Assembly (NCBI GenBank): GCA_963662405.2
Contig: CAXXKT010000001.1
Location: forward strand, 2,432,001 to 2,496,000
Direction of reading: 5' to 3'
Length of the DNA stretch: 64,000 nucleotides
Source of the DNA: Syntrophales bacterium
Lineage (GTDB): Bacteria; Desulfobacterota; Syntrophia; Syntrophales; UBA2210
Shown here: one piece after another, positions 1 through 64,000 of the stretch
Layout: every line of letters starts with the position of its first letter
Numbering within the stretch: position 1 is the first letter of the stretch
Translations under genes and position numbers: made by a program
The notes under the pieces: generated by a model
Database searches by the model: none
Seen by the model: the letters and a program-made list of their open reading frames with translations, nothing else
Told to the model about the DNA's origin: nothing

Positions 1-1
1 T

Positions 2-427
2 CTCCAGGAAGATAAGGAACCTCTTTTCGATGCAGTCGATACCGTCACGGCCTCCCTTGCGGTCCTGGCGGAGATGGCCGAGAACCTCACCTTCAACCGG
101 GATCGGATGATCGAGGCCGCCACCGGAGGATTCTCCACCGCGACGGATATTGCCGATTACCTGGTGATGAAAGGAGTTCCTTTCAGGGAGGCGCACGGTA
201 TCGTGGGGCGTATTGTGGGGTACTGTGTTGAAAAAGGAAAGAATCTATGCGATCTTGACATGGGGGAGATCCGCCTCTTCTGGGAAGATGCAGATGAGGG
301 GATCTATGCGCGCATGGAAGTGACCGGATCGGTCGATGCGCGAGGTATCATTGGTGGAACGGCCCGGAAGGCCGTATTCGCAAGGATAGAGGAAATAGAA
401 TCTCAGACAGTACATGAAATCCTTTGA
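2..427 (+). CDS. argH: Argininosuccinate lyase, C-terminal part (5' end outside window)
   Basis: Open frame from position 2 reads LQEDKEPLFDAVDTV...ATDIADYLVMKGVPFREAHGIVG, the conserved ArgH C-terminus. Confidence 0.95.
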   Translation, partial: LQEDKEPLFDAVDTVTASLAVLAEMAENLTFNRDRMIEAATGGFSTATDIADYLVMKGVPFREAHGIVGRIVGYCVEKGKNLCDLDMGEIRLFWEDADEGIYARMEVTGSVDARGIIGGTARKAVFARIEEIESQTVHEIL

Positions 428-440
428 AAGGGGTGTGCGT

Positions 441-887
441 ATGACAACGGGGAGGAGGATATCGATATGCTGCGTAATAGCAATCAGTTCCCTGGCCCTG
501 CTGTGTGTCGGGTGCGGGAAAAAGGGAGATCCGCGCTATCCCGATAACAGCTATCCCGTGAAGGTTGAGGATCTTGCGATATCTTTCGATGGGGAAAAGG
601 CCATCTTGGAGTGGAGCATACCCGGGCGGTGGGACCGGGCGGGGTATGCCCGGATCTTCAGGAGTGCACTCAAGGCACAGGGGAGCAGTTGTCCGAACTG
701 CCCCCGGATATATGCCATCCTGGACTATCTTCCCCTTCGCGACGTACGATCGACAGAAAAGGGAATATTCAGGTACGTGGATCGAAATATCAGAGAGGGA
801 TTCCTCTACTCCTATCGGCTGGTCATCTGTTCCTCCTCCGGGAGATGTGGGGAGCAGTCCAATACGGCCGATAAAGAGATCCCCTAA
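441..887 (+). CDS. Putative lipoprotein (LptM/LppL-like N-terminus, possible FN3-like domain)
   Basis: Hydrophobic signal then lipobox CVGC followed by GKKGDP; CPNCP motif; sits between argH and lysA. Confidence 0.7.
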   Translation: MTTGRRISICCVIAISSLALLCVGCGKKGDPRYPDNSYPVKVEDLAISFDGEKAILEWSIPGRWDRAGYARIFRSALKAQGSSCPNCPRIYAILDYLPLRDVRSTEKGIFRYVDRNIREGFLYSYRLVICSSSGRCGEQSNTADKEIP

Positions 888-908
888 GAGTGGGACGAAC
901 GGTAAACC

Positions 909-2180
909 ATGCATTATTTTAATTATGCGGAAAATCATTTGTGGTGTGAGGAAGTGCCGGTTTCCACGGTGGCACGGGCGGTGGGGACGCCCTTTTATCT
1001 GTACAGCCACCGGACCCTGAAAAAACACTTTGAGGTCTTTGATTCGGCCTTCAAGGAGATTCCTCATCTGGTGTGTTTTTCCGCGAAGGCCAATTCCAAC
1101 GCGGCTATCCTCAGGATATTCATCAATGAGGGGAGCGGTGTGGATATCGTTTCCGGGGGGGAACTGTATCGGGCCCTTCAGGCGGGAGCCGACCCGGGTA
1201 AGATCGTCTATTCGGGGGTGGGGAAACGAGAAGAGGAAATTCGCTACGCCCTGGAGAGCAATATCCTCATGTTTAACGTTGAATCGCAGCAGGAACTTGA
1301 TGCGATCGATGCCTGCGCCGGAAGGATGGGGACGGTTGCGCGGATATCACTGCGGGTCAATCCCGACGTTGATCCCCTGACGCATCCTCACATATCCACC
1401 GGGATGAAAGAAAATAAGTTCGGGATCGACATCAAACGGTCCCTCGAGGAATACCGGCGCGCCCAGCGATTGGCTCATGTGGAGATCGTCGGGGTGGATT
1501 GCCATATCGGGTCGCAGATCACGCAGGTTGCTCCCTTTATTGATGCCCTGGATCGGCTCAAAGAATTGGTGGTGTCCCTCCGGAGTGAGGGGATTACGAT
1601 CCGGTACCTGGATCTGGGCGGTGGGCTGGGAATCACCTACGATCAGGAGACCCCTCCCCATCCGGACGATTATGCCCGGGCCGTTATGGATAAGGTCCGG
1701 GACATTGATTGTACCTTTATCCTCGAACCGGGCCGGGTGATCGTGGGAAATGCAGGGGTCCTGATCACCGAAGTCTTGTATACGAAGAAGAACGAGGAGA
1801 AGACCTTTGTGATCGTCGATGCCGGGATGAATGATCTCTTGAGACCCAGCCTCTACGATTCGTTTCATAAGATCCAGCCCGTTCATGTCAAGGGGCGTGA
1901 AGGCGTCATCTCCGATGTGGTGGGGCCGATTTGTGAGTCAGGGGATTATCTTGCCCGAGGGAGAACTATCCCTCGCCTCGAGCGGGGTGATCTGATAGCG
2001 GTCATGAGTGCGGGTGCCTACGGTTTTAGTATGTCTTCAAATTACAACTCCCGTCCGCGGGTTCCCGAGGTGCTGGTTCGGGATGCGACGTTTCATGTGA
2101 TCCGAGCCAGAGAGACGCGTGCGGACCTGGTACGGGACGAGATCATTCCCGATTTTCTCCGTGAGGAAGATCATCGGTGA
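909..2180 (+). CDS. lysA: Diaminopimelate decarboxylase
   Basis: AKAN PLP lysine, HIGSQ, LDLGGG, EPGR, GPICESGD and GAYGFSMSSNYNSRPR motifs. Confidence 0.97.
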   Translation: MHYFNYAENHLWCEEVPVSTVARAVGTPFYLYSHRTLKKHFEVFDSAFKEIPHLVCFSAKANSNAAILRIFINEGSGVDIVSGGELYRALQAGADPGKIVYSGVGKREEEIRYALESNILMFNVESQQELDAIDACAGRMGTVARISLRVNPDVDPLTHPHISTGMKENKFGIDIKRSLEEYRRAQRLAHVEIVGVDCHIGSQITQVAPFIDALDRLKELVVSLRSEGITIRYLDLGGGLGITYDQETPPHPDDYARAVMDKVRDIDCTFILEPGRVIVGNAGVLITEVLYTKKNEEKTFVIVDAGMNDLLRPSLYDSFHKIQPVHVKGREGVISDVVGPICESGDYLARGRTIPRLERGDLIAVMSAGAYGFSMSSNYNSRPRVPEVLVRDATFHVIRARETRADLVRDEIIPDFLREEDHR

Positions 2181-2216
2181 TAAATACAGCGTCAATTTTC
2201 AACAGGAGGAAGAGGT

Positions 2217-3092
2217 ATGTTTACAGGTGCAATAGTCGCGATTGTAACCCCATTTAAAGATGGGAAGGTGGACGAGGAGGCGCTCAGGGAACTGATCGAG
2301 TTCCAGATAGATTCTGGAACCGATGGCATCGTCCCCTGCGGGACGACGGGAGAAAGTGCAACCATGTCTCATGAAGAGCACGACCGGGTCGTCGAGATCA
2401 CCGTGGATGCCGTCAACAAGAGGGTGCCCGTCATCGCAGGGGCCGGCTCCAACAGCACCAAGGAGGCCATCCGGCTTACCGAACATGCCTACAAGGTGGG
2501 GGCGGACGGAACACTCTTGGTGACCCCGTACTACAACAAACCGACACAAGAGGGGCTGTATCAGCACTACAAGGCGGTGGCCGAGGCCGTACCGGTCCCG
2601 ATCGTTCCCTACAACGTACCGGGCCGGACGGGGGTGAATATCCTCCCGGAGACCGCCGCGCGCCTTTCACAAATCAGTAACATCGTTGCCATCAAGGAGG
2701 CGACGGGGGATCTGAAACAGGTCAGCAAGGTGGTGGAACTGTGCGGTGACGACCTGACCGTCCTGTCCGGTGATGACTTTACCGTTCTTCCCATCCTGGC
2801 GGTGGGGGGGAAGGGGGTTATCTCCGTCGTGTCCAATGTTGTCCCGGGGGATATGGCAGCCATGATCGATGCCTTCGAGGCGGGGGATCTGGAGAAGGCG
2901 CGCGCGCTTCATTACCGGATGAGCCCGATCATGTATGGGTGCTTTCTGGAGACCAATCCCATCCCGGTCAAGAAGGCCCTCGTGATGATGGGGAAGATCC
3001 AGGATGAGATCAGACTTCCCCTGTGTAATATGTCAGATGCGAACCATCAGAAATTACGTGAGATCATGATCGATTACGGTCTGATCAAATAA
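2217..3092 (+). CDS. dapA: 4-hydroxy-tetrahydrodipicolinate synthase
   Basis: GTTGES, PYYNKPTQEG, YNVPGRTG, IKEA and ETNPIPVK motifs. Confidence 0.97.
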   Translation: MFTGAIVAIVTPFKDGKVDEEALRELIEFQIDSGTDGIVPCGTTGESATMSHEEHDRVVEITVDAVNKRVPVIAGAGSNSTKEAIRLTEHAYKVGADGTLLVTPYYNKPTQEGLYQHYKAVAEAVPVPIVPYNVPGRTGVNILPETAARLSQISNIVAIKEATGDLKQVSKVVELCGDDLTVLSGDDFTVLPILAVGGKGVISVVSNVVPGDMAAMIDAFEAGDLEKARALHYRMSPIMYGCFLETNPIPVKKALVMMGKIQDEIRLPLCNMSDANHQKLREIMIDYGLIK

Positions 3093-3094
3093 GG

Positions 3095-3910
3095 GTGAAT
3101 AACGTGACAAAGGTAATCGTTACCGGAGCCGCCGGCAAGATGGGAGGGCGTATCATTGCCCTTATCCAGGGAGACGACCGGATGGAGCTTGTGGGGGCGT
3201 TGGAACAGAAGGGACATCCGCTCATCGGAAAAGATGTTGGCTCGTTTCTGGGGCTGGGAGTAACCGGTGTCGCTCTTGGAGATGATCTGGATGGTTGTAT
3301 CGACCAGGCCGATGTTGTTATTGATTTCACGAGTCATACTGCATCGCTGGATCACCTGCGAGTAGCGGCCGAGCACGGCACGGCGATCGTCATCGGTTCC
3401 ACGGGATTTACACCGGATGAGATGGAAAAGGTGGCTGATCTCTCTCGCGGGACACGGTGTGTCTTTGCTCCCAACATGAGCGTCGGTGTGAATGTCATGT
3501 TCAAGGTCCTCAAAGAGGTGGCCGGTATCCTGGGGGACGCGTATGACGTGGAGATCGTCGAGGCACACCACAACCAGAAAAAGGATGCCCCCAGCGGGAC
3601 GGCCGTGAAGATGGCCGAGGTCATAGCCGAGGCCCTCGGCAGGGATATGGGGGAGATCGGCGTATACGGTCGCAGGGGGATGATCGGGGCCCGTCCGCAG
3701 GCGGAAATAGCGGTTCACACCGTCAGGGCGGGAGATATCGTTGGTGAACACACAGTCCTCTTCGGCGGCATGGGTGAGCGGCTGGAGTTCACCCACCGCG
3801 CCCACAGTCGCGAGAATTTCGCCCGGGGAGCGATCCGGGCTGCGTTATGGATTGTCGATAGAGGAAAGGGCCTGTATGATATGCAGGATGTCTTGGGACT
3901 GAACGGCTGA
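3095..3910 (+). CDS. dapB: 4-hydroxy-tetrahydrodipicolinate reductase
   Basis: GAAGKMG Rossmann motif and EAHHNQKKDAPSGTA signature. Confidence 0.97.
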   Translation: MNNVTKVIVTGAAGKMGGRIIALIQGDDRMELVGALEQKGHPLIGKDVGSFLGLGVTGVALGDDLDGCIDQADVVIDFTSHTASLDHLRVAAEHGTAIVIGSTGFTPDEMEKVADLSRGTRCVFAPNMSVGVNVMFKVLKEVAGILGDAYDVEIVEAHHNQKKDAPSGTAVKMAEVIAEALGRDMGEIGVYGRRGMIGARPQAEIAVHTVRAGDIVGEHTVLFGGMGERLEFTHRAHSRENFARGAIRAALWIVDRGKGLYDMQDVLGLNG

Positions 3911-3926
3911 AGGCGGAGGGACCTCC

Positions 3927-4451
3927 ATGGAGGATGGTTTCATCTGTTTTCTGGGGATCGGCTCCAACAGGGGTGATCCGGTCCGGAACTGCGCCGCTGC
4001 ATGGAGATATATATCCGCTATAGAGGGAATCACGGTCCTGAAGCGGTCATCGCTCTACCGGACGCAGCCGGTGGGTGTTGTGGAACAGGACTGGTTCGTC
4101 AATGGTGTCATTGAGGTGCGGACCGCGCTTTCCCCCCGCTCACTTCTGGGGTTTCTCCTGGACGTGGAAGATGTGATGGGGAGAGTCCGAACCGTCAGAT
4201 GGGGGCCGCGGCTCATCGATATCGATATCCTCCTCTATGGGCAGGTGATCGTTGATGAAACGGAACTCGTTGTCCCGCATCCCCGGCTTCATACGCGGCG
4301 GTTTGTGCTGGTGCCTCTGAGTGAGATAGCACCACATGCCGTTCACCCCGTATTCGGCCTCTCCGTCAGGGGCCTCGTGGAGCGGCTTGATGATACGAGT
4401 ATCGTTGAATGGTTGAGCAGCGAGTGGGACCACTCAGGTGATGTGATATGA
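3927..4451 (+). CDS. folK: 2-amino-4-hydroxy-6-hydroxymethyldihydropteridine diphosphokinase
   Basis: LGIGSN, RWGPRLIDIDIL and PHPRLHTRRFVLVPL motifs. Confidence 0.95.
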   Translation: MEDGFICFLGIGSNRGDPVRNCAAAWRYISAIEGITVLKRSSLYRTQPVGVVEQDWFVNGVIEVRTALSPRSLLGFLLDVEDVMGRVRTVRWGPRLIDIDILLYGQVIVDETELVVPHPRLHTRRFVLVPLSEIAPHAVHPVFGLSVRGLVERLDDTSIVEWLSSEWDHSGDVI

Positions 4452-4705
4452 TTCGTTTAATAATTGCGGCCATAATCGTATATGTGGTATACCGTCTCTC
4501 CAAAGGGGTGTTTCACCCGAGGGAGAAGGTGTCGGGTCGTCCTTCCGGGGAGGTGCACCGGATCAAGGGGGAAGAACTCGTGAAGGATCCCTGTTGTGGC
4601 ACCTACGTTCCGATAAGCAGTGCCTATACGACAACCCTGAACGGCAAGACCCTGTACTTTTGCAGTAAGGAATGCCTGGAGAAATACAGGCGGGAACAGA
4701 GGTGA
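4448..4705 (+). CDS. Small membrane-anchored YHS/TRASH domain protein
   Basis: N-terminal TM helix; LVKDPCCGTYV...YFCSKEC. Confidence 0.85.
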   Translation: MIRLIIAAIIVYVVYRLSKGVFHPREKVSGRPSGEVHRIKGEELVKDPCCGTYVPISSAYTTTLNGKTLYFCSKECLEKYRREQR

Positions 4706-4714
4706 AAGGAGCGC

Positions 4715-5362
4715 ATGAAGTTTTTTATCGATACCGGCAACATTGATGAGATCAAAGAGGGACTGAACCTTGGAATGGTCGACGGTGTCACGACGAACCC
4801 CTCTCTCGTGGCAAGGGAAGGAAAGGATTTTGATACCGTCATCAGGGAGATATTGGGGATAGTGACGGGACCGGTCAGCCTTGAGGTGGTGAGCGAGGAT
4901 GCCGAGGGGATGGTCTCTGAAGGGAAGGCGCTCGCAGCGCTGGCCGAGAACGTGGTGGTGAAGGTCCCCATGACGACCGAGGGGTTGAAGGCCACCCGGT
5001 CGCTGTCGGAGCTGGAGATCGCCGTGAACCAGACACTGATCTTTTCGCCGGTGCAAGCCCTTCTTGCCGCCAAGGCGGGTGCGCGGTACGTGAGTCCTTT
5101 CATCGGGAGGCTCGACGACATCTCCCAGACGGGAATGGATCTGGTGGAGCAGATACTCACCATATTCGATAACTATGCCTTTGATTGCGAGGTGATCGTC
5201 GCCAGTGTCAGACATCCCCTCCACGTTCTCCAGGCGGCGCTTCTCGGGGCCGATATCGCCACGATCCCCTTTAAGGTGATACAGCAGCTGGCCGGACATC
5301 CCCTTACCGATATCGGGATTGAGAAATTCATGGCCGACTGGCGGAAGGTTCCGAAGGGATGA
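4715..5362 (+). CDS. fsa: Transaldolase / fructose-6-phosphate aldolase family
   Basis: [27 protein letters not shown] and HPLTDIG motifs. Confidence 0.92.
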
Positions 5363-5363
5363 C

Positions 5364-5981
5364 ATGTTCGATTTTCTGAAAAATCTTCTCGATAAGGTGA
5401 CGAACCCGAAGGCGAGCGCGGAGATATTCAATCTTCCGAACACGATCACCCTCCTGCGATTGGCGGTGATACCGGTGCTCTTCCTGCTCCTCTTCTCTCC
5501 GGGGAGGATCCTGAGCATGATCATAGCGGTCCTCTTTATCATCGCCTCGATTACGGACCTCATAGACGGGTACATAGCGAGAAAATACAATATCGTGACC
5601 ACGATGGGAAAATTCCTCGATCCCGTGGCGGACAAGCTCGTGGTCACCACGGCCATGATCATGCTGATCCCTATCGGGCGGATACCGGCCTGGATCGTCG
5701 CCCTTATCATCATGCGAGACCTGCTGGTCGATGGGCTCCGGAGTATCGCCTCGGCGGACGGCCTTGTTATCGACGCGAGCAGGTTGGGAAAGCAAAAGAC
5801 CTTGTGCCAGGTGGTCGCGGTGTCGGCGCTGCTGATTCATTACGATACGGTCTTCGGTATCGACGCGCATGCGGTCGGGATGGTGGTCCTTGTCCTCGCC
5901 CTTGTACTGACCGTCTGGTCCGGTGCCGATTATTTCAGGAAGTTTTATGAGCAAAAAATCGGGAAACAGCAGGCGGGGTGA
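5364..5981 (+). CDS. pgsA: CDP-diacylglycerol--glycerol-3-phosphate 3-phosphatidyltransferase
   Basis: NLPNTITLLR and TDLIDGYIARK...GKFLDPVADK motifs; directly precedes the Gly/Cys tRNAs. Confidence 0.93.
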   Translation: MFDFLKNLLDKVTNPKASAEIFNLPNTITLLRLAVIPVLFLLLFSPGRILSMIIAVLFIIASITDLIDGYIARKYNIVTTMGKFLDPVADKLVVTTAMIMLIPIGRIPAWIVALIIMRDLLVDGLRSIASADGLVIDASRLGKQKTLCQVVAVSALLIHYDTVFGIDAHAVGMVVLVLALVLTVWSGADYFRKFYEQKIGKQQAG

Positions 5982-5991
5982 AAAGTTTTCG

Positions 5992-6020
5992 TTGACAACG
6001 GGGCCGTATTTTATTAAGAG
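5992..6020 (+). promoter_or_regulatory. Possible sigma70 promoter for the tRNA pair
   Basis: Perfect TTGACA at 5992-5997; AT-rich but imperfect -10 candidates at 6012-6020. Confidence 0.45.
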
Positions 6021-6038
6021 GTCTTTCACAGAAATCAA

Positions 6039-6113
<75 letters not shown>

Positions 6114-6120
6114 TTTTTTT

Positions 6121-6196
6121 GGCGGCATAGCCAAGTGGCTAAGGCAGCGGTCTGCAAAACCGTTATTCACCGGTTCGAGTCCGGTTGCCGCCTCCA
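6121..6196 (+). tRNA. tRNA-Cys (GCA), integration target
   Basis: GGCGGCA acceptor stem, anticodon loop CTGCAAA, GGTTCGAGTCC T-arm, encoded CCA. Confidence 0.97.
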
Positions 6197-6197
6197 A
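6152..6197 (+). repeat. att core, left copy (3' part of tRNA-Cys)
   Basis: CTGCAAAACCGTTATTCACCGGTTCGAGTCCGGTTGCCGCCTCCAA, identical to 15698-15743; starts at the first base of the anticodon loop. Confidence 0.95.
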
Positions 6198-6202
6198 GAA
6201 AT

Positions 6203-6238
6203 AACAAGGGGTTAGCCTACAACGGCTTGCCCCTTGTT
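6203..6238 (+). terminator. Hairpin directly downstream of tRNA-Cys
   Basis: AACAAGGGG-TTAGCC...GGCTTG-CCCCTTGTT inverted repeat followed by TGTTT; also lies at the 3' end of the convergent integrase. Confidence 0.6.
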
Positions 6239-7417
6239 TGTTTCAGGGTGCGTATAGGGTGCGTTTGGTTGCGTGTCCAGTTCGTCAATGTCCGATCTGC
6301 TTTCCTTTGGAAGCCATTTGTAATAAGTCCTATATGTGATTTCCGTTGTCGAATGACCCATTTCCTTGCTTACCTCTGCCAGGGAATCCCCTTTACTCAA
6401 TCGCAAGGTAGCATAGGTGTGCCTCATATCGTGCGGGGTCCGTCTTCTCAGTTTTGACTTATCCATGCCCCGGTTCCATACACGATGAATGAAGTTGCCA
6501 TAATTCAAGGGTGTACCGTCTTCATTGTTGAAAACCCATTCCGGCATAGACTTCCATCCCTGTTTAAGCGTTCTCTCTGCCATGTACTTTTTATGCTGTG
6601 TGAGAAGCTCTGCAAGTTGTGAGGTCATTCTTACGTGACGACGGCTTGACCGGCTCTTAGGGGTCGTTATTTTGCCCCGCGTGATGTTCCTTTGCACAAG
6701 TATCAACTTTTGATAGAAGTCAATATCCCCCCACTGTAGGCCGATAATTTCACCTATTCTGAGACCGGTTCTAAATCCACAAATGACAAGGGGATAATAT
6801 GTCGGATACTCTTTTAAGAATGTCTGTTCAAGTTTTGCGCGCTCTTTCCATGACAAAGGGTCCGGTTCTTTTACTTGCCGTTCATCTTCGGGTTTCGGTA
6901 TGGGAACCCCTCGCGCAGGGTTTGAAGAGATGAAACCATCAGGATTCACGGCATGCCTTAAAATTGCGCTCAGACAGTTTTTTATATTCCTTGCCGTGCT
7001 ACTCCTTAACCCTCCCTTGATCTTTTCGCTTATAAGGTCGCTGATCATTCGTGACGTGATTTCATCAAGGGGTTTCGATCCAAAAGCAGGTAAGAGGGTT
7101 TCATCAATTATGAGTCGATAGCTACGGTACGTAGAATGCTTCAGAGATAGGAGGGCAACTTTTTTATACCAACCGGTTTGAGATTTGCCTTCAGAGTCTT
7201 TCCAGCCGTCAACATATTCCTTGAGGGTAGGGGGCTTAGAGGATTTATCATCAATCCCCATTTCTCCCAGGGTCAATTTTGCTTCGATCTTCCTTGCGGC
7301 CTCCTGGGCAATACGCTTATCATGCCCCACCTTCTTTGATTTGCGTTTCCCGTTGTGATTGATAAACAACCACCATTCCCCGGACCCTTTGACCTTTTCT
7401 TTGACCTTGACTCCCAT
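6212..7417 (-). CDS. int: Tyrosine recombinase / phage integrase
   Basis: RTGLRIGE, PKS, HDMRHTYA, MGHS and TYRTYY catalytic motifs; adjacent to att. Confidence 0.96.
   Translation of the reverse strand: MGVKVKEKVKGSGEWWLFINHNGKRKSKKVGHDKRIAQEAARKIEAKLTLGEMGIDDKSSKPPTLKEYVDGWKDSEGKSQTGWYKKVALLSLKHSTYRSYRLIIDETLLPAFGSKPLDEITSRMISDLISEKIKGGLRSSTARNIKNCLSAILRHAVNPDGFISSNPARGVPIPKPEDERQVKEPDPLSWKERAKLEQTFLKEYPTYYPLVICGFRTGLRIGEIIGLQWGDIDFYQKLILVQRNITRGKITTPKSRSSRRHVRMTSQLAELLTQHKKYMAERTLKQGWKSMPEWVFNNEDGTPLNYGNFIHRVWNRGMDKSKLRRRTPHDMRHTYATLRLSKGDSLAEVSKEMGHSTTEITYRTYYKWLPKESRSDIDELDTQPNAPYTHPETNKGQAVVG
6245..6263. repeat. Probable integrase arm-type binding sites (left)
   Basis: AGGGTGCGTATAGGGTGCG (two AGGGTGCG units) recurs exactly at 15604-15622 near the other att core. 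Confidence 0.75.
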
Positions 7418-7480
7418 AATTCACCCCTTTTCAAGGGGCCAGGACACCCGCCCCGGCCCCTTTCTCGAATCTGTGATTGT

Positions 7481-7873
7481 TTATCCCGCCCCATATAGTC
7501 CGCCCCGAATTAACGTTAAGTGAGGGGCAGAGGTTTTTACCTTTTCAACTACAGGTTTTTGATCTTCTTGCCATTTCTTATACACATCTTGCCATTCTGC
7601 AAGTCGTTGCTTGCCTACTTTAACATTTTCCTTATGCCGGACTAGCCATTTCCTGCTAAACCTCAAACCCATTTCCAGAAAGGCTTTATCCATACCGCTC
7701 TGATTTGGATGTGTTTTCTTTCGCTCAAGCCACTCCTTTATTTCTTGCCGACAATCCCTTACCCCTTTTTGATGTAGGGCAATCCTGTTTTTTTCAATAG
7801 CGATAAAGTCTTTAAGGTATTTTTCACGACCCTCTTCAAACTGCTTCCATTCTTCCGATACATAAAACCGCAT
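7481..7873 (-). CDS. Hypothetical basic, helical protein upstream of int
   Basis: ATG at 7873 with strong RBS GAAAGGAGAGGAG; no family recognised. Confidence 0.7.
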   Translation of the reverse strand: MRFYVSEEWKQFEEGREKYLKDFIAIEKNRIALHQKGVRDCRQEIKEWLERKKTHPNQSGMDKAFLEMGLRFSRKWLVRHKENVKVGKQRLAEWQDVYKKWQEDQKPVVEKVKTSAPHLTLIRGGLYGAG

Positions 7874-8022
7874 TGCTCCTCTCCTTTCAAAATAGAAAAC
7901 CCCCCGAAGACTTCTCAAGGCCATAGGGGACCGCCCCCCACGTTACCGGGGAGGGAATCTTCAGGGGGTTTTGGGTGGTCTGTAGCTTTTTCATGGCCCT
8001 ATGGTTTGAGATTGAATGTAAT

Positions 8023-8055
8023 GCTGTATATACAGCTATACCGCATGGAGGTCAA
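8023..8055 (-). promoter_or_regulatory. sigma70-like promoter with a palindromic operator over the -10 box
   Basis: Minus strand TTGACC-N17-TATATA; perfect palindrome GCTGTATATACAGC at 8023-8036; further half-site ATACAGC at 8071-8077. Confidence 0.65.
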
Positions 8056-8100
8056 GAATTTTGTGTTGCAATACAGCAAAAAATACCATAAATGATACCC

Positions 8101-8256
8101 ATGGATAAAAAACATGTAACATTCAGAATTGACCCGGCAATTGTAAAAAAAATGAAATTCCTTTCCGTAGAAAAGGATAGGTCTCTAACTGACTTATTTC
8201 TTGAAGCCATTGAAGACCTCCTGAAAAAATATGAAAAGCCTAAGCGAATGAAATAA
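8101..8256 (+). CDS. Ribbon-helix-helix DNA-binding protein (51 aa, below ORF-track cutoff)
   Basis: MDKKHVTFRIDPAIVKKMKFLSVEKDRSLTDLFLEAIEDLLKKYEKPKRMK: alternating beta strand plus two helices. Confidence 0.85.
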   Translation: MDKKHVTFRIDPAIVKKMKFLSVEKDRSLTDLFLEAIEDLLKKYEKPKRMK

Positions 8257-8285
8257 CTTACTGCCTTTTTCGCCAAGGGGGAGTT

Positions 8286-8708
8286 ATGGATTTTAATAAG
8301 CCGGTCAAATATAGTAATTATATTTCTGGATTTTTGGCCATATGCCTATTTATTGTTTTGCCGTTTTTTATCTTAATGGATACTTGTTCTACATCATCTC
8401 CGCCCCCCACACCTGAACAAATTGCTGCTAAGCAATTACGTATGGATGATATGGACGCACGGACATGGGCCAGAATATATGTCAAAAATTCACTTAAATC
8501 GCCTTCAACAGCTAAATTTCCAAACGTGCTCGACTATATAGTCGCAAGAGCAGCAGACGAAAAAGGCAATATCATAAAGGATACATGGATAGTCTCTAGC
8601 TACGTAGATGCTCAGAATAGTTTCGGTGCAATGCTGAGAAGCAGATGGTGTGTTACGCTTAAAAAAGTAGGTGACAAGTGGATTGCACTTGACGTTGATA
8701 TACGATAA
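8286..8708 (+). CDS. Membrane-anchored accessory protein of the element
   Basis: One TM helix; LKSPSTAKF...YVDAQNSFGAMLR pattern typical of phage-associated hypotheticals; function unknown. Confidence 0.7.
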   Translation: MDFNKPVKYSNYISGFLAICLFIVLPFFILMDTCSTSSPPPTPEQIAAKQLRMDDMDARTWARIYVKNSLKSPSTAKFPNVLDYIVARAADEKGNIIKDTWIVSSYVDAQNSFGAMLRSRWCVTLKKVGDKWIALDVDIR

Positions 8709-9062
8709 TCATGTCTTAAGGATTAAATTTGTCTCTAAGACGCGCCTTCTTAGCCTCCCCTCTAAAAGTCGATTCTGGGCGGCTTTTCTAATGTCAAAAC
8801 CGCCATTCTGTCGGATTTGTTGCAGTCGTTTTACAAATCGGCAATTTTCGCCGTTTTCAAAGAACAAAATGGGAGGGGAGGGGTGTTTCCACCCCTCCCC
8901 CTGAAACAGCGAGCAGGGGGAGCGGCCTTGCCCGCTGTTTTTGTGTGCCGATTCACGTTCGGAGGTACGCAATCGGCCGCGAGTTTTGCTGAAACCAGGT
9001 AACTCGAAACCTGGTCGCCGCCTGCGGGATAGCCCGCCCCCGGCGCAGGGTAGTCAATACGC

Positions 9063-9422
9063 TTATTCAATCCGCCCCTGTGCGAAGATGCACAGGGCAG
9101 TATTGCTTGACGAATCGACTGTAAGAGAAGTTGCTGCCGTCAACACCATCCCGCCGTTTCGAAAATCCCATTGCAGTGAGGTATTCGCGGCCATTGCAAC
9201 AGGACCTAGCAAAGCCGTTGTGACTGCTGCGCCTGTCTTCCCTTCGCCGATGGTGATACTCTGAGCACCGGCCCCGTTGTTAATGGTGAGATGGTCAACA
9301 ATGATCGACGTTCCCGCCGCCGGAGCCGCTTTTAATACTTCACACCCGGACGCATCGGCGCTCGTGGCGTTCAAAATCCACCCGAATTTTCCGGGAGCTG
9401 GATTCGTTACAGTAATAGCCAT
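9063..9422 (-). CDS. Putative virion structural / capsid accessory protein
   Basis: Ala/Thr/Gly-rich beta-type sequence, last gene of the capsid operon; positional inference. Confidence 0.55.
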   Translation of the reverse strand: MAITVTNPAPGKFGWILNATSADASGCEVLKAAPAAGTSIIVDHLTINNGAGAQSITIGEGKTGAAVTTALLGPVAMAANTSLQWDFRNGGMVLTAATSLTVDSSSNTALCIFAQGRIE

Positions 9423-9435
9423 AATTCACCCCTTC

Positions 9436-9942
9436 CTATGCCAGGCACGTAGGCATCCTGTTCGCGGGATATCGCGGTTCCAAGATTGCGAATACAATCG
9501 CCTGTCCGGTCGCTCCACCGGGATCGGTGAAGTCAAGCGTCAACCACTCTTCACCATTCGCAACATCCATCTCAGAGGCCATGATATCGACAACCAGCAT
9601 GTAGTTGTCATAGGTGCCGTGAGTGAGCGTGAGTGCCGCGCTCGTACTCCAGGCAGTGAGAACGTCACAGGAAGCAGTACTTCCCGCAACCGCCGTTCCC
9701 TGTGCCGCACCGCCAAAGGCGTAACGGAAGGTCAAGGCCGAAGTGCAAGCCGCATCACTCGCGCCTGAATACAGATACAACACCGGGCTTGCCGTCCCGA
9801 TATCGTAAAGCTGAATCAGGTAGGTGCACCGATGAAAATTCTTCATACAAATACTGTCCGAAAGGTTGGAAGCTGCATTATCGAAGTCGATATCAACACC
9901 AACCGGGACGGGTTTAAAATTTTCGATGAAAATCATGTTCAT
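9436..9942 (-). CDS. Putative head decoration protein
   Basis: Directly follows the major capsid gene; Ala/Thr/Asp-rich with C-terminal LEPRY; positional inference. Confidence 0.55.
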   Translation of the reverse strand: MNMIFIENFKPVPVGVDIDFDNAASNLSDSICMKNFHRCTYLIQLYDIGTASPVLYLYSGASDAACTSALTFRYAFGGAAQGTAVAGSTASCDVLTAWSTSAALTLTHGTYDNYMLVVDIMASEMDVANGEEWLTLDFTDPGGATGQAIVFAILEPRYPANRMPTCLA

Positions 9943-9992
9943 TTACCTCGTATATGTAGTGCCGGGACCCGAAGGCCCCGGCGTGTTTATTG

Positions 9993-11297
9993 TTATCGAG
10001 CACCAAGAACCACGAAGGGGCTTACCGTCGTGCTTCCGTCTTCAAGGGTCAGAGCCTCATCCCAGAGGGGCTGGCCGTCGTGCCGTTCTATGATTCTTGA
10101 CAACAACTCATCCGTGGTAAAGTGAACATGGATTGACGTGTCAAACCTCATGCCCTCCCGGAGTCCCACAACGTACTGTGAGAAGTCACAGAGCATGATA
10201 TCGCCCTTATTCCCAAGAACTTCCGTCTTTTCCGTGAACAAAACCGGCCTCGTGAGGATCTTGAATTGACCGTTACTTTCAGTCATAACGGGTATTCTGT
10301 CGCCTCCGGTGCCAACGGCAATGCTTAAGGTCAATAGTTGCGGTATCGTGGATTGGTGACACACCCATACAGAGTTTTGGAAGCTCCCCGCGAACATCCT
10401 CGCCATCATGTTTGTCAAATTTTCGTACACGATGGTATCAGCCGCCTGGCCGTTTTCAGGGTCAACCTCTATGGTGCAACCAGCATTCAGGATACCCAAC
10501 GGTCCACCTGCCGCGCCGATCCCTTTCAAAAAGGCTTTATCCCGGTACCAGGCAAGGCCTTTTCCACACAGGGTTTCAATCTGTGACATCCCGCCGGGAG
10601 TATCCGCATTCAGCTCAGAGCTGAACCGAATCAAACCCGTCAATTTTTTCGCGTTCAGGGTCATGCTGCGAGCTTTCGGGGAGTTTTCGCTTATCGTGCC
10701 AAGCTCTGCTGTATAGGACGCGGTAAACCCGCCGAAAAGAGCTGTTGAATGATCCCCAATTGACATAGCTGGAATCTTGATTTCATTGCCCTTCATAGGC
10801 TGAACGAAACATCTCGGCATTACCAATTCATTTTCCAGTGATACCGCGTGAATCCTAGCGGCCTGCTCGGAGGGTACCAGAAAGCCCCCATCACTCGGAA
10901 CCGTTTCACTCATGGAATTGAGTAGAAGGCCCGGATGGTGACGGCCGGAAAGCGCCGCTGCGAAGAAGTTCGTTGTCTCATCTTCCCACTTGTACCCGCC
11001 GCTTCCAAACAGGCTTTTATAATCTTTTGCCCCGTTCGGGGGTATCAGAGTGCGGGCACCGTCAAGCCGGTATTCGCTGCCATTGCCTCTATCGGTAAAA
11101 TTCATGTTCTGAGGAAGGCTAAGCGGCTTTTCGGGAAGATATTTCCGCTCGTCTTCAATAGCGGATTCCATTTCGCCTATAAGTGAAATTTCCTGAGCAT
11201 TCAAAGCCCGCCCTTCTTTAACCGCCTTTACCTGAATATGTCCGATTTTCTCAGACAGTTTTTTTATATTTTCCCGTGTCTCTTCTTCGATATGCAT
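9993..11297 (-). CDS. HK97-family major capsid protein
   Basis: N-terminal coiled-coil (delta-domain-like), SDGGFLVP, LNAKKL, GDIMLCDFSQY and RHDGQP...SPFVVLGAR; ATG at 11297 after RBS AAAGGTGA. Confidence 0.9.
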   Translation of the reverse strand: MHIEEETRENIKKLSEKIGHIQVKAVKEGRALNAQEISLIGEMESAIEDERKYLPEKPLSLPQNMNFTDRGNGSEYRLDGARTLIPPNGAKDYKSLFGSGGYKWEDETTNFFAAALSGRHHPGLLLNSMSETVPSDGGFLVPSEQAARIHAVSLENELVMPRCFVQPMKGNEIKIPAMSIGDHSTALFGGFTASYTAELGTISENSPKARSMTLNAKKLTGLIRFSSELNADTPGGMSQIETLCGKGLAWYRDKAFLKGIGAAGGPLGILNAGCTIEVDPENGQAADTIVYENLTNMMARMFAGSFQNSVWVCHQSTIPQLLTLSIAVGTGGDRIPVMTESNGQFKILTRPVLFTEKTEVLGNKGDIMLCDFSQYVVGLREGMRFDTSIHVHFTTDELLSRIIERHDGQPLWDEALTLEDGSTTVSPFVVLGAR

Positions 11298-11339
11298 ATT
11301 ATTCACCTTTCAATTTTGTTTTATTTTTATGTATATAAA

Positions 11340-11500
11340 AAAGCCGATACAGCGTGAAACATCTCGCATCAAACTGGATCGTTCCGCCCGGTTTCCGCCT
11401 TTCCTTTTGACAACCTCCCGCTGTCCTGGGTTCGTCAGCATCCCGCTGATTTATCCCTAAGGTTCGGCATCCCTCAGACTTCCATTTCACAGCATCTCAC
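11340..11500 (-). ncRNA. Candidate GGA-rich CsrB/Rsm-like RNA or CsrA-regulated capsid leader
   Basis: Nine GGA on the minus strand within 11383-11483; two in hairpin loops (TCAGC-GGGAT-GCTGA, GACAGC-GGGAG-GTTGTC); ends in a T-run. Confidence 0.45.
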
Positions 11501-11517
11501 TGTTAAAGGCATGGCCC

Positions 11518-11868
11518 TTAGACAATTCTTTCATAACCGCCGCCGCTGATTCGCAGTTGCAGGTTCGTCTGAAGATTTAAAAGCTTCCATATTTTCAAAA
11601 ATTCCCCCGTTGCCTGTCGCTGCGTATTGAGTAACGGGTGTTGCCGGGCTATCTTTGACCGCTCTGACTTTTTGCTTAATCCCTCTTCCCGGATAATTCG
11701 CCCGCACTCATCCGCCTGGTCCATCGCTTCAAGACCCCGAAGGAATAGCGCAATTTGACCCGGAGCACGGACGGACCGGCCCACATAAAAACTGAATAAT
11801 TCCTTTGCCTTTTCGCTTAAATGTTCCGGTGGTTCCGGCCATTTATGTTCATTTTCTGAGCTTGTCAT
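11518..11868 (-). CDS. terS: Phage terminase small subunit, P27-like
   Basis: PEPPEHLSEKAK...IREEG...QHPLL...WKLLNL pattern. Confidence 0.8.
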   Translation of the reverse strand: MTSSENEHKWPEPPEHLSEKAKELFSFYVGRSVRAPGQIALFLRGLEAMDQADECGRIIREEGLSKKSERSKIARQHPLLNTQRQATGEFLKIWKLLNLQTNLQLRISGGGYERIV

Positions 11869-11902
11869 ATTGTTTCCCCTGTCACTTTTTGGTTTTTTTA
11901 TT

Positions 11903-11990
11903 CCCCCAAAAGTTTAATTATGCGATTTTGGGCATTTCGAAGCCAGCGCGGTTAACTCGGCATTGCTTCCAGAGATTTGAATGCCCCCCT
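11903..11990 (-). other. Candidate cos packaging site
   Basis: Non-coding, directly upstream of terS; minus strand GGGGGGCATTCAAATCTCTG...ACCGCGCTGG...AAAATCGCATAATT resembles cos regions of HK97-like phages. Confidence 0.55.
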
Positions 11991-12007
11991 TGTTCTCCAT
12001 TCAGAGG

Positions 12008-12811
12008 TCATTTATCCCACCACTTGCCCTTTTCATCTTCCGGCCTGTCTGTTACTTCCCGGAGATACCGGCCCACCTTTTCAAGCTTGACTACCTTTTC
12101 CAGGCAACCCGTTCTCCGGTGAAACTCTACCCGGACCTTTGCCCGGTTCTCTCCATCCTTCGGGGTCCGCTGTATCATCAAAACGCTGTCGCTTTCCTGA
12201 GAGACAAACGAGCTATCCCGGATTGATTCATAAGACAGGTTGCCCTCTGATTTGCCCTTCACGGTATGGCACAAGAGAAAGATAATCAGGCCATTATCCA
12301 CCGCCAGGCTCTTCAGTCGTCTAATGACCGCGCCGATATCAAGGCTTGGGTTCCGGCTCCTGGCAATGTCAAACAAGTAATGAAGGTGATCGATGAAGAC
12401 CACGCGGGTATGGTACTTGATAAACGATTCAAGGATTCTGTCTTCTAACCACTTCATGTCGTGTGCTTTTAGTTTTGACGGCATATAGACAAACGGGACT
12501 TTCTGAAACTGTGACAGGAATTGACGCGCCGGGACTTCATAGGAAAACCACAGCGGGAAGATTTGCTGTTTTATCATTTCCACCGTGAAGCTCTGACAAA
12601 GGAGCGTCTTTCCCCCTTTGGTGTAACCTGATACCGCGTACACCTCCCCGGCCTGAAAACCCTCAATGTAGCGGTCAAGGGTAGGGATACCGCTCTTGAC
12701 GGTAACCACCGGCTCCGCCGTGCTCTCCAAGGCAAGGGAAAGCTCCGGCGCACTTATGACCCGATCCTCACCTTGATAGTTTTTTAAGCTCTCTTGCCGT
12801 TTCGCGGTCAT
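12008..12811 (-). CDS. DnaB-like (RecA-fold) helicase domain protein
   Basis: SGIPTLD, Walker A GYTKGGKT, FSYE, Walker B VVFIDHLH, IRDSSFVSQESD. Confidence 0.85.
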   Translation of the reverse strand: MTAKRQESLKNYQGEDRVISAPELSLALESTAEPVVTVKSGIPTLDRYIEGFQAGEVYAVSGYTKGGKTLLCQSFTVEMIKQQIFPLWFSYEVPARQFLSQFQKVPFVYMPSKLKAHDMKWLEDRILESFIKYHTRVVFIDHLHYLFDIARSRNPSLDIGAVIRRLKSLAVDNGLIIFLLCHTVKGKSEGNLSYESIRDSSFVSQESDSVLMIQRTPKDGENRAKVRVEFHRRTGCLEKVVKLEKVGRYLREVTDRPEDEKGKWWDK

Positions 12812-13118
12812 TCAAGATTTCCTTTCTCAATGTTTCAATCGTGTTCATGTCCTCTGCTATCAGGCCCCGGATTAACTCTTGCATGTCCGGCTCTGCGCCC
12901 TCCGCCAGGGCAACCTCAATGCCTATTAGTTCCGTCAAGACCTGCATGTGCTCCCGGCTTTCCCGTTCATATTCCCGGTAAAGTTCCCCCACGTAATCAC
13001 TCTTAGGGATGTTTCCTTCCCGCTCCTGTCTCTCTTTCTCCGCAACCTCCGCCCGTTCTTTCTCTGACAGGAAAGGGGCAACTTCCTTGAATGCCTCTTG
13101 ACGGTTATTCCCAACCAT
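12768..13118 (-). CDS. Hypothetical acidic coiled-coil protein in the replication operon
   Basis: Overlaps both neighbours on the same strand; no family recognised. Confidence 0.6.
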   Translation of the reverse strand: MVGNNRQEAFKEVAPFLSEKERAEVAEKERQEREGNIPKSDYVGELYREYERESREHMQVLTELIGIEVALAEGAEPDMQELIRGLIAEDMNTIETLRKEILNDRETARELKKLSR

Positions 13119-13752
13119 CAGCGGCCCCCTTCGGTTCGTCTATTTCGTCTTCCCACCGGCCTTGATTCAACCAGGTGGAAGCGTGGGGGATATACTTCTT
13201 GTCCTGCCATTGCTCAGAGTGTTTATGCAGTTCAAGGATTGAGAGAAGTTCATCAAGGGGGGGAAGGTCCCCGTTTCTTTTCTTCCAGGCCTTCCATGCT
13301 GCATCTTTTCCCACCTTCCGAGGATACGCTTGCCAGAAGGTGAGGAAATTTGACGTATATATATTTTCTTTCTTTACATTCTTGTATGTTGCCACTTGTT
13401 TGTCGTTTTGCGTGTCGTTTTCGTTTTCTTCGTTCTGGTAAGTGTTCCAATTCACTATGGTAATTATCGAAAATTTGTTTGTCGTTTTGCGTGTCACATT
13501 TCCGGCCTTTTCCAGAAATTCAAGGATAGTGCGGATTTCCCGGATTGTAAGGCCCGTTTCCTCGGAAGCTACCCGTAACCCAAAGATGAATTGTCCCGGC
13601 ATCAGGTGCACAACCTGCAACCCCACAATCGCGTCGTATTCCTTGTGGGATGCTTTCATCAGGCAGTAGGTCCAGAAAGCCCATAGCTTGTGATTCCTAA
13701 CCCAACCGGCATCAAGGGACCTGCGCCACAATTTGACATAGCCTTGATTCAT
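13105..13752 (-). CDS. Phage-type replication initiator
   Basis: GYVKLWRR N-terminus, IITIVNWNTYQ, C-terminal FWQAYPRKVGK...HASTWLNQGRWEDE. Confidence 0.85.
   Translation of the reverse strand: MNQGYVKLWRRSLDAGWVRNHKLWAFWTYCLMKASHKEYDAIVGLQVVHLMPGQFIFGLRVASEETGLTIREIRTILEFLEKAGNVTRKTTNKFSIITIVNWNTYQNEENENDTQNDKQVATYKNVKKENIYTSNFLTFWQAYPRKVGKDAAWKAWKKRNGDLPPLDELLSILELHKHSEQWQDKKYIPHASTWLNQGRWEDEIDEPKGAADGWE
13396..13495. repeat. Iteron-like 21-bp direct repeat inside the initiator gene (candidate origin)
   Basis: TTGTTTGTCGTTTTGCGTGTC at 13396-13416 and 13475-13495, next to an AT-rich tract. Confidence 0.65.
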
Positions 13753-13955
13753 TTTCCGGCTCCTAGCTGGTATGCGTGCGGATCGTCGAACCTTGTATTG
13801 AAGAGGACTGTTAACTCTTCCTCAGTCGTCTTAACCCGTCCCTTATCATTTGCCAGTTCCGCGATTAACAGAAACATGTTCGCGCCCAGGGGGTTTTGGT
13901 GATATAGGCGGTCGTACCGTTTCTTGAATTTCCTATTAGGTTTGAAAGTTATCAC
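13749..13955 (-). CDS. Small hypothetical protein
   Basis: 68 aa, start/stop overlap with both neighbours. Confidence 0.65.
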   Translation of the reverse strand: MITFKPNRKFKKRYDRLYHQNPLGANMFLLIAELANDKGRVKTTEEELTVLFNTRFDDPHAYQLGAGK

Positions 13956-14170
13956 TGCAAGTCCCTCAATGTTTCATTGACAATACTATCCACTTGGTCA
14001 TCTTCCACGGCGAACGATTCAAGGTAGGCATCAATCCAATCGTACTTAATCAAGATTGTGCCGCTCGGTATGCGGGAATGCCTCAACCCATCCTTTAGCC
14101 AATCCCGCATGGTTCTTTCGCTTATTCCGGCGTATTGTGCAGCGAGTTTTATTTTTGCCCAACCATTCAT
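13952..14170 (-). CDS. Excisionase-like HTH protein
   Basis: AAQYAGISERTMRDWLKDGL...IDAYLE MerR-like HTH. Confidence 0.85.
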   Translation of the reverse strand: MNGWAKIKLAAQYAGISERTMRDWLKDGLRHSRIPSGTILIKYDWIDAYLESFAVEDDQVDSIVNETLRDLQ

Positions 14171-14188
14171 GATTTGCCCCGTATTACC

Positions 14189-14392
14189 CTAACCCCGAAA
14201 AACCTCACTCGGATTTACATCAAGGTAGCTTGCAACTTTCTTTTCGATGTCAGGTGTTCCGATCCCATACTTGATAAGTGTAGATATCCGGCTTTCAGGA
14301 ATATCTGTTTCAAAAGCGAGCTGCCTTTGGGATATTTGCTTTTTGAAGAGCAGCATTTTCAAGGTTTCGTTTGGCCTGTATCTCGTACCCAT
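14189..14392 (-). CDS. XRE/Cro-family HTH regulator
   Basis: ISQRQLAFETDIPESRISTLIK...VASYLDVNPSEVF; RBS AGGAGG. Confidence 0.88.
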   Translation of the reverse strand: MGTRYRPNETLKMLLFKKQISQRQLAFETDIPESRISTLIKYGIGTPDIEKKVASYLDVNPSEVFRG

Positions 14393-14477
14393 GAGTAACC
14401 TCCTGAAAAAGTATTTCTTAAAAATGGAAGCAAAATTTTTTTGCCTTTCTACTAAGGGTAAAAATGTAACAGGATTT

Positions 14478-14709
14478 TCATAGTTTTTTCTTTATTCGCG
14501 CCACCACATTTCTAACATTAACCTCAGTCAAATCAAGCATTTGGGCTATTGCGCGATATGTTTTACCAGCAACCAAAAGTGTAACAATCTGCTGTTCCCT
14601 TGGTGTTAATTGTATGCGCCGTTTGGGTGATGGAAACTTGCCGTGACGTGGAACACCGATAGTTATTTCTCTTTGCGGTGTTTCCTGCTTTTTTGTTCAA
14701 GGCTTTCAT
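14478..14709 (-). pseudogene. LuxR/sigma-region-4-type HTH module D (frameshift in an A6 run; possibly an assembly error)
   Basis: ...GKFPSPKRRIQLTPREQQIVTLLVAGKTYRAIAQMLDLTEVNVRNVVARIKKKL*; ATG at 14709 is one base out of frame. Confidence 0.75.
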
Positions 14710-14770
14710 AAGCTCACTTCGGTAATCCTTGCCTTTCTACTAATAGTAAAAAAGGGGGTCAAAAACGTAA

Positions 14771-14908
14771 CTATTTGAGGTATTTTACCTTCATGCGCTT
14801 GAGATGATTTCTGAGATTTGCCCTAGTAATATTCAGTAGTTCTGCAATTTCGACCCTCGAAAAACCTTTTTCTGAAAGCGTAGCAATTTTCATCTCCATT
14901 TCAGTCAA
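14771..14908 (-). CDS. LuxR/sigma-region-4-type HTH module C (45 codons; expression uncertain)
   Basis: LTEMEMKIATLSEKGFSRVEIAELLNITRANLRNHLKRMKVKYLK*. Confidence 0.7.
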   Translation of the reverse strand: MTEMEMKIATLSEKGFSRVEIAELLNITRANLRNHLKRMKVKYLK

Positions 14909-14953
14909 ATGAACCTTGCCTTTCTACTAATAGTAAAAAAGGGGCTAAAACCG

Positions 14954-15094
14954 TCAAGATTTTAGGTATTTTTTCTTTGCATTTGCGTAGTGAACACCAA
15001 GGGTGTGCCTTGTTATTCTTAGCATTTTGCACACCTCGCCCCTCGACAGACCCCTTTCTAAAAGCGTCAAGATTTTCATCTCCATTTCCGTTAA
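14954..15094 (-). CDS. LuxR/sigma-region-4-type HTH module B (46 codons; first ATG at 15085; expression uncertain)
   Basis: LTEMEMKILTLLERGLSRGEVCKMLRITRHTLGVHYANAKKKYLKS*. Confidence 0.7.
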   Translation of the reverse strand, partial: LTEMEMKILTLLERGLSRGEVCKMLRITRHTLGVHYANAKKKYLKS

Positions 15095-15142
15095 ATGAAC
15101 CTCGCCTTTCTACTAATAGTAAAAAAGGGGCTAAAAGCGTCG

Positions 15143-15342
15143 CTATTTAAGGTGTTTTTTCTTCATCCTGTGCAAATGGTCACGCAAACTTTTTTTTGAA
15201 ATATCCAATAGTTCTGCAATTTCAGCCCTTGAAAAACCTTTTTCTGAAAGCGTCGCTATTTTCATCTCCATTTCAGTCAAATGAACCCCGCCAGGAACAC
15301 TCGGCCTCTTGCCAAAAACTCCTTGACAGTCTCAAATTCCAT
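15143..15342 (-). CDS. LuxR/sigma-region-4-type HTH module A (one extra base in the run at 15314-15318 would join it to the ATG at 15342)
   Basis: GKRPSVPGGVHLTEMEMKIATLSEKGFSRAEIAELLDISKKSLRDHLHRMKKKHLK*; upstream ATG has RBS AGGAGGGA. Confidence 0.75.
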
Positions 15343-15349
15343 TGATTCC

Positions 15350-15534
15350 CTCCTACTTATAGGAAAAAATTGTAAAATCTTGCGTTTTGCTGAACGAATC
15401 TGATAGCTTACCTGCTCGCTCGATAATTTAAGATAAACCCCGTATTGGTTGGCTGAAGATAATCTTGATGCAATCTGCTTGTAGGTAAGACCCTCGAAGT
15501 AGAAAAGGTGGAGACACTTGTTTTGAAGGGGAGT
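15350..15534 (-). pseudogene. Sigma70 region-4-like HTH module E, no in-frame start
   Basis: TPLQNKCLHLFYFEGLTYKQIASRLS...LSSEQVSYQIRSAKRKI, preceded by an in-frame TGA. Confidence 0.65.
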
Positions 15535-15603
15535 TCACTTAGAAATTGACTCTTATCGACTTATAGACTATGTTTTTCACAGCACCATGCAAGGTGCGGC
15601 AGT

Positions 15604-15622
15604 AGGGTGCGTATAGGGTGCG
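15604..15622. repeat. Probable integrase arm-type binding sites (right)
   Basis: Same 19-mer as 6245-6263; extra AAGGTGCG at 15591. Confidence 0.75.
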
Positions 15623-15697
15623 GATTACGGCAAAATATACGCAATTTGTGATAGCCAAGGGCTAGTAATATCGGTAACTTAGGGTGGCTCCTGTGTC

Positions 15698-15743
15698 CTG
15701 CAAAACCGTTATTCACCGGTTCGAGTCCGGTTGCCGCCTCCAA
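15698..15743 (+). repeat. att core, right copy
   Basis: 46-bp exact copy of 6152-6197. Confidence 0.95.
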
Positions 15744-15842
15744 TTGTAAGGTGGGGGATAGGCCTCTGGCGTATCCCCCATCGTAGTCTTATTCGTGCCC
15801 TTTGTTCTGTTGTCCTGCCTGCCGATCTTGGAGGAGAAAGCT

Positions 15843-17219
15843 ATGGCCTTCGAAAAGAAGATCTTGTGTATCGGGGCGGGGTATGTGGGCGGCCCGACAA
15901 TGGCGATGATAGCCCATAAGTGCCCCCGGTACAAAGTCACGCTTGTCGATACCAATCCCGATCGTATCGCCGCATGGAATTCCGACACGCTCCCCATATA
16001 CGAACCCGGCCTTGATGCGATTGTAAAAGGTACGCGCGGTCAGAACCTTTTTTTCAGCACCCGGGTCGAAGAGGAGATCCGGGAGGCGGAGATTATCTTT
16101 GTCAGCGTCAATACCCCGACCAAGGAATTCGGCGCCGGCGCCGGTATGGCCGCGGATCTTCAGTATTGGGAAAAGACGGCCCGGCAGATACGAGAGGTAT
16201 CACGATCCCCGAAGATCATTGTCGAGAAGAGCACTCTCCCCGTGAGAACAGCCGTGGCGATGGAACGGATACTGACCGCCACCGACAACGGGGTCCGTTT
16301 CGATGTCCTCTCCAATCCGGAGTTCCTGGCCGAAGGGACGGGGATACGGGACCTGGAGTTTCCCGATCGGGTCCTGATCGGGTCGCATGAGACGCCGGAG
16401 GGTATCAGGGCCCGGGATGAACTGGTTGAGATCTATGAAAACTGGGTACCCCGTGACCGTATCATAACATCCAATATCTGGAGTAGCGAGTTGTCGAAGC
16501 TCGTCTCGAACGCCTTCCTGGCACAGAGGATATCCTCGATAAACGCCATCTCCTCCCTGTGTGAACAGACGGAGGCGGACGTCAGCGAAGTGGCTCGGGC
16601 GGTGGGTATGGATAGCCGTCTCGGGAACAAATTCCTGAATGCCAGCATCGGGTTCGGAGGATCATGTTTCAAAAAGGATATCCTCAATCTGGTTTACCTG
16701 TGTCGCCAGTATGGCCTCGATGAGGTTGCCGATTATTGGCACGGGGTGGTACGGATTAATGAATACCAGAAAGAACGATTTATCCTGAATATGCTGCGAG
16801 CCATGTTCAATACCCTCGTGGGCAAGAGGATATGCCTCTTCGGCTTCGCTTTCAAGGCCGACACGGGTGACACGCGGGAAAGCCCTGCGATTGCCGTATC
16901 CAGAAGGCTTATCGAGGAGCAGGCCGATCTGGTAATTACCGATCCCCGGGCCCTGGCGAACGCCGCGGCGGACCTTGCCGACCTGCAGGAAAAGGTAACC
17001 TTCGTTGCGGAGCCGTATGCGGCGGCCGCAGGGTGTGACGCCATAGCCGTCATGACCGAGTGGGATATCTACACCGCGCTGGATTTCGAAAAGATATATG
17101 CAACGATGCAAAAACCTGCCTTCATCTTCGACGGCAGAAATATCCTCGATCACCAGAGACTCTTCACGATAGGGTTCAATGTCTTTCCTGTCGGGAAACC
17201 CCCGATGACGCACTTTTAG
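15843..17219 (+). CDS. ugd: UDP-glucose 6-dehydrogenase
   Basis: IGAGYVGGPT, EKSTLP, SNPEFLAEG, GFGGSCFKKD and FAFKADTGDTRES motifs. Confidence 0.95.
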   Translation: MAFEKKILCIGAGYVGGPTMAMIAHKCPRYKVTLVDTNPDRIAAWNSDTLPIYEPGLDAIVKGTRGQNLFFSTRVEEEIREAEIIFVSVNTPTKEFGAGAGMAADLQYWEKTARQIREVSRSPKIIVEKSTLPVRTAVAMERILTATDNGVRFDVLSNPEFLAEGTGIRDLEFPDRVLIGSHETPEGIRARDELVEIYENWVPRDRIITSNIWSSELSKLVSNAFLAQRISSINAISSLCEQTEADVSEVARAVGMDSRLGNKFLNASIGFGGSCFKKDILNLVYLCRQYGLDEVADYWHGVVRINEYQKERFILNMLRAMFNTLVGKRICLFGFAFKADTGDTRESPAIAVSRRLIEEQADLVITDPRALANAAADLADLQEKVTFVAEPYAAAAGCDAIAVMTEWDIYTALDFEKIYATMQKPAFIFDGRNILDHQRLFTIGFNVFPVGKPPMTHF

Positions 17220-17304
17220 GGAACGGTATCGGGAAATGATACCCAGGAGAGGATATCATTTCCCGGAATACAGCATTCTTTTCCCTTCCCGGAGGAGGCA
17301 AGAG

Positions 17305-18171
17305 ATGCCGATGGATATCTTGACCGGCGGCACCACACCCTGTGGTAAACAACCGATGATCATTATCCTTACCGATCTTGACGGGACCCTTTTGGATAGC
17401 GAAACCTACTCCTGCCACGCAGCCTCCGAGGCCCTGCAGGCGGTTGCCGATCTCCGAATTCCCCTTGTGATAATGAGCAGCAAGACGAGGAGTGAAATCG
17501 AATCGGTGCGCCGCGATCTGGGCAACCCTCATCCCTTTGCCTCGGAAAACGGAGGCGGCCTTTTTGTCCCGGAAGGATATTTTCCTTTCCCCACCCCGTA
17601 CACCCGCAGGGTGGAGGGATGCCTGGTCGTCGATATCGGCGTCTCCTATACGCGCCTGACGGTGTTTCTCGAGGGAATCGTCCGGGACCATTCACTCCCG
17701 GTCAGGGGGTTCCACTCGCTGTCGGTGGAAGCGGTTGCCCGCCTCGCCGGGCTTCCGCTTGAGTCGGCCGCACGGGCGAAGGATCGTGAGTACGACGAAC
17801 CCTTTCTGTTTGACGGAAATGAAGAGCAGTGGGGCCTGCTGGAGGAGATGACCGCGACGGAGGGCCTGACACTCACCCGCGGGGGACGGTTTCACCACCT
17901 GAGCGGCCCCCATGACAAGGGGACCGCCGCTCGCATGCTTGTCGAGTGGTATCGATGGTGGTATCCGGATGCCCTCATTGTCGGGCTGGGGGATGCCCCC
18001 AACGACCTGCCATTTCTGAAGGTGGTTGATTGCCCCGTTGTCGTTCAGCGACCCGGCGGGATCGTCGAGATGGGAGAGGATCTCCCGGGATTGTCGCACA
18101 CCAGCCGACCCGGTCCGGCGGGGTGGAACGAGGCCGTTCTCGAACTTATTCGCAAGGGCACATCAATCTAA
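17305..18171 (+). CDS. Mannosyl/glucosyl-3-phosphoglycerate phosphatase (HAD-IIB)
   Basis: TDLDGTLLD, SSKTRSE, ENGG, REYDEPF, GGRF and LGDAPNDLPFL motifs; start uncertain. Confidence 0.9.
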   Translation: MPMDILTGGTTPCGKQPMIIILTDLDGTLLDSETYSCHAASEALQAVADLRIPLVIMSSKTRSEIESVRRDLGNPHPFASENGGGLFVPEGYFPFPTPYTRRVEGCLVVDIGVSYTRLTVFLEGIVRDHSLPVRGFHSLSVEAVARLAGLPLESAARAKDREYDEPFLFDGNEEQWGLLEEMTATEGLTLTRGGRFHHLSGPHDKGTAARMLVEWYRWWYPDALIVGLGDAPNDLPFLKVVDCPVVVQRPGGIVEMGEDLPGLSHTSRPGPAGWNEAVLELIRKGTSI

Positions 18172-19397
18172 CGTCGGGCAGCCCGGGTTATATGATCCTT
18201 GAGCAGATACAAGCCCAGGAGATACGGTTTCTGAGACAGGAAGGCCCGTGACTGATTCTTGACCTCCTGCTCTGCGAAATCGACGCTGTATCGGAATGTC
18301 GTATAGTCAAAGGCGAGGCTGCGTGCAAAATACAGGGGTTTCAGGGCATCGATTATCTCCTTCCGTTGCCCTTCCGACGCGTCGTCAAAGAGGAAGAAGA
18401 GCCGGTAGACGATCTGCGACCAGAGCATGATGTCCATGTCATAGTGATCGATGGCAAACATGTTGCGGACCCTGTTGTAGGCATAGGTGCTCAAGTACTG
18501 CCTGAGCAGGTGCTGGTATTCGCCATACTCGCTTCGACACTGGTTCTTGAGAGCCATGACATCTATCGAGAGTACCTGCGGCTCCATCATCTTCTTGAGG
18601 CCGTACCGGGCGACCGGCCGTGTGTCGGGATAGGGATAGGACAAACCTTCGTGTGGCGTCTCCAGCCATGCCTTTCGATGCTTCAGGAGGAGTGAAAAAA
18701 GGGTATAGACCACCTCCTCAAACATCCTGCCGAGTTTGGGGGAGCTTGCGTTGTGGATCTTATTCCCGAGTCCCGACTGGCAGATCTTGAAGTCACCGAA
18801 GAGTGCGGTCAGCGACATGAAGATGTCGACGCCGTACTGCCTCGTCATTTCATTCCAGTCCTGATCGAGCCAGTATTGAGAGAGTCGCGAGGAGAAGGCG
18901 AAGTCTCCCCCGATCGGCTGTCTGACGTCAGCCCCCGCGAGTGAAAAGACGAGCGGGTAACAGAGGTGGTTGGTAATCGTACCGTCGAACTGGTGCCGCG
19001 AATAGAGGGGAGTGACGAGATCATGCCCCCGTTTGATAGGGTATCCGAGATATTTGATCCAGTCAGGTGTAATCGACCGGAGGTCCGCGTCGACGACGAT
19101 CATGATCCGTGAGTCCACATCTCTGCAAAATTCGAAAAGATTGAAAAAATTGTTCCCCTTTCCCGTGATCCCTTCCGGTGTGGTAATGTATCGCTTTTCG
19201 ATTTTCCCCGGCACCATTGTTGAGAGAAAGACATCTTTCGTTCCATCCATGCTGTTGTTGTCACAGTTGACGATGGCACACCTGGCGTCGGGGAAGTACT
19301 TGGCAAGGCCTTCTCCCGCCACCTTGGTCACGTAACCGATGGTCGCCGCTTCATTGTAAGAAGGGATCCCGACCACGACATCGAAGGTCTCACTCAT
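18168..19397 (-). CDS. GT2-like glycosyltransferase, glucosylglycerate/mannosylglycerate synthase-like
   Basis: VGIPSYNEA, GKGN, DADLRSITPDW, YSRHQFDGTITN and RQPIGGDF motifs. Confidence 0.8.
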   Translation of the reverse strand: MSETFDVVVGIPSYNEAATIGYVTKVAGEGLAKYFPDARCAIVNCDNNSMDGTKDVFLSTMVPGKIEKRYITTPEGITGKGNNFFNLFEFCRDVDSRIMIVVDADLRSITPDWIKYLGYPIKRGHDLVTPLYSRHQFDGTITNHLCYPLVFSLAGADVRQPIGGDFAFSSRLSQYWLDQDWNEMTRQYGVDIFMSLTALFGDFKICQSGLGNKIHNASSPKLGRMFEEVVYTLFSLLLKHRKAWLETPHEGLSYPYPDTRPVARYGLKKMMEPQVLSIDVMALKNQCRSEYGEYQHLLRQYLSTYAYNRVRNMFAIDHYDMDIMLWSQIVYRLFFLFDDASEGQRKEIIDALKPLYFARSLAFDYTTFRYSVDFAEQEVKNQSRAFLSQKPYLLGLYLLKDHITRAARR

Positions 19398-19422
19398 AGC
19401 GTTTCCCTGTCATTTCACCTTT

Positions 19423-20802
19423 CTACCGGGTCTTCGCGGTAAAGAAGGCGGTCTCTTTTTTGACGGCATCCTGTATATCGCTCAGGATATCAGGTTGTTT
19501 CATGATAATCCGCTCCCACGAAACGGTTTGCGGGATCTCGAATATCCGGGTCTTGCTGTGCTCTTCATAGGCGATAAGGTCGTCGATCAGACCGGCTCCC
19601 CTATACCTTTCAAACCGCTTATCACTGGCGAGGAGATGGAGGAGATTATCGCTGACGAGATGAAGGGGTGAGGTGATGGATTCACCGGCGGCCAGGATGG
19701 CATCTCGGAACACCCCTTTAACCATCGCCTCCTCCGCGTCCCGGTCGTAGTCGAGATTGGAAAATGAGGCATTGTCGGAGTATTTCTTGATCAGTTCATC
19801 GGCCATGTTCAGGTAGGTTGCCGTGATGTCACGGACGAAGTAATTGGATATCTCGAACCCCTCCTCGACGACCAGTGTCCAGAGCAGCGTGGTCACGATG
19901 TCCGTCGCCATCTTATAGAGCCCCGATTGCGGGTCAGCCTCCGAGAGGGGCTGATGCTTGTGCTCGAACGGCCCGGGGGAGAACTGGACCTGCGCAATGT
20001 TGTTCGCCTTCCGGTAGGCCTCAATCAGTGTGAAGAGCTCGACCCCCCAGTTGGTGGCGAAATGCATCCGCTTCAGGAGATTGATCTCAAAGGCCACCTC
20101 TCCGGAGAGCTGATAGTTGAATGCCGTCAGGTAATCGACGAGGTTGATGAATTTTTCATCCTCCGACTCCCTGAATTTGAGCTTGAGGGCCAGGAGAAAC
20201 GGATCGAGGAGGAGACGCTTTATCCTCCCGTACATCCGATTATCAGCGACTCTGATGTAGGATGCCTTGGAAAACTGGTAATTCAGGGCGACAACGGGGT
20301 AGAAGAGGCGATTGAGCTGGCGATAGTGAAAAGTCCTGATATCGGCGTCAATGACGCCGATATAGTTTGCCCCGATGGCCTGTGCCACACCGAAGGACAT
20401 GAACATGTTCCTGCCTTTTCCCGGTTGCCGGGAACCGGGGCTGAAACTGTCGATCTTTTTGTACAGTTCCTTGAATCGCTTCCCCTCGTTGTGCTGTATG
20501 ATGTGATTACGGATTCCCTGTTCCTTGAGGAGCAGGGCAAGCTCAATCGCCTCCTTGTCGGTAGCGGCGTCGAGCCCGAATATGATCTTCTTGAGATATG
20601 AAATCCTGCCGAGCTGTTTGAGGATATTGATAAAGACGGGGCGGTTCTCCTCCGCCGTGAATTCTGTTGCAAGGGTCGGAATAACCAGGACCGCCTTATA
20701 TCCCCGGAGGGCCGATCGTATCTTGGGGGCAAGGTTCTGGTTATCTTTGTCGAAGAGGTATAAGGTTGTGATGTTTCTGCATTTCTGAGAAAAATTAATC
20801 AT
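19423..20802 (-). CDS. Glucosyl-3-phosphoglycerate synthase-like glycosyltransferase
   Basis: PGKGRN, DADI, MYGRIKRL, YQLSGE, WGVE and EHKHQPLS motifs. Confidence 0.8.
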   Translation of the reverse strand: MINFSQKCRNITTLYLFDKDNQNLAPKIRSALRGYKAVLVIPTLATEFTAEENRPVFINILKQLGRISYLKKIIFGLDAATDKEAIELALLLKEQGIRNHIIQHNEGKRFKELYKKIDSFSPGSRQPGKGRNMFMSFGVAQAIGANYIGVIDADIRTFHYRQLNRLFYPVVALNYQFSKASYIRVADNRMYGRIKRLLLDPFLLALKLKFRESEDEKFINLVDYLTAFNYQLSGEVAFEINLLKRMHFATNWGVELFTLIEAYRKANNIAQVQFSPGPFEHKHQPLSEADPQSGLYKMATDIVTTLLWTLVVEEGFEISNYFVRDITATYLNMADELIKKYSDNASFSNLDYDRDAEEAMVKGVFRDAILAAGESITSPLHLVSDNLLHLLASDKRFERYRGAGLIDDLIAYEEHSKTRIFEIPQTVSWERIIMKQPDILSDIQDAVKKETAFFTAKTR

Positions 20803-21026
20803 ATCTTTTCCTCCTGAAATCAGAGTCTGCCATAAGATAAACGGTGAGAGAGAATGCCTGCTTCCGGACGGCAGCGTGGATTTACGGCGTGATGGTAAAA
20901 TCGGTGGCCATCACGATTTAAACAACAAACCTCTTCTTCAGGTAACAGATTTTCTTACAAAAAACAAGATTTCTTTCGTTCCTTCCGCGATCGTCCATGA
21001 GCCCGATGACGTGGAGGATAAAGGGG

Positions 21027-21055
21027 TTGACAGCCCCGCGAGATAAGAATATGTT
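21027..21055 (+). promoter_or_regulatory. sigma70-like promoter
   Basis: TTGACA-N17-TATGTT upstream of the acyl-CoA ligase gene. Confidence 0.6.
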
Positions 21056-21174
21056 TGCGCCTGCGTTGCGGAGTGCTTTCTGCCTGAGATGATCTTATAC
21101 CAGAAATACCATCCGATTTCTGATTAACAAAAACGAAATTTATGTTCGTAACGAACTGCTATGAGAGGAGAGAT

Positions 21175-23270
21175 ATGAAGACATTTTTTCAACCGGATTC
21201 GATTGCCGTTATCGGTGCCAGTGATCGCGAAAGAAGCCTGGGTGGCCAACTTATAACGAACCTCCTGTATGGATATAAAGGGGACATCTATCCGGTAAAC
21301 GCTAAATATGAGGAGATTCAGGGGGTCAGATGCTTTCCATCACTCGAGGCTATTCCCGGTCCCGTTGATGTGGCCATTATTATCGTTCCGGCCCCCGCCG
21401 TACCCGAAGTGCTGGAGTCCTGCGGTCGTAAAGGGATCGTGCGTGTCATGATTCAAAGTGCCGGTTTCTCCGAGGTCGGTGATGAAGGACGGGTGTTTCA
21501 AGAGCGATGCACGGCAATTGCGAAGCGGGAGGGTATCCGAGTCTGGGGTCCCAACTGCATGGGATTAGTTGATATTCCCCGGAAACATTGCTTTTCTATC
21601 ATGCATCCCCGTGTTTACGCCGACGGCCTGATCCCGGGAAGGATTTCACTGATCGTTCAGAGCGGGATGCTCTCGGCCGGGTTTCTGACGGATTTGATGA
21701 GCGAACGAGCCATCGGTGTGGGGAAGGCCTGTTCCATCGGCAACAAATCAGATGTGGATGAGTGCGACATACTCGAGTATCTCATCGGCGATCCCGAGAC
21801 CGATGCAATCGCCCTGTATCTGGAATCGATTCCTCGGGGGCGGCGGTTGATGGAGATCATCTCCCGGTCTTCCAAACCGATCGTTATCCTGAAGGGAGGG
21901 AAGAGTTCCGCCGGGGCACGGGCCGCGATCAGTCACACCTCCAGTCTGGCGGGAAATGCCCGGCTTCAGGATAGTGTTCTTGCCCTGGCCGGGGTGACGA
22001 TTGCGCACGATTTTCAGCAGATGATGGAAATGGCGCGGGCCTTGGCTATGATCCCCGATACCCCCTCTGATTGCCGTACCGCTATCCTGACCTTCAGCGG
22101 CGGTGCCGGAATCCTCTCCTGTGACCTCCTCGAAGAAGAGGGTCTGCAGATAGCCCGGTTCTCTCCTGAAACAGGCAAAGAGCTGGCCGGGATCTTCCCC
22201 GATTGGCTCCCCCCCGCGAATCCCGTCGATCTTTTCCCCACCTTCAGCATCCAAGGGCAGCAGGCGGCATTTGCCGACTCCTTCGCGGCGGTTGTCAAGG
22301 ATCCCCAGGTGGACGTCATATTCATGCACTATTTTGCCGGGCTCCATGGGAACTTTCAGGGGATGCGGGAGATGAAAGAGATCGCCGACAGGGAAGGGAA
22401 GGCGTTGCTCATGTGGGTTATCGGGCGACGTGAAGGGGTGCGAACGTTCCGGGAGGAGGCTCAGAAGTGCGGGATTCCCCTGCACAGTGAGTTGTCACGG
22501 GCCGTCGAATGTCTCGCGCCGCATCGCGATACCAACGTCGGGAACAGAGGCCTGTGCGCGAGACGGGGAACGCACAAGCGAGTTTCCCCGAGGTTTCAGA
22601 TCTCTTGCGGGAGGGTGACGGCGCGGAGATATGGGACGAATACGCGAGTAAACGCCTCCTTGAAAGATGCGGTATCCCCGTGGTGGAAGAGCGAATCGTT
22701 TCCACGGTCGCCGAGGTGGAAGGCGCCGCAGCCGATTTGGGCTTCCCGGTTGTCATGAAGGGTCTCATCCCCGGCCAGGTGCACAAGACCGAGTCTGGCC
22801 TCGTTCGTCTGGGTATCGCCACGCCGGAAGACCTCATGAACGCCTATGACGACCTGCAGCGCATTGTGGCGGCGGACCGCGGTCGTGTTGTGATCCAACG
22901 GCAGGTAAAGGCCGATTATGAACTAATTGCCGGTTTCCTGCGCGACGACCAATTTGGTCCTTGCATCATGTTCGGCCTGGGGGGTATCTTCTCGGAGATC
23001 GAACAGGATGTCGCCTTTGCCCTGGCTCCTCTCCACAGAGAGGATGCAATCGGCCTTGTCCGGCGAATCCGGGGCAGGAAGTTGTTCGGTGGGTTCCGGG
23101 GGATGAAACCGCTTCAGGAGGATCTGATGGCCGATATCCTCGTCAGGCTGGGTGATCTCGGTGCTTCCAGCGAGCGAATCGAACAGATCGATATCAACCC
23201 CCTCGTGGTGTCCCGTGGTATCCCCACGGCGGTTGACGCCACGACCGTTGTCGCAGAAGATAAAGGGTGA
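21175..23270 (+). CDS. Acyl-CoA synthetase (ADP-forming), CoA-binding plus ATP-grasp; split by a frameshift near 22516
   Basis: SIAVIGAS, GPNCMG and SHTSSLAG in ORF 21142-22758; GFPVVMKG, HKTESG and DINPL in ORF 22509-23270. Confidence 0.88.
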
Positions 23271-23373
23271 TACCCGTTTTCGGGAGGCGTCGTGATGAGA
23301 GGAGCCCGGTATGTCGATACAACCGGCATTCGGGACCAGTAAGACGGTACGGGGCCCTTATCGGAGGAGATTC

Positions 23374-24603
23374 ATGCCGGTGAAAATCTTTTATGGATGG
23401 TGGATTGTCGCCGCCTGCTTTTTCATAGCCTTCTATGTGAGCAGTGTGATCTTTTACGGTTTTACCGTTTTCTTCGAACCGCTCGTCAGGGAGTTCGGGT
23501 GGAGCTACACTCAGGTCTCCTTTGCGTCGAGCCTTCGGGGTCTCGAAATGGGGATACTTGCCCCGTTGATCGGTATGCTTGTCGATCGATTCGGCTCCCG
23601 AAAACTGCTCCTCGCCGGAACCGTCACCGTGGGGATCGGGTTACTCCTGATGAGCACCACGAAATCACTCCTCATGTTTTACGTTGCCATGGTGCTTATT
23701 GCCTTTGGGGGTGGGGGGTGCACCAGTGTGGTCACCATGACCGCCATCGCGCAGTGGTTCAAAAAGAATATCGGCAAGGCCCTTGGCATCATGTCGGCGG
23801 GATTTGGGGCCAGCGGGTTGATGCTTCCTCTGATCGTCTGGCTTGTCGATGCGTACGGCTGGAGGACGGCCCTCGTCATCCTGGGGGTGGGCATGTGGAT
23901 CGTCGGCATTCCGCTGACGCTTGTCGTCAGGGATTCACCGGAACCGTACGGATATCTTCCGGATGGCGTGTCATCCGATGATACGTCTCTTCCCCCCACT
24001 CCCCGGGAACGATCACGGGTACGGATATGGGATGCCTTGAGAGAGAAGACTCTCATGTATCTCAATCTGGCGGAAGGATTGCGGTTTATGGTCCTTGCCT
24101 CGGTCGTCATCCACATTATGCCTCACCTGAGCACTCTGGGCATCCCACGTCCGACTGCCGGCGTGATCGCCGCGGCGATTCCGCTGGTCAGTATCGCCGG
24201 ACGCTTCGCCTTTGGATGGCTGGGGGATTTGTTCGATAAGCGGTATGTCATGTCGCTGGCCTTCTCCTTCATGGCAGTCGGGGTTGTTTCCCTGAACTAT
24301 ATAGATGCTCTGCTGGGACTTACTCTTTTCTTCCTCTTGTTTCCGGCCGGATTCGGTGGCCTCTCCGTCCTGCGCGGTACGGTCCTTCGGGAGTATTATG
24401 ACGCGTACACCTTCGGCACGAGGATGGGCATCATGATGGGATTCGCCGCCGTGGGCGGGATCATCGGTCCCACACTGACCGGCTGGGCCTTTGATATGTT
24501 CGGAAATTACAGGCTCGTGTGGTTCTGCTTTTCCGCTTTTCTCCTGCTGCCGGTTGTATTAGTGCTGAACATCCGGACGCACGTCTCCGTGGGCGGAGAG
24601 TGA
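23374..24603 (+). CDS. MFS transporter (OFA/MCT-like)
   Basis: FYGWWIV start, GMLVDRFGSRK motif A, about 12 TM segments. Confidence 0.9.
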   Translation: MPVKIFYGWWIVAACFFIAFYVSSVIFYGFTVFFEPLVREFGWSYTQVSFASSLRGLEMGILAPLIGMLVDRFGSRKLLLAGTVTVGIGLLLMSTTKSLLMFYVAMVLIAFGGGGCTSVVTMTAIAQWFKKNIGKALGIMSAGFGASGLMLPLIVWLVDAYGWRTALVILGVGMWIVGIPLTLVVRDSPEPYGYLPDGVSSDDTSLPPTPRERSRVRIWDALREKTLMYLNLAEGLRFMVLASVVIHIMPHLSTLGIPRPTAGVIAAAIPLVSIAGRFAFGWLGDLFDKRYVMSLAFSFMAVGVVSLNYIDALLGLTLFFLLFPAGFGGLSVLRGTVLREYYDAYTFGTRMGIMMGFAAVGGIIGPTLTGWAFDMFGNYRLVWFCFSAFLLLPVVLVLNIRTHVSVGGE

Positions 24604-24719
24604 TGTCCTGCGGGCATGAGGTTTCGCCTGCCCTTCCCGATCCGATATTCAGGATGTTGAGACAATCCTTTGGTGCGAGATAGAGCTGTACATGCTGGTG
24701 AAGACTATGTGCCGCTCGG

Positions 24720-24870
24720 CGCTGGGAAAAGATTTCTTGCAGCCCAAAACCGATACCGACGGACACGGCAGAAACCAAGAGGGTGGCCTTTGCAAGGTCC
24801 AGGCCGAGCCCGAAGAGTATGACAGGAGAAACGGCAAGGATAACGAGCCATTTCGACAACATATTGAAGC
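24720..24870 (-). pseudogene. Fragment of an MscS-family mechanosensitive channel
   Basis: LGLDLAKATLLVSAVSVGIGFGLQEIFS matches MscS TM2-TM3; flanking sequence is not MscS-like. Confidence 0.6.
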
Positions 24871-25042
24871 TATGCCAAGAACCCCTTAAATTCAAGAACA
24901 AGTTGTTTTCCGGGGGGGCTTTGGGGCTCGGCCTGAATATCGCGCTTTTTGTGTGAAGACGAAGTATTTGATTCGTTAGTTGACACACCGGGGAGGTTGC
25001 CATACAATTCATCGCTGACTATGAGAGGCGTGAGAGTGTTCC

Positions 25043-25504
25043 ATGCGTCTGGATGTGTTGTATCCGGGGCGAAGGCGCTCTACCGGTGTCGATATCGTTG
25101 TCTATGACGACGACGGGACGGGAGGTCTTCCCGGGACGGAACTCTTCAGAAAGACCTTGACCTCCGTTCCGACGGGGTGGACCACCACGACGATCACGGG
25201 AGTGACCGTAACGAGCGGTGATTTCTATATCGCTGTGGAAAAGGATGACGCGAGTCAGTCGATCTATATCGACGATGACAGCAATCCCACGGGGAGAAGC
25301 TACTGGCACAACGGTTCCGCATGGGTGGTTTCCTCGTATACTGCGGCGATACGTGCCGAGGTAGTGAATGACGCAACCTTCGACCGGACTAACAATATTG
25401 TCGGCCTGACCCTGGCAAGCCCCGCCACGGGGGTGGCACTGCGACGACCGATGACAACGGCAATTACAGCCAGGAAGTTTCTGAAGGCTGGAGCGGAACG
25501 GTGA
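25043..25504 (+). CDS. Hypothetical beta-rich extracellular-type domain, probably a gene fragment
   Basis: VYDDDGTGGLPGTEL...GDFYIA...GRSYW; no signal peptide or clear RBS. Confidence 0.4.
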   Translation: MRLDVLYPGRRRSTGVDIVVYDDDGTGGLPGTELFRKTLTSVPTGWTTTTITGVTVTSGDFYIAVEKDDASQSIYIDDDSNPTGRSYWHNGSAWVVSSYTAAIRAEVVNDATFDRTNNIVGLTLASPATGVALRRPMTTAITARKFLKAGAER

Positions 25505-25630
25505 CGCCCTCCATGGAGGGGTATGAGTTCTGGCCTGCCCCCCGGAACTACGATAATGTTACAGAGCCGGTTACTGGTCAGAACTTTGTCGGGTTTTAAG
25601 TTCTGCCCGGGATCGTAGATCGTTCATCGT

Positions 25631-26791
25631 ATGATTTTCCACATAGACATGGATGCCTTTTACGCGTCGGTCGAGGTGCTGGATAACCCGGACCTCAGGG
25701 GCCGGTGCGTCATCGTGGGGGGACAGTCCGGGCGGGGAGTCGTCTCCGCCGCGAGCTACGAGGCGCGGCGGTTCGGGGTCCACTCCGCCATGCCGATGTT
25801 TCAGGCACGGAAACGATGCCCCGATGCGGTCTTCCTGTCTCCCCGGATTGCACGTTACCGCGAGGTCTCGGCCCGGATCATGGCCATCCTCCGTGCCTTT
25901 TCCCCCCTCGTCGAACCGATCTCCATTGACGAGGCCTTTGTCGATGTCACCGGCTGCGAGCGGCTTTTCGGCGGGGTCGACAAGATCGCCCGCCGCATCA
26001 AAGAGATGATCAGGGACGAGGTGGGCTTGACCTGCTCCCTGGGGGGTGCGCCGAACAAGTTCATGGCGAAGATAGCGTCCGATATGTATAAGCCGGACGG
26101 GCTGACCATTATTCCCCCGGATGCCGTCGACCGGTTCATCACATCGCTTCCCATCGAAAAGATTCCCGGTGTCGGGACCGCCACCCATGAGAAGCTCAGA
26201 CTCATGGGGGTGAAGACACTCGGTGACATCAGACGGTATCCCGAGGACACCCTGGTCAGGAAATTCGGAAAATTCGGTCATCGCCTTGCCGATTTTGCCC
26301 GTGGCATCGATCGATCGCCCGTGATCCCGGACGATGAGGTAAAATCGATCAGTGCCGAGGAGACGCTCCCCGCGGATACCGACGATCGGGATCTGATCGG
26401 GCGGTACATCCTGGGGCAGGCCGAGCGGGTCGCGCGGGAACTGCGAAAGGCGGGGGTCGGGGGACGGACCATCACGGTCAAGCTCAAGGACGCGGATTTC
26501 CGGCTGGTCACCCGGAGCGTGACGATCAGAGAGACCATCCAGTCCGCTGATATCATTATCAGAGAGGCCTTTCATCTCCTCGACCAGTACCAGATGACGA
26601 AGAAGATCAGGCTGATCGGCGTCGGTGTCTCCACCCTTGCGCCCCTCACGGAACCGGTCCAGATGGATCTCTTTCAACAGGATGATCGAAGGAAATCCCG
26701 GCGGCGGAAGCTGGATCAGGCGATCGACGAGATCACCGATCGATTCGGCGGGGGCGCCATCAAACGGGCCAGCCTCACGGAGCGAAAGTAG
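25631..26791 (+). CDS. dinB: DNA polymerase IV
   Basis: HIDMDAFYASVE, SYEARRFGV, SIDEAF and AKIASDMYKPDG motifs. Confidence 0.96.
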   Translation: MIFHIDMDAFYASVEVLDNPDLRGRCVIVGGQSGRGVVSAASYEARRFGVHSAMPMFQARKRCPDAVFLSPRIARYREVSARIMAILRAFSPLVEPISIDEAFVDVTGCERLFGGVDKIARRIKEMIRDEVGLTCSLGGAPNKFMAKIASDMYKPDGLTIIPPDAVDRFITSLPIEKIPGVGTATHEKLRLMGVKTLGDIRRYPEDTLVRKFGKFGHRLADFARGIDRSPVIPDDEVKSISAEETLPADTDDRDLIGRYILGQAERVARELRKAGVGGRTITVKLKDADFRLVTRSVTIRETIQSADIIIREAFHLLDQYQMTKKIRLIGVGVSTLAPLTEPVQMDLFQQDDRRKSRRRKLDQAIDEITDRFGGGAIKRASLTERK

Positions 26792-26893
26792 GCGCGGCCG
26801 CATTTCTCTGAAACGAACACCCCCGTGTGGTATAATTTCCCTATCCGGAAGCACAGATACGAGGAGGACCGTCACGAATTCAGGAGTTTTCCC

Positions 26894-27811
26894 ATGAATC
26901 GCAGAGACTTTCTCAAAAAGGCGTGTTTCGCCGGGATCGGCCTGTCGATTCCCGGTACCCTTCATTCCCTTGTTGGCAGTCTGTATGCGTCCGAATACGC
27001 CGATATCGGCGTCGCCCGTGCGATACATCCCGGAGAAAGAACGGCCGTCGCCGTCACGAAGGCTGCCATCGATGCGATCGGGGGAATCGAGCGATTTATA
27101 TCGAGGGGGGATATCGTCGTCAAACCGAATATCGGATGGGACGGAACGCCCGAACTGGCCTCGAACACGAATCTGGAGGTCGTGGGCAGCGTGGTGCAAC
27201 TCTGTTACGACGCGGGTGCCGGGAAGGTCAAGGTTTTTGACAATCCCTGCGTTGATCCTCGAAGAAGTTACAAACAGAGCGGTATCGCTGACGCCGCTTC
27301 GGCGGTCGGGGGGGAGGTCAGCTTCATGGACGAACGGAAATTCAAGAATGTGGCGATCGGTGGTCGTTTCCTGAAAAAATGGCGACTGTATACCGATGTC
27401 CTTGAGGCCGGCAAGGTCATCAATATCCCCATCGCAAAGGTCCACGGCTCCGCCACCCTAACCCTGGGGATGAAAAACTGGATGGGGATCATGGGGGGAT
27501 CCCGGTGGATGGTTCACCAGGATCTGGATCAGGGCATCGCCGATATCTCACGGTTCATGAAACCCGTGCTGGTCGTGCTGGATGCCATCCGAATCCTGAC
27601 GGCCCACGGGCCACAGGGCGGTGATCCCCGATATGTCAGAACGATGAACACGGTCATTGCGGGGACCGATCAGGTGGCCGTTGATGCCTATGGGGCGGAG
27701 GCGCTTTTCCATCTGAAGGGGAGCACGCTGTCGTATGTGCGCATCGGCCATGCGACCGGTCTCGGGACGATGGACCTGTCGCGGTTGGCTATCAGAGAGG
27801 TCGCTGTATGA
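26894..27811 (+). CDS. DUF362-domain protein with Tat signal
   Basis: MNRRDFLKK; VVKPNIGWD; PIAKVH...LGMKNWMG. Confidence 0.85.
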   Translation: MNRRDFLKKACFAGIGLSIPGTLHSLVGSLYASEYADIGVARAIHPGERTAVAVTKAAIDAIGGIERFISRGDIVVKPNIGWDGTPELASNTNLEVVGSVVQLCYDAGAGKVKVFDNPCVDPRRSYKQSGIADAASAVGGEVSFMDERKFKNVAIGGRFLKKWRLYTDVLEAGKVINIPIAKVHGSATLTLGMKNWMGIMGGSRWMVHQDLDQGIADISRFMKPVLVVLDAIRILTAHGPQGGDPRYVRTMNTVIAGTDQVAVDAYGAEALFHLKGSTLSYVRIGHATGLGTMDLSRLAIREVAV

Positions 27812-27870
27812 TCGGTATCATTCTCTATCCTGCACCCACGACCCCGTGACGCGGGTCCTCATCGGGGGGT

Positions 27871-29432
27871 ATGAAGACACAGACTGTTCGCACCCTGAGA
27901 CGCCTTTCCCAGGCACTATTCCTGATCCTCTTTCTGTTCCTCTTTATCCGGACGGAATCGAAGGGCCTGGATGAACTGGGATACCCGGTCAGGATCTTCC
28001 TCGATTTCGATCCCCTCATTGCCCTCTCAACACTCCTCTCCGCCCACGCGCTTGTTACGGGATTTCTCTTTTCCGTGATCATGATCGTCCTGACCGCCCT
28101 TCTGGGGAGGGTCTTCTGCGGGTGGATCTGTCCCCTGGGGACGCTGCACGACGCGGTCGGGTCCTTCAACCGGAGGCGATCCGTGCCGATTCGCGCCAGC
28201 TGGCATACGCTGAAATACGCCATTCTCTTCTTTCTCCTCGCCTCCTCTCTTGTTACGGCCCAACTGGCCGGTATCATGGACCCGATCAGCCTTTTGATCC
28301 GCTCCCTGTCGCTCAGTGTCTATCCTCTCCTCAACTACGGTGCCCGGGCCTTTTTCGATACCCTCTACTCCCTGGATATCCCAGTGATTACCGACGGTCC
28401 CGAATGGATCTATGGTTTCCTCAAAAGGGGTGTACTTTCGTTCCAACAGCCGTATTTTCTCCAGGGGACCTTCATCGGTGTCCTGTTTGCTTCCATCGTG
28501 GGGATGAATCTCTTCGAGCGGCGGTTCTGGTGCCGGTATCTCTGTCCCCTCGGAGCGCTTCTCGGGATCTTCTCCCGCTTTGCCCCCCTGACACGGTCGG
28601 TGAGCAAGGGGTGTACCTCATGCGGCCTCTGCCGGAAGGTCTGCCCCAGCGGTGCCGTCATCGATAAAGACGGAAGGTGGAGAGGGTCCGAATGCCTGTA
28701 CTGCATGGATTGTGAGGATCTGTGCCCCGAAGGGGCGATTCGTTTCGGATGGAGAAAGGGCGGCGAGAAGGTCCCCATCGATCTTTCACGCCGGCACGTC
28801 TTTGCGTCTCTCATCGCGGGCGTTTCCATCGTTCCGCTCTTGCGCATCGTCCCCCAGCCCCGGAAGGGGTGGTTTCACCCCACCCTGATCAGACCCCGGG
28901 CGCCTTGGAGGAGGATGAATTTCTCCGGCGGTGTGTCCGGTGCGGGGAGTGCATGAAGGTCTGCATCACGAACGGTCTCCAGCCGACCCTCCTTGAGGCG
29001 GGGCTGGAGGGGATCTGGAGCCCCCGGCTCGTCCCGCAGATCGGCTACTGTGAGTTTCGCTGTACCCTCTGTGGTCAGGTATGCCCCACGGGGGCGATAA
29101 CGGAACTGACGGTTTCCGAAAAGGAGCGGGTGAAGATCGGCCTTGCGGTGATCGACCCGGAGCGGTGTCTCCCGTACGCCTACGACATCCCCTGTAGCGT
29201 GTGCGAAGAGATGTGTCCCACGCCGGAGAAGGCGATATGGCTGGAGGAGGTGAACATACAGTCTCTGGATAAAGGGGATTTCATCCTGAAAAGGCCAAAG
29301 GTGGATGTGGAGCGATGTGTCGGCTGCGGCATCTGCGAGGCCCGCTGCCCGGTCCGGTCCCGCCCCGCGATCTCTGTGATCAGTACAAATGAATCCCGGT
29401 CGGATGGCAACCGGTTCCTGGTCAATCCATGA
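27871..29432 (+). CDS. Membrane polyferredoxin (NapH/MauN-like fused to NapG/MauM-like); frameshift at C4 run 28894-28897
   Basis: GRVFCGWICPLG, RFWCRYLCPLG and several CxxCxxCxxxCP; adding one C restores IRPPGALEE. Confidence 0.85.
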
Positions 29433-29462
29433 TGATTGGGATGCCCGGCCGGAAAGGAACGG

Positions 29463-29732
29463 TCATCGATCCCCCTCGATATCCCGCAGACGGGGGTCAT
29501 TGTTCGTGAGAATGGTACAGGATTGCATGGTCTCGTCAAAGACGATCACTGCCCTGCCTGTTGCAAGCTGTCTTTTGACCTGTTCGATCTTCCGTTCGAA
29601 GGGGGCATCCGTTGTCCCGTAATCGGTCCCCTCCCGGGTGACGAACTCTTCGATTACCGCCTCCAGGATCTCAGGGGATAACCGATCATACGGCACCCGC
29701 ACACCCCCCGTATTGTCTCGCGCTTGATTCAT
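29463..29732 (-). CDS. YheU/UPF0270 family protein
   Basis: IEEFVTREGTDYG signature. Confidence 0.9.
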   Translation of the reverse strand: MNQARDNTGGVRVPYDRLSPEILEAVIEEFVTREGTDYGTTDAPFERKIEQVKRQLATGRAVIVFDETMQSCTILTNNDPRLRDIEGDR

Positions 29733-29803
29733 GAAATCCGATCGTGTGTGTCACCGGCGAATGAGCGTTTAACCCATGCGCGCCGTGATATTCCCGCTTA
29801 CGG

Positions 29804-30529
29804 CTACCCTTCGGCAGGAACCGCTTTCGGTGCGGACTCCGGGGTCGTGAACTGTTTCATCACCCACCCGAAGTCTCCGGTCGGCAGCTTGACAAACAGC
29901 CACTCGGGCGCCGTCCCGTGGATCTCCAGGGTCGTTCCCTGGGGCACCTGGAAGGTGATGGCGTTGTTCGTGCCGGGGCCCGATCGCACATTCAGCATGG
30001 GCGGTAGCACCGCGACCTCGTCGACTGCCGGTGTGGCGGACTGGTAGTCAACGGGCGGTTTTGAGGATGCCTCATAGGGGGGATCAACGACGATATATCC
30101 CCGGGGGACCCTCTTATAGTATGCATCACCGTAGTAGAAGTACTGGACGCCGTTGGACCAGAATGAGACATGTCCGGCGGGCAGCTCCACGACAACTCCC
30201 CCAAGGGGTGGTGGTGCCACGACGTACCGGTTTTCGATGTGCCGGTAGTATCTCCCCTGATGATAGTAATATTGAAGTCCCGCGATGGTCAGCAGGGTGA
30301 AGCCCAAGGGGAGGAGGGGACTGATGCGATGCTGGCGATACCGTATGACAGGACGCGGATGATGACGTACGGGGGGAGGTTTCGGGTGGTGGTGACGCAC
30401 AACGGGGCGCGGCGGATGCTTTCTCGGAGCGGCCCAGGCAAGTGTGTCAGGCATGAGGACAGTACAGGCAAAGAGGGCCGCGAGGCCGGCCGCAGAAAAG
30501 CTCCGTATATATTGACCTGTTGTTTTCAT
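29804..30529 (-). CDS. Secreted protein with Pro/His/Tyr-rich region and C-terminal SH3b domain
   Basis: Signal peptide; YYYHQGRYY/YVVAPPP repeats; LNVRSGPG...GWV. Confidence 0.8.
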   Translation of the reverse strand: MKTTGQYIRSFSAAGLAALFACTVLMPDTLAWAAPRKHPPRPVVRHHHPKPPPVRHHPRPVIRYRQHRISPLLPLGFTLLTIAGLQYYYHQGRYYRHIENRYVVAPPPLGGVVVELPAGHVSFWSNGVQYFYYGDAYYKRVPRGYIVVDPPYEASSKPPVDYQSATPAVDEVAVLPPMLNVRSGPGTNNAITFQVPQGTTLEIHGTAPEWLFVKLPTGDFGWVMKQFTTPESAPKAVPAEG

Positions 30530-30809
30530 TGTTCCATACCCCCTTTTGTCGATGATATCTGTATAGTCGTTCGCGCGCGGTGAAAAGTTACAGGGTACCC
30601 CGGCTCATCCCACGGCTATCACTTTTTTTGTAATCTATCACTGAGCAACCTATTTATCAACGGATCATTCGAGACTGCGCACAAGAAACCCCTTTCACGT
30701 GTCTCCCCATTTCCCTTTGTGAGCGATCTCATCTGATGGCGAAATAGGGATTGCGACAATGGTGAGGAAGGTGTAATATTTCAATTTAATAAGGTAAAAA
30801 GGGGGGGGT

Positions 30810-31229
30810 ATGCGACTCGCGGTACTGGAGACGGAGAAATGCGTCGGTTGCCAGAGCTGCATGTTTGCTTGCTCGCGAAGGGTGGGGGAGGCCGGACTTG
30901 CCCGCTCTTGTATCGGCGTCCGGTCGATCGGGGGGATGGAACGGGGCTTCTCCGTCATTGTCTGCAGGGCGTGTAGTGATCCCCCGTGTGCGAAGGTTTG
31001 TCCCACCGGCGCCCTGGTCCCGCGGAAAGAAGGCGGCGGGGTTCGGGTCCTTCCGGACACCTGTATCGGGTGCGGCCACTGCAGAGATGCCTGCATCATC
31101 GGAGCGGTCTACTGGAATGACGAAACCAACAAACCGATGATCTGTCTCCACTGCGGCTATTGCGTCGACTTTTGTCCCTACGGCGTCCTGGGGATGCAGA
31201 AGAGGGAGGTCGAAAATGTTGAAGAATGA
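30810..31229 (+). CDS. 4Fe-4S ferredoxin subunit of aldehyde oxidoreductase
   Basis: Four Cys-cluster motifs; overlaps the AOR start. Confidence 0.9.
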   Translation: MRLAVLETEKCVGCQSCMFACSRRVGEAGLARSCIGVRSIGGMERGFSVIVCRACSDPPCAKVCPTGALVPRKEGGGVRVLPDTCIGCGHCRDACIIGAVYWNDETNKPMICLHCGYCVDFCPYGVLGMQKREVENVEE

Positions 31230-32991
31230 CCCGCTCGGGAACATCCTCTATATCGACCTGACGCGCAGGACCTTCCGGGTCGAAAAGAGACCCGAACTCT
31301 TTGAACGATATCTGGGGGGAACCGGCGTTGCCACGCAGCTCCTTCTGGAGGAGTGTCCCGAGGGGTGCGATCCCCTGGGCCCGGACAATCCCATCATCTT
31401 TGCCGTCGGCATCCTGACGGCCCTCTTCCCGCTCGCATCGAAGACCGTTGCCATGTTCAAGTCGCCGCTCACGGGAAACCTGGGCGAGAGTCACTGCGGG
31501 GGACGGAGCGCCGTCTCGATCCGTATGGCGGGATACGGTGCCATCGTGATCACGGGGGCGAGCAGCATGCCTGTCTATCTCTCCATCCAGGCTGGCCGGG
31601 TGCATTTCCGCGATGCCTCCACACTCTGGGGGATGGGGAACTTCTCTTCAGGCCGGATCATCCGCGAGAGGGAAACGGGGTCGGGTGAGAGGACGATCAT
31701 GCGCATCGGCAAGGGTGGAGAGAAAATGATTACTTACTCTTGCGTGATGACTGAGACCTTTCGCCATTTCGGGCGGTTGGGGCTGGGGGCCGTCTTCGGA
31801 AGCAAGAAACTGAAGGCGATCGTTGTTGCCGGGAAATCGTCCCTTCCGACCTCCGATAAAAAAATATACCGGAAGCTCTACGACGAGGTCTACAAGGCCG
31901 CCGTCGAATCGCCCGTGATGAAGAAATACCACGACTTGGGGACGGCTGAGAACATTGTTCCCCTCAGTAAATTTGGGGGACTCCCCACGCGCAATCTGAC
32001 GGCGGCGAGTTTCGAACATGCCTCAAAAATGTCGGGGGAGACCTTCGCCAAGCAATATCTGGGGAGGAGGCTCGCTTGCTCCCACTGTCCGGTCGGCTGC
32101 ATCCATATCGCCGCCCTCCGAGAACCCTATGAAGACGTCTCTTATTTTTATAAGACCTCCATGATATCATACGACTATGAACCAATCTATGCCCTCGGTA
32201 CCATGCTGGGGATCACTCGACCCGCCGATTTTCTGAGGCTGATGGATCGGGTGGAAGAGGCCTGGGGGATCGACGCGATGAGCCTCGGCGTGATCCTGGC
32301 CTGGGCCACTGAGGCCTTCGAGCGGGGGCTTATCACCAAGGAAGAGACCCGAGGGGTCAGGTTGAAATGGGGTGATGCCAAGGAATACATCAAGGCAGGC
32401 GGTTATATCATCGACCAACCGAACGATTTCTATAAGGCCCTCGCCCGTGGTGTCGAGTACGCCGCGTCCGTCTATGGGGGAACGGATTTTTCCCTCGCCT
32501 TCGGCGGCAACGAGATGCCCGGTTACCATACGGGTCCCGGTGCCCACCTGGGGGTCCTGATCGGTGCCCGCCACAGTCATCTGGACAACGCCGGGTACAG
32601 TCTCGATCAGAAAATCCTTATCAGCCGGCGGCTGAAGCCGGAAGAGATGATCGATACACTCCTCGCGGAGGAACGGTGGCGCCAGATTCTTTCCAGCTTG
32701 GTTATCTGTTTCTTTGCCCGGGGGATCTATACCCCCGAATTGGTCACTCGTCTCCTTGCTGTCGCGGGGATCGAACTCACGGTCGACGACCTGCAGCGAA
32801 TCGGCCGGGAGATCCACACCGAGAAATACCGATTCAAGGTGCGGGAGGGGTTCTCCTTTGATACGCTCCGGCTGCCGAAGCGGATATTCGAGACAGCTTC
32901 CCCCGTCAGTGGCCTGGAAAGGGAGTATTTTGTGAAGGCCCTCGTTTACGCGAACAAGACCATCCAAAAAGAGCTGGATGCAACGGAGTAA
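31216..32991 (+). CDS. Aldehyde:ferredoxin oxidoreductase family (W/Mo-pterin)
   Basis: FKSPLTG, GRLGLGAVFGSKKLKA, CSHCPVGC and GIDAMS motifs. Confidence 0.92.
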   Translation: MLKNDPLGNILYIDLTRRTFRVEKRPELFERYLGGTGVATQLLLEECPEGCDPLGPDNPIIFAVGILTALFPLASKTVAMFKSPLTGNLGESHCGGRSAVSIRMAGYGAIVITGASSMPVYLSIQAGRVHFRDASTLWGMGNFSSGRIIRERETGSGERTIMRIGKGGEKMITYSCVMTETFRHFGRLGLGAVFGSKKLKAIVVAGKSSLPTSDKKIYRKLYDEVYKAAVESPVMKKYHDLGTAENIVPLSKFGGLPTRNLTAASFEHASKMSGETFAKQYLGRRLACSHCPVGCIHIAALREPYEDVSYFYKTSMISYDYEPIYALGTMLGITRPADFLRLMDRVEEAWGIDAMSLGVILAWATEAFERGLITKEETRGVRLKWGDAKEYIKAGGYIIDQPNDFYKALARGVEYAASVYGGTDFSLAFGGNEMPGYHTGPGAHLGVLIGARHSHLDNAGYSLDQKILISRRLKPEEMIDTLLAEERWRQILSSLVICFFARGIYTPELVTRLLAVAGIELTVDDLQRIGREIHTEKYRFKVREGFSFDTLRLPKRIFETASPVSGLEREYFVKALVYANKTIQKELDATE

Positions 32992-33125
32992 CCGAGCCCG
33001 CAGTCGTTGCCTCACCATGAATATCCTTGACTTTTATCACTCATGCACATACGGTGCTTCCTTGACGATGCGAGAGGCAGCCGGGGCACCAGCCGCCGGA
33101 AGGTCTCGCGCGGGGAGATTCCTTC

Positions 33126-33848
33126 ATGGTTATAAGCAAGAAAATGAAATTCGCCATCATCACGTCGAACCCCTTTATCTCGATCATGTACCGGTTTGTC
33201 CGTCTCTACTCGGCCACCTGCCGCCTGACCGTCGAAGGCGAGCGGCAGTGGATGGATCATATCAGGGAAGGGGGGAGGGTGCTCCTCTGCGGCTGGCACC
33301 AGCAGTTTTTCCCCGTCCTCCGGTATTTCAAGGAATATGAACCGTATGGGGCGAGTGTCATGATCAGCAGGAGTTCCGACGGGGAATTTATCTCCGGAAT
33401 CGCGCGCCTGATGGGTCTGCGCCCGGTCCGGGGATCGTCGTCGCGGGGCGGCCGCGAGGCGCTGACCGGTATGATCGAGGCACTGCAAAAGAGCGGTCTC
33501 GCCATCCACATCCTCGACGGCCCCACCGGCCCCATGGGGGTCGTCAAGGCCGGGGCGATCCGTCTGGCCTCCGCGGCCGATGCGGTTATCGTCCCGTTCT
33601 ACACGAGCGCGGACCGAGCCTGGTACTTCAACAGCTGGGACCGCTTCATGGTCCCCAAACCCTTCGCCCGGGTGGCCATCCGGTACGGTGACCCGATCCC
33701 CTGTCCTCCCGCGGCGGATAATGATACGTTCGAAGCGCAGCGCGCCTCTCTCGAGGAGACCATGCTTCCCGGGCTTCGCCGTCCGAAGGACTATCCTCCT
33801 CCTGATCGAAGTGGTTCCCCGGAGGGTGACCGCCAGAGGGGTGTATGA
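33126..33848 (+). CDS. DUF374 lysophospholipid acyltransferase-family protein
   Basis: WHQ, ISRSSDGE, RGSSSRGG, DGPTGP and SWDRFMVPKPF motifs. Confidence 0.88.
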   Translation: MVISKKMKFAIITSNPFISIMYRFVRLYSATCRLTVEGERQWMDHIREGGRVLLCGWHQQFFPVLRYFKEYEPYGASVMISRSSDGEFISGIARLMGLRPVRGSSSRGGREALTGMIEALQKSGLAIHILDGPTGPMGVVKAGAIRLASAADAVIVPFYTSADRAWYFNSWDRFMVPKPFARVAIRYGDPIPCPPAADNDTFEAQRASLEETMLPGLRRPKDYPPPDRSGSPEGDRQRGV

Positions 33849-33885
33849 TTGAGATGATATCCGGTAAGTGTGGAGATCGGAGGAT

Positions 33886-34455
33886 ATGAACAGTTTTGAA
33901 GAGATTGTGAGGAACCGCCGGTCTGTCAGGGAGTTCGAGGAGCGTGAAGTCCCGGTGATGCTGGTACAGGAGATCATCAGGGAAAGCACGTTCGCGCCCA
34001 GTGCCAGCCATGGACAGCCCTGGCATTTCATCATTATCAATAACCGGGATATCATGAAACGGATCTCGGACGAGTGCAAACGCGGTCTTCTCAGGCAGAT
34101 CGAACTCAACCCGGAGCTTTCGCTCGGCGGATACAAGACAGCACTCGAGGATGCCGCCTTCAATATATTCTACAATGCCCCGTGCCTGATCTACATCGTC
34201 GGCCGCGCCGATGTGGGGTCGCTTGATGTCGACTGTGCCCTCGCGGCCTCGTACCTGATGTTCAACGCCGCCCGCCGGGGTCTGGGTACCTGCTGGATCG
34301 GCCTGGGAACGATTCTCCAGGACCCTGGGCTCCGGGAAGAGATTGGCCTGCCCGCCGGCTACCGAATCGTTGCGCCCATGATCGTGGGGTACCCCGTTTC
34401 GATTCCGGAGCCTCTCCCGCGGGAGGAACCAAAGATACTCAAAATCATTTCATGA
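33886..34455 (+). CDS. Nitroreductase family protein
   Basis: RRSVREF, APSASHGQPW and GLGTCWIG motifs. Confidence 0.92.
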   Translation: MNSFEEIVRNRRSVREFEEREVPVMLVQEIIRESTFAPSASHGQPWHFIIINNRDIMKRISDECKRGLLRQIELNPELSLGGYKTALEDAAFNIFYNAPCLIYIVGRADVGSLDVDCALAASYLMFNAARRGLGTCWIGLGTILQDPGLREEIGLPAGYRIVAPMIVGYPVSIPEPLPREEPKILKIIS

Positions 34456-35382
34456 TCATGGCTCGACGAGGATCTTGATCTCCTCGTCCTTGTGATTCGC
34501 CAGACGCTCGAATCCCCCCTCCACGATCCCGTCGAGGGAAACGGTGCTCGTCACGATCGCCTCCGGTTTGATCCCCTTGGTCACCATCCATTGCAGGGAG
34601 CGGAAGGGATTGGCGGAGTTGGAGCCGACCATCGTAATCTCCCGCGTCACGAACCCGAGCATGTGGATCAGGGCGCGTTCCGTAAAGATCCCCTGGACAA
34701 TGACCGTCCCCCCGTAGCGGGTGGAGGCGAGACAGTCCTTCAGTGTTGCCTCGATCCCGACGGCCTCGACCGTCACATCGATACCCCGCCCGCCGGTCAG
34801 CTCGCGGATCGTGGGCGGGATCTTCACTGCCGCCGGATCGAAGGTCGCCGTCGCCCCCAGTTCTTTCGCCATCTTTCTGCGTTTCTCGGACAGGTCGGTC
34901 ATGTAGATCGTTTCCGCGCCGAGGACCCTGACCGCCAGGAGGATCAGGAGACCGACCGGCCCCGCTCCCGCGATGAATACCGTGTCCGTGGGCTTGACGT
35001 TTCCCTTCTCCAGGGCGTAGATGGCTCCCGCCAGCGGTTCAAGCACCGCCGCGCGATCCCAGGGGAGATCATCGGGAAGCTTGAGGGTCTTCTCCTGCGG
35101 GGCGACGAGATACTCGGCGTATCCGTCCCGGATAAAGGTTGCCACGTGATCACCCACCGCGAAGCCCGTCACATCCGCGCCGACCGCGACCACCTCACCG
35201 CAGACCTCGTGCCCGAAGGGACTCTCGGGAAAGGGACCGTGCAGGTATTCGTGCAGGTCCGATCCGCAGATCCCGCAGTACTTGATCCTGACCTTGATCT
35301 CATTGCTCTTCGCCTCCGGCTCGGCGACCTCTTCGACCCGGACATCACGCACACCGTGGTACACCGCTTTTTTCATGTGCAT
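34456..35382 (-). CDS. Zinc-dependent medium-chain alcohol dehydrogenase
   Basis: CGICGSDLH, GHE and GAGPVG; lacks the four-Cys structural-zinc lobe. Confidence 0.88.
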   Translation of the reverse strand: MHMKKAVYHGVRDVRVEEVAEPEAKSNEIKVRIKYCGICGSDLHEYLHGPFPESPFGHEVCGEVVAVGADVTGFAVGDHVATFIRDGYAEYLVAPQEKTLKLPDDLPWDRAAVLEPLAGAIYALEKGNVKPTDTVFIAGAGPVGLLILLAVRVLGAETIYMTDLSEKRRKMAKELGATATFDPAAVKIPPTIRELTGGRGIDVTVEAVGIEATLKDCLASTRYGGTVIVQGIFTERALIHMLGFVTREITMVGSNSANPFRSLQWMVTKGIKPEAIVTSTVSLDGIVEGGFERLANHKDEEIKILVEP

Positions 35383-35559
35383 TCCTTTCTCTCACAGAAT
35401 CGACGAGTACTCTAACGGTTTTGCCCGCTCTCCGTCAAGCATGTTTCCGCCCGTATTGTATTGACATCCGAGCACTCTTTTGCGTATGCTCCCCCCCTCA
35501 AGCCGGCGATACGGGTCAGACGGAGTCTTGCCGTGAAAGGCGCAATGAGGGGGGAATAT

Positions 35560-36623
35560 ATGAAGGACGTGTATGAGCGATTGGCCGAGTTTCTCGATAC
35601 CCTTTCGCATCGGTACCCGGTGCATACCGGATCGGGGATCGAACTGAAGATCCTGAGGCACATCTTCACCCCGGAGGAGGCGGAGTGGCTCATGCAACTC
35701 AAACCGGTACCGGAACCGGCGGAGGAAATCGCCCGTCGGATCGGAAGAGACCCGGAGGAAACCGAAAAGACACTCTACGACATGTCGAGGAAAGGGCTGC
35801 TTTTCCGCACGGGAAAGCCCGGAAACTACCGGTACATGGCAATGGACTTCCTGGTGGGAATCATCGAATTTCAGATGAACCGCATGACCCCGCCCTGGTG
35901 AAGGACATGGAGGAGTTCACTCCTGTCTTGTACGAGGCCACCTGGATGAAGGGGGAAACGCGGGACCTTCGCACCATCCCCGTGAGCGAGAGCGTATCGC
36001 CCGATTCCGAGGTTATGCCCTACGAAAGCGCCGAAGAGGTGATCAAATCGGTCCGGCACATCGCCGTTTCCGATTGCGTCTGCCGGCGGATGACCACTCT
36101 TCTCGACAAGGCCTGCGACCGTCCCGTGGAGACCTGCTTCCATTTCGGGAGCTCAACCCACTATTTTGTTGAAAACGGGCTCGGTCGCTACATCACGCAG
36201 GAAGAAGCCCTTGCGATCCTGAAAAAAGGGGTGGAGGCGGGGCTGGTCTGCCAGCTGGGTTCCTCACAGACCCCCAATGCCCTCTGCATGTGCTGCGGGT
36301 GTTGCTGCGCGGTACTGATGGAGCTGAAAAAACATTACACAAAATCGTCGGACCTGGTCAACAGCAACTTCTTTGCCCGCGTGGACCCAGACGAATGCAC
36401 GGGTTGCGAGATCTGCATCGATCGATGCCAGATGAACGCCATCACCGTCGATGACGTCGCCGAGGTGGACCTGGACCGCTGTATCGGGTGCGGGCTCTGT
36501 GCCGTCGCCTGCCCCACCGAGGCCATCAGGATGTACCGGAAAGACAAAGAGAAGCAATTTATTCCGGAACGCACGGTAATGGAATCCAACATGGCGATCT
36601 ACCGGCAGCGGCGGGAGCAGTAA
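35560..36623 (+). CDS. HTH plus 4Fe-4S dicluster protein; frameshift at C4 run 35888-35891
   Basis: FTPEEA N-terminus, CVCR, CMCCGCCC and two CxxCxxCxxxC motifs; one extra C restores MTPALVKD. Confidence 0.85.
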
Positions 36624-36831
36624 TCGAACATTCCGAGGAAAATCTTCGTTTCAATCAAAAAAACGGCATACTGGTGGTGTGAAATCAATCACTCCGAAGG
36701 TGTAAGGGGTATCATTGCGTATTTTCTTACCATTGAGTACGAATATACCAACGAGTGCGTTAACCGGTCATATCGTGTAAATCCGGTCTGTTCCGGTCAA
36801 GGGCGCACGGCCACCACCAGTTCTCTCAAAA

Positions 36832-36913
36832 CCGATACAGACACACCGCCCGTGAAAGCGGGACGTAAAACCATGGGTCATCAATAGGGGGCCGATGGTT
36901 GCCGGGGTGCCGA
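36832..36913 (+). promoter_or_regulatory. Cyclic dinucleotide (c-di-GMP-I / GEMM-I) riboswitch-like element
   Basis: CGATAC-AG-AC-ACA-CCGCCC-GTGA-AAGCGG-GAC-GT-AAAA-CC-AT-GG-GTCATC...GATGGT-TG-CC-GG-GGTGCCG follows GEMM-I architecture, with some mismatches. Confidence 0.7.
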
Positions 36914-37166
36914 CGACTCTCCTTTTCCATCTCAATGTTTCTCCCAACGCATTTTTTCACAGGGGAGAGTCTCATCCGAAACATGACAAGGGGGATGGAT
37001 GCAAGAGGTTCTCTCTCCACACCCGGCGTGTCCCGTGCACCGGGCAACATACTGAAAAAAGTGTATTACTGAAAAGATTCAAGAAACACGAAAAATATTC
37101 GGTATAAGCAGGTGGATACCTGTTACTGCGATGTCAGTCACGGTTGAATGAGAGATAAGGGGCGTT

Positions 37167-37700
37167 ATGGAAAAGATCTGCATTGTGCGAAGGAGAAAAG
37201 ATATTCGAAGTGTCGGAGTCGATATGGATTCCGTGCCGGGGAACCAGCGCCTGGGGGTGGTCCTTCCGCGGGAGGCGCGGGATGATATGGGCACGCGCGA
37301 AGAGAACCCGTTTCCCGTTGAGGCAGTCGTCGGCAGGAAAAAGGATGCAATTTCCTTTCAATTGACGCCCGAACAAAGTGACATGATTCGATCCGGGGAT
37401 TTCGTTCCCTATCTTTCGAACGGGATATCAAAAGGCGCCGCTCTCAGCGTCCGGGAGCAGGCGGACGGTCAGATCAACCTCAGTTTTTACTTTGACCGGG
37501 TGAACACGCTCAGACTGCTCAAAGCGAGCCAGGTATGCGAGATGCTGCAGATCAGCAGAAGTTACCTGGGAAAGCTCATCAGGACAAAGAAGCTGAAGAG
37601 CTACAAGATCGGGGGACTGCGGCGTTTTGCATTGGAAGATATCATCGATTTTCTTGCAGGAACCGATCGCGAATCGAGTCGGCAGGATGATGTCTTGTAA
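37167..37700 (+). CDS. Protein with C-terminal excisionase-like (HTH_17) DNA-binding domain
   Basis: LLKASQVCEMLQISRSYLGKLIRTKKLKSYKIGGLRRF. Confidence 0.85.
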   Translation: MEKICIVRRRKDIRSVGVDMDSVPGNQRLGVVLPREARDDMGTREENPFPVEAVVGRKKDAISFQLTPEQSDMIRSGDFVPYLSNGISKGAALSVREQADGQINLSFYFDRVNTLRLLKASQVCEMLQISRSYLGKLIRTKKLKSYKIGGLRRFALEDIIDFLAGTDRESSRQDDVL

Positions 37701-37737
37701 CCACGTATAACAGGAAAACAAGCGGGGAGATGAGATT

Positions 37738-39159
37738 ATGTATTACCAATACTGGGACCTGACCAAACCGCCCTTCGACAACGTTCCCGACCCGTCCATG
37801 TATGTGGATACTCACCTCACGTTGGAAAATGCCGTTGCGGAAACCCTCTTTGCCATTGAGGAAGGAGGAGAAAGTATTGCGGTGATCGTCGGGGACGTGG
37901 GACTGGGCAAAACCCTGTCGCTGCGTTTGATCATCGATTCGCTCGATCAGGACAGATACCGGATTGTCCTCATTACCAATCCGAGTATTACCTTTATCCA
38001 GCTGATGAAGGAGATTATCGGTCAACTGACGGGGGCGCCGTGCGACAAGACGCGAAAGGTGGATCTCCTGGAGACCTTCAACCGGCTCCTGTTCGAGACT
38101 ATCGACGAAGGGAAGAAAGTCCTCGTTTTTATCGACGAGGCGAACGCCATCCCACCGGCGAATCTCGAATACCTCAGACTGCTGACCAATATGCAGGACG
38201 ACCAGAGAAATCTGTTCACGATGATCCTCGCCGGTCAGAAAGAACTGGCCCGACGCCTGGAAGATCCGCGGCGTGCCAATCTCTTCCAGCGCATCGGCAC
38301 CTACAACAAGATCGAAAAGATACCGTCCGCAGAGGCCCTGAAAGACTATGTGGAGACCCGGCTGCGACTCGCAGGGTGCACACGGGCCGTCTTTGCCGAT
38401 GATGTCTACGGTCCCTTGTGGAACCGTTCCGAGGAAGGGGTCCCCCGTCTTGTCAATAAAATATGCAAGTTATCTTTAAAGGCCGGAGAGACAAACGGTC
38501 TGGATCTGATAACCGGCGCGATCGTTGATCAGATCGGTCAGCGCTTCCAGCGGTTGAGCGGATCTGCCGCGCGAAAGCGAAAACAGGCACCGGTACTCGA
38601 TACGACGGTTACCCCGGAAACGATCAGGGACACGGAACAGATTCTGGCGGACCATGAGCGGCAAGTCCCCGAGCCGGTTGTGGAAAAACCGGAACCTGTA
38701 CCTCCGGTGGAGAAACAGATCCCGCTGACGGAACAGGCAGAGACGTTTATCGAAGCACCGGAACCGGTGACGGTGATGTCCCCTGAACCTGTCGAAGAAA
38801 CCCCGACCATTCACACCACGGAATTACCGGAGAGAGGTCAGCCGCGTCTCGTCTACGAGCAGACCGAACCGGATACGCCGCCGCAGAAGAGCGCGCCGGC
38901 CGATGAAGATAAATCCGTAGAGGTCGAGATCGGGGGTATGAAGGCGACGGTGGTTCTGCCGTTCCAGGTCATCCGGCAGGCTCAATGCTCGACCGAGGAA
39001 CACTGCGTCAAGCTGGCGGGAGTACTCGCGGCCCAGTTTCTTAAAGAACATCCGACTTTTACCTCTTCATTCCTCTCCGATCCTGTCGATGTATGGAGCA
39101 GGATCAGGGAATCCGTTCTGCAGACATTTGCGGAGGAAAAGCGGATAGGGGTAATGTAG
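37738..39159 (+). CDS. ExeA/GspA-family AAA+ ATPase with Pro/Glu-rich linker
   Basis: YWDLTKPPFDNVPDP, GDVGLGKT, IDEA, LAGQKEL, GVPRLVNKIC. Confidence 0.9.
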   Translation: MYYQYWDLTKPPFDNVPDPSMYVDTHLTLENAVAETLFAIEEGGESIAVIVGDVGLGKTLSLRLIIDSLDQDRYRIVLITNPSITFIQLMKEIIGQLTGAPCDKTRKVDLLETFNRLLFETIDEGKKVLVFIDEANAIPPANLEYLRLLTNMQDDQRNLFTMILAGQKELARRLEDPRRANLFQRIGTYNKIEKIPSAEALKDYVETRLRLAGCTRAVFADDVYGPLWNRSEEGVPRLVNKICKLSLKAGETNGLDLITGAIVDQIGQRFQRLSGSAARKRKQAPVLDTTVTPETIRDTEQILADHERQVPEPVVEKPEPVPPVEKQIPLTEQAETFIEAPEPVTVMSPEPVEETPTIHTTELPERGQPRLVYEQTEPDTPPQKSAPADEDKSVEVEIGGMKATVVLPFQVIRQAQCSTEEHCVKLAGVLAAQFLKEHPTFTSSFLSDPVDVWSRIRESVLQTFAEEKRIGVM

Positions 39160-39208
39160 GGCGCGCCCGCGTCCCGAAAATCGCTTCAATCATAGTACAA
39201 CATTGCTT

Positions 39209-40102
39209 ATGGATAAAACCGAGATCGCACGGGAATGGTTTATAAGGGGATGCCGATACAACTGCCTTGAACCGGGTTCGGAACGGGCCATCGAGGCATA
39301 CCGGAACAGCATACAATTCGACGATACATTTTCAGATGCCTATGCCCACCTGGGATGTATCTGTTTCAAGAGAGGAAAGTGCGAGGAGGCGCTGGCATGT
39401 TTTGAAAAGATGATCGATCTGGATCCGGGAAACCCGCAGGCCTACAATAATCTCGCCTGCGTCTACGAAGAAATGAAGCGGATCGGCAGCGCCAAACAGA
39501 TGTATTACCGTGCCTTGGAGATCGATCCCGAAAACGTGTGCGCGATGATCAATATCGGCAGGATCCACGAACTGGAAGGGAACTATCATGGTGCCATGCA
39601 GCAATACCGGGAAGCAATGGAAACGGACCCCGGGGCGGCTGCCCCTCACTTCCGGCTGGCCGTGTTATTCGACCGGCACGATATGTTCGACGAGGCGATC
39701 CAGGAATATCGCCATGCCCTGAGCAATAATCCCGATTACAGCGATGCCCTCTTTCATCTGGGGAATCTGTATGTGCAGCTCGGCGAATATCCCGAGGCAG
39801 TTACTGTCTTTGAACGGGTGATACAATTGGAGTCCGGTAAGACGGAGACGCTCCATGATCAGGGGACTTTCCCCCAAGAAAGAGAGGGGTACGGCCAGGG
39901 CACGGCTGACTTCAAACAGGATTCCCTCCAAGAGGAAGTCCCTGCCGATCCGGCCCGTATGGGGGCCCTCGATTCTGATGATTCATCCTCGAACGGTTCC
40001 AAGAAAGAGGAGATCGCTCAGCGGCTTCACTTTATCCTTTCCCTCAATCCTCACAACAGCAGGGGACAAGCCCTCCTGGAGAAGCTGACGGAGGCGCACT
40101 GA
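39209..40102 (+). CDS. Tetratricopeptide repeat protein
   Basis: About six TPR units (AYNNLA, ALFHLG and similar). Confidence 0.9.
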   Translation: MDKTEIAREWFIRGCRYNCLEPGSERAIEAYRNSIQFDDTFSDAYAHLGCICFKRGKCEEALACFEKMIDLDPGNPQAYNNLACVYEEMKRIGSAKQMYYRALEIDPENVCAMINIGRIHELEGNYHGAMQQYREAMETDPGAAAPHFRLAVLFDRHDMFDEAIQEYRHALSNNPDYSDALFHLGNLYVQLGEYPEAVTVFERVIQLESGKTETLHDQGTFPQEREGYGQGTADFKQDSLQEEVPADPARMGALDSDDSSSNGSKKEEIAQRLHFILSLNPHNSRGQALLEKLTEAH

Positions 40103-40238
40103 TCGGGGCTGCACCCCGAGCGATTGTCCCGGTATATCCCCTTCTACCTTGCCAAAGGAGCCGTTTTGGTCTATGGTACCTCGTTTGCTTGGGATCTCTT
40201 TCTCAGGCATGATACCAAAGAAAGGTACACAGTGAATA

Positions 40239-41456
40239 ATGACCGTACAGAATCAACAGAACAGTATCCCCGATAAAGAAGGATTTTTCGGAAAATACGG
40301 CGGCAAGTTTATCCCCCCCGAACTGGAAAAACCCTTCGCCGAGATCACCGAGGCATATCATCGGATTGAAAGCGACGCCGCCTTTATCGCCGAGCTGCGC
40401 TATATCCGTGAACATTTTCAGGGCCGGCCCACGCCGGTCTACCACGCACGGTCGCTGTCCCTGAAAAACGGCGGGGCCCAGATCTATCTGAAGCGTGAAG
40501 ACCTGAATCATACCGGTGCCCACAAGCTGAACCACTGCATGGGGGAGGTACTCCTCGCGAAATATATGGGGAAAAAGCGTGTCATCGCCGAAACCGGCGC
40601 GGGACAGCACGGCGTGGCCCTGGCCACTGCCGCCGCCTATTTCGGCCTGGAATGCGAGATCCATATGGGAGAGGTCGACATCGTCAAACAGGCGCCGAAC
40701 GTCAGCCGAATGAAACTCCTGGGCGCGACAGTGGTGCCGGTCACCCAGGGTCTCAGAACCCTGAAGGAAGCGGTCGACTCGGCCTTCGATGCCTATCTCG
40801 CGGATTACGAGAACTCGATCTACTGCATCGGCTCCGTCGTGGGGCCTCATCCCTTCCCGCTCATGGTGCGTGATTTTCAGCGCGTGGTGGGAATCGAGGC
40901 CCGTGAGCAGTTTTACGCAATGACCGGGATCCTCCCCGATGTCGTCTGTGCCTGCGTCGGCGGCGGTTCCAACGCCATGGGAATCTTTGCACCCTTCCTC
41001 GCGGATCCCTGCGCCCTGATCGGCGTCGAACCGATGGGAATAGGGAATAAACTGGGCCAGCACGCGGCGACGATGACCTACGGGCGGGAGGGCATCATTC
41101 ACGGTTTCAAGTGCTACCTGCTGCAGAACGAGGATGGCACCCCGGCCCCGGTCTACTCCTGCGCCAGCGGGCTCGATTACCCGGGTGTGGGGCCCGAACA
41201 CTGCTATCTGAAGGACATGGGCCGGGTCGAATACGTCACCTGTTCGGATGACGAATGCCGAGACGCCTTCTTCAAGCTGTGCCGCCTCGAGGGGATTATC
41301 CCGGCCATCGAAAGCGCCCATGCCGTCGCGTATGCCTTGGTGAAGGCGCGCGAGATGGAGACCGGGACGATCCTGGTAAACCTGAGCGGACGTGGCGACA
41401 AGGACCTGGATTACGTCCTCGAATACTGGGGCACCGGCGGTGAAGACGAGGCCTAG
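40239..41456 (+). CDS. trpB: Tryptophan synthase beta subunit (stand-alone)
   Basis: [37 protein letters not shown] and NLSGRGDKD motifs. Confidence 0.96.
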
Positions 41457-41552
41457 AGGCCTTCAGCCTCCGGGGGTTTCTGATATCCGGTTCCGCGGGG
41501 TGGTCAATATATGGGGGAGGGCAGGGGGATGTCATTATCCGATCCGGGCGAA

Positions 41553-41612
41553 AATTAGGGACAGCGCCCATTTTTTCGAGAACTCCGCCGAAAATGGGCG
41601 CTGTCCCTAATT
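41553..41612. repeat. 22-bp perfect inverted repeat between convergent genes (terminator or REP-like)
   Basis: AATTAGGGACAGCGCCCATTTT-N16-AAAATGGGCGCTGTCCCTAATT. Confidence 0.8.
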
Positions 41613-41615
41613 AAA

Positions 41616-43028
41616 TTAGATTTTGTTGGAGCGGCGCCAGATCTTCATCTTCTCCGCCTCTTTGATCAGGTCGTCCCTGAAATCGGGGTGGGCGATACTG
41701 ATGATCTTTTCGGCCCGCATCCAGGTAGGACATGCGGTCAGTTTCACCGCGCCGTATTCCGTGACGATATAATCCACCATCTGACGCGGAATGGTGACCA
41801 CCGTTCCGAGGGGCATCTGCGGCTGTATCCGTGAAGACGTCACACCATTGGCGTCCGTGTGTGTCGACGCGAGGCAGATGAAGCTCTTTCCCTTCTTCGA
41901 CCACTGAGCGCCGAGGACGAAGTCCCACATCCCTCCGTTGCCGGACACCTGTTCCGTTCCACTCGTTTCCGCATTGACCTGCGAGAAGAGGTCGACCTGG
42001 ATGGCGTTGTTGATGCTCACCATGTCGTCGATCTGCCCGATGATCCGGGGATCGTTCGTGTAGTTCACCGGATAAGAAGCGAGGGCCGGGTTGTTGTTCA
42101 TGAAATCGTACATCCGCTTGCTCCCGATGGCGAAGGTGTACGCGCACTTGTGGCGGTCGATGCTCTTCATGGAACTGTTCATTTTCCCCGATTCAATCAT
42201 GTCCACGAAGGCATCGACGAACATCTCCGTGTGCCCCCCGAGGTTTTTCAGGTCCGAATCGGCAATCAGCTTTCCCACCATGTTCGGCATCCCGCCGATA
42301 CCGAGCTGAATGCAGCAGCCGTCATAGATGTATTCCATGACATGCCGGGCGATCTGTGTCTCCACCGCCGAGGGGTCTACCTGCGGCGCGTCATACAGCG
42401 CCTGATCCGCCGGTGCCTCAACGATATAGTCAAGCCGCGAGATGTGAACGGATTCCTCGTTCCCGCCGAGGCAGACAGGGGTATTGGGGTTTACCTCGAT
42501 AATGACGACATCGGCGGCGTCGATCTTGGCCGACGTCTCCGAGTTCTGGGGACCGAGATTGAAATGGCCGGTTTTGTCCATCGGGGCCACCTGGATCATT
42601 GTCACCCATTTTGCCGTCCCCTTCCAGTTCGGATCGTTGTAGTAGAGAGACCGATAGTTCTTGGTGAAGTTCTCATTGGGATCCTGGGTGATAAGCTCCC
42701 GATAGTGTGAAGGACCCCGATGATAGAGGATGGGGCAATAGGATGCCGGCTGCACGAAGGCGTGGAGCATCCGGGTCAGCTTGCTCCACTGCCAGTCGAT
42801 ATAATTGAAGCTTTCAGGGTGATTGATGACCTCCGGAACGGGCGGGACCGTGACGGCCGTATAGATACTGACATCCCGGAGTTCTTCCGCGCGTGCGGCG
42901 AGCGCCGCGTCGAGGACGACTGGTTTCCCGTTAAAAAATCCGTAATCCACGATGTCGCCGGATTCGACGACCTTGACCGCCGTATCGGCGGAGACCAGTT
43001 TTTCTTTATACTGTTGTGCGTAGTTCAT
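41616..43028 (-). CDS. Acetyl-CoA hydrolase/transferase family (butyryl-CoA:acetate CoA-transferase-like)
   Basis: IQLGIGGMP, HTEM, SGNGGMWDF, IVTEYG and IAHPDFR motifs. Confidence 0.92.
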   Translation of the reverse strand: MNYAQQYKEKLVSADTAVKVVESGDIVDYGFFNGKPVVLDAALAARAEELRDVSIYTAVTVPPVPEVINHPESFNYIDWQWSKLTRMLHAFVQPASYCPILYHRGPSHYRELITQDPNENFTKNYRSLYYNDPNWKGTAKWVTMIQVAPMDKTGHFNLGPQNSETSAKIDAADVVIIEVNPNTPVCLGGNEESVHISRLDYIVEAPADQALYDAPQVDPSAVETQIARHVMEYIYDGCCIQLGIGGMPNMVGKLIADSDLKNLGGHTEMFVDAFVDMIESGKMNSSMKSIDRHKCAYTFAIGSKRMYDFMNNNPALASYPVNYTNDPRIIGQIDDMVSINNAIQVDLFSQVNAETSGTEQVSGNGGMWDFVLGAQWSKKGKSFICLASTHTDANGVTSSRIQPQMPLGTVVTIPRQMVDYIVTEYGAVKLTACPTWMRAEKIISIAHPDFRDDLIKEAEKMKIWRRSNKI

Positions 43029-43315
43029 AGGACCCCCCATGTGAAATTTAGAGATTACTCCGTCCGTTTCCGATCAAGAAGCGATACGCATACGCTCCCT
43101 ACCCGAGCCGTACCCTCCCTGTCAAGCAAAGAGAGACCTCCGGCGCCGCGAAAAGGTACAGATTGTGTCGTAACAATCCAATTTGTTTTGGCATAAACTT
43201 TTTTCTCTCCCCTGCCTTTCAGGTTTGTTGCGTCCGCTAAAAATCAGCTAGTAGAGTAGGGGGGAATACGGTATCATCACCGGTATCTGAAATGATCAAT
43301 GGAGGTGACCATTGC

Positions 43316-43477
43316 ATGAGAGGAACCATAATCCTGATCTCGATCATCGTCATCTGGTATGTACTCCAGCGATTCATCCTGCCCCGGATGGGCGTATCTA
43401 CGTGACTCAAGCCATCCTGCCGGGCGGCGGACAAAAAGAGTCAAGATGACAACCCGGACGACAAAGACGCGGGATAA
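43316..43477 (+). CDS. Candidate small membrane selenoprotein (UGA at codon 30, UxxxxC)
   Basis: RBS GGAGGTGA; MRGTIILISIIVIWYVLQRFILPRMGVST-TGA-LKPSCRAADKKSQDDNPDDKDAG*; SECIS-like hairpin directly after the TGA. Confidence 0.6.
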
Positions 43478-43563
43478 GACGTGAAACCTAAGCCGTCGGT
43501 TCTCACCCCGATTCATCGGGCTGAGGACTTTGCCTCTAAACAAGGATTGCAAAGGAGGTCATC

Positions 43564-43875
43564 ATGCCCGACCACCACACACCCTTGGAGACCGAACGCC
43601 GGACCGTCGAGGCGATGATCGGGATCTTCTGCCGCGGCCACCACGGCACGAAGGAGGAACTCTGCCCGGAGTGTCGGGAACTCCTTGACTACGCCGCCGG
43701 GCGTCTGGAGAAGTGTCCCCTCAAGGACGACAAGCCGACGTGCTCGAAGTGCCCCGTGCACTGCTACAAACCGGCCATGCGGGAGAAGATCAGGGCCGTC
43801 ATGCGCTATGCCGGCCCCCGGATGGTATACCGTCACCCCGTCCTTGCGGGGCGGCACTACTTATCTGGAAAATGA
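43564..43875 (+). CDS. YgbA / nitrous oxide-stimulated promoter family protein
   Basis: MIGIFCRGHH, LCPEC, KPTCSKCPVHCYKP and MRYAGPRM motifs. Confidence 0.9.
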   Translation: MPDHHTPLETERRTVEAMIGIFCRGHHGTKEELCPECRELLDYAAGRLEKCPLKDDKPTCSKCPVHCYKPAMREKIRAVMRYAGPRMVYRHPVLAGRHYLSGK

Positions 43876-43886
43876 GAAGGAAAGAA

Positions 43887-44183
43887 CTACAAAACAGGTT
43901 TATCGATCCGCAGGAGCATGTGTCCTTCAAAGACGGTCAGTATCTCAACAAACTCTCCCTTAACACGGTACACAATGCGATACTTTTTGAAAACCAACTC
44001 CCGGATATCCGGATGAGAGATTTCGGGAACGATTCTCCCCGCCCGTGGTGTATCAGCCAGTAACTCCACATGTTGGATAAGCTGATCGACGAACCCCACC
44101 GCTCGTTCGGGACTGTCTTTCGAGATATAATCCCCGATCCCGGTCAGACGCTCAAGGGCTTCCTGGGTCCATATGATCTTCAT
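43887..44183 (-). CDS. RelE/ParE-family toxin
   Basis: MKIIWTQEALERL...GRIVPE...RELVFKKYRIVYR. Confidence 0.9.
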   Translation of the reverse strand: MKIIWTQEALERLTGIGDYISKDSPERAVGFVDQLIQHVELLADTPRAGRIVPEISHPDIRELVFKKYRIVYRVKGEFVEILTVFEGHMLLRIDKPVL

Positions 44184-44189
44184 CCGGAA

Positions 44190-44474
44190 CTATCTCTTGC
44201 TTCTGTTCGCTGTTAATGCCGCCCTGACTTCCTCGGTAGAGTAAGTTCGCCCGCTTTCAGCATCCGATATGCCTCTTGTGACGGAATCGAGAAAGGCCTT
44301 GCTGTAAACCAATTCATCGTAATCCTTCGGAGACAGCAGCACTCCGGCGGGTTTTCCGTTCTGTGTAATAACCAGGGGATGTTCCGTATCCTGGAGGCTT
44401 TTAAACCACTTGGAGATACCTTTCTTGAATTCAGCAATCGGAACGATACCGGTGGTGACCGAAATAGGCTTCAT
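44190..44474 (-). CDS. Phd/YefM-family antitoxin
   Basis: PIAEFK...PLVITQNGKPAGVLLS; directly upstream of the toxin. Confidence 0.92.
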   Translation of the reverse strand: MKPISVTTGIVPIAEFKKGISKWFKSLQDTEHPLVITQNGKPAGVLLSPKDYDELVYSKAFLDSVTRGISDAESGRTYSTEEVRAALTANRSKR

Positions 44475-44556
44475 GAAATGGCTCCTTATTGTGACTCTTT
44501 TAATGGTCAAAATATAGATCAATAAATGCCGTAAATCAAGTGTTAATAGCTTCCCG

Positions 44557-44643
44557 ATCAGGCAGGTCATGCGCTACGCCGGCCCCCGCATGCTCTACCG
44601 TCACCCCGTCCTTGCGGGGCGGTACTACCTGACGGGCCGGTAA
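44557..44643 (+). repeat. Second copy of the ygbA-family 3' end
   Basis: Encodes IRQVMRYAGPRMLYRHPVLAGRYYLTGR*, versus IRAVMRYAGPRMVYRHPVLAGRHYLSGK* at 43789-43875. Confidence 0.92.
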
Positions 44644-44917
44644 TCACGAGAATCAAACAGCCACCGTGCGTTTTGGGCCCGGCCCCGCGTACCGTCCGTA
44701 CGAACATGGGTCGATCCCATTGGAATAATCATCTCCGTTTCACAAGATAATTGTGCGCATTTGCGGAAACACCTTGATCTCTATACGATCTGTTGCTAAG
44801 CATACCCCTTCATGTAAACTACGTGAAAATGAATGGTCGGCGTGTTTGGATGGAAGACATAGTAACCCCTCAGGGTGAAACTGCGGGTGGATACGAACTC
44901 AGATATAGGAGAAGAAC

Positions 44918-45106
44918 ATGGTAGAAGGAATGGGTTCCATAGATGGAAGCGAAATTTCATTTGAAGAATTTCTGCTGATGACGGCAATACAGATCGACAC
45001 CCTCTCCCAGATCCTTATAGAAAAAGGCATCATTACAGAAGAGGAATTTCACGCCAAGTTTCAGGAAGTGCAAACGAGATATATAGGAGAGGGGAATAAC
45101 TCCTAG
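44918..45106 (+). CDS. Small acidic hypothetical protein
   Basis: RBS AGGAGA; ILIEKGIITEEEF (SHOCT-like) motif. Confidence 0.7.
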   Translation: MVEGMGSIDGSEISFEEFLLMTAIQIDTLSQILIEKGIITEEEFHAKFQEVQTRYIGEGNNS

Positions 45107-45376
45107 AAGCCCCGGCAGGAGGGACTCTGAGACGCAGGGATTCTGTGAATTGATATCGAGCGGAGACGAGCTATAACCCCTGTCAGGGTGGAATCTTTGT
45201 CTGACGGATCGCCATGATATTCGACCGATCGGAGCAGTCGTGCGCTCCGTCGGTCCTCGGATGCTCTTCCGTCACTCCCTCCTAGCACCCAGCCCCTTGC
45301 CCCTAGCCCATCCTTCCTTGACCTCAACGGACGATTTCGCTATAGAACGTACACTACTCATCAGGGGGGGGTACTC

Positions 45377-46123
45377 ATGATCACGGTGGATACCGAAAAA
45401 TGTATCGGATGCGGGCACTGCACCGCGGTGTGCGAGCAGCAGGCGGTCACCCTCCTCGGCGACTACGACCCTGCCGAGATCATGGCATACGACGACCCCC
45501 GGAAGTTTCAGATTGAACCGGATAAACTCCTCAACCTGGTCAAATTCAGGAGGAGCATCCGTCAATTCACGGACGAACCGGTCAGCGACAGCGATATCCG
45601 GAAGATCCTGGAGATGGGCAGATACACGCAGACCGGCGCGAACATGCAGCTCCTCCGGTATATCGTCCTCACCAGGGATACCCTCCGTGAAATCGCGCCC
45701 ATCGCTCTGAAGGCCCTGTCCGAACTCGACATCGCGACAGTCGACAAGAAGGCCATGCGCGTTCCCTATCAGTTCCTGGATTTTCAACAGATCTGGCAGC
45801 ACTGGTACCGGGTGTATCAGAAAACAGGGCGGGATCTCCTGTTCCACGACGCCCCCAACGCCCTTATGGTCGTCAGCCGCAAGTGCAACGAACTGGACGG
45901 CGTCTTCAATATCGGCCACATGGAGCTGATGGTCAACGCCCTGGGCCTCGGCGCTTGCATGATGGGTTTCGGAACCTTTGCCTTCGATATATCCCAGGAA
46001 CTGAGAGAAAGAGTCGGCATTCGAGATGACGAAGCCGTCATCATCATGATGGTCTTCGGGCACCCCAAGGTGAAATACCTCAGGACCGTTAACAGGAAGA
46101 AACCCAGATATCAGATAATTTGA
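45377..46123 (+). CDS. Nitroreductase with N-terminal 4Fe-4S motif
   Basis: CIGCGHCTAVC, RRSIRQF and LGLGAC motifs. Confidence 0.9.
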   Translation: MITVDTEKCIGCGHCTAVCEQQAVTLLGDYDPAEIMAYDDPRKFQIEPDKLLNLVKFRRSIRQFTDEPVSDSDIRKILEMGRYTQTGANMQLLRYIVLTRDTLREIAPIALKALSELDIATVDKKAMRVPYQFLDFQQIWQHWYRVYQKTGRDLLFHDAPNALMVVSRKCNELDGVFNIGHMELMVNALGLGACMMGFGTFAFDISQELRERVGIRDDEAVIIMMVFGHPKVKYLRTVNRKKPRYQII

Positions 46124-46187
46124 TCGTATACTCATTATGCCCAATTGTGAGAATATCTTTCCCGGCAGTCATGCTGTATCAGAGAAG

Positions 46188-46410
46188 TATGCACTGATTA
46201 CCTAAATATCAGTGCATATTAAAAAATCGTGCACTGATTTAGTGCATTGAATGTTTGTACAATTCCCAGAAAAATTCCATATCGCAATAAATGCTATATA
46301 TCGACACGAAATACATATATATCGATGACATAGCCATGAGAAAGGTACGTGTCCATAAAATGGTATTTAGGGGACACGTTATGTGAACATGTCCACGCCA
46401 TGGACACGTT
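46188..46410. repeat. Cluster of short inverted/direct repeats in an AT-rich intergenic region
   Basis: TATGCACTGAT-N9-ATCAGTGCATA, TGCACTGATTTAGTGCA, TATATATCGA x2, ACGTGTCC-N17-GGACACGT, TGTCCA-N5-TGGACA. Confidence 0.7.
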
Positions 46411-46450
46411 CTTTATCGTTCTCGATGATATTTGGCGATGAGCATCCAAT

Positions 46451-46528
46451 CAGGTGCGCTACACCGGTCCCCGCATGCTCTATCGCCACCCCGTCCTCGC
46501 GGGAAGACACAACCTGAAGGGGAAGTAA
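46451..46528 (+). repeat. Third, more diverged copy of the ygbA-family 3' end
   Basis: Encodes QVRYTGPRMLYRHPVLAGRHNLKGK*. Confidence 0.88.
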
Positions 46529-46635
46529 CCCTGCCAACGTGAAACGTCATTTTACTTCCTTGACTTTCTTTTGAAATCTGCTATTTATTCTGGTGCTTGC
46601 CAAGGGGGACGAAAAAATGAAAAGAGACACAACAC

Positions 46636-46670
46636 AACCCTGCTTCTCACCATGGAGGCGGGGTTTTTTG
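46636..46670 (+). terminator. Rho-independent terminator-like hairpin just upstream of the HNH gene
   Basis: AACCCTGCTTC...GGAGGCGGGTT followed by a T-run. Confidence 0.55.
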
Positions 46671-46707
46671 TTAGGTGAAACCTAAAAACAAGGAGGGTGG
46701 TCCAGCC

Positions 46708-48162
46708 ATGGCTGAAACGAGACAAATTTCAGAAAGTGAAAAGCAAGAAGTTCTGGAAAAACATGGGCGCAGATGCTTTGTTGATGCGGAGCCTATCCCG
46801 GAAGAAGATACTGTTGAATTCCACCATATCAAACCTTTTTCAGAGGGAGGCCCTACCAATATTGATAACATTGCACCAGTTTGTAGGCGGCATCATCAAT
46901 CAATAGGAACGATGAGTCTTCAAGAATACCGAGATAAACTTGAACTTGGGCGTTTTTTTGAGGGCGAACCCAAATATCTTGATGACGTGATTAAACATAA
47001 AGAAGGGATTTTGGGGGAAAAATTTCAATACGAGACAGATGATAAAAAAATTACATTCTACTTTGATGTGAAGCAAGAGTATCCGATACATAAATGTCCT
47101 ACAACTAACTGGGATTATCTTTATGCCACCCTGCCGATAAAATATCTGAAAAATGACAAAGAATTACAGCCACGAGCAATACGAGAAGTTTCAATGTGGA
47201 ACCTCTATCGCCACTTTCAACGAAACACTCAAATATCTCCCTCAATTTGTCGGATTGATTCTGATGGTGACATTCTTCTTTTTGATGGGCAGCACAAGGC
47301 AGCCGCACAGATCTGGGCAGGGCGAAAAACTATAGAATGCAAGGTTTACTTGTGTCCCGATGAAAAAATATTAAAAGAAACCAACCTTGAAGCACACGGG
47401 CAGTTTCGTCAAATGTCGTTCTATTCACATGAATTGATGAAGAAATATGCTGATATATTTGGGGAAGACTGGTCAGAATACATGCAAACCAAAGGTCCAA
47501 AATCTGAGAAGGAATTCTTGAATTTCTTAATGAATGCAAAAGGGAAAACAAAAGCACAAGCAAAAAACGAAATCTCAATGGCTATGTATAATGAAATAGT
47601 TGATGAACCCAGTAACAAATTATCAGGTTTTCTCTCAGAAAAAAGCAGGGGACGCAAGCAGCCTTTATCTTTCGCGCGTCTCAAAAAGACTTTTTTCCAG
47701 AGCATGTTAATCCCGCCCCCTGTTGAGGCCGAGTTTGAATCTGATGAAGATTTTAGAAAAGAAGAAAAAACTAATTTAATAAAACTAATGAACATTATTG
47801 CTGAAGAAGGCCTTCAAAATAAATGGGCACCCGAGCGAAACGATGCCACGCATAAAAAAACAGAAAAAATCTTTAGTGCAGGTGCAATAAGAGCTTGGAC
47901 AATTCTTTTAAGAGATGCCATTAATCAACATCTAAGACATTATTCAGATGATCAAAGGAGTACCTTTTTCTATCGTAATATTGCTGATGATGAATTTGAA
48001 TATTTCAAACAATTTGTTAAAAAAATCTTTTCTCATAAAATATGGGACGATCCTGATCCATCTGGTGAAATTGCAGCCCGACTTTCAAAAGATGATGCAA
48101 CAACGGCCAAGAGCCTTTTTGAAGAGCACAATCTCACCGCACAGTGGGTGTTAGGTTCGTAA
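46708..48162 (+). CDS. HNH endonuclease fused to a ParB/DndB-like (DGQH) domain
   Basis: CF...EFHHIKPFSEGGPTNIDNIAPVCRRHH; central LQPR...LLFDGQHK. Confidence 0.8.
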   Translation: MAETRQISESEKQEVLEKHGRRCFVDAEPIPEEDTVEFHHIKPFSEGGPTNIDNIAPVCRRHHQSIGTMSLQEYRDKLELGRFFEGEPKYLDDVIKHKEGILGEKFQYETDDKKITFYFDVKQEYPIHKCPTTNWDYLYATLPIKYLKNDKELQPRAIREVSMWNLYRHFQRNTQISPSICRIDSDGDILLFDGQHKAAAQIWAGRKTIECKVYLCPDEKILKETNLEAHGQFRQMSFYSHELMKKYADIFGEDWSEYMQTKGPKSEKEFLNFLMNAKGKTKAQAKNEISMAMYNEIVDEPSNKLSGFLSEKSRGRKQPLSFARLKKTFFQSMLIPPPVEAEFESDEDFRKEEKTNLIKLMNIIAEEGLQNKWAPERNDATHKKTEKIFSAGAIRAWTILLRDAINQHLRHYSDDQRSTFFYRNIADDEFEYFKQFVKKIFSHKIWDDPDPSGEIAARLSKDDATTAKSLFEEHNLTAQWVLGS

Positions 48163-48290
48163 AGCAACAAAATGCAGTTCATCGGTGGGACGGAGAAAGC
48201 TTGCTGCATCAGCGCTCGATTCACAAATTGATTTGAACCCGCTTCGCATTTCTGTAGTGGTTTCTATCAGATGAGAGGCTTGAAATAGCG

Positions 48291-50042
48291 ATGGCCAAGA
48301 ATCAAAAACTGGAACTCACCTGGATCGGGAAGGAAAACCGGCCGAAGCTGGAACCGAGGATACTGATCGAAGACTCGGAAAAATCCTACGGCGATAAGAA
48401 CAGCGAAAACATGCTCATATACGGAGACAATCTTCTCGCCCTGAAGGCGCTAGAACAGGATTTTGCCGGGAAGATCAAGTGCATTTATATTGATCCCCCT
48501 TTTAATACGCAACAAGCTTTTGAACATTATGATGATGGTCTTGAACACTCAATCTGGCTAAATTTGATGCGTGATCGTTTAGTAATTCTACAAAAACTTT
48601 TAGCAACAGAGGGAACCTTATTCGTTCACATTGATGATAACGAGCTTGGGTATCTAATTGTTCTGCTTGATGAAATTTTTGGAAGATCCAACCGAATATC
48701 TATAATAACATTTAAGCAAGGGGCTGCAACAGGCCACAAAGCTATTAATCCTGGTTTAGTCACAACTTCCAACTTTGTGTTAATTTATGCAAAGAATCGA
48801 GCCTCATGGGCACCCAAACGTGTTTTTACAGAGAAGACTGGAAGAGACAAGAGATACTCACAATATATTGAAAATTATAATGAGGAATATCGTAAATGGA
48901 AATTCATAACTTTAACAACTGCTTTCGCAGATAGCCTTGGTTTGCCAACAAGCAGCTTAAAGAAAGCTTTAGGTGACCAATTCGAAGAAAAGTTGTTCCA
49001 ATTTGTATTAGAAAATGCGCATAGAGTGATTCGTTTTGCAAGACCCAATTATAAGGCAGTAGGTGCTGTAGCTCGATCATTAATTGATGAGTCGCTACAG
49101 CATAAAGAACAAGTAATGCTTTTGAAAAGAAAGAAGTTTTCTGACATGTATTTTATTAAAGGAGAACGGATTTTATTTTATGCAGATAAGCTGAGGTTAA
49201 TTGATGGAAAGCATATTGCTGGTGAACCTCTTACAAGCATATGGGATGATGTGCTCTCAAACAATCTTCATAATGAGGGTGGCGTAGATTTTCCTAAAGG
49301 TAAGAAGCCCGAAGCATTAATTAAGCGTTGTTTTGATCTTGCTTCTTCGCCGGGAGATATAGTTCTTGATTCGTTTGCGGGTTCTGGCACGACAGGTGCT
49401 GTTGCCCATAAAATGGGTCAGCGTTGGATTATGGTAGAGTTAGGTGACCAATGCCATACGCACATAATTCCACGTATGAAAAAAGTTATTAACGGCGAAG
49501 ACTCAAGCGGCATATCCAAGACATTGCAATGGAAGGGGGGAGGGGGATTCAAGTATTACTATCTTGCCCCCAGCCTGCTCAAGGAAGACAAGCACGGGCA
49601 CTGGGTGATCGATGAACGGTATAATGCAGACATGCTGGCTGCCGCCATGGCCAAACATGAAGGATTCAGGTACCATCCCGATGAGCAGGTCTACTGGAAA
49701 CAGGGCCGATCCACGGAAAAGGATTTCATTTACACCACTACCCAGCTCATTACCGTCGAAACGCTGGACCGAATCCGCGAAGAGATGCAACAGGGGGAGA
49801 GCCTTTTGATCTGCTGCAGATCCTTTCAAAAAGTCTGCGAAGATCGTTATCCGGAGATCACCGTCCGGAAGATACCCGGCATGCTGCTCGGCCGGTGCGA
49901 ATTCGGCAGAGACGATTACAGCTTCAATATCGTCTCTATGCCCGTCGATCCCGACGCGCCTGATTTCGTTCCCTCCGGTCCCCCGAAGGAGATTTCAAGA
50001 AAAAAGAAGAAAAACACGATGGAGCAGAAAGAACTTTTTTAG
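48291..50042 (+). CDS. mod: Type III restriction-modification methyltransferase
   Basis: GDNLLALK, IYIDPPFN, KKPE and LDSFAGSGTTG motifs; followed by Res. Confidence 0.92.
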   Translation: MAKNQKLELTWIGKENRPKLEPRILIEDSEKSYGDKNSENMLIYGDNLLALKALEQDFAGKIKCIYIDPPFNTQQAFEHYDDGLEHSIWLNLMRDRLVILQKLLATEGTLFVHIDDNELGYLIVLLDEIFGRSNRISIITFKQGAATGHKAINPGLVTTSNFVLIYAKNRASWAPKRVFTEKTGRDKRYSQYIENYNEEYRKWKFITLTTAFADSLGLPTSSLKKALGDQFEEKLFQFVLENAHRVIRFARPNYKAVGAVARSLIDESLQHKEQVMLLKRKKFSDMYFIKGERILFYADKLRLIDGKHIAGEPLTSIWDDVLSNNLHNEGGVDFPKGKKPEALIKRCFDLASSPGDIVLDSFAGSGTTGAVAHKMGQRWIMVELGDQCHTHIIPRMKKVINGEDSSGISKTLQWKGGGGFKYYYLAPSLLKEDKHGHWVIDERYNADMLAAAMAKHEGFRYHPDEQVYWKQGRSTEKDFIYTTTQLITVETLDRIREEMQQGESLLICCRSFQKVCEDRYPEITVRKIPGMLLGRCEFGRDDYSFNIVSMPVDPDAPDFVPSGPPKEISRKKKKNTMEQKELF

Positions 50043-50073
50043 ATACACAGATGTCATCACCTGACAGGAGCTC

Positions 50074-52758
50074 ATGACAATGGATCGTATCGCAACTTCC
50101 ATCAGGAACCGCCTGAGCCTGCGGGCACCCCAGGCGGAAAGCCTCGAAATACTCGCCGAACTTGTTGATAAACTGACACTGCAGAAGGATGCCGATCTGA
50201 AGACGGAATTGAGCAAGGTTCAGGAGAACTATCCGACATGCACCGATTTTGAGAGAAGTTTTCCCTCTCTCTGTTTCGCTCTCGCAACCGGCGTTGGGAA
50301 GACGCGCCTCATGGGCGCTTTTATCACCTATCTCTATCTGGAAAAGGGAATGAAGGATTTCTTTGTCCTGGCGCCCAATCTCACCATATACAACAAGCTC
50401 ATTGAAGACTTTTCACTTCCTACCAGCCCCAAATACGTATTCCAGGGGATCGGCGAATTTGCTACCAAAAGACCGCACATCATCACAGGCGACAATTACC
50501 TGTACGCCTCTCAAACGACCCTGTACGATTCCGAAGTACACATCAACATCTTCAATATCTCAAAGATAAACGTCGAGACACGGTCAGGGAATATGCCTCG
50601 GATCAAACGGCTTTCGGAATATCTGGGCGAATCCTATTTCAACTATCTTTCCGGTCTCGACGATCTTGTTTTGCTGATGGACGAATCACATCACTATCGG
50701 GCCGACAGGGGCATGGAGGTCATTAACGAATTAAACCCCATTCTCGGATTGGAACTGACGGCGACTCCGCAAGTGGAGCGTGGGCAAAAGACGATAAAAT
50801 TCAAGAATGTCGTCTATGAATATTCACTGGCAATGGCAATCCGAGACGGGTTTGTCAAAGAACCGGCAGTGGCGACGCGAAAGAACTTTGATCCCGCGCA
50901 GTACACCGCTCAGGAACTTGACAGAATCAAGCTTGAGGACGGGATGCGTATTCATGAAGATACCAAGGTGGCGCTCGACATATATGCAAAGGACAACGGA
51001 GCTGAAAAGGTAAAACCCTTTGTCCTTGTCGTTGCCAAGGATACGGAACATGCAAGTGCCCTGAAGATCTTGATCGGGTCTCCGGGATTTTTTGAAGGCC
51101 ATTATGCCGACAAAGTCATGGAGATCCATTCCGCCCAGAAAGGATCTGAGAAGGATGAAAACATCGCCCGGCTCGTTTCTCTGGAAAATCCCGACAACAC
51201 GGTGGAGATCGTGATCCATGTGAATATGCTGAAGGAGGGGTGGGATGTAACAAATTTCTACACCATCATTCCCCTTCGAACCGCCGCCTCAACTACTCTC
51301 CGAGAGCAGACCATCGGGAGGGGGTTGCGTCTCCCTTACGGCAAGAGAACCGGAAACGATAAGGCCGATAAATTAACAATTGTAGCGCACGATAAATTTC
51401 AGGAAATCGTCGATGAGGCGAACAAGCCCGGATCGATCATAAAGAAAGAACATATCATTGAGATAGATCCTGAGGATTTTTCACAGCAGAAGGAAGTAAT
51501 TACATCGGTCTCAAGCATTGAAGAAAGATTGAAAGAGGCCCGAGCGATCATTGATAACATCGCAGAGCCTGAGGAAAAGAGGAAGGCGTGGGTAAGTCTT
51601 GAACTGAAAAAGACGATTCTCGATGTCCTCCCCGAACTCAACAGAGCAGCCAAGAGCGTAAATGAACTTTCGAGATCGGATATCAAGGAAATCGCCATCG
51701 AAAAAATAAAGCACAGGATATACGGCGATCCTCAGCAATCCCTGTTTGCCGAAGAAGCGATAACAGGGGTAATGGAATTATATCAGTCTGTCGTCGATGA
51801 TTTTTCGGACAATATTATCGAGATTCCACGAATCACAATTCAGCAGAGTGGTGATGTCCTGTCGGGATTCAAGGATTTTGACCTTGACACCGGCAATCTC
51901 AATTACCAGCCTGTGTCCGAAGAGATACTGGTAAAAAAACTTCGTGAGCAAGAAAACAGCACGGATATTGTTATAGGGAAAGGCCGAATTATTGCCGACA
52001 GTCTTGATAATATAATAGTAACCGAACTCAAATCTTTCCCGGAAATAGACTACGATCGTCAGTCGGATCTTCTCTTCAAGCTTGCAGGTCAGGCTGTTGA
52101 AAAATTCAGGTCATATCTTGATGGTGATGCCGTTACCAATGTAGTGCAATACAACAAGAGGGAGATCGCAAACAGGATCTATGCTCAGATGATGGATCAT
52201 TTCTATTATGAAACACCGGGATTTATGAAAACGACCGTTCGCCCTTTCACAAAGATCGAAGAACATCACTTTTCAAAATTGTCTAAAGACAGCATCTTCC
52301 ATTACGCAGAGACAATTACGCCAGCCAGTGCCATACCGTCAAAGGTCTTCAGCGGATTCAAAAAGGCCTGGCATACCCTGTATAAGTTTGATTCAAAAAC
52401 GGAAAAAGATTTCGCCACGTTGCTTGAAAATGACTCAGCGGTGCTGAAATGGCTTCGGCCTGCGGATAGGCAATTCCATATTTATTGGAATCATAATTCG
52501 CAGAGATATCACCCCGACTTTGTGGTTGAGGCGGACGATACAATTTATATGGTCGAGACAAAAAAGGAAAGCGATATCGATTCGTCGGATGTACAGGAAA
52601 AAGCACGGGCCGCGCTTCAGTATTGTAGCTACGCAACAGAATTCACGACAAGTAATGGCGGTAAATCGTGGAAGTATATTCTAATTTCCCACAATGCCGT
52701 CATGAGAAACATGAGTGTCGAATATCTCATGAAAAATTATGAATATAAAGATAGCTAG
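50074..52758 (+). CDS. res: Type III restriction endonuclease / helicase
   Basis: ATGVGKT, DESHH, TATP, LKEGWDV, QTIGRGLR and C-terminal PDF...ETK nuclease motif. Confidence 0.92.
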   Translation: MTMDRIATSIRNRLSLRAPQAESLEILAELVDKLTLQKDADLKTELSKVQENYPTCTDFERSFPSLCFALATGVGKTRLMGAFITYLYLEKGMKDFFVLAPNLTIYNKLIEDFSLPTSPKYVFQGIGEFATKRPHIITGDNYLYASQTTLYDSEVHINIFNISKINVETRSGNMPRIKRLSEYLGESYFNYLSGLDDLVLLMDESHHYRADRGMEVINELNPILGLELTATPQVERGQKTIKFKNVVYEYSLAMAIRDGFVKEPAVATRKNFDPAQYTAQELDRIKLEDGMRIHEDTKVALDIYAKDNGAEKVKPFVLVVAKDTEHASALKILIGSPGFFEGHYADKVMEIHSAQKGSEKDENIARLVSLENPDNTVEIVIHVNMLKEGWDVTNFYTIIPLRTAASTTLREQTIGRGLRLPYGKRTGNDKADKLTIVAHDKFQEIVDEANKPGSIIKKEHIIEIDPEDFSQQKEVITSVSSIEERLKEARAIIDNIAEPEEKRKAWVSLELKKTILDVLPELNRAAKSVNELSRSDIKEIAIEKIKHRIYGDPQQSLFAEEAITGVMELYQSVVDDFSDNIIEIPRITIQQSGDVLSGFKDFDLDTGNLNYQPVSEEILVKKLREQENSTDIVIGKGRIIADSLDNIIVTELKSFPEIDYDRQSDLLFKLAGQAVEKFRSYLDGDAVTNVVQYNKREIANRIYAQMMDHFYYETPGFMKTTVRPFTKIEEHHFSKLSKDSIFHYAETITPASAIPSKVFSGFKKAWHTLYKFDSKTEKDFATLLENDSAVLKWLRPADRQFHIYWNHNSQRYHPDFVVEADDTIYMVETKKESDIDSSDVQEKARAALQYCSYATEFTTSNGGKSWKYILISHNAVMRNMSVEYLMKNYEYKDS

Positions 52759-52857
52759 AGCGTTTAGGTTTATTATGGGCATGTGATCATTAGGAAACAT
52801 AATGTAAAATTGTCAGCAGGAAGGGTTTTGCTAGTACATGAAAGGACATGTAGCCGG

Positions 52858-53116
52858 ATGAACAAGCAATTGAACACAGGAGAAATACTCATATACCAGA
52901 CGGAAGATGGGCAGGCCTTTAGAGGTTAACCTGACGGAGGATACGGTTTGGCTGAACCTGAACCAGATGGCGGTGCTTTTCGACAGGGATAAGTCAGTGA
53001 TATCAAGGCACATACACAGTATTTTTAAAGAAGGTGAACTCGAAAAAAAGGCAGTTGTTGCAAATTTTGCAACAACTGCTTCGGATGGAAAAACCTATCA
53101 AGTTGGATACTTTAAT
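52858..53116 (+). pseudogene. Truncated, frameshifted RhuM-family gene
   Basis: EILIYQTEDG / TVWLNLNQMAVLFDRDKSVISRHI...FATTASDGKTYQV; similarity ends after about 85 codons. Confidence 0.8.
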
Positions 53117-53170
53117 CGATTGATGATGTGGTCGGATTGTGCTAGCGTGCACCCGCACACAACGTGAAGG

Positions 53171-54085
53171 ATGCGCGATCACATGCCCCTGCCATGGCCT
53201 CTCGATCTCGCGGGTTTTTATCTGCGGCGAAAACTGGGACGACTTACTCTTCCCCTGCTGGCAAGTTTCAAGGTAACGCACCGCTGCAATCTGGCGTGCC
53301 GGGCCTGTCCCTTTCACCGGCAGGACCAGCCGGGACAGATGACGTGGGGGACTGCCCTTGAGGCGATGGATGATCTCAAGAGTCTGGGAACCCGCATCGT
53401 GGTTTTTGAAGGCGGGGAACCGCTCCTCTGGCGCGACGGTTCTTACCGTATTCATGACCTGGTCCGCGAGGCCCGGAGGCGGTTTCTCCGCGTGGCGGTG
53501 ACAACCAACGGGACCTTGCCGCTAGATGTTCCCGCCCACATCCTCTGGGTCAGCGTCGACGGTCTCAAGGAAAGCCACGATGATCTGCGGAGTGGTTCCT
53601 TCGACCGGATCAGGGAGAACCTGGAACGGGCGGACCACGAACGGATATTCGTCCACTGCACGGTGAACCGGAGGAATCTGGAAGACATCGAGGGACTGGC
53701 ACGGTGGGCCCGCGGGGTCTCCGTGGTGAAGGGGATGACCTTTCAGTTTTTCTACCCCTACAACCAGGGAGAAGAGGATCTTTCCCTCTCACCCGGTCAG
53801 CGGCGGCGGGCGGTGGAGACCCTGCTCGATCTCAAGAAACGGGGGTTCCCCGTCCTGAATTCGGCCGGGAGACTGGCGGCAATGGTAAACGGCGGGTGGA
53901 CCTGTCATGACGATATCCTGGTCAATGTCGATCCCGACGGGTCCGTCACCCGAGGTTGCTACGTGAAAAGCCGCGGCGAGATCAACTGCGCCGCCTGCGG
54001 CTTTACGCCCGTCGCCGAGGCATCCGGCGCGCTCGATCTCGTTCCGGGGTCGATCTACGCGGGGTGGCGGCTGTTCCTGCGGTAG
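53171..54085 (+). CDS. Radical SAM protein
   Basis: CNLACRAC, GGEP, TTNG and C-terminal Cys cluster. Confidence 0.9.
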   Translation: MRDHMPLPWPLDLAGFYLRRKLGRLTLPLLASFKVTHRCNLACRACPFHRQDQPGQMTWGTALEAMDDLKSLGTRIVVFEGGEPLLWRDGSYRIHDLVREARRRFLRVAVTTNGTLPLDVPAHILWVSVDGLKESHDDLRSGSFDRIRENLERADHERIFVHCTVNRRNLEDIEGLARWARGVSVVKGMTFQFFYPYNQGEEDLSLSPGQRRRAVETLLDLKKRGFPVLNSAGRLAAMVNGGWTCHDDILVNVDPDGSVTRGCYVKSRGEINCAACGFTPVAEASGALDLVPGSIYAGWRLFLR

Positions 54086-54218
54086 GCGTTTTCATTCGGT
54101 GGGCGATGCGTGGGAGTTTTTTCTTCCTTTCTTTTTCAAATGAGGATACTCACGATATCATGATTGGTGTGATTATTGATAATCGGGCGGTATCGACAGC
54201 ACTGATCGAGGGGATGGT

Positions 54219-55142
54219 ATGGACGTTATCCCGACCCTGGCAGGCTATGTCCTGTTCGGCCTGGCCGTGGCGCACGCGGTGGTGGACGGGCGCGATAATC
54301 GGGCGCAGCGGCTGTGCATGATCGTGACGCTACTGGTGTTCGGCACCCTCCTGGAATATATGGGGGTATCCAGCGGCAGTTATCAGTATCCCAGAGAAAA
54401 ACTGGTCAATCTGGGCCCGGTGCCGCTGTCGGTCAGTCTCGCCTGGGTGGGCCTTATCTACAGCCTGATGATTATCGGGGAACGACTGCGGTTGCCGTGG
54501 TGGTCCCGGATTCTCGCGACGACGCTGATCGCGCTGAGTCTGGACTGGGGGATGGACCCGGTCGCCGTTCATATCGGCGCGTGGACCTGGTCGCGGCCCG
54601 GCGCGTACTTCGGCGTGCCCCTGTTCAACTTTGTGGGGTGGTTTTTTATCCCCATCGCGTATCTCCTGGCCTATGGTTTGAGCTGGGATCGAGAGCGGCG
54701 GCGCCCGACGTTACTGACCATCGCGGAAATTGACCATGACCCGGGATTCGGCAAATGGGGACGACTGGTCTATACCATCCTGCTGGTCGTGCCCGTCAGC
54801 CTGATCCTGCTGACACTGACCGCCGGTAAAATCGGGGGATTGGGGGTTATGACCGACACACCCTTTGCCGTCTTTGTGATCTGCGCGGTATGCACCGTTC
54901 TGGCTGCCGCGGGGGTGGTGATCCGGAGGCGGGAAACCCTCGGCCATGCGCGGAAGATCGACCTTGTCCCCCCGGTCATTCTGTTGGTTATCAGCATCAA
55001 CTACACCGTTTTCGGCCTCATCACCGGCCGCCCGTCGCTGGGTCTTCTCATGTTATTCTCGGCCATCCCGCTGTGGCTGGTCTTTTTTTTCAGCGTGAGG
55101 AGAAGGAAACGGGCAACTGATTCAAGAATGATCCGTGGGTGA
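54219..55142 (+). CDS. CruF/DUF422-like (carotenoid-biosynthesis family) membrane protein
   Basis: EYMGV...YQY, VPL...W, D...DPVA...WTW, YFGVPLFNFVGW. Confidence 0.8.
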   Translation: MDVIPTLAGYVLFGLAVAHAVVDGRDNRAQRLCMIVTLLVFGTLLEYMGVSSGSYQYPREKLVNLGPVPLSVSLAWVGLIYSLMIIGERLRLPWWSRILATTLIALSLDWGMDPVAVHIGAWTWSRPGAYFGVPLFNFVGWFFIPIAYLLAYGLSWDRERRRPTLLTIAEIDHDPGFGKWGRLVYTILLVVPVSLILLTLTAGKIGGLGVMTDTPFAVFVICAVCTVLAAAGVVIRRRETLGHARKIDLVPPVILLVISINYTVFGLITGRPSLGLLMLFSAIPLWLVFFFSVRRRKRATDSRMIRG

Positions 55143-55306
55143 AACCTTTCACATTTTCTCATGGACATTATCCGGGGCGGCGGATAGGATGCGCTGTGCC
55201 GGGAGGTGGTGATATTCGCCGCTCAATGAGGTTGCCAAAAACGGTGTTATGGTGGATAATGCGTCTCCCTTAAGACCCGACCCCCTGCAGTCAGGAAAGG
55301 ATAGAC

Positions 55307-55591
55307 ATGTTTGGATTTCAGGAGATACTCTTTATCGTGGCTGTTGTCCTGGCAGTTATATTGATTCCTAAAGTACTCTCTCGAAAGCCCGCGCGCAGGC
55401 AGGTGAGTACCGCCGTGCCTCTGTCCGGTCTGATGCGTTTTGCCATCGTGGCCTCTGTTCTCTATCCGGCCCTTGCCGCCGCTTATTTCGAGCCGTGGCG
55501 GAACGATCCGGTTCTGTTTTTCTACGTCGGCGTCGGTCCTGTCGTTCTCATATGGCTCTTGTTTTGGGCGACGAAGGGATTCAGAAAGTGA
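55307..55591 (+). CDS. Small membrane protein
   Basis: RBS GAAAGGA; three hydrophobic segments. Confidence 0.7.
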   Translation: MFGFQEILFIVAVVLAVILIPKVLSRKPARRQVSTAVPLSGLMRFAIVASVLYPALAAAYFEPWRNDPVLFFYVGVGPVVLIWLLFWATKGFRK

Positions 55592-55755
55592 AAACACCAA
55601 AAGAATGTCAGGCCTCACCACTTGACATATGGGAATTGGGAAGGCAATCCGGGATGGAACGGCTGAGAACCCCGGAAGCAGTAGAGTAGTTTTCCCCGCC
55701 GGGGCGGCCGACAGGATGGTGACCTCAGATCATTTTTTCCGGAGCGACCAGTTTC

Positions 55756-56307
55756 ATGTACGCATCGATATACGTCGTTTTTTTGGTCGTGGCCATTGCC
55801 ACGGTTGCCGTCCTGCTCGTCAGTCTCTCTATCATCGTGGTCTCTCCCGTCACCCGGGGGGCGATGTTCCATCCCTCGGCGCGGATCAGGGTGAAGACCG
55901 CCCTCGATAACCTTCCTATGCGGGAGGATCAGTATCTCGTTGACGTGGGGTGCGGCGACGGGCGGGTGATCCGGGAGGCGGCGAAGCGCTCCGGCGTGCG
56001 CTGCCGGGGGTATGAGATCAATCCGCTCCTGTTCGCGATTGCCTGGCTCCTCAGTCTGGGGAGGCGGGGGGTCAGCGTCCGGTGCCGGAACTTCTGGAAC
56101 GAGGACCTGGGGGAGGCGGATGTGGTCTTCTGCTATCTCTTTCCCGATGTCATGCCGCGGCTGGCGAAAAAACTCGAAAAGGAACTGCGGCCGGGTGCCC
56201 GCGTTGTCTCCTGCAACTTCCCCCTGCCGGGGTGGCGGCCGGTGAAGACCGTCCGTCCCTCCGCGACGATGCACGACGATCCGATCTACTTCTATGAGCA
56301 TTCATAG
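55756..56307 (+). CDS. Class I SAM-dependent methyltransferase with N-terminal TM helix
   Basis: VDVGCGDGR, GYEIN, ADVVFCYL and ELRPGARVVS motifs. Confidence 0.88.
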   Translation: MYASIYVVFLVVAIATVAVLLVSLSIIVVSPVTRGAMFHPSARIRVKTALDNLPMREDQYLVDVGCGDGRVIREAAKRSGVRCRGYEINPLLFAIAWLLSLGRRGVSVRCRNFWNEDLGEADVVFCYLFPDVMPRLAKKLEKELRPGARVVSCNFPLPGWRPVKTVRPSATMHDDPIYFYEHS

Positions 56308-56606
56308 CGCTTTCGATTTGTTCCATCCGTGGAAGGAACAGGTGAAAAAGAGTAAACCCCTCTGTCACTCCTCGTCTCATCGCTGTGGTTCCGGGTAACC
56401 GTGCCCGTGCGGTAAGAAGCCATTCTCTGGTTTTTTCTTGACAATACCGGCAAAAAGGGTATGAATTCAACAAAGCACGACCATCTATGCTGAATCTTTA
56501 CGGGAAAACGAACTTCCACCACCATCGTGCCATTTCATAAGATTGAGGGGAAAAGAGAGGGTATATATGTGATGTGAAATACAGGACACTATAAGGGGGG
56601 GGTATC

Positions 56607-57047
56607 ATGCAGGAATATCTTTTATTTTCAATCTTTATCATTTTTTTCTTTCCGTTGATTCTCATGATCGTCAACGCGATTCTCGATTACCACCAGATTA
56701 AGGCCGGAGGTAAAAAACCCGATGAGAAAGGGGTGTCCGGATTTCGCCGATCCACCATTGCCCTGACCTTTATCCTGATCATCGGCATCGCCCTCTTTCA
56801 CCTGATCGCGGGAGGAGTCGTAAAGGAGATGTCGGGTGACGTGGTCGGGAATATTCTCAGCATGCTGGCCGGCGTTGTCGCGTCGATCGCTGGGTTCTAT
56901 TTCGGCGGGAAAGTTGCGCTCGATTCTTCAAGTGAAGATTCGACGGGAAAGTCCCGACAAACGACTGACGAAGATCACGAAAGCAAAGAATCTCAGAAGG
57001 AATCACTGGAGAAAACACATCCTCAGGGGGACAGTGTCACCGTGTGA
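56607..57047 (+). CDS. Hypothetical membrane protein
   Basis: Three TM segments, IAGFYFG motif, charged tail. Confidence 0.7.
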   Translation: MQEYLLFSIFIIFFFPLILMIVNAILDYHQIKAGGKKPDEKGVSGFRRSTIALTFILIIGIALFHLIAGGVVKEMSGDVVGNILSMLAGVVASIAGFYFGGKVALDSSSEDSTGKSRQTTDEDHESKESQKESLEKTHPQGDSVTV

Positions 57048-57174
57048 TATCTTACAACGGGGAAGACGGACCCTTGGATCGATAAGGCTCGGAGCGGACT
57101 TACTGAGATCTGTGTGATGTGCCGCTCCCTCCGTATGAGGCAGCCGCCTGATGAATCAGGCGGCTGCCTCTTTC

Positions 57175-58266
57175 TCATACCTTTTTTATCAGCGTGTAAT
57201 ACACTTCCGCCGCCTTGCAGACCTGGTCGAAGGGGATGGATTCATCCACGGTATGGGCCTGGTCGAGGCTCCCCGGTCCGAGCATGATGGGCTTCAGGCC
57301 GCTCTCCCAGAGGCTGTTGGCGTCGGAGTGGCTCCTGAACGACGAGGGCGCCCAGGGGATGTCTTCGTCCGTAAAGGCCTGCTTCAGCGATGTCACCAGT
57401 CCTCCCTTTTCGGGGATCTCGTACCCCGTCTGGATGGTGTGAAACCGCATGGCGAGGTCGAGGTGGCTCTGCTTCTGCTGGAACTGGTCGATAAATTCCT
57501 CCAGGTCCCAGGTGATTTCTCCCGTGGGCGCGTCGGGCGGGTGGTGCAGATCGATCCAGACGTCGCATTTCTCGGGGACGGCAAACCCGGAGCGGGAGCT
57601 GGAAAGATCGCGTATATTATAAATGATCTGGGGGTACCGTTTCTCGAAATAGGTGGAAAGGTCCAGGAGAAACCGGAGGAGGGCGTCGACGGGGTTGAGT
57701 TCCTTGTCCGCCAGCGAGGCGTGACGCCTCTTCCCCCGCGATGATACCTGAAATTCCAGGTATCCGTAGTGGCTGAGGCAGGGCTTCAGTTCCGTGGGTT
57801 CGCCGATGATGGCCCAGGGGAAGTAGTAATCCTTGACGAATGCCTCCGCGCCGTCACCGGTTTCCTCTTCACCCACCACCAGCGCCAGGGCGGCCGGGGT
57901 CGCCTTTCCCTGTTCGTGCCAGACGGCAAGATAGGCCTCGATCATGGCAGCGCATCCCCCCTTCATATCGGCGCTCCCGAGGCCGGTGACGGTGTTCCCC
58001 TTTCTGACAAAGCCGTAATGGTCGAGATCGGAGGCGGTCACGGTGTCGAGATGCCCCACCAGAACGAGCTGGGGATCCGTGTCGGGGGGGACGACGATGA
58101 CGTTGTAGCGGCTCTCGTCGACCTCCTGCCGGATCACGGGGAGGTGCTCCTTCGTCAGATAGCGATAGACAAAATCGAGAACCTCCTCCTCCTTGCCTGA
58201 GGGGCTGTAGATGTCGATGATTTCCTGGAGCAGGTGGCGGATCTTCTGTTTTCTAATTACGGCCAT
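57175..58266 (-). CDS. M20 family metallo-amidohydrolase (ArgE/DapE-like)
   Basis: GHLDTV, GSADMKGG, EE, GEP and AHTVDE motifs. Confidence 0.9.
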   Translation of the reverse strand: MAVIRKQKIRHLLQEIIDIYSPSGKEEEVLDFVYRYLTKEHLPVIRQEVDESRYNVIVVPPDTDPQLVLVGHLDTVTASDLDHYGFVRKGNTVTGLGSADMKGGCAAMIEAYLAVWHEQGKATPAALALVVGEEETGDGAEAFVKDYYFPWAIIGEPTELKPCLSHYGYLEFQVSSRGKRRHASLADKELNPVDALLRFLLDLSTYFEKRYPQIIYNIRDLSSSRSGFAVPEKCDVWIDLHHPPDAPTGEITWDLEEFIDQFQQKQSHLDLAMRFHTIQTGYEIPEKGGLVTSLKQAFTDEDIPWAPSSFRSHSDANSLWESGLKPIMLGPGSLDQAHTVDESIPFDQVCKAAEVYYTLIKKV

Positions 58267-58813
58267 TCTTCCTCGTTTTGTTGTTCCCGTTTTTTCGCCT
58301 TGTTTCCCTGAGTTTGTCGTCCACGTTCAGCGAGAGGTACAGGTGCTCCTCCGGTTTCCCGAATCCCATGCGGGAGAAGAATTTGAGGGACTTGGTGTTG
58401 TCCGCCTCGGTGTCGACAAAGACGATCCTGACCCCTTCTTCCAGCATGGCGTCGCGCATCTCCTTGAACAGCCTCGTGGCGATGCCGTACCGTTGCAGTT
58501 CCGGCTCCACGCCGAGCCAGACGAGATACCCGTACTTCCAGGCGGAATTGCGTTTCGTGACGACGTAGCCGAGCGCAAAACCCACGATCTTTCCATCCAT
58601 ATCAGCCACGTAGGCGTCGCTCGTATCACTCCCGAAAAAGTCGATCACCTCGTACTCGTCCCAGGTCCGGTACAGATTGGGCATCGTGCGGGCCTTGAAG
58701 AGCTTCTCTCCCAGGTTGAAGACCGCGGCGAGGTCCTCGATTTCCATCTCGCGTATGTCGATCTCGGGTCTCTTCCGTCTACTGCCGGGGTCCTCGTTGT
58801 CTTGTGATTCCAT
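58253..58813 (-). CDS. GNAT N-acetyltransferase
   Basis: LGVEPELQRYGIATRL and FFSRMGF motifs. Confidence 0.9.
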   Translation of the reverse strand: MESQDNEDPGSRRKRPEIDIREMEIEDLAAVFNLGEKLFKARTMPNLYRTWDEYEVIDFFGSDTSDAYVADMDGKIVGFALGYVVTKRNSAWKYGYLVWLGVEPELQRYGIATRLFKEMRDAMLEEGVRIVFVDTEADNTKSLKFFSRMGFGKPEEHLYLSLNVDDKLRETRRKNGNNKTRKNGRN

Positions 58814-58919
58814 AAATGATCTGTGCTCTCCGTAAAAAATAAGGTCATCTGTACTATATTCATTACCACCCGGAATGTAAAGTGATTACCTGTTGCAAAC
58901 AGAGGACGTCGTATAGCCC

Positions 58920-58962
58920 GAGGTGAAGCCCCCCGCGGCTTGCCGCGGGGGGGCTTCACCTC
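58920..58962. repeat. GC-rich palindrome, REP / IS200-IS605-end-like
   Basis: GAGGTGAAGCCCCCCGCGGC-TT-GCCGCGGGGGGGCTTCACCTC between divergent genes; no transposase nearby. Confidence 0.7.
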
Positions 58963-59095
58963 TTGACATTCCGGAATCGAAGCAGTATTCGTTGAACGAT
59001 TTGTTTGGTTCATCTCAATTATTTGTCCAATTTTTGTCATTGTAACATGTTTGGCCGTGTTTCAAACAAGCGGATCAGAAAGGAGAGATCAACAT

Positions 59096-59959
59096 ATGTC
59101 ATCACCGAACGTGATTATTACCGCAGCCCTGGCGGGGGCCGGTACCTATAAAAATCAGAATCCTCATGTGCCGTATACGTTGGAAGAATTTGCTGAAGAG
59201 GCCCATAAGTGCTGGAAGGCGGGGGCCGCTATGGTCCATGTGCATCCGCGGCAGGATGACGGTATTCCGACTCATGATATCGAAAGGGTCCGGGCGACAT
59301 ACGATGCCATCCGAGACCGCACGCCCGAGTTGATCGTCAATCTGAGTTCCGGTCTGGCGTTTGATACGACGAAGGAGAAACGATTGGAGCAGATCATTGC
59401 CGTCAAGCCGGAGATGGCGTCCCTCAACACGAATACCATGAATTTCAGCTTTTTTAATCGAAAAACCGGTGAACTTCTCAGCGACGGCGTTTTTGAGAAT
59501 ACCTTCACCATGCTTCAGGAGTTCGGCAGGACAATGGAGGAGAACGGGATCAAACCCGAGATCGAGGTGTACGATATGAGCGGTATCGATAACGCACTCC
59601 TGGTTGCCAAGCAGGGATTCTTCTCCGACCCCATGGTCTTCAATTTCGTGTGGGGGGTTGCCGGCGGTGCGGCATTCAGGGCCGATTCGTTTGTCGCCAT
59701 GATGCATGCCTTACCCCGGGGGGCCGTTTATACCACTTGTGGTGTGGGTCGCGAACAGTTTCCCTGTATCGCACAGTCCTGTCTCCTTGGGGGTCACATG
59801 CGGGTGGGTCTGGAAGACAATATCCGCATGCCGAACGGTGAACTGGCCAAGGGAAACTATGAACTCGTGGAGGTCGCGGTCAAAATGGCCGAATGTCTCG
59901 GGAGAGAGCCGGCAACGCCGGATAAAGCGCGTGAGATCATGGGGCTTGTGAAGAGATAG
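59096..59959 (+). CDS. Beta-keto acid cleavage enzyme family (Kce/DUF849)
   Basis: IITAALAG, GAAMVHVH, PEMASLN and GGHMRVGLED motifs. Confidence 0.92.
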   Translation: MSSPNVIITAALAGAGTYKNQNPHVPYTLEEFAEEAHKCWKAGAAMVHVHPRQDDGIPTHDIERVRATYDAIRDRTPELIVNLSSGLAFDTTKEKRLEQIIAVKPEMASLNTNTMNFSFFNRKTGELLSDGVFENTFTMLQEFGRTMEENGIKPEIEVYDMSGIDNALLVAKQGFFSDPMVFNFVWGVAGGAAFRADSFVAMMHALPRGAVYTTCGVGREQFPCIAQSCLLGGHMRVGLEDNIRMPNGELAKGNYELVEVAVKMAECLGREPATPDKAREIMGLVKR

Positions 59960-60163
59960 AGATACGGTATCATACGGATATAGCGTCCATCTCGATTTTC
60001 ACACCAGAGATGTGAAAGGGGAACCGGACCGAATCGGGTATGACCGGCCGTCGATCACGGGTCCCTCGCCTGGCGAGGATAAGAGAACAGCCGGCCGTGT
60101 GCAATGGGTTGCCACACGGCCGAGCAGTGGGACGAATCAAACGGTTTCGTTCCCCTTTGGCTA

Positions 60164-61759
60164 CTACCAGCAGTCGATATTGGGGCGTTTCTTGCCCGTG
60201 CGCCTTTCGGGTTTCGGCGCGGAGCGCAGGCCGGTCATGACCCACCGCCGCGTCTCGGCGGGGTCGATCACGTCGTCGATCTCCAGGGTTGCCGCCATGT
60301 TGATCGCTTTCCCGTGTTCGTAGTGCATCGCCACCAGTTCCTCGAACCGCTGTTCCCGTTTTTCGGGATCTGCGATTGCATCCAGTTCCTTTTTGAACCC
60401 GAGCCGCACGGCCCCTTCGAGTCCCATCCCGCCGAATTCGCCGGTGGGCCAGGCGACGATGAAATCGGAGATGTGGAAACTGCCGCCGGCCATGGCCATT
60501 GCGCCGAGGCCGTATCCCTTGCGCAGGACGACGCTGAGAATCGGGATGGTCGCATTGACGGCGTTCGTGAAGATCCGGCAGAAGTGACGGACCTGGGCCG
60601 TTTTCTCCGCCTCCGGTCCGACCATGAAGCCGGGGGTGTCGATCAGGACGAGCATCGGGATGTCGAAGGCATCGCATAACTGGATGAAGCGGGACAGCTT
60701 GTCGGCGCCGTTCGCGTCGACGGCACCGCCGAGGTGGAGGACGTTGTTCGCCACGAGGCCGACCGGTTTTCCCTCGATCCTGATCAGGGCCGTGATGATC
60801 CCGACACCGAATTCCCGTCGCAGTTCGAGGATGGAATCCGTATCGGCCAGGATGTTGATGACCTTCCGGACATCATAGGCCCGGCGGCGGCGCTCGGGGA
60901 TACAGTCACGCAGCAGAAGCTGATCGGGACATTCCCAGTCGGGGAGGTCGCCCTGGAAATAGGAGAGATATTTCTTGGCCGTCCGTACCGCGTCGGCATC
61001 GTCCTCGACGAGGATGTCGACGACGCCGTTGGGTGATTGTACCGACATGGGGCCGACCTGGTCGGGCCGGTATACCCCCAGCCCGCCCCCCTCGATCATC
61101 GCCGGACCGGCCATCCCGATATTGGAATTCTTGGTCGCGATGATCACGTCGCTCTGTCCCAATAGGGCCGCGTTTCCCGCAAAACAGTATCCGCTCACGA
61201 TCCCGACGACCGGGACGAGGCCGCTGAGGCGGGCGTAGTGCGAGAAGGACATGAACTCAAGCCCCGCCACGATTATCTGCATCATGTCCACATCGCCGGG
61301 TCGTCCGCCCCCTCCCTCGGCGAAGAGGATCGTCGGGAGCCGCCATTTGTAGGCGAGTTCAAGCATCCGGTCCTTTTTCTTGTGGTTGAACCACCCCTGG
61401 GTGCCCGCCAGGACGGTATAGTCGTATCCGATGACCATGCAGCGGGTCTCTTCACGGTCGAAGAGGTCGCCGTTGACGGAGCCGATCTCGGCAACCAGAC
61501 CGTCCGCCTGCGTTCGTTTGATCAACTCTTCCATCGGCAGGCGACCGCGCTGGGCGGCGAGGGTGAGAGATCCGTATTCGATGGAATCGTCCGGATCGAG
61601 AAAGTCCGCGATATTTTCGCGGATCGTGCGCTGTCCGGTCTTGCGGCGCTTTGCCACCGCTTCGGGACGCGCATCGTCCATCAGGATCTTGTGACGTTCC
61701 ATCACCTCAGCCAGTTCGGGCCGGATCGCATTCGGGTCTGTGCTCTTTCTGTCGCTCAC
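60164..61759 (-). CDS. Acyl-CoA carboxylase, carboxyltransferase subunit
   Basis: DYTVLAGTQG, EGGGGRPGD, DTPGFMVG and LRKGYGLG motifs. Confidence 0.92.
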   Translation of the reverse strand: MSDRKSTDPNAIRPELAEVMERHKILMDDARPEAVAKRRKTGQRTIRENIADFLDPDDSIEYGSLTLAAQRGRLPMEELIKRTQADGLVAEIGSVNGDLFDREETRCMVIGYDYTVLAGTQGWFNHKKKDRMLELAYKWRLPTILFAEGGGGRPGDVDMMQIIVAGLEFMSFSHYARLSGLVPVVGIVSGYCFAGNAALLGQSDVIIATKNSNIGMAGPAMIEGGGLGVYRPDQVGPMSVQSPNGVVDILVEDDADAVRTAKKYLSYFQGDLPDWECPDQLLLRDCIPERRRRAYDVRKVINILADTDSILELRREFGVGIITALIRIEGKPVGLVANNVLHLGGAVDANGADKLSRFIQLCDAFDIPMLVLIDTPGFMVGPEAEKTAQVRHFCRIFTNAVNATIPILSVVLRKGYGLGAMAMAGGSFHISDFIVAWPTGEFGGMGLEGAVRLGFKKELDAIADPEKREQRFEELVAMHYEHGKAINMAATLEIDDVIDPAETRRWVMTGLRSAPKPERRTGKKRPNIDCW

Positions 61760-62011
61760 GGTCTCTTCCTTTCGTATCTTCGGGATTTCGGTCGGGCCGG
61801 GGATCGTCCCGGATCGGTTTCACAATATCGCAGATGCTACCACTGTATAGGCCTGAAACGGGTTTGCTGTCAAGGGCTCCGTATCCAAAAGAAAAATCGT
61901 CCTTACATCACCACCGTGACTGCCATTACAGCATTTCGTTGACTCTCGGGGGCGTTCATCTTATAGTGCGTCACGGGGGGGATTTTTAACGGATGGGGGG
62001 TAAATCAGGGT

Positions 62012-63454
62012 ATGGGTGGTAGCGGCGTGTCTCTCGAAGAAGTGTTCTCCCCGCGGGGGGTCGCCGTGGTCGGGGCCTCCGAGGTGTCCATGGAAGGAAA
62101 AATTTCCTTCGGCGGACTAGTCGTTCTGGGCCTGATCATGGCTCGGTTTCCCGCCGTGTACCCCGTGAATCCGAGATTCGAGAAATTGCTCGATCTGCCC
62201 TGTTTCCCGGACCTGGTCAGCATCCCCGGTCCCGTTGATCATGTGGTGGTTACCATCCCGGCCGAGGGGAGCCTCGATCTCCTCGATCAATGCGCCGCCA
62301 AAGGCGTCCGGTCGGTGCACTTCTTTTCCGCCGGCTTTGGTGAGAGCGGCGAGAAGGATCGGGTGGATCTGGAACGGGCCATGTTGGAGCGGGCGCGGAT
62401 CGGCAATTTCCGGATCATCGGTCCGAACTGCGTGGGTATCTACGTTCCGAAGAACGGGGTGGTCAATGCCCCGAACCTTCCTCTGGAACCGGGACCCATC
62501 GCCTTCATCTCCCAGAGCGGCGGGCATGCCCAGACCCTCCCCGTCTTCGCGGCCGGCCGGGGCCTGCGGTACAGCAAGGTGGTCAGCTACGGGAACGCGC
62601 TGGACGTGGATGAGTGCGAGCTTCTCGATTACCTGGCCGAGGACCCGGAGACGGAGATCATCGCGGCCTATTTCGAGGGGGTGAGGGACGGACGCCGGTT
62701 TATCGATTCCATGGCGCGGGCGGCGCGTCGCAAACCGCTGATCGTCTATAAGGGGGGGAAAACGGAGGCGGGCAAGCGGGCCGCCTTCGGCCACACGGCC
62801 AGCATGACCAGTTCCACGACCCTCTTCGATGCCGCCTGCCGGCAGGTGAACGCGATCCCGGTCGATAACATCGAGGAGTTGATCGATACACTCGTGGCAC
62901 TGCGGTTCATGCGGTCGATTCCCGCCGGTCCCAACGCGGCCGTAGTCGGCGGGGGCGGCGGACCCAGCGTCCTCGCCAGTGACGATATGGAGATCGAGGG
63001 ACTCCGTGTCCCCCGTCTCTCATCCACGGTACAGGAAGAACTGAGGCGTTATCTCCCCCTGGCGGGGAGTATCTTTACCAACCCCGTCGATACGAACAAC
63101 ATGGTCGTCCCCGACGTCATCTCCTTTACCCTGCGGACCGTCGGCGGCTCGCCCGATATCGATATGATCATCTATCATCTCGGGTTTCATCCCATCGGGA
63201 GTTGGGGCATGGGGCGCTTTTCAACACCCTCCTTTCTCGACCCCGCCATCGAGGCCATCCTCGGTGCCCGTGAGGAGATCGGCAAACCGGTCCTGATGGC
63301 CCTCAGGCCTCCCCAGGACCTGGAGAGCATGAAGGAGTACCTGATGGTCCAGGAGGCCCTGGTAGAGGCGGGACTCCCCGTTTTTGTGTCACTGCGGGAT
63401 ATGGCGCGGGCCATCCATCGCATCATCACCTGGAAGGAGAGAAGAACTAAATGA
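62012..63454 (+). CDS. Acyl-CoA synthetase (ADP-forming) alpha-type CoA-binding subunit
   Basis: VAVVGAS, GPNCVG, SQSGG, GHTASM and NPVD motifs. Confidence 0.88.
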   Translation: MGGSGVSLEEVFSPRGVAVVGASEVSMEGKISFGGLVVLGLIMARFPAVYPVNPRFEKLLDLPCFPDLVSIPGPVDHVVVTIPAEGSLDLLDQCAAKGVRSVHFFSAGFGESGEKDRVDLERAMLERARIGNFRIIGPNCVGIYVPKNGVVNAPNLPLEPGPIAFISQSGGHAQTLPVFAAGRGLRYSKVVSYGNALDVDECELLDYLAEDPETEIIAAYFEGVRDGRRFIDSMARAARRKPLIVYKGGKTEAGKRAAFGHTASMTSSTTLFDAACRQVNAIPVDNIEELIDTLVALRFMRSIPAGPNAAVVGGGGGPSVLASDDMEIEGLRVPRLSSTVQEELRRYLPLAGSIFTNPVDTNNMVVPDVISFTLRTVGGSPDIDMIIYHLGFHPIGSWGMGRFSTPSFLDPAIEAILGAREEIGKPVLMALRPPQDLESMKEYLMVQEALVEAGLPVFVSLRDMARAIHRIITWKERRTK

Positions 63455-64000
63455 AACAGCGGTTCGTGGTTGGCCTGAGAATACTGGGCATCCTGGTTAT
63501 CGGTATCATCATTGCGGCCGGGTGGTATCTCAACAGGGCGATGCCCGTGGGTGTGGGGTATGTGGCAAAGTATCTCTGCTCCAGCACCTTTGTTTCACAG
63601 CGGGACCCCGATACCGTCTTTCAGGAGGACGTGAAACCGGTCAATCCCCTGGCGCACGTGATTCAATGGGAGGTCGACCGGGACGAACGGTCCGTGACGG
63701 CGTCAATGTTCGGGAAAGTGCCGGCGAAGGCCGTCTACCTTGAGGGGTGCGGCTGCACGCTGGTGCGCGGCGTGCCGGAAGAAACGGTGCGAAAGCAGAC
63801 ATTCTATGGTGCCGATCCGGAGAATCGTTTTCTCCGGCCCGACCCCGGCCGTCCCTGGCCGGGGGGGGACGGTCCGGCGGTCGATCCCGTCTCCCTGGGG
63901 GTGGACGGCGTGAAACTTGAGAAGGCGCTGGATGCGGCATTTGCCGAGCCGGGGCCCGATAAGGTCCGCAAGACCCGCGCCGTCGTGGTCGTCTATGACG
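63451..64000 (+). CDS. Probable serine hydrolase (beta-lactamase family), 3' end outside window
   Basis: MKQRFVVG...GYVAKYLCSSTFVS...GCGCTL...TRAVVVVYD, typical N-terminal part of this family; catalytic motif not reached. Confidence 0.7.
   Translation, partial: MKQRFVVGLRILGILVIGIIIAAGWYLNRAMPVGVGYVAKYLCSSTFVSQRDPDTVFQEDVKPVNPLAHVIQWEVDRDERSVTASMFGKVPAKAVYLEGCGCTLVRGVPEETVRKQTFYGADPENRFLRPDPGRPWPGGDGPAVDPVSLGVDGVKLEKALDAAFAEPGPDKVRKTRAVVVVYD

Follow-up and report, generated by a model that had tools for sequence, protein, structure and literature searches.

The locus lies in a window of 64,000 nucleotides (contig CAXXKT010000001.1 of assembly GCA_963662405.2, a Syntrophales bacterium) that holds an integrated element of about 9.6 kb, with a GC content of 47% compared with 55–56% in its flanks. 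The element is bounded by two identical 46-bp direct repeats on the plus strand: attL (6152..6197), formed by the 3' part of an intact tRNA-Cys gene (6121-6196), and attR (15698..15743). Read along the minus strand, it begins at its right end with an array of helix-turn-helix (HTH) modules, followed by a Cro/Xre-like HTH gene (14189-14392) with a strong Shine–Dalgarno sequence (SD), immediately downstream of the array, an excisionase-type HTH_17 gene (13952-14170), the second gene downstream, and a 68-aa ORF; both HTH genes are co-directional with the array. Next come a replication module (12008..13752), which consists of a DnaD-like initiator (13105-13752), a 116-aa ORF and a DnaB-like helicase (12008-12811), and the terminase small subunit gene terS (11518..11868; phrog_83, E 1e-5; Terminase_4 below cut-off). 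The gene for an HK97-type major capsid protein (9993..11306; Phage_capsid, 111.5 bits), two small ORFs (9436-9942 and 9063-9422) and a tyrosine integrase gene (6212..7417; Pfam Phage_integrase, 72.8 bits; phrog_1) complete the series. The 168-aa small ORF after the capsid gene is 52% identical to the post-capsid gene of phage L107. The array thus points into a cro-xis-rep-dnaB-terS-capsid series, in agreement with an earlier sequence-only reading that had placed it upstream of the satellite's operon.

The element works like a satellite of the PICI (phage-inducible chromosomal island) type, and the features that mark PICIs are present in part. As far as the available text of PMC10085698 describes them, the likeness extends to the integrase, the att repeats, small HTH regulators, a replication module, capsid and terS, together with the lack of other recognisable structural or lysis genes; scans of 34 element ORFs plus frames recognised neither a divergent repressor nor any gene for portal, large terminase, tail or lysis. 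It differs from the PICIs of that text in that the integrase lies at the downstream end and that a DnaD-like initiator and DnaB take the place of a primase-replicase; Pfam and phrog scans of the element found no primase. A scan for PICI-type regulators gave HTH_17 at 21.7 bits (below cut-off), HTH_26 at 22.7 (at cut-off) and MerR at E 0.03, with no AlpA match, and no Stl-type regulator was found in the element. The genome contains another element, C2, which has o68 and rep in common with this one, a different left end and no modules.

The array consists of five consecutive minus-strand HTH frames, which follow one another as E, A, B, C and D: E at 15277-15534 (stop to stop), A at 15143-15331, B at 14954-15109, C at 14771-14923 and D at 14478-14696. 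This arrangement had been noticed in the sequence-only reading, and it holds, as do the recognition helices and the end motif quoted there. The profile scan that it had proposed places A (28.1 bits), B (24.5), C (24.2) and D (35.2) above the Pfam cut-off of 23.5 for GerE, while E is sigma-4-like and falls slightly under the cut-off for Sigma70_r4_2 (23.4 vs 25.7 bits). The 186-187 bp tandem repeat of A, B and C is also real, with units of 186, 186 and 187 bp, 72% matches and a TRF score of 571. Within these three units, a variable middle is held between constant flanks of about 29 bp (5') and about 27 bp (3'), and the divergence is mosaic. The HTH stretches of A to D contain no stop or frameshift. 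The 12-mer core of the end motif occurs four times in the 3.8-Mb genome, every time inside the array.

Misassembly of the array, another possibility raised at the outset, is not seen. Public contigs from three sequencing runs tile positions 13396-15727 with 0 differing letters and 0 gaps, although all three runs come from a single sample, which may itself have been the source of the assembly. The depth of the array is 5-5.7, against 5.4 for the rest of the element (run X1), which is single-copy depth. From this agreement and depth, the letters, homopolymers and copy number of the array hold; the contig pieces break at the repeats, so the order of the units rests on the assembly. No excision joint was seen among these contigs and no RNA data set with the sequence was listed, and neither absence is informative. 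Homopolymer errors that mask full ORFs of A and D were rejected, since the contigs agree and the ORF upstream of A is the start of another gene. Readthrough or programmed frameshifting that would join the modules was likewise rejected, since no common frame survives the mixed TAG and TGA stops and the 187-bp unit.

Direct searches with the modules as queries found no relatives. A profile search was more productive: its matches included many multi-domain HTH proteins and, besides these, some ten short relatives of a single domain that carry an N-terminal CxxC-x5-C-x3-C motif. An alignment of the short relatives retrieved 45 proteins, 44 of which match GerE at E<=0.01; the Cys4 motif is present in 41 of the 49 proteins listed, the remainder being fragments. 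Module E has its own set of 17 relatives (122-156 aa, up to 80% identical to E), in which the same Cys4 domain, with four invariant cysteines in 17/17, is joined to a sigma-4-type HTH. The two subtypes align at an HH probability of 99.3. Together they define an unnamed putative family of phage late regulators with at least 62 proteins, generally about 95-150 aa long and made from an N-terminal Cys4 domain and an HTH; no title describing such a family was found in the open-access literature. By sequence comparison, all five modules are 3' halves of genes of this family that lack the Cys4 domain, and they stem from at least three lineages: E, A/B/C and D. A six-frame search of the element found no remnant of the Cys4 domain, and no full-length regulator gene was found in the element or the genome. 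Headless versions also occur in phages, by accident or through IS insertion (L076-L078, L060).

In fold searches that covered the HTH, the predicted structure of a full-length relative aligns to GerE (1fse) with Z 6.5 and an rmsd of 0.9 Å over 47 residues. Modules and relatives alike end after the recognition helix (GerE profile positions 3-45 of 57), and the model has the three HTH helices; the fourth, dimerising helix of LuxR/NarL-type regulators is absent from modules and relatives in both the profile alignment and the model. The N-terminus of the relatives is the Cys4 domain rather than a receiver or ligand domain of the LuxR/NarL type. This domain had no usable match in the structure Atlas; its cysteine spacing is reminiscent of a CxxC-x5-C stretch in WhiB proteins.

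In phage genomes, the family gene is a single gene. Six-frame scans of 29 loci, most of them short contigs, found it in 22, once each and full-length in 17, and four further loci contain it once in 4/4. Portal or terS is the first or second downstream ORF in 8 of the 12 GerE-type loci where a downstream ORF was scanned; the other four have a homing endonuclease or nothing recognisable there. For the E type, the portal is the third ORF downstream in L107, and terL follows about 1.4 kb on in L108. From this position, and from the boxes described below, the family is inferred to regulate late genes. The Ltr regulators (RinA, LtrC and ArpU families) offer a parallel. In the available text of PMC3753634, these proteins bind direct repeats that immediately follow their own genes, and their C-terminal part sets the specificity; there, too, a small regulator gene directly precedes the packaging operon, a direct-repeat site lies at the gene's own end, and the repeats differ among phages. 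However, the present family combines a Cys4 domain with a GerE or sigma-4 HTH, and one of its boxes is intragenic, 103-113 bp from the other, whereas the Ltr repeats described in that text are all distal (PMC3753634). No RinA, ArpU or LtrC model appeared among the Pfam matches of the 45 members (23 families) or the NCBIfam matches of the 17 E-type proteins (17 families), nor any Ltr model among the 25 of 39 NCBIfam families listed for the 45 members. The Ltr units of that text are single (PMC3753634), in contrast to the five truncated units stacked in the satellite.

The phage genes of the family end in a hexamer, NNNACG, followed by a T-tract and an AT-rich palindromic core. A matrix of this gene end was compiled from phage loci only, 12 in number; it contained nothing from the window and omitted the near-duplicates L080 and L086 and the atypical ends of L056 and L088. 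Both strands of the 3.8-Mb genome were scanned with it. At the natural spacing, D (28.1 bits) and E (21.6) have the first- and second-ranking ends in the genome, ahead of the next match at 19.5. With 10 bp added, one helical turn and a spacing chosen after seeing the array, C (30.3), A (27.8) and B (27.5) are the top three, followed by 22.0. The cores of A to C lie 11-12 bp farther from the hexamer than in any phage locus seen. The “conserved motif” of the array is, by its sequence, the promoter-like gene-end element of the family. Hairpins after the core are visible by eye in several phage loci and prompted the idea of antitermination in the manner of lambda Q.

In the GerE subtype, the hexamer is found a second time. 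The x-T-L-L codons of helix 1 spell the hexamer and T-tract again, and this box 1 lies 103-106 or 113 bp from box 2 at the stop codon. In 17 natural loci, Thr is encoded by ACG in 16 and the next Leu by CTT in 15. The variable triplet is the same at both boxes in 12 of the 17 (shuffle mean 2.8; 0/100,000 shuffles reach 12, in a shuffle that ignores kinship), with L060/L099, L089-L091, L075-L078 and L056/L057 counted once each, and in 10 of 14 loci without near-duplicates. Seven different triplets are each found matched across natural loci, and sister genes on the tree switch both boxes: L080 has GTT/GTT and L081 GTC/GTC, while L089 has GTC/GTC and L092 CTA/CTA. What is new here is an operator-like box written into the HTH codons of the regulator itself that changes in step with a second box. 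In the E subtype, paired boxes were looked for and none were found. The recognition helix may be tied to the same code. In a test that excluded modules A and D, helix column 126 and box base 3 form the best pair, with a corrected p of 0.01 over 16 loci and 0.09 over 14, and this covariation is suggestive. Phage L109, outside that test, has the same helix core (LRDH) and box 2 (GCGACG) as module A, and the helices of A and C fit the natural helix/box pattern. The family offers a natural series of protein–DNA recognition, and its box code a way to predict the helper of a satellite from 6 bp.

The same elements can be read off the array. Module E (15349..15534) is the Cys4-less 3' half of the sigma-4-type subfamily, without an in-frame start, and has a promoter-like end with a box-like stretch at 15371-15376 and a core at 15349-15363. 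It is followed by a 21-codon ORF (MEFETVKEFLARG..., 15277..15342) with a strong SD (-11.3 kcal/mol), whose TGA overlaps the TTG of module A (TTGA). The first 13 codons of this ORF resemble the start of the gene that follows the E-type regulator in phage L108 (MSQKETVEGFLARGG). The upstream GK.PS segment that had been attributed to both A and D is an error: “GKRPS” is another frame of the 21-codon ORF, a coincidence of frames. B and C do begin abruptly, as had been noted, but A is not set apart from them by an upstream segment. All three begin at one point about 30 bp upstream of box 1, because box 1 sits within the HTH codons, and the DNA homology of A to natural genes begins at VHLT (~15285).

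Module A (15104..15286; HTH codons 15143-15286) has GCGACG both as box 1 (15251-15256) and as box 2 (15138-15143), with its core at 15104-15121. Module B (14918..15100; HTH codons 14954-15100) has TTGACG at both positions (15065-15070 and 14952-14957) and its core at 14918-14935; TTA replaces the TTG of A and C, and Gly stands at the position of the family's conserved recognition-helix Arg. Box 2 and core of B also match a sigma-70 promoter (TTGACG-16-TACTAT), though such matches are no commoner here than in shuffled sequence. Module C (14731..14914; HTH codons 14771-14914) has GCTACG as box 1 (14879-14884), GTTACG as box 2 (14766-14771), a core at 14731-14748 and a possible TTG start at 14908 with an SD of -7.4. 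Module D (14443..14696), in which the family linker (QREITIG) is kept and no in-frame start precedes the HTH, has GTTACA at both boxes (14580-14585 and 14465-14470) and its core, at 14443-14458, at the natural phage spacing; it is the top matrix match in the genome, and its protein has drifted most among the modules. A, B and D are thus matched pairs of three different codes, GCG, TTG and GTT, D with ACA in place of ACG at both boxes, and C (GCT/GTT) is one base short of a match. Natural regulators are known with each of the three codes, GCG in L109, TTG in L084 and GTT in L082. The claim that the modules carry different DNA-binding specificities is supported at the level of sequence.

Several features suggest that the DNA itself is the working part, each module probably being retained as a matched pair of operator-like boxes and a promoter-like core. 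Box 1 of A equals its box 2 through an Ala codon at a position where 44/44 natural proteins have no Ala. At the helix position where B has Gly, natural proteins have Arg in 37/44 and Gly in 0/44. In D, nine residues are foreign to the family, where natural proteins have 0-8 (median 1); the module has no start, and its boxes are matched. Across about 34 nt, the non-coding tails of A and B show no difference, with A/B synonymous sites near saturation.

The protein may nevertheless have left its mark on A and C. In their scaffold (the first 27 codons), five differences are synonymous and one is non-synonymous (against neutrality, p 0.003, or 0.009 when the box codon is left out), which points to purifying selection on the protein, unless the pattern was inherited from donors. 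In the turn and helix, synonymous and non-synonymous divergence both jump: synonymous divergence is 5/18 in the scaffold against 7/8 in the helix (Fisher p 0.009). Such a jump is more in keeping with the replacement of a segment than with positive selection at single points. The uniform and neutral differences of a decaying duplication, which the sequence-only reading had named as an outcome that would refute it, are not what is seen. Of 14 helix residues, the modules share 10, 8, 10 and 6 with the nearest natural protein against 7, 5, 7 and 5 with the nearest sibling, the former being the best of 57 comparisons and hence biased upward. As for translation, the TTG of A overlaps the stop of a leader with a strong SD, the TTG of C follows an SD of -7.4, and in B a TTG at codon 11 is preceded by an SD of -8.5.

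The array has so far a single occurrence. Searches by DNA found it in 0/100 relatives, profiles of the modules in 0/338 genomes of the class, and module E in 0/150 and 0/300 genomes. Related capsids are present in 21 other genomes of the class and related excisionases in 14 genomes of the phylum; no modules were found at 13 capsid loci fetched more widely or at 16 excisionase loci. No sister satellite spanning the array region was found, and the contig of the closest candidate, L031 (82% in the integrase over 65 aa), is 3.4 kb long and stops short of this region. Sequences of this satellite family also make up small shares of runs X4 and X5. An exact scan of viral contigs for the motif gave two matches, both in sequence that is unrelated and has no HTH modules. 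In L110, a second tRNA-Cys element, one headless, start-less E-type module lies ahead of the early genes.

The reading that we favour, with moderate confidence, sees in the array a panel of captured phage late promoters upstream of the satellite's lytic operon, where any of several helpers' activators could fire it. The family protein would bind the two boxes of its own gene, much as the Ltr proteins bind their repeats, and act as an activator or antiterminator of late genes. When a helper infects, its activator would bind the unit that carries its code, and the bound unit would switch on the genes for excision, replication and packaging of the satellite; multiple units would broaden the range of helpers that can be detected. 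The HTH codons would be retained mainly because the boxes are written into them, although A and C may also produce 46-aa HTH proteins. Historically, E, D and the ancestor of A/B/C would have been captured separately, a duplication at a GGC microhomology would have given A-B-C, and the segments from box 1 to box 2 would later have diverged or been replaced by recombination. Since the modules derive from phage regulators that precede packaging genes, a role directed at helpers is much better founded than before. Against the panel stands the core spacing of A to C, which differs from that in phages and may break activation. An extension of this idea, which we entertain only tentatively, is an updatable sensing memory, in which the satellite duplicates a unit and then replaces what lies between the constant flanks by a box-helix-box segment from phages that it encounters; each unit would then sense a helper activator in cis and, where translated, make a headless repressor in trans. 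If true, every unit would be a combined switch and jammer for one helper.

That the modules serve as decoys had been proposed from the start, and the idea survives for A and C only. It holds that A and C, and perhaps B, are translated as HTH proteins of 38-46 aa that bind the boxes without a Cys4 domain, either to block the late transcription of helpers with the same code, in the manner of CapR and PtiA, or to keep the satellite's panel silent as long as no helper activator displaces them; it is compatible with the promoter panel. The purifying pattern in the A/C scaffold, the intact HTH stretches of A to D, the TTG of A coupled to the leader stop and the usable SDs of C and B all speak for translation, the helices of A and C agree with the natural helix/box pattern, and the element has no other recognisable repressor besides the co-directional Cro-like gene. 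Yet D, E and the module of L110 have no in-frame start, B lacks the conserved Arg as well as the TTG, A and C have Ala at a core position where 44 natural proteins do not use it, the modelled HTH has three helices without the dimerising fourth, and the purifying signal may be older than the capture. On balance we consider such decoys unlikely. Much the same doubt attaches to an inert relic, in which one former regulator-promoter unit, later captures and a slippage duplication have left debris with only the promoter of D, which has the natural spacing and lies next to cro, at work. The indels and lost starts of D and E, the unnatural core spacing of A to C and the microhomology at the duplication junction are all expected of debris, the array is known from one genome, headless forms arise accidentally elsewhere (as in L076-L078 and L060), and the box matches could have been inherited from donors. 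Debris does not readily account, however, for changes as non-uniform as those between the A/C scaffold and helix (p 0.009) next to identical A/B tails, or for three units from one duplication that hold three box codes, with A and B switched at both boxes.

Two further proposals of the sequence-only reading fare far worse. Silent cassettes recombined onto module A, which would give a switchable specificity, are suggested by the constant flanks (~29 bp and ~27 bp), the variable middle and the mosaic divergence. This is highly improbable: A has no extra features of an expression locus, is headless at the same point as its neighbours, lacks the N-terminal domain, and the presumed linker upstream of it is the start of a different gene; there is no full-length gene in element or genome onto which a cassette could be placed; the repeats are direct, not inverted; the integrase is the sole recombinase; and no rearranged contig is listed in three runs, contigs being prone to drop rare variants. 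In shufflons, diversity-generating retroelements and integron cassettes, tandem units likewise have constant flanks and a variable middle. Here, by contrast, all units are direct, and there are no inverted units, invertase, reverse transcriptase or expression locus. Mini-activators that switch on helper late genes in trans, as P4 Delta does, are just as improbable. The modules do come from putative late regulators, and P4 Delta is a known example of a late activator that a satellite encodes itself (in the available text of PMC12239096). Nevertheless, every module lacks the Cys4 domain, the most conserved part of the family outside the HTH, which is presumably needed for activation.

P4 is among the closest known systems. 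P4's own late promoters answer to Ogr, a zinc protein of the Cys4 kind, and a satellite that is wired into the late-activator circuit of its helper is what the present element would resemble. P4 also transactivates the late genes of P2 through Delta (PMC12239096, as far as the text available goes). P4 encodes a complete activator and responds to a single specificity, whereas this element has no complete regulator and at least four box codes. Interference with helper late transcription by satellites is on record for CapR of PLE and PtiA of SaPIs, in the available text of PMC8096241; decoys have their precedent there, in a DNA-binding protein that a satellite obtained from a phage gene and directs at the late promoter of its helper. 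However, CapR goes back to a homing endonuclease, PtiA acts by binding the activator, and neither is described there as a truncated activator copy or as arrayed (PMC8096241).

No array of captured late promoters in a satellite was found in the open-access literature. The detection of helpers by satellites, and the use of several helpers, are mostly understood in terms of protein–protein derepression. If the proposed panel is real, stacked captured late promoters would be a route to a wider helper range at the level of DNA. The capture of DNA from helper late regions is on record for PICIs (PMC10111431, in the text available), and the HE-PICIs described there use the helper's late promoter by residing inside the helper, whereas the present element would carry its promoters along.

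Headless modules, that is, 3′ halves of phage regulator genes without the Cys4 domain, are also found in other elements. The element at L110, a second one targeting tRNA-Cys, with divergent integrase, primase, helicases, terS and terL, carries a single headless E-type module that has no start codon and is accompanied by a gene-end element (L110:1247-1480), located between the integrase and the early genes. It begins at the same codons as module E of the satellite, but the junction differs. A headless GerE-type module with matched boxes (TTA/TTA) is present at L060:1483-1656, the same stretch as L099, flanked by IS-like sequence at the contig end on one side and a tRNA-Arg attachment region on the other, and points out of its element.

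The L075 phage is also represented by three viral contigs (L076:7941-8135, L077 and L078) with a shortened regulator gene. Compared with the gene at L075:1007-1315, the part from the Cys4 domain to helix 1 is deleted, but box 1, box 2 and the core are all retained ahead of the portal gene. Such a phage might depend on the regulator of another phage.

Within the satellite, GCACCCTATACGCACCCT is present near both att ends (15597-15640 and 6240-6275), and these copies are probably arm-type sites of the integrase. Between the module D core and the cro start, a hairpin (GCAAAA-loop-TTTTGC) with a T-run behind it (14417-14442) could be a mark of attenuation or antitermination; comparable hairpins are found 3′ of the core in L075, L082, L084 and L086. 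The rep gene contains two identical 21-bp repeats (13396-13416 and 13475-13495), which likely form an iteron-type origin. The element's only clear plus-strand ORF (8286-8708, 140 aa) sits in a low-GC accessory region and has a hydrophobic N-terminal stretch; its PHROG matches are families of unknown function.

The genome contains a further mobile element (G000:C2:19000-30000), with tRNA-Pro nearby, that has two regions in common with the satellite: the 68-aa ORF (70%) and, within rep, the N-terminal half (88%). Integrases, an AlpA-like ORF, terS and terL were identified by eye, and this element has no module array. The phage at L107:7866-9865, which encodes a full-length E-type regulator, resembles the satellite in its capsid (35%) and the next gene (166 aa, 52%) and represents a type of phage that could serve as helper. 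Another genome (G229) harbors a satellite with a related capsid (62-64%) and a PICI-like gene order (L026:4389-13752), in which the capsid gene is followed by a 674-aa ORF that, by eye, resembles a tape-measure protein.

Follow-up and report, generated by a model that had tools for sequence, protein, structure and literature searches.

Stacked fragments of a phage regulator gene, with paired predicted operators, at the control end of a satellite-like element of a Syntrophales bacterium

Analysis of a 64,000-nucleotide stretch of a Syntrophales bacterium genome (contig CAXXKT010000001.1; the window) revealed five stacked minus-strand units (0, A, B, C, and D), each of which is a 3′ fragment of a phage regulator gene. 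Sequence comparisons indicate that genes of the parent phage family contain a predicted operator of their own in the codons of the helix-turn-helix (HTH) domain and that the motif changes with the recognition helix. We see about an even chance that the units were captured from phages as late-control modules, act in cis, and would allow regulators from several helper phages to switch on the satellite that carries them. The features of the array are as follows.

14444..14455, minus strand, 3′ core of unit D, TTAGTAGAAAGG
14461..14473, minus strand, downstream site of unit D
14481..14693, minus strand, HTH frame of unit D, which retains more of the phage gene and lacks an in-frame start ahead of the HTH, the closest ATG (14709) being in another frame
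14576..14588, minus strand, coding site of unit D
14732..14743, minus strand, 3′ core of unit C
14762..14774, minus strand, downstream site of unit C
14771..14908, minus strand, mini-HTH open reading frame (ORF) of unit C, TTG start, 45 aa
14875..14887, minus strand, coding site of unit C
14919..14930, minus strand, 3′ core of unit B
14948..14960, minus strand, downstream site of unit B, including TTGACG with TACTAT 16 nt after
14954..15094, minus strand, mini-HTH frame of unit B, TTA at the position of the TTG of A and C; earliest ATG at 15085
15061..15073, minus strand, coding site of unit B
15105..15116, minus strand, 3′ core of unit A
15134..15146, minus strand, downstream site of unit A, overlapping the stop codon
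15143..15280, minus strand, mini-HTH ORF of unit A, TTG start, 45 aa
15247..15259, minus strand, coding site of unit A
15277..15342, minus strand, leader ORF of 21 codons with a strong ribosome-binding site; its stop overlaps the TTG of unit A
15348..15359, minus strand, 3′ core of unit 0, TAAGTAGGAGGG
15349..15534, minus strand, unit 0, a broken sigma70-region-4-like HTH remnant without a start codon (PF04545, 4.3e-5)

Units A to C recur with a period of 186 nt on the minus strand and carry 45- to 46-residue HTH frames of the GerE/Sigma70_r4_2 type, all three HTH helices being present in these three open frames. The core TWAGTAGRARGG terminates all five units, and five of its six copies in the 3.8-Mb assembly belong to the array, the sixth being unrelated. 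The four-cysteine domain of the parent family is missing from every unit, and two of them (D and unit 0) lack a usable start. Unit D retains the linker motif of the family. Unit 0 has about 11 additional residues in the HTH turn, and a search for a paired site in this unit found none. The ribosome-binding sites of the TTG-started units A and C are of moderate strength, as computed with an assumed anti-Shine-Dalgarno sequence. Short-read contigs from the same probable source sample, and hence not independent support, are identical to the window over positions 13396-14756 and 15107-15727; since they agree without difference, assembly error is ruled out as the cause of the breaks in D and unit 0. 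Production of a polyprotein by stop codon read-through was ruled out, as four stops, with TAG and TGA mixed, lie between units. An inverted repeat at 14415-14443, between the unit D core and the ribosome-binding site of the adjacent xre gene, is a candidate XRE operator.

The preliminary description had reported that units A to D each carry a DNA motif twice; it had overlooked the broken unit 0 and the lack of a start codon in the HTH frame of D. The positions given (A, 15247 and 15134; B, 15058 and 14945; C, cores at 14879 and 14766; D, 14580 and 14465), the spacings (113, 113, 113, and 115 bp), and the identity of the two B copies at 18 of 19 positions were all correct. The copies of a unit are closer to each other than to those of other units in A and B, as had been proposed, whereas the pairs of C and D are not unit specific. 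Over 17 nt, own-unit matches amount to 15 in A and 16 in B, versus 12-13 between units; they amount to 12 in C and 9 in D (12/18 for D at an offset of 115), and the coding site of C matches that of A at 15/17 positions. The self-match of A and B (17/18) was equalled in 0/400 shuffles at any offset, and those of C and D in 359/400 and 233/400, respectively. With the offset fixed at 113-115, the self-matches of C and D were equalled in 87/2000 and 111/2000 shuffles. The repeat pairs are real: those of A and B are strong, and those of C and D are each weak alone and borderline. At other sites within the satellite, 11/13 matches occur at roughly chance frequency.

A −35/−10-like geometry had also been proposed, and TACTAT does lie 16, 16, and 17 nt past the motif hexamer in A, B, and C, respectively; it is missing from D, and a sigma70-type −10 at 16-18 nt is found in 0/11 direct-orientation loci of the external phages described below. 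A sigma70 promoter scan returned 4 sites versus 3.6 expected, with unit B alone passing among the units, and the distance between core and site is about 11 nt longer in A to C than in D and most phages. A transcriptional relay had also been suggested as a possibility. In such a scheme, every mini-HTH would turn on the promoter that follows it and hence the next cassette, in the order 0, A, B, C, D, and xre, as a timer or an AND gate. The unit order, the TACTAT placement, and weak stems over the ribosome-binding site of the next unit (z of −1.6 to −2.6) speak for such a relay. The chain is nevertheless broken at D and unit 0, the activating domain is likely missing, and a search for terminator-like sites between units on the minus strand found none. 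We regard the relay as very improbable.

The parent family consists of proteins of ~96 aa (95-120 residues) combining a four-cysteine N terminus with a LuxR-type HTH. Searching 1.84 billion representatives with a profile recovered it among many ordinary LuxR proteins, and another such search yielded 44. The four N-terminal cysteines are present in 34 of 43 aligned members and may bind zinc. In the predicted structure, a three-helix HTH is modeled with pLDDT >90 over residues 51-90 and the N terminus is poorly defined. The modeled HTH is closest to that of NarL/GerE, on which it can be superposed at ~1 Å over 42-46 residues (E of 0.009 or weaker). Unlike NarL/GerE, the model ends with the recognition helix and the dimerizing fourth helix is missing. 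No specific NCBIfam model, including any for RinA, ArpU, DUF1492, or LtrC, was found among the 25 families listed for the 43 members, and three members had no PHROG match at 1e-8. Pfam searches with two members showed no homology to RinA, ArpU, DUF1492, or LtrC and returned generic Sigma70_r4/GerE matches, which are common to LtrA, and no Ogr/Delta match was obtained up to an E of 1 for P0155 and P0023. The family falls in an unnamed viral Atlas cluster, which may be its own.

DNA loci of the family were collected with peptide-based patterns in IMG/VR and from one genome. Portal, terminase, or head genes lie directly downstream of the family gene in 14 of 20 loci, the other 6 having no match at 1e-8 among the proteins compared (54 of the listed ORFs). 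A full-length family gene was sought in the host assembly, and none was found. An element, GGCCGC-N-GCGGGG(A), is conserved 60-90 nt behind the regulator gene and ahead of portal or terminase genes in six phage loci (L054:4321, L045:4324, L061:3358, L064:3720, L069:3718, and L070:3721) and is missing from the window; it is possibly a packaging site or an RNA element.

Pairing of sites was then compared in 22 non-redundant external loci, drawn from 30 rows after near-duplicates and the four window units were left out; none had been found via the repeat. The word compared was the 15-mer centered on the helix 1 Thr codon. The coding motif matched its own downstream site at 10.36/15 positions and those of other loci at 8.64/15, a difference reached in 0/20000 permutations (p<5e-5); with the direct orientation only, the values were 8.86 and 7.70. 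Among shifted control words, 8/9 were not significant and one gave a p of 0.015. A match of ≥11/15 was reached by 10/22 family loci versus 0/26 ordinary LuxR genes that share the peptide, an imperfect control as their hosts are mostly GC-richer. The other 12 external loci score below 11/15, and the two own sites of L010 disagree at the variable bases. Among the Thr-Leu rows, 11/12 read ACGCTTTT, five being near-duplicates. Within-cassette pairing in homologues, the check that the preliminary description had named, was therefore found in external family genes. We conclude from these comparisons that self-pairing is ancestral: it was inherited from full-length phage genes and not invented by the cassettes.

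The downstream copy lies 103-104 or 113-115 bp away when direct and ~99-103 bp away when inverted, and site orientation changes once on the family tree. The occurrence of direct and inverted forms, with spacings one helical turn apart, would fit a protein-bound and possibly looped pair rather than duplication or RNA pairing. Simple duplication or a by-product of gene conversion was rejected because inverted pairs and the tracking of the helix by the site, reported below, do not fit. An RTAG core lies 13-14 nt from the site in 4/11 direct-orientation external loci only.

The second check, covariation between motif and recognition helix, was carried out on the 18/27 rows with ≥9/13 matches; nine rows were dropped, three registers and one tie were set by hand, and one row (L089) had been recovered through its repeat. 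Rows with more similar helices have more similar sites (Mantel r 0.46; partial r 0.43), the rest of the HTH not being significant, so that the motif tracks the recognition helix in homologues. Of 108 position pairs, the strongest association is between residue 3 of the helix and the base preceding ACG (family-wise p 0.026), a pair that had been spotted by eye before the scan. In 14 external loci, Lys goes with G (4/4), His with G (1), Glu with C (2/2), Gly with A (3/3), and Asn with A (2/2), Asp being split (p 5e-5); addition of three borderline rows weakens the association to a p of 0.001. Unit A, with Lys and G, and unit B, with His and G, obey this pattern. Units C and D combine Ala and Val, respectively, with T, outside the combinations covered by the external loci. 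The helix and site of unit B resemble those of L054 and of the distant, inverted L052. The base before ACG changes at least seven times on the tree; the tree-based test of the code comprises 2 independent pairs only, both concordant, and is underpowered (p 0.5). The proposal that each cassette is a protein plus a cognate site varying with the helix is thus upheld for pairing and covariation in homologues; the arrangement was inherited from phage genes, however, and the cassettes lack the cysteine domain and, in D and unit 0, a start.

A 9.5-kb element extending from a tRNA-Cys gene to a 45-nt att repeat has the array at its right end and the following other features.

6121..6196, plus strand, tRNA-Cys, the final 45 nt of which (6152-6196) are the att core
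6212..7417, minus strand, tyrosine integrase (Pfam PF00589, 3.8e-20)
9993..11306, minus strand, HK97-type major capsid protein (PF05065, 6e-32; phrog_10, 1.5e-36)
11518..11868, minus strand, probable small terminase (PF05119, 7e-4, below cut-off)
12008..12811, minus strand, DnaB-like helicase (Pfam/PHROG)
13105..13752, minus strand, replication initiator or DnaD-like protein (phrog_2514, phrog_270)
13952..14170, minus strand, excisionase-like HTH_17 protein (PF12728, 2.5e-4, below cut-off)
14189..14392, minus strand, Cro/XRE-type HTH gene with a strong ribosome-binding site (PF13443, 1.2e-4), the first intact gene past the array
15698..15742, plus strand, second copy of the att core (45-nt exact repeat), right end of the satellite

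Behind the array, the genes follow on one strand in the order xre-xis-rep-helicase-terS-capsid-int, as a single operon headed by the array. Pfam and PHROG searches detected no portal, large terminase, tail, or holin genes, and five satellite ORFs remain without annotation. Size, integration at a tRNA gene, integrase, att sites, small regulators, replication module, capsid gene, and the weak TerS match, together with the missing portal and tail genes, recall the phage-inducible chromosomal islands (PICIs) as portrayed in the passages cited (PMC10085698, PMC6092414). In contrast to PICIs, there is no AlpA or Stl match, the HTH_17/MerR and Cro/XRE matches being below or near cut-off; an initiator and a DnaB-like helicase replace Pri-Rep; and the integrase comes last in a co-oriented operon whose regulatory end is the array. 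Judged against the five PICI components given in PMC10085698, the element is probably a PICI-like satellite, with regulator and replicase matching loosely. Three ORFs behind the capsid gene (168, 119, and 147 aa; 9063-9942 and 7481-7924) have no Pfam or PHROG match and are possible head decoration or helper-interference genes. An Rfam scan found nothing in the array and, outside it, only tRNAs and two sub-threshold matches (E of 0.004 and 0.02) at 8833-8959, minus strand, which mark the intergenic region behind the capsid module as structured.

Late transcriptional regulators of the Ltr superfamily (RinA, ArpU, and LtrA/B/C) bind cognate repeats at the end of their gene. They resemble the parent family in being small basic proteins encoded just upstream of packaging genes, with a C-terminal domain that sets specificity, according to the cited part of PMC3753634. 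Ltr proteins differ in that, in the text cited, they measure ~130 aa, come from phages of Gram-positive bacteria, and have short repeats directly beyond the gene, although these could also reach into coding DNA; the parent family is shorter, has the cysteine N terminus, and places one predicted site within the HTH codons, 103-115 bp upstream, in direct or inverted form. Satellite P4 is trans-activated by Ogr of phage P2 (cited section of PMC7552001), providing a likeness at the level of the satellite, which is switched on by the late activator of its helper, a cysteine-rich protein, and itself carries a homologue (excerpts of PMC7552001, PMC8628076, and PMC8096241). Delta of P4 works as an activator and has a single specificity; the array consists of truncated tandem units with at least four different helices, and its family has no Ogr/Delta match. 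The array would work like Ltr/Ogr control and P4 trans-activation, its family belonging by profile to neither group of proteins. We adopted the late-control reading because the position of the parent gene matches that of Ltr activators and because P4 answers the late activator of its helper.

In the reading that we favor, a full-length helper regulator would bind both copies of the motif, looping being consistent with spacings of ~103 and ~113 bp, one helical turn apart, and the bound regulator would activate late transcription from the 3′ core. As one site sits within the HTH codons, capture of a helper late switch would drag HTH-coding DNA along, which would explain the mini-ORFs. One 186-bp unit would have been multiplied and its helix-plus-site segment then replaced from different donors, so that a helper regulator matching any unit could drive the operon from xre to int. 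Retention in cis is visible in the 3′ core kept by every unit despite the missing cysteine domain and the absent starts of unit 0 and D, and the satellite capsid shares its PHROG type with the capsid of direct-orientation phage L054. The promoter role of the core is deduced from its position because the −10 is missing in all 11 direct-orientation external loci.

That missing −10 would also suit a family with another DNA-binding late function, as a Q-like antiterminator, a repressor, or a packaging-site factor, whose sites the satellite took for that purpose. The Q protein of phage lambda, which contains a zinc finger, binds DNA at the end of the gene encoding it, and pac sites can occur inside terS genes. 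Hairpins follow or include the 3′ core in several phage loci, and the regulator gene lies between terL upstream and portal downstream in five. The hairpin was not sequence specific in a chimera test (p 0.085), the fold is of the LuxR/NarL type, the gene position is that of Ltr late activators (passages cited from PMC3753634), and several phages carry their own terS-like gene downstream (e.g., L059). We consider such a function quite unlikely.

The history of the units was approached by comparing A, B, and C, which have common flanks but mosaic interiors. Identity between A and C is 95% in helix 1 and 90% in helix 2 but falls to 52% in the recognition helix, where multi-base synonymous changes are found and the codons of the unchanged Leu and Arg differ at two bases. 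Unit B is closer to phage L054 (69.8% over 129 nt) than to A or C. These comparisons suggest that helix-plus-site segments were imported. Separate donors are not proven, since an AU test did not reject a single clade for A to C (p 0.32). Units A and C differ in helices 1 and 2 by 5 synonymous to 1 non-synonymous change (p 0.002; 0.03 excluding site codons), a ratio that, together with the TTG starts, points to selection on the peptides or on their donors as proteins. Relative to A, the coding site of C has two synonymous changes, one of them toward its own downstream site.

Translation of A to C as HTH-only decoys, which would occupy late-control sites of differing specificity in helpers and damp their head genes, possibly alongside a role in cis, is unlikely in our estimation. 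The synonymous bias and the TTG starts of A and C, which point to protein function and by which decoys may coexist with the cis role, argue for it, as do the three open frames with a complete three-helix HTH and the leader ORF coupled to A; satellites that repress or compete for helper late genes provide a precedent (PtiA, CapR, and P4 Delta in the cited part of PMC8096241). However, B has no TTG, a start is missing from D and unit 0, both the dimerization helix and the cysteine domain are missing, and A and C have Ser where 43/43 family proteins have Leu, Ile, or Phe. Decoys would also leave unexplained why every unit retains the 3′ core. A broader proposal makes the satellite an updatable library of helper-recognition modules, with segments swapped from phages, each sensing one helper and making an HTH-only competitor, and with a parent family that writes its operator into HTH codons by a near one-residue-one-base code (Lys/His-G, Glu-C, Gly/Asn-A, and Ala/Val-T); taken as a whole, it appears rather doubtful.

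Parallel remnants were found outside the array. Phage variant L011 has lost its ATG and has a 130-bp deletion ending 25 nt ahead of the coding site, and genome G366 has, beside a tRNA-Arg gene and near a contig end, an HTH-only remnant with both sites kept and no start ahead of helix 1. In L075 (19255-19461) and in the window (15277-15342), an unrelated upstream ORF stops at the same junction, within the codons for His/Tyr-Leu-Thr in the HTH remnant, which may point to a favored place of joining.

Searches for another array in 60 relatives and in 300 order, 338 class, and 400 phylum genomes, with 7-20 candidates scored per genome, returned none; the phylum-level search gave one single remnant and nine ordinary response regulators. 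A metagenome pattern search returned 2 chance matches only and no array, the viral core and tandem patterns gave 0 and 2 (unrelated) matches, and collections of phages and plasmids gave 2 weak matches and none. In one further search, 44/46 matches were already-known loci or non-family sequences, L089 being the sole new member, and a genome-contig scan found ordinary LuxR genes only, which were reused as controls. Among the matches listed, which were to contigs only, none showed a recombination joint between the 113-bp repeats of the array. Viral contig L127 contains, at 2800-3250, dispersed short repeats and palindromes unrelated to the family.

Occurrence in one genome, the two broken units among five, and the demonstration by L011 that a simple deletion suffices for such truncation are what would be expected of a neutral relic of repeated recombination with helper phages and tandem duplication, devoid of present function. 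We hold this improbable, as spacing and cores are kept throughout the units, one synonymous change in the coding site of C goes toward its downstream site, and the array occupies exactly the place where the control region of the operon must be.

A site within the HTH codons of a regulator and a five-unit satellite array of multiple specificities were not found described in full-text searches of open-licence papers. Ordinary LuxR genes differ from the parent family in that the self-paired motif was not seen (0/26). For Escherichia coli PICIs, helper-dependent expression of alpA was reported and the inducer left unidentified in the portion cited of PMC6092414. As to how satellites of Gram-negative phages sense helpers, the array, a possible route to helper promiscuity, offers a concrete, testable answer for one element. 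The parent family provides ~18 natural helix-site pairs readable directly from genes, by which HTH specificity can be tested, and could yield a set of orthogonal regulator-site pairs.

The host genome contains two more PICI-like elements, both with AlpA-like genes (G000:C2:23400-28400, L005; and G000:C1:323300-327800, L006), in which a search for an array-type unit found none. The first of them has in common with the array satellite a 68-aa ORF (70%) and, for Rep, the N-terminal half (88%).
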